From contig RHPI01002090.1 in assembly GCA_009103225.1 (NCBI GenBank), positions 122,625 through 186,624 on the forward strand: a stretch of DNA of 64,000 nt. The letters are read 5' to 3'. Position numbers and translations under genes: made by a program. The notes below the pieces were generated by a model. That model made no database searches, was not told the origin of the DNA, and worked only from the letters and a program-made list of their open reading frames with translations. Every line of letters begins with the position of its first letter. The first letter of the stretch is position 1. This DNA comes from Chlorokybus atmophyticus. Its lineage: Eukaryota > Plantae > Mesostigma and Chlorokybus algae. Positions 1-64,000 of this stretch are shown piece by piece.

Positions 1-134
1 GGGGACTTTGCAAACCCGCGGAAGTTCGCTGATAAGTGTGACATGGGTTGAAACAGCGAGCATAGGGTGAGCATGCTCAACCCAAAACAATGAATCCAAA
101 CAACAGGAGGAAACCAAAGCAAACACGTACGCAC

Positions 135-614
135 GAGTGGTTCCCCTGCAGCAACCTCCTCCCAGCGCCTCTTCCAGCGCAGAAACATGCTCATGCCCCT
201 CGCCTGCGGTCCAGCGGAAAAATGCTGCTGCTGCTGCTGCTGCTGTGGCAGCAACCTCCCCACTCCACCAACAGGAGCGGCTCCAGCAGATAACCTCCGG
301 TTAAACACGCCGCCTGGTCTGCTGTGCGGCTCGGGCAGCGTACTATACACATTGCGCAAGCCATATGCGTGCTGCGTCTCCTTGTCTGCGTCCGCCTTCT
401 CCCTGTCCTTCTGCTCGTTTGCTGCCAAGCTGTGCCACCCCACCGGCGGCGTCCACCAAGGTGGGGAAGTCGAGGAGTCTGTGGAGCTGAGGTGGGGCAG
501 CAGACGTAAGGACGAGGAGGACAAGGAGGAGGAGGAGCAGGAACAACCGACAACAGTGACCAGGTGTCTCCTCCTACCAGCTGTCGCAGCTGCTGCTGCA
601 GCCGCTCGCCACAT
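135..614 (-). CDS. First coding exon of an uncharacterised protein (gene continues off the left edge); N-terminus resembles a mitochondrial transit peptide
   Basis: Stop-free minus frame from ATG 614: MWRAAAAAAATAGRRRHL...SPPWWTPPVGWHSLAANEQKDREKADADKETQHAYGLRNVY...QQQQQQQH...RWKRRWEEVAAGEPL, ending at a GTGCGT donor at 134. It is missing from the ORF track because the frame runs off the window. No family recognised. Confidence 0.45.
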
Positions 615-1436
615 CACCGCTGCATTGCCCGCATGGACGGGAATGTGCGGCAGAATGTGGGCATCTCTGTTCCCTGTGCACCGTTGCCCTCGTTGTAAGA
701 ACCACGCCTGTGCGTGCACCTCGCTTGACACTGTTGATGTGCAGATTCTAAACTTCTAAACTTCAGTCTCATCGTGAATCTCACGCGAGAATCTTACGCT
801 CTGGGGCCTGAGAGTGTAGGCCTACTTAATAAAATATAGACTATATTTCTATAGTCCTGGGTAGTCGACTTTTGCTGCTATGCTATAACCTAGGTTGGCC
901 TCGTGTTAATCATTGGTTACTACCCACCAGTTATATGTTGTTAGTGTAACCCACCGCACCGTAACATGTTGTATCGCTGAGGATAGCGGACTATGGTCGT
1001 GTGGATGTGTTGTGACATCAAAAAGTTAACATGGCACCGCTTTAAAACATGGATGATGAAGCACACGTTACTCTCTCGCACATTGCCAATATACGAGCAC
1101 ACGGTCAACAAGCATGCAACAAAGCAACAACACATCATCGTATTCAGCCAGCAATCGCATCAATCAGCCAATAGCATTATGCATGCGGACTAACCACAAC
1201 CGCTGTGACAAGTATCAAACACATGTGTAAGCAAGCAAACCCAAGTCTAATTGCTTTCGTGTAATATCTACTTGCCAGGCTTCTTCATTATATAGTTGAT
1301 GTCTCACTTGCATCTGCCATGTAATCGTTGTATATAATTTGATTGTATGCATCAATTAAATAATGATAGCTACAGCCTTTGCGGAGGTGTAGGTTACACC
1401 ATGTTTCCGTATCAACTATGCAATCAACCTACACTA

Positions 1437-1482
1437 TATACCCCGTTGCTAACGGGGTATACCCCGTTGCTAACGGGGTATA
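1437..1482. repeat. Two overlapping tandem copies of a 25-nt hairpin (21-bp period)
   Basis: TATACCCCGTT-GCT-AACGGGGTATA at 1437-1461 and 1458-1482; 11-bp stem, 3-nt loop. Confidence 0.9.
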
Positions 1483-1748
1483 CATGCTGCACGTATGTTG
1501 GCGTCAAAGTTTCGACTCAAAGGTGTATGATAAATGAATTAAGCATTATTAACATGTGGGACGCGCTTGCTTCGGCCCCACCAAGCGAGGCCCACTTGCA
1601 TGTGTGCAATAGCACCTCATGAACCTGCACGAGGTTTACACATAATGCTGCATCCAAAGGTCAGTCAACTTGCAGCGCAGCTGCTTCCGACCGCATTGCC
1701 CGCCACGTCACCTCTCAACGCTGGAGCAACAGCGACAGGCCAGGTCAC

Positions 1749-3256
1749 ATGCTGCGCAGCGCTGCTTCTACGGCGGCGGCGGCAGCTGTGCGCGTTGTTG
1801 TAGGCCTACGCGTTGCTCACTCCCGCCAACACTCCTTGACAATCTCGCTCATCAGCCGCAGCATGGCGTCGACGGCGGCGCCCAGCGCGCCTAGCACCGT
1901 GACGGCGCCGAACAGCAGCCCGAAAGCGCCGTGGCGGGAGGAGTTCGACAGGGCGCAGAAGAGGAATGGGAGGAACCCGTTGGCCAAGTGGCCACAGCTG
2001 GTGAGAGAGTGTATGTGAGTAGTTCTGGTGTAGACGTAGTTGGTGTCGCGATGGGAGAGCGTGCAATTTCGTCCATGCATTCGTTTCATTGCATGCAACA
2101 GTCTGATAACTATGAGGGTCCCCGCAGCAACACCTCTGCGTGTAACGCACTGATTTCTGTTGTGCAGTGCTTACCCAAGCTTAAGAAAAGGCCAAGCTAT
2201 ACAACTGTGCATGCTGAAGCTAAATTTATCGATTTGCCTCAACGCATTAGCCTGCCTCTGGGTCCGCTTGCACAGTTGTGTCTAATCAACAGATGTCTTG
2301 TGTTTGCAGGCGACGGTGCGGCCGGACGGCAAGCCAGCGAGTAGATACATCGTGCAAAGGTGCCTGCAACTGACCAGCAGCATGCATGGCCCATGCATGC
2401 TGGGTACCGTAGGCGTTGATGGTGGTATGTGACTGTACTCGCAGAGGTTACTTCGGGGACAGCGATCGGCTCGCCTTTGTCACAGACTTGCGCACTGAGA
2501 AGGTCTGTCACTGTCACCATGCTGCTTTCAGCGTTTTCAAAGCAATTTAGCCAAGTTGAAGTATAACCATACAGTTATTTGACCGTTGTCCAAAGCGTGC
2601 AAGTGTTCATTGATTCAGCGTTATGCATCCCTGCATGCATGCGATTGTTTATATGAACTGACGCATGGTGCAACATGACCCGTGTAGATTAAAGAACTAA
2701 GGCACAACCCATGGGTCACGGTAAGAGCAGGCCACATAAGTTGTTTCGACGCAAGATGCTTTCAAGTTTTCATATTGTAACGTAGAGCAAACTTTACGCA
2801 GGCTTGCTACTACTTGCCGGACACACGGGAGCAGTTCAGGTTTGAAGGCAAGATGTCCATCATTGGTCCGGACGCCGAAGACCAGAGGTTGCGGCAGGCA
2901 AGCATCAACTCCGTCAGTTTGCCACATACAGAAAAGTGTTTGTCAACTCAACACAGAGACAAACAGCGCTCGTCTGTTGCACCACACAGGCAAGGATAGA
3001 TCTCTGGGGCAGGATGTCGGACAACACGCGCACGCAGTTTGCATGGCCGCACCCTGGCTTGGAGAGGACTCAGAATGAGCTGCATGAGGGCCCCGCACCG
3101 CCAGCGGACGAGCCGCCCACCGACGTGTTTGGCGTGCTCACGCTGGATGTGGAGAGCGTTGACTACTTGTCGCTCAGGCAAAACAGGCGACACAAGTGGC
3201 GGATGGCAGTGGAAGGAGATTCGTCCACTTGGACCAAAACGGAAGTCAACCCATGA
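1749..3256 (+). CDS. Pyridoxamine 5'-phosphate oxidase-like FMN-binding protein (Alr4036/Pyridox_oxase_2-type) with organellar transit peptide; 6 exons
   Basis: Spliced translation: MLRSAAS...APWREEFDRAQKRNGRNPLAKWPQL|ATVRPDGKPASRYIVQ|RGYFGDSDRLAFVTDLRTEK|IKELRHNPWVT|ACYYLPDTREQFRFEGKMSII...|ARIDLWGRMSDNTRTQFAWPHPG...FGVLTLDVESVDYLSLRQ...WTKTEVNP*. The QLATV, TREQFR and QFAWPHPG motifs match the family. Confidence 0.88.
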
Positions 3257-3558
3257 GGTTTGAACATTGTAGGGCTATCTGTCAGGGTACTTCCTCATTC
3301 TTTCATGTAGAGTTTGACTGTTGTGCTACTAGTGCTGGATGTCATGGATTCAATAAGCAGCAGACTAGCTTATTGTATGTGTCGGTGATCTGCAACGACT
3401 TCATAGTTGGCTTGTCTGCAAGAAGCTTCCCGCTAGGTTTTTCCACTCATCTAAGTCAGGTATTCCTTGCATATGCAGTACTCGCACCAACAGTCATTTT
3501 CTAATTTGTTCTAGCAATTCAGTTAAAACTTCAACACTCTGGTCACTTGGTTGATTCA

Positions 3559-4784
3559 TCACTTGTAAGCATGCCAGCCGCGCTCCATGATCTTGTGCGT
3601 CTGAGCTTGTCGCCGACTTTGCCAGCTGCTTAACACACCACGTAAGCACGCAACCACCATAATTTGTGTTGTAGCACAAACATGAGACTCTACAGTTTAG
3701 TACGCAGCTTGTGATGCGCAATGCAGCAGGCTCATCTGCGTTTCACCTGCTCCTTTGTCGCTGCTGTGCCAGCTGTCGCAACGCCATCGCGCGCGCATAG
3801 CGTTCCATCTCGGCATGTGCGCGCTTCGTCAGCAACCAGCGCTCAAATGCCTTGTCATTATCACTCCGCAACTGCACAAACAGATTTTTTTTGGGGCTGC
3901 CTCACTGTTTATTCCCCACATGGGAGATCCTGCTGGAGTTCCATCGCAGCTGCCAACCTTCTCCTCCTCTTCAAGCTCTTGCTGTGTCCTCCTCATCTGC
4001 TCTTCCTTGGCCCTGAGCTTCTGCGGGATTGGCACAGAGATGTGAGCCAGACACATTCACAACAATCGTGCTGATACCATCCAGCGTCACCAAGTGCATT
4101 CAACCCTACCTCCTGATAGATCTTGGCGTCTTTCTCCCTCTTCCACTGTGTGAACTGCCTTTGCGCTTCCGAATCTTCAGCACGCAACTGCACAAACAGG
4201 GATGGATCTTTGCCCTGCTCCAGCAACAGCAACAACAATTGTATACCAGTTTGGTAAGCGAGCGGGAAATGCTGAGGTTGGACATGCTGGCAGAGTAACC
4301 AATGCCTGCAACTGCGGAGAACTTGGTTTACTGATCAGCACAGAATGGGTCCCCACTTCTGCTCCACTTACTAAGAAGCGCTCGAATACGAATCAAGGGT
4401 TTTATATGCGACGTCAAAATGTTTTGACCGTCAATGGTCAGGTTTTTCCCAGAGTCATACCGTAGCGTGTGGTGCTGGTGGCCGCATACCCCATTGGCCG
4501 CTTTCTCCGCGTGCTCACACGCCACCCTCCAAAACTCTCTTGCCCTTGGCTCTGTATGCCATGACACATAGAGACAGCATGAGTGCACAAGTGAGCGGGT
4601 CATGAAAAAGCAGGTTGCGCTCGAGTGCTTGTGCCTACACATGCACGTGACCTTGACCATCTGCGTATCGCTATGCACGTGCATACACATTAGAACAAAC
4701 CGCACAACCCCACCTTACCTGCTAGGTGCACGCACTCGAACACAGCGGCTAACTGACCTCACTGCTGCTGCTGACGCTCGTCAT
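3559..4784 (-). CDS. Uncharacterised coiled-coil protein (weak resemblance to CCDC34/CCDC181/MAP9-type repeats)
   Basis: Exons join in phase with GT-AG sites: MTSVSSSSE|SQGQESFGGW...RY|VAGIGYSASMSNLSISRSLTKL|LRAEDSEAQRQFTQWKREKDAKIYQE|KLRAKEEQMRRTQQELEEEEK|LRSDNDKAFERWLLTKR...|...MERGWHAYK*. Repeated F-x-x-W-K/L helices; family assignment is tentative. Confidence 0.5.
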
Positions 4785-7700
4785 GACAATTTGTGTACGT
4801 GTAGGGAGTGCGGCCTTTGACCTTCGACCCTCGGCCTGGTGGTACCCAAGTAGTGAGGGGTTAGCTACGAGCTTTGCGAAACCGGCAACTACATCCCTGT
4901 CCTGAGAGATGCTGCTTCTGCTGCTCTCTCAATTGCAGAAATCGCCCGCTCCTTCTCTTCCACCCCCGCCGCCTTGTCCGCCGCTGGCTCTGGTCTGGTC
5001 TGGCCCTGGGCCTGGCCTGGTCTGGTCTCAGGCTCGTCAATCGCGCTAGTCAGTCACGTGAGCGTATCGTGTGTCCATGCGTGACGGATCCTGGGATCCT
5101 GGGAAGGCGTAACGCCGTGCTGGCCTGCGCGGGCAGGTGGACGACGGCCGCGGTGGCGGCGGCGGCGGCCGTTGTGTGCTGCCCCGTCTGCAGCAGCTGA
5201 GTGTGCCGGACTGTGCTGGCGGCCCTGCCTGTATTTGCCTGGCAGTGCTGGTCTGTCTACTATTCTTGCTCACACTGTGTCCTTTGAATCACTTCGTGAT
5301 GCTGCTGCAATCACTCCGTTCCACCCCTTGCGCGCACAGACGCAGAAACTGTCAGGATGCTCTCAGGGGTCACGATGTACGTACGAACATAAACCCACGC
5401 CTACCACCCAGCATTGAGCAGATGTTTTACAACCTGTGCACAGGTTGGTACGCAGTGGTTGGTTCGGGTTGGGCTACTAGTTTACAACATTCCAGGAGGC
5501 CTCGCACTGGCAGGAAGGTGTGCCAGGTGTCCAGAACTTCCATACCAACCACAGTGGTCTGCACCAGGATTGCAAGAATGCCGTACCTGGTCGGAGCATT
5601 ATCCTCTGCCCTTTGCTACAGCGTGAGGTCATTTGCACGCTTGGAGCTTCAAGTACGACAGAGATCAGACACATGCGTGTGACTGTAAACAGCTTGTGGT
5701 GTCTCATCACAGATAACCTCGTAATGCTGACAGATGCGCAACTACTAGTGTGAACTATTAGGTGTGCCATTGTTGATGCGCATGCATTTGCGCACATAGG
5801 CACGCACAATAGTCTTACAGCTAATCCTGATGTGTCAATCTCACTTTGCTTGGTGTGCTTTCATCCAAACCATACACCTCAGTTATATTATGAAATTGTG
5901 CAGGTAATACTCTGCAGGCACTCCGTAACAGCACAAACGAGTGGCAATTGTGGTGTTGAAACTACATGAATGGTCTGCTGGTGAAACACATTCACAGGCC
6001 AAATTTGTCCCCTGGCACTGAGTTCGAGCACAATCTCAACGGTGTCTGCACGGCATTGACAATCAATGGCCATCGTCGCATGTACACTTGTTGCATGCAA
6101 TGAAATAGTAGCTATCATCACTGCTGACATACACTCTTGATTAGTGAAGAAAGTGTTCACAATTGCATGGCTACCAACACCTCAGCAGTACGACACCAAC
6201 GTCAGGGCACCCTTATGGTGACCACAGGTCAGAGCGGTTGGACGAGCCGCACCAAGCAAGGGAGTATAACAATCCCGAATAGTTGCCCCAACATGAAGGT
6301 GCCCCTCCTCGCATTTGACAAGGCCACTGCTCTTTGCTGCATGCACACTATAAGCCCTGCACATAAAAGCAGCAGAATTGAGTGCAATACTCAATTGTCA
6401 GCGTGCAACCGCCTTTTGGAACCAAAAGGCAGAGTGCATATTGTCACCATCCGACACAGCTCAGGCACTACAAACGGCGAGGCTGCTTGTAAAGTGACTT
6501 TTTAATCTGCAAAGGGTAACTAAGGAGGTGCAGGACGGTAAATTGAAGCACGCTTCCCCGCACCTCCACTCTAGTCTTTGCATGCGCACAGAGCCATGCA
6601 GTTGCGTGACGGTGCAACAAAGGTACCTGCTACTGTATTGAAGCTGTCGAGGCTTGCTTGCTAATGGGTATGCTTCCGCATCATCTCATCCTACACTTCA
6701 ATGCTTCTTCTCGGCCACTCACATAACCTGTGGCGATCAGAAAGACCCGTGAGTTCATGAGTCAATCCAGACAGGTGAGTAGAGATCGCCTGGTCCATTC
6801 TGGCAAGTGTAAAAATTGTGGCAAGCCATGGCAAAGGCTCACAACAGAGTGTGACTTGCGTGTCCAGCAAGGCAAGCAGGGACACGCTTCGGGTTGAAGC
6901 AGTGTCCAGTAGATACGAACCTTACTTGCGGTCTGCGTGCGACGTCTTCAACGGAGGTGGTGCGCCTTCAGTGGGTTTGGTGTTGGAGACCCTCCATCGC
7001 AATCAGATCATCCACCCAGAGACCCAGAGAAAATAAGGTTTCAAGCGTCAGCCATCTGTAGTAGAATACAACAAGCAAAGGGCTTCAGTTCAGCGTAGAG
7101 TGCATCCACCAGCAGACACTGCTGCTCATGAACAATCAAGGTGTGATCACCTACAAACAACAGGACTACCTCAAACGCAGCTACAGAGTACTGCAGCCAG
7201 GTGAAGTGTCAACAGCACTGTGCTCAGCTCAGCGGGTGTTTCGAGCAAGGCGTCGGCGCCAGGGAGTCGAACCCCGGTTGAGGGCCAACCCCCACCGACT
7301 CAGTTACGACGTTTTGAGCTTGACAAAATGATATAATACTCGTCATTGCCAGTGTTGTTGACATGGCCTACACACGCATGCACAGGCAAACCTGCACTTG
7401 ACCCGTCCATGTTGGCATGCAAAATCCAAATCTGACCTGAGCTGACCGGCTTGTGCCCTAGCCGGAGCTGGCTGCCTTGCTCACAGCATCTCGCTGATTG
7501 CAGCCTGCTCGCAGAATGGGGAGACGGTGCCTCAAAGCGCATGAGAGAGCAGAGGCGCAGCAGGTAGGCATGGTCCGCCCGCCGGCGGATGCTAGACCTA
7601 ACACCTGCAGCAATGCCGCCGCCATGGGTACGCTGAACGGATGAAGGCATGATGCAGCGGTTTCGGCGGTTTTCGTGGCGGCGCTTGTGCGGGTCTCTTG

Positions 7701-9257
7701 TGCCTCCCGCACAAGACAGACACAGCACAAGGTGCATAGCACAAAGTGCGCGTTTGGACATAGGCATGCCTTCATGTTGTGGTTCACAACAAAAAGTTGT
7801 GAGCAAAATACATAAGCTACGTGACATAACCTGCATTATCATTGACATACAAGCGTTGCTGTCAGTGCAACTACCATGCCCAACTGCCACTCGCGAAATT
7901 GGTCACATCAAACACAACCGTAGACGCACACGCTAAGCGAGCGGACAAAGTATATGCTTGATTTCCGGATGGTAATGAGCTGATAAAATGCAAGGTTGAG
8001 TGAGCCACTTGGCATAGTGTTCAGTTGTCCTATTGTTATACTTGAATTACTTGGTGAAATATTAACTCGTCATTTGTTATGGTTCTTACTATTATTATCA
8101 AAATGTAATATTGGTTTTTGTTTTATAATTGTGGGCACATGAGGCTTGGTATACACATTGGCACCAACCACACATATGCATAGATACAATACAACGGCAC
8201 ATAGGCAAGGCAAGGCAGCTGGCATCACACGGGCAACAATAACATACACAGCCACAGCAAACCAATTATCGACTAGGTGGGTAGGGGGCCCTCTACACTA
8301 ACCATGTTGTGTAGCTAGATCAAAGGTGGGGGGGAGGGAGCAGCACAGCAGAAGCATGGGCCGAAGAGCACCTGTCAGCATCGCGCACGAGCGTCAGCAA
8401 CGTTCTCGACGCGCAGCAGCAAGCATGACTCAACAACGGCTATGACCTCGTGGGCTGTGCATACTGCTTACATCATCAACAAGTAAACTATAAAGCTGCC
8501 ATGGCGGACTATCTGATACATGATGATAGGGATGGTTGGTGTGATGATGTCCTGTAGTTGTCAAGTGTAATTTGCTTGTGCTTGTGCTTGTGCTTGTAAT
8601 TGTAATTCAATGGCTTGAGAGTGTGGGTGCTTATGACTAGGGGGCCCCTCATTTGCCATATGCACACATGTATAGCGAAATCAGCGTGAGAGCCTGATAT
8701 GTTGGGCGAAACGCGCAAACTACCAGCAGCAACATACATTCATGGACACTTCATAGTCAAAATTAGGAAGAGAAAGCACCCTCTTTATATCAAAGTGCAA
8801 AGCGTTCCTACACCTGTGCATGAGCATGTAGTGTGCTATGTTGACTTGCATTCCAGCCCCGCTATTGCAACCTATGCATAGGCTGACCAAAGTAGTAAAC
8901 ACAATCGCACACAGAAACACAGTCACAAACCAACAGGCAGCATACATATGCCCAAAAGCGTGTGCATGCTTACATGCTTCCAGGTCCATGACCATTACTA
9001 TATAAGTAAATGTAAGAATTATTGAGTTTAGGTACACCACCAGACACTACATTTCAGGTTTGGCGTGATAACGGCAACGCCACCTACACCACCAAGCCAT
9101 GACAATGCGGCTGCCCATGCGGTGAATAACACTGCAACCCAGATAGCCTCCAACCACAAATGCCAACCCAACGCAACACACAAACAGCACCCCACAAACT
9201 CTCTACACACTCCAACTCACACTAGCAACAACTACAACTGCCACAACGCACCAACAG

Positions 9258-10651
9258 CTATTTTCCAAACAGGCCCCGCAGCCACCACCAGCCCTTGTCG
9301 CCGCCGGCAGCGTCCTTGGCGGAGTCGTTATCCTTCACGTCCGACCGGTGCTCCGTCTTCTTCAGCTTGGACACGTCGTAGCCTTGCTCCTTGGCCTGCT
9401 CCAGCAATTTCGCGTACACGGTGTCGTCCATGAACGGCGATCGCGACAAAACCCACATGTACCTGCTTGGCGCGAGCAGCGAGAAGGTTACAGCGACCAT
9501 GCCAACAACAGTCGTGTACTTATCGCATGAATTGTTGTCAACACAGTTGTGCATGTACGCATAGGTATGCGCGCATGCGTGCATGTGCCACTGGTTACTT
9601 GAGGTTGGGCTCTCCAACAACGGCATACTCGTATTCTTGCCCCAAAGCCATCACCCAATAGTTTCCGCGTGCAGGGTAGACTGGAAGGAAAGGAGGGACC
9701 CAAAACTGCACCTGCAAGCGCCAAATCAACATGTCAAAACAGCATAAGTGATACGTATGAATGCCCAACAAGTTGATACACGATGCAGGGGATGCCTACA
9801 CCAAAAGCATACGCACCTTGAACTTGGCGTCAGGGCTGGCGGGGTCCACTTTCCATGCCTTGCCCTCTATCCCACTCCACTTGCCGTGCGAGTAAGTCTC
9901 GTTCTTCACCCCTACCTGCCACACACCATGCATACCTCCTGGTTGACCTCCAACCTCATTTCAATTGCACGCGACTACAAAGCAGCAGATGTCACGAGGA
10001 CAAACTACTCACTCACTTGTTGAGCACATTCAAGCATTGTCGGTGAGTGAGGAGCGAGTGGCTTACCACGCTGGAGGGTAGGAGGGTGTATGTAGCGCGG
10101 GTGTTGGTGGAGTCGCTGGGCTGAAACCTTGACGGCATGCATGCAATCTCATACCTGCCACAAGCATGATTTGCTACTGACAGTACTGACGCCGTTGACA
10201 ACCCCACACAACATATCCGTCAAAGTCTCAGTTGCCACAAGCGAGTGCATGAGCCTTGCTAGTCCACGAAAGCGTGCTACTTGGTTACATTCTTCCCTAG
10301 TGCTTTTGTGTTAATTGGTTGGGCTATAAGTGCACGACCTTACAAAGGTGCAAGGCTTTCTGGTTTTGTGAACTTGGTGGATGTTGGTGCAGATTATGAG
10401 CAGCAGCCACTCTGTGGCCGTTGTGGCATGACTGTGCATGTGTTCACAGCAAAGCAAAGCCGCGTCGAGTGGAAGTAGTAGTGCCAAATATATCTATCAA
10501 ACGCATGCACGACATTGGCACCACCACCACCACGACACGACAATGAATGTGACACATACTTGCGACATTAAGGCTGCATGCCAGCTCACCATCTGCCCAT
10601 GTAACGCTTGAGGTCCAGGTTTTGCACGGTCTTCAGCTCAGCGGCGGCCAT
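9258..10651 (-). CDS. TIL: Temperature-induced lipocalin
   Basis: MAAAELKTVQNLDLKRYMGRW|YEIACMPSRFQPSDSTNTRATYTL...IEGKAWKVDPASPDAKFK|VQFWVPPFLPV...YWVMALGQEYEYAVVGEPNLK|YMWVLSR...EQGYDVSKLKKT...GWWWLRGLFGK*. Lipocalin SCR motifs and the plant TIL-type WW..LFGK C-terminus are present. Confidence 0.95.
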
Positions 10652-13261
10652 GGCGGCGCAATGCTTTAGTTATCTTAACTATGTGAAGAATACCGCCAGC
10701 TTCGCCAGCGCCACCGCCGCCGCAGACAACAGCAATGTTGTCCGCCACGTGTAAAGTGTCGTGCGATCTGTACCTGCAATGCCGTGAAGCCACGGCGACA
10801 ACGTCGGCGGATGGGAATAATAGATACCTGTGTGTCAACCGCCGACTGTGCAACGCACCTCTTCTGCAGTGTCACGCACAGAAGCGCTCATGATGCAAGT
10901 CACGTAAAGGATGTAGAATAGGGGCAAAGCAAAATGCAGCATGCAAACAGACTCGAGCCATGGCCATTGTAAAAGCATAGACTTGAACTGAACTGTACTC
11001 CACACAATTCAACGAACAGCGCTGAGCTAATGGGCTTGCTTTCTCATGCAATGCAATAGCAGTTGGAAGGAGCAGAGGATTGCTGACTGCACGGCGCCTC
11101 CCATCAACACCTTAGGCGTAGCAAAGAGTGTCTTTGCTAAAGACAACACAAGCATGTATGGTTGTGATCATTACTCATATTTATAAGTCACAGTATTGTG
11201 AGTTAATACATGGGCTCGTTGAGCAATGCATATAACAGTAAAGCAAGTGTTCGTGTTGGGCGTATGATATACATTTCCTTCGCAACTCTTATAATGCTTT
11301 CCCCACAGACGGCTTGGCATGCGTGTCATTATCATGGAGTCGAGCGAGCAAGAAAGCAATCATCGTGCTACTAGTTCACATCATATTGTTGTATCACACT
11401 ATGTGGCAGCCACAGTGTCCGGTTGCCCATGGCTGCTGGCTCGCTGTGGTACTCTTTGCGTATGTGAGCCCCTAAACTACTTCAACTTGGATTTGCTGTT
11501 CGATGCGGCTGAGGGGCCCAGCGCATCATACTTGCTCTCTTTACCATTGTTGCTTGCTTGCATACTGCCTTGTTTTCACAATAACCTGTCCACTGTGCAC
11601 TGCAGCTGCCTAGCAATACGACCAAGTGTTGTCATGCCATATTCCGTTGCTTGAGGTTGTCATCCACGAGCGCGTTATGGCCTCGTAATGCTGCACCTTC
11701 TCCACCTTCACACGTTGTAGCTTCCTCCATGCATCCATGCTAGCTCGGGATCCTTGCGAAGCTGCCCCACGAGTGTACATACTCACACGCATAATGTGAC
11801 ACTCACAGAAAGTTGAGCATAAGTAACAAGCGCGTGTCTTAGCCAACCTAGACTCAAGCACGGGCTGTTACACTTGCAATTGTCATGTAATGCACGGGGA
11901 GACGAGGCTAAGTCCGTTCACAAGGTGTGGCAGACGCTCACTTCACACAAGCATATCCAAGCATGTGCGCACTCAAGGCAAGCATGCAGCAAGGCGACAA
12001 TCAATCAAGTCGTGAAGCCTTTCCAAGTAGCTGTACACTCCCAATACGAGGGACTTGCGCTGAGCTAGCTGCAACACAAGTCAAGGACACCGACATACCC
12101 TCCTACCATATATCTACAACCGTGTTAACCACTTTAGCTGCCCCAGCTACCATACAACTCCCAGATCAGTCAACCATCGATTTTCAGTCACATGTGAACA
12201 TAGTAGCACGATACGGCATCAGAGGAATTCTGATACCGTATTATATGCGTACCAACAAGCGGTATTTAAGACGCGTATTTAGCGTATTTGTTGGGGTGTT
12301 TTGCCTTAGAAAAATTTGTGCAAAATCCGCGCGTTTGCTGAGCTCTGTTCTGGTGCCACTCTGATCTAGCGGCGGCGGCGGCGGCGGCAAGGGGAGGGTA
12401 GGCGTCGCGGTTACAGGAGCGACACACCAGCACGCGCCAGGTGACCTTAAGCTATGATCTAGCATACTTCCTATGCTCTCTCACACAAGTCTCTCTCAAC
12501 CGGTGCGCTGGTTGTTAGCTGCTTGTCTCTTGGCTAAGGCCATGCTCCTGCAGGGCATGGCCTCGGCCTAAAGACAAGCCGATGAATGGCGTCACGTCAA
12601 AGAGCTTGACGAGTCAAGCAAGATAACAAATCAGTCCAAAGTTGCATTTACTGCAAGAAGAGGTTCCAAGGGGGTGTTACTAGAATTCGTGCACACCTGA
12701 TTGGCAAGACGGGTGTTGGAGTATTTGCTTGCACGACTGCACCAGAAGCTGTTCGTGCTCATTTCCAAAAGTTGAAGAAGCGTCTGTTGCTGTGCTGCAA
12801 GCAACACAGAAGAAGCGCACTATCTCTGATGTGTTCAACCAGAAGAGTGCCACTGTCGACTTGACAACTGACAGCACCAGAGTAGCACCCATTGGGCAGG
12901 CATTCGGCCATGCAAGTAAAGCACGCACTGATGAGGCAGTTGCTCGCATGATTTACGGTTGTGGTTTGCCTTTCACTCTTGTGCGCAGCCGTTTGTTCAA
13001 GACTGCCATGCAAGCTGTCACTAGATTTGGACGTTCATACACTGTACCAGCATACAATGCATTGCGTTCAGGCTTGCTTGCGAGGGTCAAGACTGATGTT
13101 GATGGAAAGTTGGCAGAGTTTGAGGACAATGTGCGCAAGACTGGTTGTACAATAACTAGTGTTGGCTGAACTGATGTCAATAGTAGGCCATTGCTGAATC
13201 TATTGCAAGTGTCGCCTAATGGAGCAGTGTTTTTGGACGCAATCAACACCGAAGGTGCAAC

Positions 13262-14861
13262 CGTCGCAAATTTTACACGGTGGCTGACCAGGGACTGAGG
13301 GACTGACGAGTGCCTGACCCTACCTGACCGTACCTAACCCTGACAACTTGGGCCAAAAAGGGACTGACTGGACTGCCGGTGTATATTGTGGATAACAATC
13401 AACGGCCGATGGCCTATCGTACAATATAATAGACTGCTGCTTGCCTGTCATGACCTGCTTGTAATATATGTCGACGGCCGACCGCCGGTCGTACAACACC
13501 CGCGGCGGCGACCTATCTGTTATGGCAATAAAGTTACCTCTCAGTCCCCTAGTTTTGACAAATGATACGGAATATTTACGTAATTAATACGACCGACCGC
13601 CGGTCGCATAGCATTGTGCAACGGTGATGTATCAAGAATGGCAAGCAAGTGACTTATCAGTCCCAACTTAGGGACGAGCGGTGGCGGTGAGTTGGGACAG
13701 GTATCTATATATGATACGATGGAAGTTTCTCAAGACAATGGTACGATCGTACCATTGATATGGTACAGCATTACCATATCGATACCATTACGATGGTACT
13801 ATTGTATTGGTACTTTAGTACCATTACGATGGTACAAAGTACCATGGTAATGGTACGATCGTGTCATAAGGGAAGCCGTTGAGTTTTTAAACTCAACGGC
13901 CCCCTTGTGAATTCAAACGCTAAGCCGCAACACAACGCTCAACTGTGCAAGTTGACTTGCACAGTTGAGCGTTGTGCTGCTGCTGCGGCGGCGGCGGCGG
14001 CGGCAGATATGTGCTTGTGTGCTTGTGCATGTCTTGTCGTGTAGTGCGCAGCAGCGCAGCCTGACCGCCCTTCCACCCTTCGTGTTGCAGGGCGGCCACT
14101 AGGCCAGGCCAGGCGGCGGCGGCGGCCGTCAGCAGGTGCGCTGTTGTTGTTGTTGTGGTGGTGGTGGTGGTAGTGGTGGTGGTGGTGGTGTGCATATGAT
14201 GTGTTGCGCCGCCCTAGCTGACCGCCCCTCTTTCCTCAGGACGACCAGGCTAGGAGGGCGGAAGCAGCAGGCAAGCGGCAGCACAAGACTTAGCGGCGGC
14301 AGACTGTAGTGTAGTAGGTCCTTGTAGTACTACTACCGTAGTAGTGTAGTAGTATACCGCAGTATGTTAGTAGTGGGGCTTGTATTGTGTAGATGACATG
14401 TATATGACTGTGATGTAACCAAATTGTGATATATGATTGCCGTCTTGCACAGTCGATGTCACACAAACGCAGTACCTACTAATCACTGACAGTACTTTAA
14501 GGTACCGTTAGTCATAACTAGGTACCTGGCAGCTAGGGACAGTTACCACAAAGTTGCCGGTACCTAATTGATAAGTACCGGTCAGATACCTGTTAGTTAG
14601 GCTAAGTCACCTTTGCTTGACTGATAGGTATCTTACAGGTACCGGTTAGTTAAATCAAGCCCCTTTTGCTTGACTGATAAGTACCTGACAGGTACTGTCC
14701 GTCTAGGTCAGTCCCTTTGTGTACGGCCGGGGACGGCCATTATACTCAGGTCTCTGTATTGAGATTACAGGTGGACTGAGCCACGACAGTTCAAATAAGT
14801 ATCCACAGGTGCACGGCCGTTACCAGTATTTAATCGGCCGACAAGGGAAACATTTGCGACG
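13262..14861. mobile_element. Non-autonomous 1.6-kb TIR element of unclear superfamily, inserted in a hAT transposase exon
   Basis: 10-bp TIRs CGTCGCAAAT (13262-13271) and ATTTGCGACG (14852-14861), flanked by AC on both sides (2-bp TSD). Removal restores GCA ACC AAG and the frame NTEGA-TKSAAYIARQIANAIQL. Subterminal GGGACTGA/TCAGTCCC, TACCTGAC and CGGCCG repeats. No credible ORF. Confidence 0.88.
13736..13976. repeat. Palindrome/hairpin cluster inside the 1.6-kb element
   Basis: Perfect 22-bp palindrome CAATGGTACGATCGTACCATTG (13736-13757); GGTAC/GTACC array to 13860; 12-bp stem hairpin 13875-13900; perfect 22-bp stem with 2-nt loop 13931-13976. Confidence 0.9.
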
Positions 14862-14936
14862 ACCAAGTCAGCAGCATACATAGCAAGACAGATTGCCAAC
14901 GCCATTCAGTTGGTGAGTTCAGCGTTCAAGGGTGTG

Positions 14937-15458
14937 TGTCACAGTCCACTCGACCACAAAAGACTTGGTGCTTTTATGGTCGATTTGTGGTAATTTAATG
15001 TACCTTCCTGTTACATTCCCCCCCACTTAAGAACGCTGACGTCCTCGGCAGCTGGCTCCCATTAGCTGGGGAATCATCCCAGGGGTCTGATTAGTCGGTC
15101 ACCGGCCCCACCACCCAAGGATCGGCTAATTTAGGCCATACCGGTCAAGGCGCGCATAGCGCGCCGCAGCTGGCCCCACAAGTCGCGTCGCCGCGATAGG
15201 CATGTCGCGCCCTGCCGCGCCGACTGAATTGGTCAGTTCGGACTTCCATTAGGCAAGTTGCGACCCATCGATAATGGCACTTATAAAATGACCATTTACG
15301 ATATTGGATCCGGAAACAACGACCGCGAAATCCGTGTGCAAAGCAGGCATCGAACCCGGATCTCAAGCTCCGATACCAATGTCACAGCCCACTCGACCAC
15401 AAAAGACTTGGTGCTTTTATGGTCGATTTGTGGTAATTTAATGTACCTTCCCGTTACA
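14937..15458 (-). mobile_element. TRIM (terminal-repeat retrotransposon in miniature), 522 bp, in an intron of the hAT transposase
   Basis: 79-bp direct repeats at 14937-15015 and 15380-15458 (77/79 identical), TG...CA termini, 5-bp TSD GTGTG (14932-14936, 15459-15463). On the minus strand: PBS TGGTATCGGAGC next to the 15380 LTR and PPT AAGTGGGGGGGAA next to the 15015 LTR. No coding capacity. Confidence 0.93.
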
Positions 15459-18244
15459 GTGTGGCAACTTTATTGCATGCAACAATCTGTTTGCTGATGT
15501 GTGCTTGTGCAGGTAGGTGCCAACTGTGCGGTGCAGGTGGTGACTGATAGCGCCAGTGCATGTGTCTCGGCTGGTGCCATCTTCTCAAGACAGTACAAGC
15601 ATGTGAGTTGGAGCCCATGTGCAGGTTATGTCTTGGACCTGCTGCTTGAAGACATCGGCAAAATGCCTTTCTTTGCTATGAACATCAAGAAAGGAAAGTT
15701 CCTTTTCAACTTTATCACAAACCATCACAAGAGTCTGGCTATATTCAGGTGCGTAGCATGTGGTTTGACACTGCAGGTTTGCTTGCGCATTTGCGTTTTC
15801 AAGTAGGCTTGCGGTAGCCTTACGTGGTTGCATACTCTATTGCAGGTCTAAGACCATCAAGACGCTGCTAAAGCCTGATGAGACGCGTTTCGCCTCCGCG
15901 TTCATCATGTTGCAACGGCTCTGGGATGTCAAGCCCGACTTGGCATAGACTGTTGTTGATGACGCCTGGTCATTATGGGCATTGCAGCATGGTGAGCATC
16001 GGCGAGGTGCTGAGTTAGTGAGAGAGCTAGGTTTGTCTTCGCAATTCTGGAAGCAAGTTGGGCAGATTATCTCGGCTCTTAATCAACATTGATCTAAGTA
16101 ATGTGCCAAACTGACGGTAATCATCCAACCACGGGTGAGTACAATGTTTGTGCTCCAAATGTGCATAAGGATATGCATAATGCTTATGCCATTGTCTGTG
16201 TGTGTAGGCAAGTTGCTAAGCACATGCGCGATGCATGTGAGACTCTGCAAGCAGCGGTGCTACCAAGGGCGCTACTGGAGGCTGCACTTGACCGCTTCGA
16301 TCATCGCTGGAACACGATGAAGACGGACTTGATGTGCGCTGGTTTTGTGTTGGATCCTGAGTTTTGGCTCATGGAGCAACATGAGGACAACGAAATTATG
16401 AATGGCTTCTTCAACATTGTGGAGAAGTTGTTGCCGGGTGCTGACAGCCAAGCACAATTTGCCCTTCAGCTTTCGCAGTATTGCAGTGGTCACGGGCTGT
16501 TCGGGCGTGACGTAGCCAAAGCTTCCGCAAGCCAAATGTCTGCTCATTAATGGTGGCTACAATTTGGAGGCAGTACACCAGAGCTGCAACGTGTTGCGGT
16601 GCGCGTCCTCGCTCAAGTCACTGTGGCATCGTCGTGTAAGCGCAATTGGAGTACATACGACTTCATCCACAGCAAGAAGCGCAACAAGTTGCGCACGTTG
16701 CGAGCACGCGACCTGGTGTGGGTGTTTAGCAATGTGCGCTTGTTGGACATCATTAGTGACATTAATTATGAGGAGCAGTTTGCAGCTTGGGAACCATCGT
16801 CATTGGAGGAGGAGGAGGAGGAGGAGGAGGAGAAGGAGGATGGTATCGGTAGCAATGCATCTGACTTGGATGATGACGAGCTCCTAGCTTTGAGACGGAG
16901 CTGCAGTAGTTGAGCGAGTTGGACATGATGTGATACGAGTCAGACATGGTGTAATATGAGAGTGTGCGCATGCGTGAGAGAGTGATCGCGCATGGAGTTA
17001 TTGCTGCTTTTGTTGCATGACAACAAGCACACTTATAACATGTGCTGCTTGATGGGCGTATCAGCCGTATTGGTGCAATTTCGGGCCGTATTGATACCCG
17101 CATTGAACATCAAACGCACCTGATACCGTATCAGTATCGTGCTACTATGCATGTGAATCCTACTAACGTTGAGTTACACCTCAATGTGCTGACCGTAACT
17201 CAGCCTCAACTCATGAAACATGACCCAAAATCCTTCATAACCGATGCGTTGCGCCACCGACACGCACACGCATGATAGGGGCGGGTGTGCAATGCTTTGT
17301 GCTTGTCACATTAGTCAACACATTGTTTTTTTTTATGTGGGGAAACTCTCAACTTTCACTTTTAAATGATTCACAGAGGCAGACTCCTTTGCATGGGGTA
17401 CCCACAATAGTGCACGATCGATGTACCGTGCACGCTAGGTGCAAGTGGTATTGTGCATAAGGTAGAGGGTGCCCACCTGTACAAGCATATAAGAGATGTT
17501 AACGCTAACAACTCTTCCATTATGTCTGTATGTCCGTAGCCATTGCGCAGTGCTTTATTACGGATATATTATTACGAATGTAGCAAGCAATGTGGCAATG
17601 GACACGTGCGTGCGGCCCAATGGGCTTGCTAACACATTAATACCTTTGACTCCTGAACTATTGCTGCCTTTAAGGGAGTATTGAATGTTACAATTCGCTA
17701 TACAACGGCATTTCGCTTATAGGACATTGACAATTCCTCGCAATACGGGGTGTGCGACCGTTCGTCTTACTTACGTATAAGGTAATATTCCCCCTTCCTC
17801 TATTGCAGGTCCCAACCACAACCCTTTTGCAGATTGATTTGTGGACTCATGACAGTCCTGGGGATGCGCTGCTTGGTAATATCCTAGGCCTAGTTACTGG
17901 TTGCGCGCCCACACATAACATTCAAGAGTTAGCGTGTAGAAATCTATGTCAAAGTATATATGAACATAAGGTAACCGTGCACACAAGGCAAGCGCACATG
18001 TATCAGGATAGCGAAGGCCAGCACTTGGACAAAAGCCTCTAAGCGACCACACCAGTAGAACACCAATAGCTTAACAATAGCTTATGACATGCAGCACTAC
18101 TGCTGGATGACAGCACACGCGCATGTTATTGGATCGCTTGGCAACGCAAAGCCGACAGCACCAGGCATCAACCGGCATGCAATAAACACGACGTCATGGT
18201 TGGCATCCAGAACTGCAATAATCTGCAATGCCTAGGACTGCTTG

Positions 18245-21200
18245 CTACCTAGTCTGCGTGACACCAGCAAACAACGAAGCCTCCTTATCAGAAGCACTGC
18301 TTGAGCTGGGGGTGGAGGTATCGCTGGTATCACTGGAGCTGCTGCCGCACTGTGCCTGAAAGCCAGCCACCGCGCCGCCACTGGTATGGACGGCAGCCAT
18401 GGTCTCTTGAGGAGACGGATTCTGATTCAAGTCTGGGATGTGAGCTGGGGCTGAGCTCGTGCCTGTCTCATTGCGTATGCCGGACCCGCGCAGACTCCCG
18501 TCATGGTCGGAACCGTGTCTCGCGTTTTCACCGGGCCGGTTGCGGCTAGGGCTGTGATCCCTCTCGTTCCACCTGTGGTCGCTTCCCTGGTGGTAGTGTC
18601 TATCTCGCTCCCTTTGCCTGTCGTACTGCCGATCCCTGTAGTAGCGATCCTGTTCGCGATCCCAGTCGCGTTCTCTTTCACGATCGCGATCGCGATCCCC
18701 GGTGCTGCGCAGACGGTCCCGCTCGTGGCCATCACGATCCCTACCCGAGGGCGGGCCGGGCCTTCTATCATAATCCTTGTAGCCTCCACGTTTGTCCTGA
18801 TGAGGGCTGTGATGATAGCCTTCCCGCTTGCGCACCCGGTCGCTGTTGTGCCTGTGGTCGTAGTAATGGCGATCGCCTTGTCGATCACTGGACGAGTACT
18901 TTCGCGCGTCGCGCTCGTTCCCGTAACCGCGATGACTGCCGCTTGCTTGCCACTGCTGCTTGCGCGGCGTGCTGTAGTACCTGTCGTCGGCCCCTTTACG
19001 TGCATCACCGCGCCAGCTGTCGTTGCGCCGCGACTCGCTGTGTTCACGCGACCACGGTTGGTCGCTGTTGTTATGTTGGGGATGGCTGGCTCGCGAAGGC
19101 GCCTGATCGTCACTCCGCACCTCTTGCAGATGTTGGCTGTCTTCACGAACCGGCGCAGAGCTGCGCTCTTCTCTGTTCGACAACGCTCCTGACACATTGC
19201 TGTGACTTCGCGACATGGCCGCATCATGCTGCCTCTCCCTGCTGCGGTCTTCCACACCGGTAGAGAAGCGCACGCCCGTATCAACTTGCGCTTCATTTGG
19301 AGGCGCATCGCGCACAAGTTCCTCATCCACATCAGCAGCTGCGACGGCTGCCACAGGAGCCACCTCAGGCGGTTCCAGGTTGAGGTCTGGGATGGATGGC
19401 CGGCCCGATGCTGTGCCGTCATCAACGGCACCTTCTGCATTGGCAGCCACTGCAGCTGGCGTTGCACCCGAGTGCGAGGGCTCGCGGACAAAACTTGTCG
19501 GCTCACTGAGAGGCTGCGATTGTGAGGCGGGCGGTGGAGGTGGTGGCACTGAAGGCAAAGGTGGTTGTTCTGGTGCAGACGGCACTGTCGGCAGCGGCGT
19601 CAACGGCGGTGGAGGAACATCGTTATCTACATGGGGCCTGAGTACCAAACACAGCGTTACACAAGCGCAAAGAAAAAGGACCTTATTGTCCAAGACAACC
19701 AATTTTGACTTTGACGCACCTCGTTGATGGCTCTGCAGAAGCACGAGCGTGAGGTGATGCCACAGCTAGTGCCTGGACACCAATAAGGTTTAATATACGT
19801 CACGAGCGCATTACAACAGCTGTGATGTCCGCGAGGATGTTGCTGAGACTAAACTTGCCTGTGGAGAAGGCCCTGATACCACCGCAGGTGTTGCAGATGG
19901 GGACCCGGCATCCTCAAGAACTGCAGCCTTCTCATGCATCAGCTGCATCAACTTCGTAACTTGCTCTGCGCTCAGCTTTTGGTCGAACAGCTCCTCCCCC
20001 ACACTCGCATCAGGCTTATATGTAACCACACGGCGAAACTCTGACAGCCGGATAGGCTCAAAGTGCTGAACTTGCTTCACACGCACTTGTGCTGGATATG
20101 CCGTGAGCGCGCCATCAGGACCTCTGGAGACTAGCGCATTGGGCTGCAGGTTCATGCCACCACGCGCAGTGCATTCGTACACTGGTATGAAAGCAACATC
20201 AGCACATGCACAAAATCGCACACAACGCTTACCGCCAGATTGACAGCCTGCATAATGCTCGGGAATGGTGCACATCATGTACCGCAGAATGCAGCAATAC
20301 TTGTGCATGACCAGCATGCCAATTTTTACATTGAAGTGCCTACCTCCATATAGGTAGCGGCTCTGCGTGTTGTACAGAAACAGCGCGGTGGCCCTATCGA
20401 TCTCGTCTATAATGGGCATCAACGCCTCCTTCTCGCCAAACAGCATGTGCTTAAAGCACGCGTCCATCGTGTCCCCCTCGCACCGGAAAACAAATCCTTC
20501 ACGGTACTGCACCCAGAGCGGAACTGGCAAGTGTAGACCTGTGGCAGCCTGCGGCAGCATTGGAGTCACTGGCTTGCTGTGAGGCTGGCGACCTCTGTAC
20601 TTCATCTTGAAATCTTCGTAAGTGTAATGCGTTTTCTGTGACATGGCTGTTGGTTCCCTTCCAGCAGAGCCATTGGCAACTGGTGCCTGACCAGACAACT
20701 TGATTGGGGAAGCTGGAAGCCGCTCGCGTTCGCGGTGACTTGGGTATCTCTCTCTGCACAGTGACATCATCAGGTTGCGTGATGCTACCAGAAACTTGTT
20801 AGGTCCACAGAGAGATGGAAGTGTGTGTCATGCACACGCAAGATAGAGCCCCAACTGTGCATAAAAGTTTAACTGTTGCATACCTTGGTTGACGGGGACT
20901 ACTAGCAGGAGTGCTGTGGTGCAACCTGGCTGCTGTCGAAGGAGGTGCTGCGCTGCGGTCAGCTAATTCCACGGCAGAGTTGGCTAGCGCATCTAAGCTG
21001 CCATTACTCATGCTGCGGACTGTCATGGCTGGTGCGCCAGGGGCTGCTGACAGCGCAGATCTGCAGTGAACAACACTAAGCTCAGTGCATTAAAGTCATG
21101 ACGAAGCCCGCGAATACTTGCCCTGCAGCAAAAGTAAACCAGCTGTACCTGCGAGGTATCCTGAAACTTTGGGGGCGGTCATTATTTACAGTGGACTGTA

Positions 21201-24200
21201 CGGTTCGGCCGTCAGCCTGTGCGCGGCTGTCAGGCTCTGGTGCGTCGGGTTGTGATGGTGGCTGCGGTGTCAAGTTTTTGGGACCTGTTGTAGTGCTTGG
21301 CTCTGCTGGTGACAACTCTAGGTGCGGCTCTTTTCGCTTGAAACGAGGGTATTGAATCTGATCCGCGGCCCGAGGTTGGCTGACATCCGCAGATATGTCT
21401 CCAGGAGCCGCGCTTCTAGCTATCTTAGCTTTCTTAGCTTGCTGGCGTTCTTCTTGACTTGGCAAGTCATCTAGGCGACGTTTGATACTTCCAGGCACGC
21501 TCTTGGGTGAGGATTTTTCAACATGTTCGGGCCCTTTCGCAGCGGCTTTCTTGTGCTCTGTGGCATGCTTGTTCGCGGATGCGTCTTTGGGAGAAGGTTT
21601 TACCTTGGACGACTTCAGCGCCTGTCACAATGCGGTATCAATACCAACGTTGCGCAAATGGCCACAGTGGCCACACTACACACGAGTCAACATCAGGCTT
21701 ACCAGCGGAGCGATTGTCTCAATATACGTGCGTGCACCATGAATCTCCGCCTCGCTGTACGAGGCGAGATCAAAGTTGAGTCTATCTGCCTTTTCCTTTC
21801 CATGCAGCGCCAACATGGCCGTGTCAAATGCCCGTGCTGCCACTTCAGGTCGCACATAACTACCCAAGTATATCTGGTTCGTACTGACCGGGTTGCGAAT
21901 CTGTTGAAAAGCAACACATGTGTGAGCGGTGTTACAGTTACAAAGAGCAACAAGCCTGTGATAGCTTCATTCATCAACACTGATCAACAAGGTGCTTGCC
22001 TGAGCACGAAACTTGCCCTGTCCCCGCTGCCCGACTCCACGCCACCCTTTGTCACTCTCTTTGGACTTCTCACCACGGTGTACGGGCTTGGGCGGCTCAT
22101 CAAAGGAATCCCACACTGACTGTAGCACTACTGAAAAGCGCCGCCTGGCTGCTGCCGCTGCACCCTCAGCGGCTACAACCGCGTCTGCAGTCGCTGCCTC
22201 AGCAGGTACGTGGTTGACCACGTTTGCAACTGCAAGCACGCACAAGTTAACATTGGGTTGTGTCGTTTCGAGCGACGGTAGTAAGGGCAACGACGATGTC
22301 TTTTGGCAGCACCTTCGACACCAGGCAGCTGTTCCAGTGAACATATCTCCTTCGTTTCCAAGAGCACTGCTCTACTGTAGAATAGCTCAGGATCTTGGTC
22401 CTCCTCTTCAAGACGGGGATTGCGAGAGTCCTCCCATGTGCAGTTGACTGTACACCTCTTCAACACAGCATCCTGTGCATAGCATAAGCAATGCCGCCAA
22501 AATGAGCGAGCCGTGCATCTCTTCATCAACTCCCCATCAGCAAAAAGTTGCATTAGACATACCAATGGTCTCTCCTCAACACGATCACTAAGAAACAACT
22601 CTTCCGCGCCACCTTTGTTCTCAGTAGGCACATCGATGCCCAACCTATCCAACTCAGGCTTCCGACAAAAGAAGCGCCCCTGAACGCGCAGATTACGGCA
22701 CACTGTGTATGCTTGACACATGTCATCAAACATGCATTACAGGTGTTTGTTGCGCTGTACCCACCTTAAACATCATTTCCTTATTGGGCGTCTCAAACAA
22801 TGCAACCAGCTTGGCAACCTCTGGAGGCTGTTAGCATGTGCCAGTGTATCAGTTTGCACACAAGCAGAGTGAGACCTTGCTTTCTCCGAGCAGCTTGCTG
22901 ACAGTGACTTGCCTGGCCGTCAACTTCAGTGCGCAGCTGAATGCACTCTCGCACGTATATCTCTCTATTGTTTATAAACATAGACCGGTAGTACTGCCGG
23001 TTATTGTGCTTGTTCTTCCACTTCTGTCCCCAAGAATGGGTGACAAGAGTCTCAGAGCTCACACTCTCATCCATGAGGCGAACATGCTCATGGGGTATTC
23101 GTGTCTCTTCAACTTCATCATCCTGCATGCACAGTCAACCCAAAGCGCAGCGTCAGGACACGAGTACAAGCATACATTCCATGCAGTCGTTGCATACTAT
23201 GGCATGCTGATGTACATGGCTGTGAAGTGGAGGAAAGACGGGCACAGACACAGAGTCACGATGCAAGATCAGGTCAACATGCGTGAAAGCTGCCCTGAAA
23301 TACTTCAAGTCTGCCTTCACTCATTTTCACCAACTAAGCTCGAACAGCAGCGCACCTCGTAAAAGATGGTGAACAGCTGCGTGCTGGGGTTGTAAGCTGC
23401 TATTGTGCCTGGGTACCATTCGTTGTCATCGATCCAGAAGATCTCAACCTTCCGGGCGATGAGGGAAGCAGGATCACTGAGCGATCCCCCGCTGCTGCTG
23501 CGCGGGCGCTGTTTGCTACGCTGCCGTCGCACCACAGCCTTCTGAGGCTCGGCACCGTCCGGGGACTGCAGATCCGGCTCATCCGCACTTCCAGCTGGCA
23601 CGAGCGGCTCCTCATCGTCAGAATCTGGCTCAGAGGCTGCTGCCGCTGCTTCCGGCACACCAACCTCTATCTGCAGCTTCTTCTTCTCAGGTGGTTGATC
23701 CCTGCTTGTCGGCATGCCGGAAGCCAACCACTCGTCGTACGCGCCTTTCACTAAGCAGAACCCGCCACCCTGAATCCTGACCCTCTCAAATGGCGCGCCC
23801 GCACGGCTGAGCACGGAGTTGACATCATTGTGCGGCCTTAGGCAGGACTTTGAGAAGCTGTACAGGTCCATCTCCTTCACTTTGCTGACTATTTCTTTGA
23901 GGGTCAGGCGCTGGCCCGGGCCAGCCAACACCAGCACAACGCAGCAAGCGCGAACCAGCTGTTCATCGCTGCACGTGCGCTCAGCAAACGCAAAAGCACG
24001 CTGGAGCGCTTGGTCCTGTTCTACCCCCCGCGGCTCCGACTCCTTGACCTGCACTTCCTCCACAACATGGGGCTCGACGTGCTCCTCCTCCATGTGCTCA
24101 AGCAAGGCTGCGTCGTCGTCAAGCTTGGTGGCATCTGACTTAAATACGGGCTCCACGCCAAAGTTGGGGTCGTCAACCTCGTCCATCCACTCTTCCCACT

Positions 24201-24357
24201 CCTCGCGTGCATCCTGATTCCCTCCACCATCTTCCTCAGCTCGTTCACTTCCTGCAGGTGCTTCTGGCTCCGCGACATCAGCGCTGCGTGAGGCCAACGC
24301 GCCCTCTATGGCAGGCTCGGCCTTTTCCGCCATGGGAGGCTCGTCCTCCTCCATCAT
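18245..24357 (-). CDS. Large multi-domain chromatin/transcription protein: HARE-HTH + Tudor + BAH + AP2 + DCD + Arg/Asp-rich tail (about 13 exons, roughly 1,600 aa)
   Basis: HARE-HTH-like LVRACCVVLVLAGPGQRLTLKEIVSKVKEMDLYSF...FERVRIQGGGFCL. Tudor LIARKVEIFWIDDNEWYPGTIAAYNPSTQLFTIFYE|DDEVEE. BAH YYRSMFINNREIYVRECIQL...EVAKLVALFE...EELFLSDRVEERPL|DAVLKRCTV. AP2 WRGVGQRGQGKFRAQ|IRNP...IYLGSY..PEVAARAFDTAMLALHG...LNF. DCD GFVFRCEGDTMDACFKHMLFG...LFLYNTQSRYLYG|VYECTARGGMNLQP...YPAQVRV. All junctions were traced in phase, including a 53-bp exon at 19720-19772. Confidence 0.8.
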
Positions 24358-27300
24358 GACCGCTGCTACCTGCCATGCCACGGTGCAAGAACCTGAATGC
24401 AACAGCATGTTGCAGTGCGCTTGGATATGCAGCGCATGGACCCCTTGTAAAGATACAATGCTCTGTGCCCTTGCTAAAAGATCACCTGGTAAACAAGGTT
24501 TACATTTGGCTAGCTACATGTTCTTCAACATCTATTAAGGCATCAACAAAACATCAGTCAGTGCGTCAGTGATGTGAATTGACGTACTGAGTTGCTATGC
24601 CTATGTAGAGAATGTGTCTGGCATTCGATCCAAAGAACGGAACAAACCAAGTGCTAACTACCTACGGGATAGGCAGTTGGCACTGGTAAAGCACTTAAAC
24701 AAAAACGACCACAAACGCTGTCACCCGGAATCATCGACAGTCTTGTACAATCGTTGCAACTTACGTAACACGCAGGCAGCACACAGATACCTCGTATGCA
24801 GCAACCAGGCTACGAATTGCCCTACACATTTACCGCAGTAAGGGGGATCTGTTGCGCTGAAACTTACCAGCTGAACAGGAGACACGGCGTATGTGCTGAG
24901 CAGCCAACGTAGCACACCGCTAACCAGGCCAACATATACGCGACACTACTGTTGGTTTAGGCACTGCTTAGGTAGTACTATGATTTAACAGCAAGTTCAC
25001 CCCTTGCATTAGGGCAGCATCAAAGTGCTGCTGTGCTTGCCACACAAAGCAGCATTTGCCAGCCATGGTACAAAAACGAGCATGTCGGTATCATACTAAC
25101 AGCTCTGCCAGCTAGGTGTCAAACCGGAGTACAACCCAACATGAAGTGTAGTATACGCTGGGTTTCGTTTAAAGCGCATGCAACTGTTGGCGCTTATTTT
25201 GTTAATAGATTGTATACTTTAGAAACACGTTGAAGCAACAGTACACGTCAATGCATTGTGCGCGGCATACCTATGTGCTGTCAGCGGCAACAGCGCTGCA
25301 CAAAACCGCCTCATTCAAACACCCGCGAAAACCACAGCATGCCCTGCCTGCGAACCAAACTTGCACAAACACTATGTCTGCAGCCTGCAGTCCAGACTAC
25401 ATCCCGGCGATGCCGTCCACACACCGTCGACAACGCCAGCGACGCCACCACCGCCGCCGCCGTCGCCGCCAGCGGCCCACCACCGCCACCAACACCCCGT
25501 TTTTGTTTTCCGCTTTCCAGCAAAATCCCGGACCGCTTTCCGCCTGCGAGCGCCTTTTCTTTTCAAGGATTCAGGCTTTCGTTTGAACGACAATCATAAG
25601 TCGCGAAATTGCAATCAGAGGCTTGCTTGGTGCTTGCTGTTAGGGTTTCTGTCGCAATTTTCTTACACGAACACAACGCAAGATTCCGAATGTCCGGCTG
25701 GGCCGGTGTCGAACTTCCTGCGACAACAGAACTCTTGCTGGTCCGACGGCCGGTCATGGTGGGAATAGTCGTCAGTTCTCAAGTGTCAATTTGCCGGACA
25801 GAATGACAGACTTGTTCGGCCAATACAAATCAAGGCTGACGTCAAATCAGCCCAACGGCAGAAGTTTGGAAGACCACGTGGGCGCAACCTCTGTATGTGC
25901 CCCGGTACAGTGTAAAGAGAAACATACCGTACTTACGTGTGCTCTCAAGAGCATGCGCATTCGTAACTATGCTACACATTGCGTAGTACACGCTTGCTTT
26001 TGTGACACTTTAATTCACACGCTTTCACTAACAAAACACACAGCTTGTACCTTGTTCGCTCAATACTTATATGTAGTCATTGAGATATTACTGCCCCAAT
26101 CTGTATACACTTGTATATATTTGAGTTGCAATCCGCATCCATTACATATTGTGACAATAAATGCGTAGTTGCAAACGGCAATAATATAGCCGTCTTGCAT
26201 TGTAACGTATTGATACCTGATTAACGCAGCCGTGTTCACTTGATTATGCTTGATTGATCACGTAACATTACTGTTCCTCTATTAACAACCGAGTAGTTTA
26301 GATGTAACTGCTACAGTATCAAACAATTGTAACTGATATCAACATATTGTAAGCGACATAAACTAAGTTCGCCTGGTATACATACATGTATCATACCACT
26401 ACATGTTGGTATGCAAACCAAGGTTGCCAATCAAGTTGCCATCTTATGACATTCAGTGTAGGGAAAGTCACGCATCGCTGTGTGAAAGCCAAGGGGAGGT
26501 GCATCTGCTGGCTCTTAAGTTATGCGCTATAGTTGAAAAAGCGTGCAGGTGTGGCCAGCAGCAGCACTATTCACAAAAATGTGGAAAATGAAGCTAGATT
26601 AAGAGCTGGCGGTAAGAGAAGAGGGTGGGGGTGGGGTGTCATGCGTACCGTGTATGCAATGCATTGCGCAATTTGTGCATAGCGGTGCGTTCCCCTATGT
26701 GGGGCACGTGGCTACCTATTGAGTGATGAGACCACCACTCTCACCACTCACTCTACCACCTGCGTACAAAAGAGACATAGGAGGTTATGCACATGCAGGT
26801 ATGCATGAGTACAAAAGATGCAAGGTGGATCAGGATGCCGCCATTCAGCAACAGTAACATATCATCAACCTGCAGCACATGTAAAACCACCGGGCTAAGA
26901 CACGCGCTTGCATGCTGCCCACCCGCTACCACCAACCCTACCATCATAGCTAATGCCCCATTGTGCATATGGGCGTGCATGGGGTGCACGTACGTATACA
27001 AAAGGTATTTGCTACAGTTTTGCCAACACTATTACATGCACCACTCTTAGAGCTTGCTTTACCGCAACTCTTGTGTACTATGCATCAATGCGGCAGTTGC
27101 ATTTTCAGTGCGTACAGGAAATGCAACTGAGGTATGCGCATGTGTTTTACTGGAGTTGTGCCTGCACAACAGACTGCAAGGTAAGAACTACCGTCCCAAC
27201 TGCTGTTGTGGTGGTGTTCTGTTGCACACCTATTCAATGGCCACCATGCAAATGCAATCACCCTTGTTAGCCCATAATCCCAGGTGCCATAAAGTCATTG

Positions 27301-27530
27301 CCTAGTGTGTGAACTCGACTGGAGCATATAGCAAGCTTAGCCATGCATGTTCCCAACTGCTTGCACTACTGCAACATGCATTGCTCTGCCACAGAAGCTC
27401 CCGCTTAGCTGTGTAGCCATCGCCAAACACACGTCTGCTCCGTTTCCAAATCATACAAATTTAGAATACTATTCACCAAGCTAGTAGCATACAACCGTCC
27501 CAACCCTACCCACCTAACTTGCAACGCAGG

Positions 27531-31096
<3,566 letters not shown>

Positions 31097-31262
31097 CCCC
31101 CGCCCTGCCTGACGACGCTGCGCTGCCCCAAGCGGCGACTTGATCAAACCTGCAAATATCTAACTTAAAAACGAGCTCAAAAGTACACAGCTAACACCAC
31201 CCCGCAGCACCGCCTCTCCGCCGTCCCGGTCGCCGCCGCCGCCGCCGCCGCGGCTACGCCGT

Positions 31263-31277
31263 TAACCCTAACCCTAA
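31263..31277. promoter_or_regulatory. Telomere-type motif TAACCCTAACCCTAA (telo-box-like) in the PRP43/RPB10 divergent promoter
   Basis: 2.5 copies of CCCTAA in the 321-nt interval between the two ATGs; regulatory role is inferred. Confidence 0.4.
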
Positions 31278-31417
31278 TCTCTGCCGCCATGCTGTAACGG
31301 CGAAGTTGTCTCCGCTTGCCGTGCAGTTTGCAGTCAAACCCCTGCCCAACACTGCGGTAGCGAGAGCGGCGGCGGCGGTGGAGAAGGAGAACCAGGCGGA
31401 CAGGTAGACCAAGCGGC

Positions 31418-32194
<777 letters not shown>

Positions 32195-32498
32195 GCCCTG
32201 TTGAAGGTCACTTACAAGGTGCTACCGGGCAAAACAATGTAGGCGTTGCTGCCTCGATTGGGGTGTACACGAAGACTTGATGACCTGACTGTGCATGGAG
32301 CTGGCTCAGAAGATCGGTCAGCACATCCAGTGCTTATTGGGGTGGAGTACGAAAAGATTGGGGTGGACAGTGCCTCTAGTGTGCAGGGTGGGTTGAGGCA
32401 AGTTCGTAACAGTACAAAATCGTTCAGCTTCAAGCTGATCCAAGATTGTCACATAGCCAACCATCACGGTCCAGCTTTTTGAACAAGGCTTAGCCAAG

Positions 32499-34640
32499 CT
32501 ACTTCAAATAGGTGCCAAGCTGCTGTACTGTCCTGTTGTACTGTGCTATACCAGGAAGCTTCGTCACCGTGTCCCACATGCGTCCTGCAAACTGAAGCCA
32601 GTCCTTCTCACTCATGGGTCGTAGCAATGAACGTCTTTCGCTTGTAAGCACCTGCACCGCACCATGCCTGAAACATATCGTCACACGAGCCCCACCATGT
32701 TTCTGACACAGCAGCAACTATCAAAGCAACTATAAAAGCAACCTGTACAGGGTTCAACAGACAACTGACCTGATCTTGAAGCAGCTCAAGAGCACGTTGA
32801 AAGCTGGCCACGTGGTGGACAGCATTAACGCCGCTGCTTTTGTTTGGTAGCATGAACAAACTCAGGCCTTTGCTGTCATCTGCAGCTAACCCTAACAAGG
32901 GTGCACTCGAAACAGCTTTTCCTGGAGCTTGGAAAGGGCTATCCAGGAACATTGCATCCAAGGCAGCCTGGGCTAGCTGAAAGTGCAAAGCGGACATCTC
33001 ATGCTGCAGCAACCTGCATGCATTGGACATGATGAGACACATGTGCCATGCATTTACCTGTGTAGCAACCTGTGTAGCAACGCGCACTTACCCGTTATGT
33101 ACGAAAACTGTCTCTGCACAGTAGCCACTTGACGAGTGCCTTGCTCCTGATTCAACTCCTTTGCCTCTATCCGGAGGCAATGCTGACTGCTTTGCTGGGG
33201 ACAATGTCGGCGATGTGGCACGCGGTATCAAGGACATATCCGGAACATTCAACATCAACATCTCCACCTGAGGTCGAAGGCATGCTATATTTGCGTTTCA
33301 ACAATGAGTCATGGATGACAGTAGTGCGCATACGCACCGTTTTCATGAAGCGCCAAAGAGACTTGTCTTCCAGGCCTTGCGACACAAATAGCACGGCGTG
33401 GCATGTGGACAGGAGAAACACTGCCAACTTGACGACTGTACTTGTAAGCCAATGGCAAGACTTGCAGGCTCAGTTGCTTTGCACAGAGCCTTGCACCCCA
33501 GCAGCATATACTTATAGCACACCTGTAAGGCCATGATTTCCTGTGCATTCTCGGCCGAGACTGCTTCACTAGGCAGTGTGTCCAAACGCAGCAGGTCGCT
33601 GAGGACAGACGCACTCATTACTGGCTGGAGGCATCCATCAATTAGGTCACAAAGGTGGGAAACCACTTGCAATCGCTGCACTGACCTGCGTATCGAGAAG
33701 TATGCAACTGTCTGGCGTCACTCGCAGATCAACACCTGTAGTGGTGTGCTGGGCGCGCACCACAGCCTCTTGCGTGCTCGTCGGGAACGGTGGAGGATCT
33801 GCACAGTATGTCGTACATTTGCACACGATAAACCTAGCAATGCACTGCATTGCCCCCAATGTCAACATGACATGCATGCCATCTTCGTTACATACACCCT
33901 TATCCGTCAGACAGTGTCACAAGTCATGCAAGATGCAGACGTCATTGCATAGCACTGCGGTTGAGCAGTCAGGTAGTGTATCAATGAACTGACCCCACTG
34001 TGTACCTGTACTCTCAGCATCGTAACCAAACAGCGCGTTCATGATGGTCGACTTTCCTGCTGCTTGCAAGCCAAGCACACCAATCACCAGAAAGTCTTGA
34101 TTGTCGGACATCAGCTGCGCACATGATTCTCAACTGCTTCAGCACACAGCGGCTCGTAATCGTACACCAGTTCACTCGCTTTATGCAATATCCATACACG
34201 GCAGCAATTCTGTCTCAATTTCTTACTTGCTTGACACACACAACACTCACACATCAGTAGCTTGGCTGCATACAGGCATACGGGCATGCATGTGAGTCAT
34301 TGTGCTGGCGTCGTACACTACTTGAACTTGCCATGAGCTTGGCATGTCCTTCACCTACCTTGTGCAGCCCGTCACCGACAAATTCTCCACGCTCCGTGAT
34401 GAGTTTGGATGCGCCAAGCAGCAGGGTCTCATGATCTGGCTGCAGTAGCTGGAGCTGCGACTGCTGCTGCTGCTGTTGCTTGTGGGCGGCGTAGCTGCTG
34501 CTGCCGTCTCGCAGGATGGTGACGGGCCTTCCCTGAGCGCCCAGATTGGTCGGTGTGGCGGCGGAGGTTGCTGCCGGCGAGGCCGCCTGCCTCCTTGCCA
34601 AGATGATCGGTGTGCCCGCCCCACCTGGCGGACCCTGCAT
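32499..34640 (-). CDS. SMG9: Nonsense-mediated decay factor SMG9
   Basis: P-loop region DFLVIGVLGLQAAGKSTIMNALFG, then VDLRVTPDSCILLDTQ|PVMSASVLSDLL, MAVFLLSTCHAVLFVSQG and C-terminal MSEKDWLQFAGRMWDTV. Start ATG 34640 (MQGPPGG) is the most likely. Confidence 0.85.
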
Positions 34641-34739
34641 GGTCGCCTCCCTCCGAGGCCTCCCCCTGCTCCACCTACACAACCACAGCACAATGCATTG
34701 CGCAAGCTGCCTTCATTGCTCCACTCAAGCTGCTTCAGC

Positions 34740-36611
34740 ATGCCGGCAGCGGTGGCGGTGGCAGGGTCGTCGGTGGGGTTGGGGTCGGCGTCGCCGTCAG
34801 GGGGCAGCGTTGCAGTGCATGCCAGGAGCAGGCGACCAGCGTCGAGTGTGGCAGCGAGGCCTCAGGCTTTCAACCAGCATGGGTGGTTGCGTCTGTGTGA
34901 GGGACTTCAGGCCACGACTACGGGTGGGCGGTCTAGACGAAATCTGTGCCTTGTAACGGCAGAAGGCCAGGTGTGTTGGGTAGCAGGCACAGAGAGCATG
35001 TATGCATGCTAAGGAGCTTCGTGGTCAGCTGCTACTAGCAGGTCAGGCAAGCTTGCTGCAGCATGCTTAGTAGCCTAGAAGTGCACAGTTGACCCATGCG
35101 TGGCCACCATAGCGTACTTTTGTGAGCAATGCAGTTTGCAAGTGCCTGCTGCAAAGCCAAGCACTCCGATAAGACACCGGCGTAACCGACTCGCAAGGCT
35201 GTCGTCATCAGCTTGATGCTGTTGTGTGGTCAAATGATTCATCAGCATATCCCAAATAAAGCCTGAAGTTTTTGACTCCAATGTATTCGACTCAATTGCT
35301 GAACTTACACCATTCGCACTGTTCTTGTCAGTACGGTTGGTATGCCAATGGAGCAAGCCAGCAGGCTGCAGCCCGCGAAGCTGGAGAGCTACGCAATGAG
35401 CTTTTCATGCTGAAAGCGCTCGAGCTTGCCCGCAAGGCCATGGGCAAGACGGCACCCAATCCCATGGTTGGGTGCGTCATCGTGCGTGATGAAGAGGCAA
35501 GTGTCGCAGCACCAAGCTTGCCTGTGTACAAGAGTTCCAGCATTGGATCCATTGCACACATGCATGCTCAAGCACATCGCAAGCAGTGTGCGATATGCCT
35601 GTCAAACAGGTTGTTGGGGAGGGATTTCATCCCAAAGCGGGTGAGCCGCATGCGGAGGTGTTTGCCTTGCGCCAAGCTGGTGACAAAGCAGAGGGCGCTA
35701 CTGCATATGTCAGCCTGGAGCCTTGCAACCACTATGGACGCACACCCCCGTGCACGCAAGCCCTCATCAACGCTCAAGTGAAAAAGGTCATGACATCAGG
35801 CATATTGCCAATCTGTTCCATCTGAAACATGTCAGTCCTGCACATGGAATCCTTGCATGGCAACAAGCTCATCGGCTTGCACTCCCTGCAGGTTTTTATT
35901 GGCTGTGTGGATAAGAACCCGCTTGTTGCTGGAAAAGGAGTCAAAGCCTTGCAAGCTGCTGGAATAGAAGTTGTGGTTGGTGTGTGTGAACATGAGTGCC
36001 TGGAGGTAAGAGCAAGCGCAGTCACAGATGTGAACGCACGAGCATGGTGCAGTCGGATGCTTGGTAGACTGACTCTTGTTGTTGTGTTCCTGGTCCGCTA
36101 ACAGAACTTGGTATTGTTGTGGCCGCAGCTGAACGAAGCGTTTTTCTTCGTACGTGCGGAGGGCCACGCTCTCAACGTGTTGCACTCCACACTTGCTGCC
36201 GATGGTCAGCTGTTGTATCCCACAGCAGAGGCCCATGTCTCAGAGCAGCTGAGCAGGCTGCGCCTTGAGGCGGATGCACTGGTTGTAGATGCAAGCACAA
36301 GCGAGCTGGTACCGCCTACTGACAAGCCTGTGTTTGTCGTTGGACGGGAGGCAACGGCACACCATAAGCACTCATGCATTGCTGCCTCCCCTAATAAGCT
36401 GCAAAGTCAGTTGGCAGAGCATCTAAGCAGCAAGGACTACAATCTGGTACTGTGGGAGGTCATTGATCCCGAGTACCGGAGTGCTGCTGTTGAGCAAGGA
36501 ATGGTTGATAAGCTGTCTATCTCCGTTGTTCCTACAGTGTCGCCGTCATCAGCTAGTGTAGATGAGCTGCAACAGTTCATCATAACATCCGAAGTATACT
36601 TGAAACAATGA
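34740..36611 (+). CDS. PYRD: Plastid riboflavin biosynthesis pyrimidine deaminase (RibD/PyrD) with degenerate C-terminal reductase-like region
   Basis: Ser/Ala-rich transit peptide from ATG 34740, then FMLKALELARKAMGKTAPNPMVGCVIVRDEE|VVGEGFHPKAGEPHAEVFAL...YVSLEPCNHYGRTPPCTQALI (HAE and PC..C zinc motifs). Confidence 0.93.
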
Positions 36612-37322
36612 CAGCTCTTCACCGGTGTATCCTGATGGTGGAAAGGCACAGTGAGTGATTGCATGCAATGTGCGTGAGGTTCGTTGTGTGTGCTCGTACA
36701 ACATCATCCTCAGGTAGCCGTGCTTGCTGATGGGGTTCAACATATTTGTCAGTCCACATTATACCACGAGATTGGGCTAGCTCGACTGCATGAGCACGAC
36801 ATGGCGTTGCATTGCAGTTGCATTTGCGCTTGTTTGTGATGTTATATGCTGGCGCTATGGTCGTCACTGCCCTTGTCCTGGTCAAGGACTGGAGTTCATC
36901 AACGGGAATGGTAATTAAAGGGTTGTACGTCTGAATGCCATGTCAAATCAGGGATCAGGTAAGGGGAACAGAGCACTTATTGAATACTTGGCCCAGCCAC
37001 TTATTTGACACTGGACACACAACCGCTTGCAGGCGCCTGTATGAGTGCGGCATTCCTGCATGGTGCGATATGTGTGCCTGCACAACACTTGCTATGTAGT
37101 GTTTGGTGTTGTGGTCGCTACTGCCTTTGTTGTGGTGCTTGCGGTCTTCCTAGTGTCAGTGTATGTGTGCCTACCTAACTATACTACATGATACAATGTG
37201 CATATTGTCGACATGTGTCGACATACAACTTGACTAAGCTTGGCCAATTCAACTTGGACTTATTCAATGTTTGCATCTTGTCGTCAATAGGACTTCTGTG
37301 TAGATGTGTAGTGCGAACGCAC

Positions 37323-40300
37323 TCAGAACTTGACCCGCATGAGCACAGGGTTGAGCAAAATGGGGCCCAAGAAATGCCCTCCGACAAGCATCGCCAGGGG
37401 GAAAATGGAAAAGAAAGAACGCACGCGGTAAGGGTCTGGCAGGAAGTAGAATGTGACAGCCATCGCCAACAGCCCCAGACAGAACAGGTACAGAATCCTG
37501 TACCCCTGCATAGTGTTCTTCACCTGCCATTCAACAATGACACAACAGTGTCATTATGCATACGGGACAAGCTTAAACCGAAACAGAGAGGTATATGCGC
37601 CTTGTTGAATCTTGGTATTTTGCTTTGCACTCACTTCTGTAAAGAAGTTGGTCTTCTTCAACTCTTTGATCGTGCTTCCCCATGACATCTCGTGTCCGAA
37701 AAGATGGCTGCTCGTGACAAAATGGTAAGAGTGCAGTGTAACTTTGTTGTCATGTGACCCTATTCAAGCCACTTGCTGCATCGCGTCTCACTCGTTACCA
37801 ACCTTGCTATCGCAATAAAGATGTGGTAGCCAATGCCGTTGAAGAAGACGGTGAAGGTGAGCACGTGCTTAAACTCTGTCAAGATGCCCCAACCTGGCCA
37901 CACAGCAACATGTTGTTCAGTGAGAACAAGCAGTGTCTCCAGCTTCTTGGTGTATAATACGGAAAGGAAGAAGCGTTGGGATACGTACCGAGTGAGGTGA
38001 GTCCTAGACGGTACTTCAAGATGCCCACAGACAATGGCAAGAACCCGGCATAAAGCAGACAGCACTGGATGATAATGTCAACGTTATGTACTACGTCTTT
38101 GCGCCACATCTGTGTAACAGACAGTTGTTACACAATGGTTTGACTGCATCGTCATGCCCGCTCACAAGGTATGAGTAGAAAGACTGATGCATGTGTCCAG
38201 CATGCGTGTATCACCTCACTGTATTCGTAGAGGAAGAAGTTGAGGGTGACGGCTATGGGTCCCACGGCCATTGCAAAGTAGGTCCCCAAGTAAGCCATGA
38301 TGTTATACTTGCTGTAGTACGGCACGTTCTTGCAAGTGATGTACCTGTGGTTTTAGTTCTCCTCAGTTGCAGACAGTGCCAAATCCATTCCAACTGTTTC
38401 TTGGAGGACTTTGTACTTGCGTACCTCCAAATTACTGATGAGATGGGCCCCTTCTTGAACCATTCTCGCAGTGGGTTGAACATCAACTCGCTGCTGCCAA
38501 AGGCGTACTTCTGGAACCTGTGTGAGAGGGATTGTTCTCAATTCCATAAGGTCAGCATGTTGCGTATCAACTACAGATACTCTGTAAGTAGCCTGCCAAC
38601 CTGTTGAGTTCGTCATGACATGAAAGCGATACGCCCTCATTGAAAGTTGTGCCCGTGTACGTGATGTAACGCCCAACATAGCTGCATGTATAGTGCATCA
38701 GGAGGATGAAAGACATCTCAAATCTGTCGATTTTGAATAAAGAATGTTGCTGCTGTAATCACCCTCACACTCACCCAGCGGCTTGCAACCTCAGCGACAG
38801 ATCGAAATCCTCCGAGACGTGGTTCTCGCTCCAGTACTTGCGCTTGTTGTCAAAATCATCAATGAACGACACCTTCACAAACGCACATTACTTAGCACCT
38901 TTGCTCAGTGACTGTCACACACTGACTCTAACTAAAGCACAGACGCACCTTCTGCACGGCGTCCCAACGCAAGAAGGCGTTGTGGCCCACGAGCGGCGCG
39001 GGGTCGCCTCCTGAAGACGCAAGCACGATGGCAACGGAGTAGAGCGACACGGTGAAGTGAGATATGGCATTCTCCCAGTAGTCCCTCAACACCTGGTAAG
39101 AGGTAAGTGGTTGTCAAAGTCATGATACTTGTGGCTGTGTGGGGACCTGAGTGATGTGTATCAGCGTACCTGCATGGGAGTTGTGAGGTGCTGAGTGAAG
39201 GCCACCTGAGGGGAAGCCAGCAGTTCAAGGATGACTGGCAATATGCAGTTCTCTGGCACCCTGCAACATGTGCCGAAAAGGTCAGCTGGCAGTCAAGTTG
39301 TTGATGCAATCAATGTTATCAACAGTGTTGTTGTTGCCTTGTGTCTGAGTCGATGAGAAGGATATAGTCCCCAACGAACACGTTCCCGCCCGCAACGCAG
39401 CCGGACTCCTCCGCCACCTCCTGGAGGACCGCGTGAGGGGCGCCGCCGCCGCTCTCGGCAAGGCGTGTCTGGTACCTGAGGAAGGGGATGCACAAGTTGT
39501 GTGCATGCTCTTCATATTATGTGTGCTTTGGTTTGTCTAATGTTTGTGTGAGAGGCTTTGGTGTGGTGTGTGTGTGTACCTGTGCGCAGTGTGCAGGCAG
39601 AAGTTCATGTTGGAGGCCTTCTTGAAGCGCCCTCGCCGGTTCTCTCCCGGCCTCGCAACGTACCTGCATTGCACGTATGTGGGCATGTGCATTCACTTGC
39701 ATGTGTGTAGATGCAATGGACCTGTCTGTGCTTGCGTGCGTTCGTGTGCGTGTGCGTGGAGAGGGAGCTTACCCTATGATCGGGTGTTTTTGGTAGAAGC
39801 GCACGCGAGTCTTGGCCTCCTTCTTGGGCAAGAGCAGCAGGCCGTCGTCGTTGACGAACACGTTGGTGCGGCCCGGATACCGCGCGCACGCCGCAAACAC
39901 CGACTCCAATGTCGGCCTCAGCACGAAATCCAGAGACTCCTTGTACACAGGCACCTTCATGCAAGACACAACAAGGTAAGTCAATGTTTCGCAGAGTGCT
40001 TGCTTCGTAACTGTGGCTTGCTACTCAATGTCAATAGCTGTTCAAGTCATCACATGTGCTTTGTTTTATTAGGACTTTGATGATACCCGGAAGCAAGAAC
40101 CGGTTGCTTGATGGTGATGTGTGGTGACTGTGTGACTGTGTCATGTCATTGCTTACTTGTATGGTGACGTTGGGTAGTTTTTCGGGTCGCACGCGTTCAT
40201 CGGGCGGGACGGATGAGAGGTAGAAGGAGTTGTGCTCGACGTGGGCGATCGGTCCGAAGCAGTTGACGACGGCGCAGACGATGGCGTTGATGCTGAACGC

Positions 40301-42466
40301 CAGGAAGAACGCAAACATCGGCATCAGGGACAGGTACGCCAGCCTCATCCAGTACCCGTCCTTCAACGTCGTCCTGTATTGTAAGGAATAACACACAGTG
40401 CTGATGTGTCACATTACCACATACATCAGTGAGTCCAACTTCTTCTTCCCTCTTACCTGACAAAACTGTAGACCCACCAACCCATTAAGTATGTCAGTAT
40501 GGCGATGCTGATCCAGAAGATGATGCGATTGTTCCATCTCAGAACTCTCTTGGTCTCTTCCGGCAACTGTGTACGTGATGACACTTCAGCATTGACTGTC
40601 ATGTGACTGTCAGCAGAGTCACCATGATGATGGTCATGCCTGTTCAACGTAGGTGATTGTGTTGGTGTCCTCTGGCTTGAGTGCCTTTGGCGTGACGCCG
40701 TCGTCGTCGTCCCAGTTGGCGTCGGGATGCCACATCTTCAGCGTCACGGGGGCCTCCACAGCCTGGCATAGTGTGTGCATGACTTGAGACGATCCGTAAC
40801 GTTGGGGTTTGTTCACTAAAACAACAGCAGGATGGAATTGTGTGCAAGCTCTACACACATTGCCGTCATCTTCCGGTTGCAGGTTGCTCGCAGGGTGTAC
40901 TTTGGTCGACGTCGTGCGCGCTCGCAGCGTGTGCCTCAGCTGCCCGCTAGTAGACCTGTTGCATAATTCCGCAACCCAAGCAGTCAGCACATTCACAATC
41001 AGCCCCAGAAGTCTCGTACGTGCAACCCGACACGTTCATCATCCACATGGTGTTGTGCTTGCCTGCTTACGGCTTCGTGACTGCTGCGCCGCCGCCTCGT
41101 CAACGGGTCCTCAGTCCTGTAATGTAAGGTAGATTGACCCCAGTGGCATGTGAGTGCTTGTGTGAAACACAAGAGACTATACTGTGTGTGGATACTTACT
41201 TGGTCTCGCCCTTTGGTGTTGAAGGGAAGTAGAACGCCGAGCGGTCGTCGTGGTTCACTTTCTCCACGGGCGCTGTTGGGTGGATGTAGCGGTTATTACC
41301 ATTGACAAGGGTGACCACATGTATTGTTGTTGGCTGTAGCTAGTCAGGTTCTTTCACACTTTCAATGCTAGAGCATAACAGACAAAGCTGCGTGCCTTGC
41401 AAGCTTGGATGCTCACGCAGACACAACGAGTATGCGCACACACGCACACGCATGGTGAACGCATTCGAGCGAGCGATTGAGCGTGCGTGTAAGTGCGTTA
41501 TGGTACACTATAGATTGCGAGTCAGACGGCATGACGCACCTTTGCTGCGGGACAGGAATTGCCAGATATACGGCAGCATCCCCTGCGTTGAGGCTCATGT
41601 AAGTCTTGTTATCAATTGCGGTCAAGCTGTTGACACACCCATGTATATATGTATATAGTTGGATAGTTGTATGCGCGTGTTGACAGGCATCGACACTGCA
41701 CCCTCCTTGCTAGATGTTGGTTAGTATGTGTTAACTATCCCGAGCGCAACACACTCAAAAGATTCTCCAATAATGGTCTCGTGCGTGTAGTTATCAGGAT
41801 ACTTTGAAAGAGATGCTAGACTTTGGAATGTTTCTGATTAAGTTGTCGGTGTTTCCTTTCCTGCAAAGTTTGCAAGAGACGTGCAACCGATCTCAGTGAT
41901 CTATTTACTCGCAAGTCATTGGTGTTGTTGACTTATCAAGCAGAACGTGGACGTCTTGTATGTCATGTCATGAGAGCGGGCTGTCATATAGCAGCAACAA
42001 ATACACACAGGGATGTGCTCACCAAAATACACACCCAAGCCCGCACCCGCACCCACACCCGCACCCACCCACACAGCATTGCATACATCCTACACCCCCC
42101 CACCTGCAGCAGCTGATCCTTCTCCCCCGACGACATCGTCTTGACCGCCTCCGCCAGGCTCCTCCTCTTATCTCGCTCGCCCTCATCTTGCCCAGGGTCC
42201 TCGGCCGTGGCCAGTCGCTCCACCGTCGTGGAGAAGCGCTGCGCATCCTTCTCATCACCCTCACCCTCAGCCTGAGGGGGAGCGCCGGTCTCCACGTCCC
42301 TGGTGAGAGAGGAGTCCAGAGAGGAGTTCAGAGAGGAGTCGTCGTCGTCGTCGTCGTCATCGTCCCTGTGTGCGGACTCGTGAGTGTTTACGGCATCGTC
42401 CTCCGCCTCCTGGCCCTGCTGCTGCTCCTCGTCCCACTCCTCCTTCACTCCCTCAGGCGCACCCAT
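37323..42466 (-). CDS. Processive-type GT2 glycosyltransferase (Glyco_trans_2_3-like), multi-pass membrane protein
   Basis: LPNVTIQ|VPVYKESLDFVLRPTLES...VFVNDDG, RRGRFKKASNMNF, ILLIDSDTRV, APLVGHNAFLRWDAVQK, KYWSENHVSEDFDLSLRLQ, FNEGVSLSCHDELNR|FQKYAFG, TM helices, ending GHFLGPILLNPVLMRVKF*. The acidic exon 42104-42466 splices in phase to the exon at 41333, but the 5' end is uncertain. Confidence 0.85.
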
Positions 42467-43016
42467 CAGACCAGATGGAGCAGCGGCCTGATCTGATCCT
42501 CCTGACCACGCTTGGCCACTGGCTCTCACAGATCAGGCCAGATGGAGAGACTCGCTGTGGCTAGCAACACAGCAGCACACCCCTACACAACACACTACTC
42601 GGATGCTGGCTAACAGGGCCCGTCTGTCACCCTGTCCTTGTCGTCCTCCTCCTCCTCGTCATGGCTCCCCTCCCCGGTCCACGCCACGCTGGTGTGGTGT
42701 CACGCAGTGTGGGCGCCTTGCCTGTGTGTGCAAGTAGATTCACCCACTGCTGTGAGCTCACTGTGTCTCTCGCTTGGACTCTCGTCGTCCATGACGTACC
42801 TCACGTGACCCAAGTCGTAAGGCATGCCTTGTACGGTACGACCTCCGGATCGACGCGCGATCGTTCAGCCACACAGCGGTGATCGGACGGCCGCGATTGG
42901 ATGCTGACCGGAACTCGAGTAACGTCACAGACTCACTGTCCGTTACGATTCGTATCAGGAGCAGGTGTAACTCAATACACCTGGGTGTCGGCGTTGTCGT
43001 TGTTGTCGGCGTGGGC

Positions 43017-45597
43017 ATGCGGCGGCGGTTGTCCAACGTGGGGTCCCTTCTTTCACTGGTGCTGCTGCTGGTGGTGGTTGGTCTGGTTGTTGCCGTCGCT
43101 GTGGTCGAAGGCGAGGAGCTCCCGCGCCTGGCTGCAAGGGGCGACGCCGCCGCCGTGCAGAAGGCGCTTCTGGCCGGAGAAGACGTTGAGCAGGCAAGCT
43201 TGTGCACTTGCATTGTACTATCGTTAGTATCGCATTGTGTGTCAGTGTGCCAATTGGTTACTCGCGTTGCTGTATGACTGGCCACTTCAACTACTGTGCA
43301 TGTGCAGTCACTGGCAAGCTTGGTGTATAAGCATTCCGTCTTTGCAGCTGTCGTGCGTACAACAGGACAATGCCGTCTCACGCACTTACAAGTACACACA
43401 AATAGATTGGGTTTGCAAAAAGCGTGCTGTCTGTTCAGCTGACCTTGTTGTATTTGGCACACCACACAGAAAGACTCGCTCGGACGCACAGCGCTGTGGC
43501 ACGCTGCGTCCATCGGCAACAAAGTCATTGTTCAGCAGCTGCTACGCCACAACGCTCAGGTTTTCAAGTTACTAACAAAGAAAACACAACGCCCAAGCTT
43601 CTCCTGTTGCTGTCTGCCCACAAGGCCTTGCGTGCATGCGCCATGCAGGTCGCTGTTGCCTCACCCGACGGCACCACACCGCTGCTGGCCGCCACGCTCG
43701 GGAAGCATGCGGAGGTAGTCCGTCACCTGCTGGTCTACGGAGCATCGCCGGTAAGTTTTTGCATGTGCGGCGCGATATCATGCATTCTGCCCTGCAATGG
43801 AGCGGCTGCTTGCTATGAAGTGGTCGTTGCAAGCATGCATACACGCACAGCTGTATAAGGCGTTGAGTGGCTGCCATGCAGCCATGCGTGAGTGCTGTTT
43901 TTCTTCAGTCACGTGCGTGTGCATGCCATCAGTTGTTGAGGTTCTCAATGGAGAATCTGCGTGCCATGCAATGTGCACATATGTCCGTGCGTGTGCGTGT
44001 GCGTGTGCGCGTGCGCGTGCGCGTGCGCGTGCGTGTGCGCGTGCGCGTGTCACTGCATGCATGGCTTGCGCACGTGCGTTCGCCAAGAGGGGAGGGCGNN
44101 NNNNNNNNNNNNNNNNNNNNNNNNNNNNNNNNNNNNNNNNNNNNNNNNNNNNNNNNNNNNNNNNNNNNNNNNNNNNNNNNNNNNNNNNNNNNNNNNNNNN
44201 NNNNNNNNNNNNNNNNNNNNNNNNNNNNNNNNNNNNNNNNNNNNNNNNNNNNNNNNNNNNNNNNNGGGGCTCATTGGCGCATGATGCGTGCCTGTGTGTG
44301 CGTGCGTGGGGCGCGTGTGTGTTGACTATTGCAGGCATTTGGCAGGACACCGTCAATAAGCAGGGCACGCTACCACGAACATACGCGGTGGTACACGAGC
44401 TTGAGCAGATAGAACAGTTGTTCGAGCAACACTTCAGACAAGGCGTAGCTGCGTTCGAAGATCCCCCCGGCACTTGGAAAACTTACGAAGTCGGTGCCTT
44501 GAGCACGACACTCATGCACCACTGTGTAGTGTTAGTGCAAGTCAAGTAGTGTACTTCTTTCGACTTCCATGGTGGTTTGCCGCAAGTTGTTGGTGCATAC
44601 ATATCTGCTGAATTGCTGTAAAATGTAACAGCAGTGTTGTCTCATGCGGATAAGCTGCCTAATGACACCACTCTGTGGTGTCACTAGGCGAAAGATCAAG
44701 GCGGTCAGCGATACTTCTGGAACTCCCGCACGGGTGAGATACAGTGGCTGCGTCCTCCATCCTGCGCATGGCAAAGGTTTGCGCTGGCAGACGGGCGCAC
44801 GTGTTTCCACAACAACGTGACCCAGCAGACTGTGTACACCACGCCGAACGCCCTTGCATGGAAGCGCGTGAGGGATGCCACAGACCACAGCGGGCAGACA
44901 TGCAACTGGTATGGGTCATGTTGGAACAACTCTTTGTGTAAAAGTGACTTGTGTACTTGTGTCTCAAGGGTTGTGTACCGCAGGTTCAACTATCGCGCCA
45001 ACGTGATGCAGCGTGAGACTCCCGCAGAGCTGCCTGAAGACTGGCAGAAGGAGGGCAAGTTGTGGACGGCCAGCTACCATAATCGTGTGCTGAACCTCAC
45101 GCAGGTGTGGGGCTGTTCTGCTGTGTTGGGTGGTCACATGCGCGCAGGATCCAGTTCCGTCATGTGGCATACATGTACACACACATTACTGCAGTGGGAA
45201 GACCCGTCTGAAGGCTCATGGAGGGAGTGCTGTGACGCACAAGGCCTTCGCTTCTGGTTTAAGGGCACGAGTGGAGAGTTGACATATCAGCAGGCGAGTC
45301 TGGTTTACTGGTTGGTTGTTTCGCCTACAATGAATGAGACATCCTTGTGCCAACGAGCGTTATTTGTGCAGCCTGCGAGCATGGCTTGGCTGGAGGTGGA
45401 CAACTCAGACACGCTGCAAAGATATTACTACAACATGGTAGGTCTTTGCAGGTGCATAGGTTTTTATTGTACTGGTACGGGTGTCGCAAGCACACATCTT
45501 TTCCCGGTGTTCCGTGCTTTGTTTGCAGGTCACTGATAGCATCACGTGGGGTGTACCCGTTGATGCAGCCTGGGTTGAGAACACCAGAGCAGACTGA
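43017..45597 (+). CDS. Signal-peptide/anchor protein with ankyrin repeats and about six WW-like repeats
   Basis: MRRRLSNVGSLLSLVLLLVVVGLVVAVAVVEG (hydrophobic leader). ANK: DSLGRTALWHAASIGNKVIVQQLLRHNA and DGTTPLLAATLGKHAEVVRHLLVYGA. WW-like: WKTYE|AKDQGGQRYFWNSRTGEIQWLRP, LPEDWQKE...YHNRVLNLTQ|WEDP, WLEVDNSDTLQRYYYNM|VTDSITWGVP. An N-gap lies in an intron. Confidence 0.8.
43987..44050. repeat. (GTGCGC/GTGTGC)n alternating purine-pyrimidine microsatellite
   Basis: Seen directly, just upstream of the N-gap. Confidence 0.9.
44099..44265. other. Assembly gap (167 N)
   Basis: Run of N characters. Confidence 1.
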
Positions 45598-47304
45598 CTT
45601 GCACCAGCACACTGTATATACTATACTACCATTTGTAAGCAGGCCTGCAATAGCAGCTACCACTCATAGAAGTGTGTGACGCTCACACAGTCTTTGAGCC
45701 AGTCTTGTGCTGGCTGAGTGTATGCGTGTATCCAGTTGCATGACTTGCAAGAGTTCATGAAGAGGTCGTTAAACCATCACCATCGCAAGCTATGCTATAT
45801 GTGAGTACTTTGTACATAATCGAGTTGGCGACATGACATATGGTGCAAGTGATCTTGCATGAGTGAATGCATATCATACTTATTTATCACTGGTTAATGG
45901 TAAACGTCATATTTAATGAATGTTAAGAAACATCAATGTGATTACATTATAATTATAGCATCTTGTGTTGCCCAATTTCGAGTTTTTAAAAGCGATGAAC
46001 GCTTAAGTAGTAAAAGATGCATGAGAAATGGAGACGCAAGTTCATAACGTGTACAAAAGATGCAAGAGGGAATGCGTACATGCAAAGCTACGGTGCACAA
46101 GCAATGTAATCAACACTAGAAACATTCTGTGCTCGGATGCAAGTCGACGTTTAAGCTAGCAGATGCATGAGCTCTGTAGAGAAGCAAGTTCACAATGTAT
46201 CGTATGTGCCCGGATGCAACCCCCTCTGATTTACGGAAGCCCCCACCCCTCCATCAAGAAAAAATTGAGTTTGAAATAATGCCATTCCATGTAGGGAGGT
46301 TTTAGTCGCAGGGGGCTTGTAACCGGTGACATACGGTAAAACACTTTATTATAGTATTCACCGCATGCATGTAAACTATAAGGTGTTACCCCTTAATTGA
46401 GCTTAACTTTGCCAAATCAACGTAATATTATGCAAACACCTTACACGCATTTGATAAAACACTTCAATGTTATCCATCCATGCAATTCACCATTACTGCA
46501 TCGATTGCCGTAAATGCAGGTCAGTAACGTGTGCCGTGCAATAAACCCATCACAAGCTGTGTATGTAGCATCATAGTCATATGTAAATGCTAAAATATAA
46601 GCGTGATCTGTTACAATAGCGTATTCCATGGCTGCATTGCATAAGCACAACTGATAGTGACACAGTAAGTAACACGAACAACCAACAGCAGCCAAGCAGC
46701 AACATGTATATTGCATGATGTTGTATGCGCATACAAAGCATTAAGCACTTCATGTACAATATGCTACCGTAGCTCTTGAAGTTATTTTTTACTTGAGATA
46801 AAGCATTAACAACGCATTACATGAAAAAGACCCCACATGCCTGCCAGTGGCAGGCTGCCACACACACAGCTCGCAACAACAACAGACTACATGCCTACAG
46901 AAAGGACACACGTAATCCTGTATGCAACTCGGAGAGCAGGCAGTGTCACGTGACGTGACAAACTCAACGCCAACCGACGAACCGCCAAAGCTGGGTGTCG
47001 GTGCCGGTTGCGACGCCAGGACGCAGATCAACCAGACCAGACCAGGGCCAGGCCAGACGCAAGGCGAGGCGGGGGTCGTTTGTTCACGCCCATCAACGAC
47101 CAGGCCTGCATAGAGCACGCTCAGACAGCGGACCAATCGGGTGAAGTCGGCAGTCTGAGGCTATTTGTGCAGGCCAGGCCAGGCCAGGCAGGGCTAGGCC
47201 AGGCGGCTTGATTGTGGGCGCCGATGGGTGTGCTCAACGATGTCATAGTACTTGTTTGAGACAGTGGAGAACTTGAGGTGAACCCTTGGGTTGAGGGGTT
47301 TAAG

Positions 47305-50041
47305 ATGAAAGGCGGCGGAGGAGGAGCAGGAGCAGGAGGAGGTGCCTGGCGAAGATGGAGGTTGCCCCTGGCGGCGGTACTGGCGCTGATGTTGGCAGGT
47401 GAGTAAGAAGCCTGAAGGACGCCACCTCTTCTCAATTGAATACTTGATATTTGATAGCAAAGCAGCGTGGCACAAGCCTACCTGCTTGAAGTGCAAACAC
47501 AACAACATTTGCTAGAGTTGCTACAAAGCTGTGATCAGTGCATCTGCTGCCATATCGGTCACTGCTTTGGGAGCGAACAGAAACATATGCATCATACTGA
47601 TAATGAGGTGTCGAACAAGTTTAGGCATCTGCAAAAAGGGACTGTTGTACACATCGTGCAAATGAAAAGCTTGATACAACTATGCAAGGTGTCACAATCT
47701 AGCTCATGTACACTCATGCACCATATAACCCTGTGTACATACGCACATCACCCACACGTTAATGTCACGGACCTATTGCAGTTGCTCATACTCAGGCACC
47801 CACACTGAACCGTAGATCTGGACACAACCAGAAGCTGCCCCTCCTTTCTTGTGTGTCATCCTTGCATGCAGCAACAATGTAACACAGTGTCTGCTTGCAG
47901 GCGTTCTGTACGACTCTCGCTACATCCGAGCGACCGACACGCATGCCAGCGCCGAGCACACAGACAGGCGACGGCTCGTCGAGCTAGGGGCGGGACCGCT
48001 GCAGATCGCCAAGCGGCTGACTGGGCTGCAAGGAGAGGATGATGTTGTTGATGTGGAGGACGCAGACAACTTTGCTGTGGAGGATGAGGTTGTTGTTGAT
48101 GGTGATGGTGATGGTGATGGTGATGAGAGTGTGGATGGCGGTGGAAGCCAACAACAGCTGTCTCGAGAGGAAGATGCGCGGGTAGAGGGCGAGTCAGAAG
48201 ATGAAGGTGTTGTTGAAAGCGATGAAGTTGAAGGGTCGGTATCACCGGTCCAGGATGATGCGGATGCTGGTGATGCGGATGCTGATGATGATAGTGTCGA
48301 GGTTGAAGAGGGTGTGGAGGGTGAGGAGTTGGCGGATGAAACGCCCGAGACAGACGAGGATGTCATTTCAATGCCGAGCAGTGACACACAGACATCGTCT
48401 CTCCTACAAACATCTGCCGCCTTGTCTACATGTGACAGCAGTGCTGAAGAGTTTGAGAACTGCGGTCGGTATGGTCGCTGGAACACCACAGCTTGCAAGT
48501 GCGACTGCGCGGCCCTGTTCACCGGACCACTTTGCAAGGTGTGTGCAAACGCATGAACGCACGCACATAGCCGCTCACGCACGTGTAAGCAAAATAAACG
48601 TATGTATGTTTCACTTCATGGCTAACTACGCTGTAGACTTCTCTGATAAACTTTACACACACAGGAGCCGAAGTCTCTGCCCAACAAGTCGCCAATGCGC
48701 AAGTTTTCCGCTGCGTACGCGTCGGACATCACGATGACGCGGGCTGTGATGGCGTCGGAGGCTGAGGTGAAGGTGTTTCTTCCCGGCAAGGAGAAGGACC
48801 CGGACGGTGGTCACCGCACGCTGGGGCCCGTCACGCCCGACCTGCTCAACATCCTGCCGGAGAAGGACATCTTCCCGGAGGTGTACGGCTCGTGCGCGGT
48901 TGTTGGAAGCAGCGGCATACTGCTTGCGTACAAGAATGGAAAAGAGATCGACTCACATGACATGGTCATGCGGTTCAACTCCGCCCCCACCAAGGCAAGC
49001 CAACATCAAGTGCTCTTGTGCGTGCGCGTGTGTGTGTGCTACACCCGCTGAACACCATGTGCAGCACACATTATGACTGGTGCGTGTCCCCCACAGCGCT
49101 TCAGTCAGTATGTTGGAAGCAAGACGACTCACCGTATCACCAACAGTCAGAACTGGGCCTTTCGAGAGAGCAATAGCGAGTGGCTGCTCGTGCACATGCG
49201 CTCCAAACAGGCCCTCAGAGCCCTCCTCAACACGTACAGGGGCTTACCGAAGATCCACATGGCCTCACTTTCACCTGATTTCGTTGAGGTGCTGACACGA
49301 CACGCAATGAGATATCATCAGGCAACAACATGCCCCATCCAGTGTTGTGCTGAGCTTTTTCCTGTTCACAGTACATGGCCTCTGGGTTTGAGTTCATGGC
49401 TACCAGCGGGCTGTACGGGATCATCATCGCAGCCTTGCGATGCACGAAAGTGGACCTGTACGGCTTTCAGGTACTGTACAACATTGAGGCTGTGCTGTAC
49501 GTAGCCTTGCATGCATGCTGAACACATGTTGCGTTGCCAGGTGTCAGTTCAGCAAAAGACGCCGTATCACTACTACAACAAGTGCGATCAGCCGGCAAAC
49601 GCAGACCGGGACGGGGATGAGTGGTATGTTGTCAAGGCGTTGGTGGAAGCCGGCATTGTCAACTTCAAGGAACCGTGCGTGCTCGGTAAGTCAATGCGCA
49701 GGCCACACCTGTGCTCGCTACAAGGTTGTCTTCAATTTTTCTACAGTCTGCTAACCCATTGCACCTTGTGTTCACTGGCAGAATGTCACGAGTCCAGAGC
49801 AAAGTGCCAACAATGCAAGAAGACAGTTGGGTGGAAGGAGTTCCGGCTTGCCACGCGGCGGCAGTGCCCAGCGTGCAGTTTCGCATTCGGCGGGTGCATG
49901 CGGATCGCAAGACGGCATTGGGCCTTCTTCAGGAACGAGACCAACCGATACATTGAGAGGAAACAAGCGCAGGCTTTGAAAAAGGCTGCTGCGGCTGAAA
50001 AACTTAGAGCACGGACAGCAAACTCAACAATGGTCGCTTGA
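47305..50041 (+). CDS. GT29 sialyltransferase-like type II membrane protein with acidic stem, EGF-like module and Cys-rich C-terminal extension
   Basis: Exon 1 MKGGGG...WRRWRLPLAAVLALMLA|G (anchor). Sialylmotif L CAVVGSSGILLAYKNGKEIDSHDMVMRFNSAPTK|RFSQYVGSKTT. Motif S TSGLYGIIIAALRCTKVDLYGF. Motif III PYHYYN. Confidence 0.9.
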
Positions 50042-50519
50042 TGATTGCTGTGATATGTGCAGAGAGTTGCAATGCACTGACGAGGTTGTTATCTTTGCGC
50101 TGGCTCTGTCACCTAGCATATGTTGATACCTAGCCATATCATGTTACATAGCCGAGTATTGCCACTATTCCATAGGACACAAGAGTAAGTGCTGTCGATG
50201 TGCATGACCATCACGTGCAAACTGGTGCATTTCATGAGACTGTGCAGCTACAAAGTCAGCTCCGCTTAGCCAGCTTTGCTAGCAACTACTCGACACAGGA
50301 TGCATGCCGCCTACCGCGGTATACTTCTGCCAAGCCAGCCAATGCTATTGCTAAACACACACTGTTGGCAACCGAGTGGTGCATCAATTGACCGCCGGGC
50401 CACGCTGCCAGCGCCGTGTTGGTAGCGTGGTGCTGAGTGCATGCTGAAATACCTCCGTGCTAACTTTTGTGCCGCTTGACTTTGCCAATGGATATGTTCT
50501 TGAAGAACCGCAACATAAT

Positions 50520-53500
50520 CTAGCCGGTGCGCTTTCGCTCCTCCACTCGCTCGCGCTTGATAGCGCACAAGATCTCATGTGCCAACCAAGGGAAGCTCAG
50601 CAGCCTCTGCTGTCCAACCTCTGCAAGGCAAGCAATCCACTTTGGTACGCAGCCGCTGGCATATTGGCAACCACATGAGCTATCAGAACGCTTGATTGTA
50701 ATAATATCACCTTGGTAGACAGGATGATACGTCGTGCAGTACCAAGCAGAGGCCTTTGCCTTGTCAACAGACGAGTACTGTCGCACTTCACCGGAGAGCA
50801 AGCCTTCATCCGCATCATCCGGAACAAGCGCTGCTCCAAAGTAACTTCTCACATCACGGAATATCTGTGATATAGTTGTTGGCAGCGAATCATTTTACAT
50901 CAACACGCAGCCTTATCACAAGTTTGTACGCGCAATTGACTGTTTGGCAACAAGGCACTCACTTGGCCAACCGCAAGACGTATCCTCTCCTTGACATGGC
51001 CCATACGGCGCTTGTGGCTTCCCTCACCAAGGTTAAGCAATGTGCCTGCCAATAGATCACTAGTAGCCATGAGCAACGGGAGCATGCTGCCATTGCTGTA
51101 AGCTTCAAGCTGGAACAGTGCTTGGTTGGTTCACAAAATGTCATTGGTGTCTTGACTAGCAACATTACCTGAGACCAGATCGGCTTCATCCTCAATGCCA
51201 AACTGCTGCATCAAGCTGTGAATGTTGCTGCGATAGGCCTCATACAACCTTCGGGCTTCGCAGATAAAGTCGTCCCAACCAGGGTACAACATATCTTGAT
51301 CAAACGGCAGAAGCGCCGGCGGACCAGCATGCTCGCGCTCATCCTCCAACACGCGCTCGCGCTTCCCCTTGGCAGCACGGAAAAGATTGCCGAGCACCTG
51401 CACACCGGGGACGCACAAAGCCCAGTTGTCAAGCACAGTAGTCAACTCATTAGCTGTGGTGATTGAGTGCATAGCATGCTCACCTTCTTGGACTCGTAGC
51501 TCTTTATGTGCTTTGGCTTCTCCATGAAGTCCGGATACCTCTCTGGTCTCAAGCCCTCAATCAGCTCTGCTGGGACACCTGTCTTCGGGTAGTCCACAGA
51601 CACGGAATGCAAGCGTGCCAGCTCTATACAGCGTCGGTCCAGCACTCCAAGATTGGCGTAGTCGCTGATAGCCAGATGCGCGTTGGCTATCTGGCCCAAA
51701 CTGTCGTTCTGCATGTACTCCAAGAAGAAGTCCTGGATGTCATCCAATCGGGCAGGGTAGTCCAGGGTCTTCTCTGGAGGCGACTTGTAGTCCATTGCCG
51801 GCAGGTTGCGTGCATCCACCGGCGGTATGAGCTGTCGGTGCCAGAGGACTGTGTAAACATCGCCATCAAGGTCACTGCCGGATACCTCGTCTGGATGCGG
51901 GCGAGGACCTTGTTGTGGGAATACTATTTCGTTCACCTGCGGCAGAAACAGGTCTGGGCACAAGGTACAAGACCTAGATACAGCACTGCCACCTGGCGGA
52001 ACAGGATTCACCAATGCACAATGTGGTTGTACAGAGTACACACTACGCAACTAGTTTGCATTGCTCTGGATATAATAGCTTGCAAGTGTATTGTACCCGA
52101 TGGTGCAATTCTGGTATGTCAACGGCCTCCAGTGTCCGCACATCGCCAGGGTGGAAGCAGGGATTCTTGGTAACAGCAATTAGGCCTGTTACTGGCGTTG
52201 GCTTGGGAAACGGATCCCCTGGCTTCATGCCTTGAGAGGCAGCAGCATAGTTCATTGGGTTTATGAATACCTGCACACAACACATGCACTCAGGGCTTCA
52301 TTCAATCAGCAAACTGTGCTGACATGTCTCCCACTTGTGCACACCATGGTACCTGGCCATATTGCAACTTGCCCGTTTCATCGATGCCACCCATCAGCCT
52401 GGCACCGTGCGGCACAAATATGCGTGCCTTTGTCTGCAGCTCAACAAGCTGTGCTGCTCGGAAGGCCTTCAATATCGCCTGCACCATGCACCAATGCAAG
52501 CATGAGGCAAAAACCTTATAATCGTTGCATCCATTCAAACCACAACCCAACATTAACGCATGCAGCGTGACTGCAGCCTGCCCGACTCTCGCCAGGCCTC
52601 ACCTCAATGAAAGGCTCAGTCAACGAGAAGCCAGCTCGAATGGCTTCAACAAGAATGGTACGCACTCTGCCGCCACAGGTTTGCAGCAGCACGTTCAAGG
52701 CTACCTCGGGAATCGTAAACATTCCATCCAATCTAGCGACCACCTGATTTTGCAGCTCCTGAAACACAGAATCAGGGATGCCAGCGGCGCTGAGCAGCAG
52801 TATGATCTGCCTGTTCAAGAAGCCCGGCCAAAAGTCCGCTGATTGGATGACTTCAAAGTCAGGTACGTCGCTGTCAAATTTCTTCATGGATGGCCGAAGG
52901 CCAAGGATGCTTGTGGCGGTTGGTTTCAGTGACACCACACCCTGAAGGATTAATTCAGTAGCTTCACTGACGGTTTCCCCCCACCCCACCCCACCCACTA
53001 CCACCACTACCACCACACACACATGCCACCAAACACATGCCGGCACATTCGAGCGTCCTACCTTGTAACCACGAAAACGAATCTGGAACGCTGATGGCTT
53101 TGGGCGTAAGCTCTGCCACACAACAGCCGCGTTATGGAACAGCCTAACATTGTGTCAAGCACTGCTACATGAAAGGGTGTTTCTCACTGGCATATCAGGA
53201 AAGCAGAGCGAGCTTGCACCTCAGAGTTGGTACATCCAAGCAAATCATGCTGCTTACCCGAGGATGCAGTTTTGCAACAATCCTGTCAACCAAGTCTTGG
53301 GACAGCCAACCTGCGCCATCGCTGAAAGCGAACCCGTTTCTAGTCACGTCCTCCAGATGCTGCACTTCACTTCTAGGAATCTCACAGATCCGGGTCCTGT
53401 GACATACACTCTTGTTATACAATTGTACAAAATTGGGCCAACAGTGCAGCTACCATACGGCTACCGTACGTGCTGGAGAAGCACTGCCCCATTCTTGCAG

Positions 53501-56500
53501 CGCATTTCGCAACATTGCTCTGGTTGCGGAAATCCTTGCTCATGGCATCCCAAATGCCTGTAGTTACATCAGTTCAGCATGGCACGCACGTCTGGCTTGA
53601 ACATGTTATCACAGACCAGTCAGCACGTGCAGCATACTCAGCCAAACATTTGCGCATAGCATGCACTTGCAGCTGTCGACCACAGAAAGCGCTATATACC
53701 CCGATAGTGTACCTTGCGCTGTAAGCTTGGCATCGCTGGCGAAAAACCAAGCGGAATGCTGCCTCAACTGATTGGTGCTGCTCGCCAAGAACTGCCACAA
53801 TGAGTATACAAGGTTATGCTATGTGAGACCGAGGATGTCGTGAATGACTCATACTCACTCACGTGATCATTGTCAGTTCACAAAAACCTCTGCAATCACC
53901 TCGTAGTGCCGGTTGCCGATTGTCAGTCCACGCTGCACAATCTCCTTGACTCGCTCGTACACGTCTGCCTTGTCTCGCAACACTCCTAACGGGAGCCTCT
54001 GGTGATCATCCTCAGTGAAAGCCACCCTGCATGCAAGGCCAACTTCTCTCTGGTGCGCACGCTAGTGGCAGAGATGGAAGGCTTATGTTCATGTTGATGG
54101 CATGCTCACCGCAGGAATCTATCTGATATGCCAGGCTTCTCGTACTGTCGGAGCACGCGATTGGAGAAGTCCAGCTCCATACCCGCACACAGAACACGCG
54201 TGGGCGTCACGTTCACACGCCGCACCCATACCTAGTGGGTAAGACATAATGAAAACGAGGCAATGGATGCCACATGCCTTTGATGTCATGGACACACAGT
54301 AGTACTGGTGCTGCATGTATGCAGACAATGCATGCACATAGCGCAACTCCACTCCCGACACATGTGTCATGTATGCAGGTGCTTGACTCACCACAGAATG
54401 TCCCTCACCTGTCCATTGGCAGCAGCACTTGCTAACAATAGTGGTACTTCACGAGGCCTTGACTGGATGTTGCGAAGCTTCGCGCTCAATGTGTTCGTTG
54501 GATAAAACAGCGCTTCGCCTTCGCGACGAGTATCTGCCAGGATCTCCTGGGAACGACCTCATGTTGTTAGCAAGAGTCCATCATCCTGATTGCCAAGGTC
54601 AGCTCAATTACCTGCAATGCAGTGATGGCCACATTTTCTTTTGTCTCTCGCAATAGTTCATAGAATCTGTCGTCTAGATTGTGCACGCTGACACTCCAGC
54701 TGGCAAGGCATGTAGCAACTTAGAGAATATCAGGTCTACTTGACACAACGCAAAACTAAAGCACTTGTGACAGCAACTCTCCGGCGCACTTGTGCAAGCA
54801 AGCATAATTTGCTAAGAAACAAACCTGTGCACAAGGGAGTAAACAAGGAACATGACCGCGAATGGTATCTTCTTGCTTCTTGTCAACACGTGTGCGTCTG
54901 CCCAGCTTTGTGTGCTAGGACCTGTTGATATCTGGTCCAGCAGCTTGGCCAGTCCCAAGAAAGCAGCAGAATCGTGTTTTATGTCCAAAGGCTGCATGCA
55001 TAGTTGAGGTGAAGCACAAAACTGCAGGCCAACAGGGGCGCAACCGCATTTTAAGACATATTCAGAGAGAAACAAAATTGCCAAATGCGTGGCACAGCAA
55101 TACTTTTGCAAGCACATACATACCCGTAGATCTATCTTGTGGCTGTGAGCAAAAGGTGCGAAGCTTTTGATCAATTGATGTACATGTGCTGCAGGTGTAG
55201 TGGCAGCAATGACGAAACGATGAACTCCACAACTCCCCAAAGCGTTTTCGGGGGTGTAATCCACGCTTCGCTCCCAAGGTGCGTCTGAATGTTCTCTAAG
55301 AAATTCAACAACAATGTTGAGGCAAGTAGGTGAGACTTTGCGGAGGCAAACTCAGATACTATGCAGTGTCACCTCAGCGCATATACACGTGGTGGACCGT
55401 ATAGCTGGAAAACAACCGCCTGCCAAGACGCAACTATTAGTTGACAAAGCGAGTTGCAGAGGCATGTTATTGCTTATTATTGCATAGACGCGATATTTGG
55501 TCTAAAACACGATGTAACACATCAACAAGTCTCTTCCATACTTTGTCAATGTCGCTGGCTTGCAGGAAAACAAAGTTGATGTCTTTGAAAAGGTATTGCA
55601 ACTTGAAGGTGCGATGCCTTTGCACATTGCGGTCGTACTCGTTGAGAAACACAGAGGCCATGCAGCTCCCTTCATTGACGGCGAAGAAGCCACCTGATCG
55701 GGTTGTTACGGCGGCACAGAACGTGTACCTTGCTGTGAAGGCCCAAACTGCACTTCTTGCAGAGTAACGCTGTTCGCCGGAACAGTGGGTCCTTTAGGAA
55801 CAGCACTTGCATGCTGGCATAGAAAGAAAAAATAGAACTGTTAGCGCGCAAGATGGCACATGCATGAGCTTGCAGGCTAGCAGTAGTTCGCCAAAAGGGT
55901 GGTGGGGTAGGGTGGTTTCCGGGGAAGCATGTGGTTTTGAGATGAACGGGCACATGCACAATGCCTCACATGTTTTGACAATATACTTGAGCAGAAGCAA
56001 GCCACAAACAACGCATGCTTGCTAAGAAGCTGTTGCAATGCGCTGCATGTTGCTCTCCGTGCATGAGCATGCATATGTATTCACCTGGTTACCAACTTGC
56101 GGCACTGAGCGGCTCCTGGCTGGAGGCCGCTGTGAAGAACGCTGTGTTTGTTGAGTGCCAGACCAAGACTGTTGCCGAGCAATGTGGGAGTTGTTTCCTG
56201 GTGGAGCAATCTGGTTATGTGCTGTGCCATTGTTCAGCTGACTACGTGTGCGGCCGCTCCCGCCATTGCTGTCGCCAGTTTGCTGCTGTTGCGGTGGCTG
56301 CCTGATCGCCCTGCCTCCATCTTGTGAAGTGTTTGAGTATGGGCTTGAAGGCGGCCTGTGTTGGAAGTTGTGCGCGCCTTGTGAATATTGATAACCATTG
56401 CTGTGTATGTTGCCGTTGGCGATGCTTCCTTGCTGTCTTTCGAACCCTGAACTGCGCTGAGCATGCCTGCGACAAAGCAGACATGATTACTCGCCGTGAC

Positions 56501-57410
56501 TGTGCACAAGGATTGACACAAACGCTAGAGTGGCGTTAGTGCAAATGGTGGAGGCCGCAGTAATGCAGCAGACTTCATGGTAGTGTGACACTGACCTGCT
56601 GGACTGCGAGCTGCGTCCTTGTTCGCACGATGCCGTCTGTCGCTCAGACATCAGCACTGCAAGTCGTTAGACTGCACATGTCTGCGAGGTGCTGAGCGCG
56701 GCTCCGCGCAGAAATGCGCATGTCACACTCGCATTCTAGCAGTAGCTGAGACACCCGACTGCGCGTCTGCGCAAGCAAACAACGGTCAAACAGCAAGTAA
56801 GCAGGTAGCCTTGCAAACAGATGGCCAAGTTAATATTGAAGTACGTCAATGCAGACAACCTACAGTTGTAACAAGGTCAGCAAGTGTGAGTGAGATAGCA
56901 AGGATTGCAGCACGTGAACATGTTGGTAAGTGCCTGTGCAGTTAAGGAAGTAAGCCAACAATCACGCCACAGGACAAGCACGCAAGCGCGTAACTACGTA
57001 ACAAATTACTATGATTAGAGGTTGAGTGCAAAACGCAACAGCATGCACCAGTACAAGTCAGCTGACAATCAACCCAAGCTAACTCTGCAGCTGTCACAAG
57101 TCAGCATTGTCACAGTGACTTAGCACTTATAGCCACTTGAAACGCTCCACTTGGCTTGCTCCTCTCGCTACAAGCTTGCCCACCAGCTAACCTCAAGCGC
57201 AGTATCCCACCCAGTGACAACCGGTGAGCAACTAGCTCGTGAAAACACTGTCTCTTGGGCACGATAGTATGCATTGGCCAGATTGAGTACTCGGTTGCAC
57301 CACACGACTTACACAAAACAGCTTGGTTTGCTGAAACCGCATTACGCGACCATTAGCTCGCATGCCTAGCCCAACTTGTACCTTGTAATGCACGCCCGCA
57401 GTGCATTCGC
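50520..57410 (-). CDS. RDR: Cellular RNA-dependent RNA polymerase, RDR-alpha (RDR1/2/6-like) clade; 5' end uncertain
   Basis: [103 protein letters not shown] (catalytic DLDGD), LGQIANAH, VDYPKTG, YPDFMEK, RLLSFPW. Upstream exons at 53.5-57.4 kb were only partly traced. Confidence 0.93.
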
Positions 57411-57702
57411 TGCCGTGTCAAGAAGGAGAGCTCTGCAGCAATTTCGCTAGGTCAGCTGGCCACCAGCAGCCCTGGCCTGTCCGCGCCTCCCCCGCCGCCG
57501 CCGCTGCACCTGCCCAGGCCGCCTGCGCATGAAGCTGTGCCTGACGTTGGCAAGCATGTGCATGGCGTGGAACACGGCGGCGGTGGCGGTGGCGGTGGCG
57601 GTGGCGGGATAGGGTTTTTGTCCGGAGGGGTGTCGATTACGTCGCTGAGTTGCGTGTGCGGGGACAGGGAGAGGTGAGAGTAGCAGAGAACCTCCCAGGC
57701 CC

Positions 57703-58453
57703 ATGTCCGCCGCACCCAAGCCATCGACAGCCAAAGCACCTGCTGAGGAGGAGAACAAGGTTTGTCTTGTAAGCACAATTGGGTTCCATCTCTGCTTGCA
57801 TGCACAAGGTGGTATGAATGAACACTTTACAACATTTCTGCAAGTCGATGCCGCATGCTATGCACAACAAGGCCTTGCATGTTCACGCTCACACTCTTTA
57901 TGCATGTTGCGCGAACATGAGCATTACAGTAGAAGGAATATCAGCAGCAACCTTCACAGCGCAAGGCTTGTGGTTCTGCGTGCGTACGTCTTTGCAACTG
58001 AACCGGCTAACTGGCTGATGTCTATGCTAAGCATTGCCAGAGACTGTGGTTGCTGCTCTGGATTTGGGGGGCTTGTCATTGCAGTGTGTTCAGAAGAAAT
58101 TTGTGTTCACCTTATTGGTGTTCAGCGTATGGTCACTTTGCACCTAACAGGCGGACGTCTGCGGTGGAGAAGCTTTGGCGCTGTTGAACTGCATAGCCGG
58201 CAAGGAGTATAAGCCCGATAAGTGCATGGCTCTCATGGCCAAGCTTCGCGAGTGCGTCCTGGCGCAGGTCAGTTGCGAGGTGCACAACATGAGGTGCAAT
58301 GTTTCAGGTGACTTGTTGTGCAGTCTCGTGACACGGGCATGCTGCAAATACCGCTTACAGGGTGTGAAGGACTTCACCTCTGAGCCGTGTGATTGTGAGG
58401 AGTTGCCGCAGCTGTCCAGAAGCACGCACAGTAACTCAGGTTCAGCGGGATGA
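57703..58453 (+). CDS. Small twin-CX9C (CHCH) protein, probable mitochondrial intermembrane-space protein
   Basis: MSAAPKPSTAKAPAEEENK|ADVC-GGEALALLN-CIAGKEYKPDKC-MALMAKLRE-CVLAQ|GVKDFTSE...*. Two exact CX9C motifs; exons in phase. Confidence 0.75.
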
Positions 58454-59654
58454 TACGGACTCTTGCTACTGTTTAGCGGTTGCGCTGTGTTTGCAACCGT
58501 CCTATGTGACCACCAGTAAGGTTGAGCGTAGGTTTGCCTGGTGTTGGTAGCAATAAAGTGGGTTGCGAAGGGTATTCAATAATTATTGAAGGTATTTACA
58601 TGTTGCGTTCAATTGTAGTACAGACCCACAGCTGATTGTTTTGCTTGCAATCAGGTAGAGCAGGGTAGTTTTAGGTTGTCCACCACCCTCTGATGTGCGC
58701 GTTCTTGAACTTAATGCAGTGTGTTTCGGCATGGTCGAGTAGCCTATGCCTTACGTCTTATCATTTGCCAATTGCGTTCATATACATTGCGCCTATGATG
58801 TACACAGGCAGGTACTTCCACGGGCGTGCACAGAGGGAGGGTGTAGGTAACCGATTGTAACTCATGCATGAATGACTAACAGGGGGGCGAAGATGTAGGT
58901 GTAGGAGTAGCGTAGGTAGCCCGGTGGTCGCGCATGTAGTAACGAGGCGAGTGTGTTCTGCAGAGTGTTGCATGCGTGGTGTGGTCTGAATGGGCATACC
59001 CCTCTCGCATTTTCTGTACGTTGTTGGTACATTACACATGCAACCCCCACCTGGACACATCAGGAGCGCATGCACATGCACAAAACAGCACGGATGGGAG
59101 TGGCGCATGCATTATTGTACCTGCTTGTTCCGGGCTCGTCTATGTTCCTATGCATTGCAGAGGCTGGGCAAGGGTAGGTGAGGCTGTACGACAACCATTA
59201 CGCCTGATGCACTGCTGGCCTACTTCATTGGCAAACACTGCAATCAACCTCTCCTGTTGCAGTAAGAGTGGTATCAAGCACTATCGGGCACAGGATGGCA
59301 TGCGCCAGCAGCTGTACACAACAGCATACCCCTTTACCCAAAGTCTACCAATACCGCGCATTCGAGCGCATGCTAGTTGACATTGGCACTTGGCAAATTA
59401 ATCTGTTAATCATCACCTGACGCGGCTGGCAGCGCCTCCAACAACCTTGCGGTCACAAGTTACTGCTGAGCAAGAGTGCAATGCATTGCTAGCCAACCAC
59501 TCAGCAAAACAATTACAAGTTTACAATAGGTTTGCACATTGTCTGCAATGCACAGCAGCGTTCTACATGGGCACATACGCTGATAACCCAACACTGTACG
59601 TGGGTATGTACATATCTACAAGCAAGCGGTGGTAGCAAACTACGCGTAACCGTT

Positions 59655-62600
59655 CTATGAGATACCAGCAGGGGTGCCAGAGGTGGGTGTCACTGTAGTT
59701 GTCGCCCCGTTCAGCACAACAACATTCCCATTGGCATCTACGTCAACAATGGCCGAGTCTCCCTCTTTGATCTCGCCGCCGAGAATGCGCTCTGCGAGGG
59801 AGTCCTCCAGCAGCCGCATAATGGCGCGGCGCAGCGGGCGTGCTCCATACGACACGCTGAAGCCCTCGTCCACAAGGCGGTCCTTGAAGCGCTCCGTGAC
59901 ATCCAGCATCATGCCCTTGTCCTTCATGCGGTTGAAGACCTCCTTGAGCATGAGCTCAGCGATCTCCTTGACCTCCGGCTTGGTGAGCTGCCTGAAGACG
60001 ATGATCTCATCGAGTCTGTTCAGGAACTCCGGACGGAAGTACTGCTTCAGCTCCTCGTTGACGAGCGTCTTGATGCGGTTGTAGCTGTGATCAACGGCAT
60101 CGTCGTTGAGGATGAAACCCATCTGGCCGCCGCCCTTCTCTATGACGCTGCTCCCGACGTTGGACGTCATGATGAGCAGCGTGTTCTTGAAGTCTACAGT
60201 CCGGCCCTTGCTGTCCGTCAAGCGGCCGTCTTCCAAAATCTGGAGCATCATGTTGAAGACATCAGGATGCGCCTTCTCAATCTCGTCAAAGAGGACGACC
60301 GTGTAAGGTCGGCGGCGAACCGCCTCTGTCAGCTGGCCACCCTCTGTGTAGCCCACATAGCCTGGGGGAGAACCGATCAACTTTGACACGGTGTGTCGCT
60401 CCATGAACTCGCTCATGTCAAGCCTCACCATTGCCTGCAGGCACTACTGTTAGCAACCGCACTCACAACAATGCTCTAAACTGCTCACTACTCAGATAGA
60501 CACACGCACACACAGATACGCACACTTGCGCACATAAAAAGCGATCAGCATGGCCCACAGCATGCGGCAACACACCTCTTCGGAGCCAAAATAGTAAGCT
60601 GCAAGAGCCTTGGCCAGCTCAGACTTGCCGACACCAGTGGGGCCAGAGAAGATGAAGCTCGCTATGGGGCGGTTGGGGTTCTTCAGGCCCACGCGCGCAC
60701 GGCGGATGGCTCTGCTGATAGCCTGGACCGCCTCTTCCTGGCCGATCAGGCGCTGGTGCAGGGTGTCCTCCATCTTCAGCAAGCGGTCGCTCTCGTCGGT
60801 GCTGACCTTCTCCACTGGAATACCAGTCCAGGCAGAGACAATCTGTTGGATGTCTGCCTCCGTCACAACAGGGCCACCAGCATCGGACTCGGACTGTAAA
60901 CAAGGGCAAGTTAGCACAATCCCGACTTGACCAAACAAAACAGGCTAATATTTGCCAACACACCAACGCACTGATGTTGCAGTAATTGCAAGTGTTAGTA
61001 TGGAGAGTAGCCACTGCACCTGCTCGGCCTTGGTTTGCTCCACAGCTTTACTGGTAATCAGCTGAATGCGAGTCTTGAACTCCATCTCCTTGTCTCTCAG
61101 CTGCCCAGCCCGCTCAAAGTCTTGGCCGCGGACGGCATCGTTCTTCTCCTTGGTGATGGCTCTGAGCTGCAGCTCCAAGTCCCTGGCTTCGGGTGGCAAC
61201 TGCGCGTGTCTCAGGCGCACGCGAGAGCCGGCCTCATCAATGAGGTCAATGGCCTTGTCAGGCAGGAAGCGATCTGAGATGTACTGGGCGGAAAGCCGAG
61301 CAGCTGCCTCCAACGCTTCTTCAGTGTACCGCAGCTTATGATGCACCTCATAGCGCTCCCGCAATCCCTGGAGGATTGCAATGGTCTCATCCACAGTCGG
61401 CTCGGGCACTTGCACGGGCTGGAAACGCCGCTCGAGCGCCGCATCCTTCTCAATGTGTTTGCGGTACTCGTCGATGGTAGTTGCGCCAATGCATTGCAGC
61501 TCACCACGCGCCAGTGCTGGCTTCAGAATGTTTGCTGCATCAATTGCGCCCTCTGCAGCGCCAGCACCAATCAGGGTGTGAACCTCATCAATGACCAGGA
61601 TGATATCATCCGCATCTTTAATCTCCTGCATCAACTTCTTGAGGCGCTCCTCAAACTCGCCACGGTATTTTGTGCCGGCAACCAGCAGACCCATATCCAG
61701 GGTGACAACTCTCTTTCCCTCAATCGTCTCGGGCACATCACCGCGTGCAATCATCTGAGCAAGACCCTCTGCAATGGCAGTCTTGCCAACACCAGGTTCT
61801 CCAATCAAGCAAGGGTTATTCTTAGTGCGACGCCCAAGGATCTGAATAACACGCTCAATCTGCGGCTTGCGTCCAACAACAGGATCCAACTTGCCCTACG
61901 GTTGTTTCGAAAACTTAGCACAAGTGTGTAACACACGTTGCATGCAAGGTGCAGCGTTGATGGCAAGTACCTCTTCAGCCAATTTGGTGAGATTGGTTCC
62001 AAACTCCTCCTATTGAATCAACTGCACAGTCAATACTGCAACAGAAAACAGGGCAACACAAAACGTTGCAGCAGCAGATGCACACCCCAACATGCATACC
62101 AGCGTTGGAGTTTTGGGTGCATTAGGGCTGGTACCAACTCCGGCGCCCACTGCTTCCGAGTTCTCACCAACCATGCGAATGACTTGCGTGCGAATCTTGC
62201 CGGGATCGGCCCCAAGGGTTTCAAGCACCCGTGCCGCAACACCCTCCCCTTCCTTCAACAATCCCAGCAGCAGGTGCTCTGTGCCAATGTAGTTGTGCCC
62301 TGCGTGGCAGGATTTGATGTTACAATGCAGCCAAGCTAGTATAGTACAGCAAGATATATAACAACAGTGATTCATAGCAGAGTTGCAGATCAGCCAAAAG
62401 CAACAGCAATGCATGCAGTGCGCAACTCACCAAGCTGTCGTGCCTCATCCAGGCTAAGCTCCAACACACGCTTTGCGCGTGGTGTGAAAGGAATCTCCAC
62501 CGCAACAAAGCCTGAGCCTCGCCCGATGATCTTTTCAACCTCCACGCGCGCCTCCTTCAGGTTAACTCCCATCGACTTGAGCACCTGTTACAAGAATTTT

Positions 62601-63324
62601 CATTAAGCTGCAGATGAATGGAGACAAGGGACATGCCCTGATGCAGTTGAGACAGCAATGAAGATAAAACTCAGCGCCTACTGCACCAACAACACAAGAT
62701 AACACAAAAATTCAATCACTAGCAGGACACCCGGCAATGTGTGCCAAGCACGCATGCCAGAAGGCAGTGAGGCCATGCTGTCTCCACCAACACTAGCATG
62801 CCAGATGTAGACATGCGCAACCGGAACACAAGCACCATTGATAGTGGGACAGCCAGTACAGCAGCAATTAATTAGGCACTGACCTTGGCGGCAATGCCGG
62901 TGCCTTCGCCGATGAGCCCAAGGAGCACCTGCTCTGTGCCGACGAAATTGTGGCCAAGCCGCCTGGCCTCCTCTTGCGCGAGCATGATGACCTTGATGGC
63001 CTTCTCAGTGAACCGCTCAAACATCATCACGGTGGCCTTTCGCCGATGGGAGGTGCTGCTGCTCCTTGCCGATGATGATGTATGCAGCTGGCCGGGCTGA
63101 GTCCGCAGGCCATCTGCTGGCCTGAAGCCCTCATAAGTGGTTAGTGCAAGTGGCTTGGCAGCTGCTGCTCTGTGCCCAGCCAGTTGTGTCGGATGCTGGC
63201 AGATAGCGATGGCCTGGGCTCTCCGGGTGATGCTGCACCCGTGGGAGGAGCGAGCGCCCGGCCACGACGACAAGGACGATGTCGGGGCGGCTGTCGCAGC
63301 CGATGCCACGACGGAGGCAGCCAT
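59655..63324 (-). CDS. clpC: Chloroplast ATP-dependent Clp protease chaperone subunit ClpC
   Basis: Transit peptide MAASVVAS..., then [32 protein letters not shown], Walker [34 protein letters not shown] region, second Walker [54 protein letters not shown]. Confidence 0.98.
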
Positions 63325-64000
63325 GCTGGGGAAGCCACCCACACCACCAAGCAGGCTGGCTGCACCGGCCCCGTCAACGCCGCCTCCCGTCCGCCAGGGT
63401 GACAATAACGGTAGACCAACCCTGCATACACCGCTCGGCTGTGCAATTCAGCTCAATTGCCCCACGCAACACCACCACCGCCTACACCGCCGCCTATGCC
63501 ACGGATCCCACCGCAACCCTGCACTCAGCCTGGTCCGAAGCGCACCGCAGAGGTTGCAACTTGCTTGAAGTGCTGCGAGCTCTGTAGAGGACACGCTGGC
63601 AGACAGGAGCGCTGCCGTGGGAACAACCGCCTTTTTTCCACGCGCATGCACGGACCTCTGTACGACGAAAAGACATCATGCATGGCCATTGACCCATGAC
63701 TCATGGGCGAACTTTTCCTTAAGGACCTCCTCTCCCATGAGACGGCCAAAAACGGGCCAAACCAGGGCCAAACCACTGTAGTCCAATTGCGTGATGAGGG
63801 CAGGCGACGTCAGCAGCGCTCTATTGCGCAGAAGTGTGATGATGTGGACAGCGACCGTCAGCAGCACGGGCGGTAGGTAGTTGGCGTGGCTGCCTGGTGG
63901 GTGCCATGTCACTCATGTCAGCCGTCGAGTAGCGAGATATTTTTCTTGCCCCTTCAGACTTAAAGGTGGAGATGCCACATGCCCCACTTCTACATAACGC

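Follow-up and report, generated by a model that had tools for sequence, protein, structure and literature searches.

In the 64,000-nucleotide stretch of Chlorokybus atmophyticus DNA analysed here (the window), the minus-strand interval 18245-24357 is best read as one nuclear gene, for which we predict 13 exons and a protein with HARE-HTH-like, Tudor, BAH, AP2-like, and DCD domains in this order from the N- to the C-terminus. The protein is a new combination of known domains, and no such combination occurs among the proteins that we have searched. As to its role, we put the probability at roughly one half that it acts as a large multivalent reader or adaptor in the nucleus and not as a classical transcription factor.

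Gene model and splicing

The predicted CDS runs from 24357 to 18245, and these coordinates agree with those of the public gene model of C. atmophyticus, EukProt/JGI Chrsp26S08841 (1598 aa, here called P0001). When GC donors are taken into account, the minus strand gives 13 exons that join in phase and free of stops into 4797 nt, i.e., 1599 codons (Table 1). The original prediction, of about 13 exons spliced in phase into an ORF of roughly 1,600 aa, is thus borne out, and the 53-bp exon that it had pointed to is found as well, shared with P0001. Blocks of P0001 are byte-identical to exon 1 and the last ten exons of our model. The open frames in the locus, of 398, 180, 338, and 506 codons, are well above chance lengths at ~52% G+C. 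In addition, an in-frame ATG at 24408, upstream of 24357, offers an alternative start. A literature search returned no match for the gene identifier and none for GC-AG splicing in Chlorokybus.

Table 1 Predicted features of the gene, with positions in the window and residues of the protein
Feature	Window position	Strand	Residues	Remark
Exons 1-5	24357-23356, 23122-22913, 22818-22765, 22679-22563, 22472-22313	-		GC-AG-aware model
Exons 6-10	22229-22000, 21900-21703, 21621-21149, 21060-20884, 20753-20344	-		GC-AG-aware model
Exons 11-13	20181-19859, 19772-19720, 19637-18248	-		GC-AG-aware model; stop codon TAG next, at 18247-18245
Exon 12	19772-19720	-		53 bp; present in P0001; needed to pass from phase 0 to the phase 2 of the last exon
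Intron 2	22819-22912	-		GC-AG, 94 bp; in-frame GT-AG alternative 22908-22821, 88 bp, two residues more
Intron 6	21901-21999	-		GC-AG, 99 bp; the GT donor of P0001 lies 21 nt downstream, adding seven residues in the AP2 sheet
Intron 11	19773-19858	-		GC-AG, 86 bp; in P0001, an in-phase GT donor at 19879 gives seven residues fewer
Acidic N-terminal region	23968-24357	-	1-130	22% Glu, 9% Asp
HARE-HTH-like winged helix (suggestive)	23779-23934	-	142-193	Wholly inside exon 1
Tudor	23054-23478	-	294-357	Split by intron 1 (23355-23123)
BAH	22344-22993	-		End of exon 2 and exons 3, 4, and 5
AP2-like	21766-22050	-	574-642 of P0001	Split by intron 6
Bipartite NLS-like motif	21424-21483	-	710-729	Pattern match in an Ala/Pro/Ser-rich linker exon
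DCD	19940-20497	-	966-1097	Split by a 162-bp intron (20343-20182), in frame and stop-free
Arg/Asp-rich tail	18482-19141	-	1301-1520	20% Arg, 15% Asp, 37 RD/DR/RE/ER dipeptides

All three GC donors read CAG/GCAAG (22913/22912, 22000/21999, and 19859/19858). The corresponding GC-AG introns, which had already been proposed, fit the in-phase and stop-free model, and every one of these junctions also has an in-frame GT alternative. At intron 2, P0001 has a 61-bp out-of-frame filler exon between introns of 49 and 48 bp, and both introns lie below the 81-233 bp range of all other introns in the gene. At intron 6, the gap in the alignment to AtERF1 falls exactly on the seven extra residues of P0001. 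As for intron 11, homology favours neither the GC-AG junction nor the GT donor. Overall, likely GC-AG donors coincide with splicing errors in the public Chlorokybus model, a point to consider in the domain annotation of that genome. Other CAGGCAAG sites, tested for their position at the ends of long open frames, showed no difference from random positions. A dinoflagellate origin, considered in view of the GC donors, was discarded on the identification of the protein as Chlorokybus.

We consider it improbable that gene prediction has fused two genes here, one with the HARE-HTH, Tudor, BAH, and AP2 domains and another with the DCD domain and the Arg/Asp-rich tail, via low-complexity linker exons. 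The idea of such an annotation chimera draws on an architecture that is not found in any other protein searched, on a public model that is demonstrably wrong at other junctions, and on the fact that the gene is known here from genomic sequence and prediction alone. In addition, retention of intron 8 would lead to a stop at 21084-21082, and an ATG is found at 21026. However, this stop and this ATG are just 56 bp apart, which is too short for a 3' end plus a promoter. The introns from the AP2 to the DCD exons measure 81, 88, and 130 bp, with linker exons that sit within open frames of 180 and 96 codons, so that a second promoter has no space there either; moreover, all junctions show canonical acceptors, consistent phases, and intron sizes typical of the gene.

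Domains of the predicted protein

Each of the five domains lies within the range where the original prediction had placed it, and both the order and the families have stood. On the other hand, the HARE-HTH assignment is only suggestive, and four of the five domains are below the Pfam thresholds: DCD is the only one that passes its curated cut-off, BAH, Tudor, and HARE-HTH are sub-threshold, and AP2 is unreported. Since the domains are split across exons, scanning the AP2, BAH, and Tudor regions exon by exon with Pfam is uninformative. No NCBIfam model matched.

The DCD domain is certain. Pfam PF10539 scores 99 bits on P0001 (E = 2.2e-28; gathering cut-off 27.8 bits) and 83.8 bits on the genomic open frame, and every invariant or near-invariant column of 108 aligned DCD sequences is kept. 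Of the four family motifs (Tenhaken 2005), LFL and PAQV occur unchanged, while only FG is left of FGLP and PLxE is approximate. That is, the domain resembles those of the plant DCD proteins (B2, Gda1, NRP, and Kelch-DCD) in passing the Pfam threshold and in sharing LFL, PAQV, and the near-invariant columns, while the identity to them is 25-41%. The AF2 model of the domain has a pLDDT of 81.6, and Foldseek returned 26 PDB matches at E <= 0.001, which are YTH domains and the archaeal EVE-like proteins PH1033 and MJECL36. The TM scores on the target are 0.60-0.66 for the YTH and EVE-like structures, with an identity to YTH of 6-13%. This agrees with the PUA/EVE/YTH-like fold described for DCD (Bell, Wolf and Koonin 2020) and supports the original prediction on this point. 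The tail that follows the domain matches the RD repeats of NELF-E at E = 0.014, with high bias, as a low-complexity match.

For the Tudor domain, the Pfam model PTM_DIR17_Tudor (PF21743) gives 18.1 bits (E = 0.0023) and does not reach its gathering cut-off of 27.2 bits. The Tudor structure of RDM15 (PDB 7DE9) aligns without gaps at E = 0.08 and 13.8 bits, and in this alignment W616/Y623/Y641 of RDM15 correspond to W308/Y315/Y333, and D643/D645/E647 to D335/E337/E339. Like the H3K4me1 reader RDM15/PDS5C, the Chlorokybus domain hence keeps three of three cage aromatics, D643, and E647, with D645 changed to Glu. Unlike RDM15/PDS5C, it is without the PDS5/cohesin-regulator part, and the overall match is weak and the protein context wholly different.

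The BAH domain is among the precomputed Pfam domains of P0001, where PF01426 covers residues 399-472 with 26.1 bits (E = 8.4e-6; gathering cut-off 30.8 bits), a score taken on a protein whose N-terminal BAH strands are mis-spliced filler. A search of the exon-2 piece against PDB for the BAH N-terminus found nothing. The best solved relative is the BAH domain of AIPP3 (PDB 7CCE, E = 0.12). The fold family is common to the H3K27me3-reading BAH domains of AIPP3, EBS, and SHL, but their cage and His/Asp pair are absent here, as Y149/W170/Y172 of AIPP3 are replaced by a non-aromatic residue, Phe, and Cys, and H198/D200 by Arg and Glu. Of the proposal that Tudor and BAH read methyl-lysine or nucleosomes, the Tudor part is thus consistent with a complete cage, whereas the BAH part lacks the cage for H3K27me3. 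A PHD finger in the in-frame translation of intron 4 (match to ASH1L, E = 0.26) was rejected, with two zinc ligands missing and the AIPP3 BAH alignment crossing the splice without a break.

For the AP2-like domain, Pfam AP2 (PF00847) gave no match at E <= 10, either on P0001 or on the separate exons. Exon 21900-21703 alone (66 aa) was also searched against PDB, and all four matches are AP2/ERF chains, namely WRI1 (7wq5, E = 1.9e-6), ERF096, and AtERF1. The full-domain alignment to AtERF1 (E = 0.11) covers AtERF1 residues 1-61 of 63. That is, the domain is like AtERF1 (1GCC) and WRI1 (7WQ5) in being full length, and for its exon with strand 3 and the helix, matches extend to the two WRI1 repeats and to the ERF structures; unlike them, it is silent in Pfam and several base-contact residues are replaced. 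Four AtERF1 residues, R150, R152, R170, and W172, are regarded in the literature as important for binding to the GCC box, and R152 alone is identical here; R150 and R170 are lost (to Gly and Gln), two of the four, and W172 is Tyr. W154, which we take to be a contact residue in the AtERF1 structure, is Gln as well.

With R150 and R170 lost, sequence-specific DNA binding by the AP2 domain, as originally claimed, is not secure, and the weakest point of that interpretation is the 'sequence-specific transcription factor'. We hold it unlikely that the protein is mainly a sequence-specific factor of the AP2/ERF type, in which the reader domains merely modulate, even though the AP2-like exon matches AP2/ERF structures only, the domain is full length against AtERF1, and the acidic N-terminus could serve as an activation region: the silent Pfam model and the replaced GCC-box and W154 positions speak against this. 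From the bipartite motif in the linker that follows, we infer only a putative nuclear localisation signal.

The HARE-HTH assignment is suggestive at most. PF05066, the sole Pfam family that matches this stretch, scores 19.4 bits (E = 0.0014) on a 111-aa piece, against a cut-off of 25.9 bits, and 14.2 bits on P0001, again below the gathering cut-off. Compared with HARE-HTH proteins such as ASXL1, plant HB1, and restriction-associated proteins, profile positions 9-61 of 71 are matched. The single-sequence AF2 model of the piece (pLDDT 43, order H-H-H-beta-beta) is too poor to use, and its best fold matches are all winged-helix and non-significant (E >= 0.1). Sensing of 6mA in DNA has been put forward as a function of the family, and one study has shown it.

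Search for relatives

The original prediction knew of no described protein with this combination, and our searches have found none. With the DCD piece as query, a full HMMER scan of 1.84 billion representatives showed no protein of this architecture, and plant DCD proteins share no similarity with P0001 beyond the DCD domain. Word searches with P0001 residues 120-1110 and 560-655 and with exon 1 residues 120-334 returned the self-match or nothing; these searches require shared 5-mers and cover limited length ranges, so absence is not proven by them. One metagenome scan gave no relative either. In the DCD relatives, the partner is Kelch, ParB, NYN, a nucleotidyltransferase, or none, and never a chromatin or DNA-binding domain; the RNA-linked partners are NYN in P0048 and an MTPAP-like nucleotidyltransferase in P0113. 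Precedent fusions are CPSF30-YTH-DCD in heterokonts and eTudor-DCD in choanoflagellates (Bell, Wolf and Koonin 2020). The latter has an extended Tudor domain, whereas the Chlorokybus protein has a single Tudor domain of the histone type.

A singleton in all these searches, with diverged functional residues in AP2 and BAH, might also be a recent, lineage-specific outcome of domain shuffling that has hardly any selected function, or none. We give this little probability, since 13 exons are open and in phase across 4.8 kb, and both the Tudor cage and the set of conserved DCD columns are complete.

Proposed role and implications

Based on the above analyses, we return to the multivalent nuclear reader or adaptor as the preferred reading. 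The Tudor domain would dock the protein on chromatin of the mono-methylated H3K4 type, and BAH may contact the nucleosome or a partner protein, not methyl-lysine. The AP2-like and HARE-HTH-like modules would contact DNA with low or altered specificity. At the same chromatin site, the DCD pocket might bind a modified base in nucleic acid, with nascent RNA as a likelier target than DNA, given the fusions of DCD relatives with an NYN RNase and with a poly(A)-polymerase-like domain, and of DCD elsewhere with CPSF30-YTH. The Arg/Asp-rich tail may then recruit RNA-processing or elongation factors. The more specific proposal, that DCD is here a chromatin-tethered reader of modified bases coupled to an H3K4me1-type Tudor domain and DNA-binding modules, is tentative, and we regard it as possible but doubtful.

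Plant DCD is known only through 'development and cell death' phenotypes, and the reading of modified bases by DCD is a proposal that rests on profile similarity and prokaryotic gene context. The association of DCD with Tudor, BAH, and two modules of the DNA-binding type in one of the streptophyte algae that diverged earliest provides contextual evidence for an action of DCD on nuclear nucleic acids. Although the weight of this evidence is limited, as it comes from a singleton seen here through its genomic sequence and a predicted model, the Chlorokybus protein is a concrete case in which the base-reading idea can be examined. If the tentative proposal is true, the Chlorokybus protein would be the first natural case of DCD fused to histone reading, and the reading of nucleic-acid modifications would become a candidate for the ancestral function of DCD in streptophytes.

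Gene structure and the public annotation

On the minus strand between 24357 and 18245, long open frames of 398, 113, 187, 134, 96, 180, 96, 338, and 506 codons can be chained. In a HMMER comparison of the DCD-bearing open frame with 1.84 billion representative proteins, one near-identical match was obtained (E = 1.2e-148), the 1598-residue P0001 of Chlorokybus atmophyticus (EukProt EP00898; JGI model Chrsp26S08841). Its 14 exact blocks place it on the window from 24357 to 18248. The window therefore belongs to this streptophyte alga of an early-branching lineage and is neither human nor viral, and the coordinates in the original prediction are those of this public gene model. For the homology analyses below, the queries were individual exons or P0001.

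The predicted single ORF of ~1,600 residues in 13 in-phase exons is borne out by the GC-AG-aware model, which comprises 4797 nt, keeps its phase throughout, has no stops, and contains the predicted 53-bp exon. Because the exons are closely spaced and in phase, an annotation chimera of separate genes is less likely. A further ATG in frame, 51 nt before the annotated start and within the same open frame (stop-free to 24513), may be the true start codon. Long frames that overlap the last exon probably reflect its biased Arg/Asp/Ser/Pro-rich composition, not separate genes.

The public model departs from the 13-exon model at exactly three CAG/GCAAG donors. At 22985–22828 (minus strand) two introns (49 and 48 bp) flank a 61-bp exon that is not in frame, so that filler takes the place of the first BAH strands. 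At 21999 it uses a GT donor 21 nt downstream, and seven residues (21979–21999) are added inside the AP2 sheet; since the AtERF1 alignment gap falls at exactly these residues, homology favours the GC donor. The three predicted GC-AG introns give an in-phase, stop-free model with homology support at 21999, while at 19858 GC and GT choices are equally in phase, and the first junction has an in-frame GT-AG alternative adding two residues. Both the splicing at 22985–22828 and the AP2 insertion look like artefacts of a predictor disallowing GC donors. The window contains 12 copies of the octamer CAGGCAAG where 4.1 would be expected, and 0 of 100 shuffles gave as many; this excess suggests that GC-AG introns may be common in the Chlorokybus genome; CAGGTAAG is rarer (three in the window). 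Open frames upstream of the remaining CAGGCAAG sites in the window do not differ from those at random positions.

Features of the gene and its surroundings (window positions unless aa)
Feature	Position	Strand	Detail
Introns, 13-exon model		minus	81–233 bp
53-bp exon	19772–19720	minus
Upstream ATG	24408	minus
Intron in DCD	20343–20182	minus	162 bp
Intron 4	22562–22473	minus	in frame, stop-free
Frame over last exon	18430–19599	minus	other frame, 390 codons
Frame over last exon	18503–19192	plus	229 codons
Acidic N-terminus
Bipartite NLS-like motif	aa 710–729
Arg/Asp-rich tail
DEAH-box helicase gene	about 27795–30127	minus	upstream neighbour
DUF659 match	12684–13166	plus	E = 0.0018

Domain composition

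Of the five domains named in the original prediction, DCD is certain from its sequence (Pfam 99 bits, cut-off 27.8). The domain retains every invariant and near-invariant column of a 108-sequence DCD alignment, as well as the LFL and PAQV motifs of Tenhaken et al. The intron within DCD is in frame and without stops, so a retained-intron form would have a central loop longer by 54 residues. The same alignment was used for an AF2 model, read through this intron; its pLDDT is 81.6, with the intron part disordered as expected. It resembles the YTH domains of YTHDF2, YTHDC1, AtCPSF30, and Mmi1, and also the archaeal EVE-like PH1033 and MJECL36 (TM 0.60–0.66 on target). The suggested PUA/EVE/YTH-like fold, a likeness inferred by HHpred (Bell, Wolf and Koonin), is thereby confirmed at the level of a predicted structure.

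The Tudor match is sub-threshold (Pfam 18.1 bits); the domain aligns without gaps to that of RDM15/PDS5C (7DE9). Of the residues published for H3K4me1 binding by RDM15, W616, Y623, Y641, D643, and E647 are kept and D645 is replaced by Glu. As the motif spans the junction of exons 1 and 2, it also supports that splice. BAH scores 26.1 bits in Pfam (E = 8.4e-6), under the cut-off, with the mis-spliced P0001 as query. Compared with AIPP3 (7CCE), the cage Y149/W170/Y172 is non-aromatic/Phe/Cys here and H198/D200 is Arg/Glu; the domain is classed as BAH, but by these residues it does not belong with the AIPP3-type readers of H3K27me3. The general role of Tudor and BAH as readers of methyl-lysine or nucleosomes fits the RDM15-type Tudor cage, but not BAH as an AIPP3-type reader. 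A partial match to the ASH1L PHD finger in intron 4 (E = 0.26) was judged to be chance, since two zinc ligands are absent and the BAH alignment skips the stretch.

AP2 is not reported by Pfam in P0001 or separate exons. On the other hand, the 66-residue exon 21900–21703 alone matched only AP2/ERF chains in PDB, best WRI1 (both repeats, E = 1.9e-6), then ERF096 and AtERF1, to which the domain aligns over its whole length. Among the residues cited for GCC-box binding by AtERF1, R152 alone is identical, while R150, R170, and W172 are Gly, Gln, and Tyr. The domain is classed as divergent AP2-like; these changes weaken the proposed sequence-specific DNA binding, and the loss of contact residues makes a classical AP2 transcription factor less likely.

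HARE-HTH, the sole Pfam match to its stretch (19.4 bits, E = 0.0014), is likely but unproven. Its single-sequence model is poor (pLDDT 43); the element order is that of a winged helix, and the fold matches are winged helices with non-significant E-values.

Relatives and surroundings

In the full scan of 1.84 billion representatives, the next DCD match after P0001 has E = 1e-11, and 119 proteins reach E = 0.001. Pfam partners in the 116 scanned are Kelch, NYN, an MTPAP-like nucleotidyltransferase, or none. None of the 116 has AP2, BAH, Tudor, or HARE-HTH beside DCD, and the scanned relatives show no likeness to P0001 outside DCD. Word searches returned P0001 itself or nothing, whether with residues 120–1110 (against long proteins), with the AP2 region, or with exon 1 (targets of 184–585 residues), within limits of length and word match that leave ~585–880-residue proteins with the N-terminal domains alone outside; a metagenome scan gave zero relatives. 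The combination, predicted to be undescribed, is by these comparisons a new architecture of known domains and a singleton so far.

The same-strand upstream neighbour is a DEAH-box helicase gene, whose DEAD, HA2 winged-helix, HA2 ratchet, and OB_NTP_bind pieces lie in separate open frames. A weak, under-cut-off match to DUF659, which is associated with hAT-type transposases, may be a transposon remnant. No Rfam families or notable tandem repeats were found in the gene region.

Possible function

Overall, the feature first described is confirmed, and its interpretation is supported in part. The 4.8-kb frame is intact and the cage and DCD columns are conserved, which makes a young shuffled gene with no selected function less likely. 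Beyond the domain anatomy, we infer that the product is most likely a single nuclear protein binding chromatin multivalently. Tudor would bind H3K4me1-type marks, and BAH would dock on the nucleosome or on a partner protein; DNA contacts of altered or low specificity would come from the AP2-like and HARE-HTH-like modules, DCD may bind a modified base, and the RD-rich tail could be an effector toward RNA processing or elongation.

As for the DCD ligand, DNA could also serve; links to 6mA in DNA are on record for the HARE-HTH family. Two relatives carry RNA-linked partners outside the classical DCD subgroups: DCD is fused to an NYN RNase domain in P0048 (Kingdonia uniflora) and to an MTPAP-like poly(A)-polymerase/nucleotidyltransferase domain in P0113 (Riccia sorocarpa). 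Because streptophyte DCD relatives have such RNase and poly(A)-polymerase-like partners, and DCD is fused to CPSF30-YTH in other lineages (Bell, Wolf and Koonin), we lean towards RNA as the ligand.
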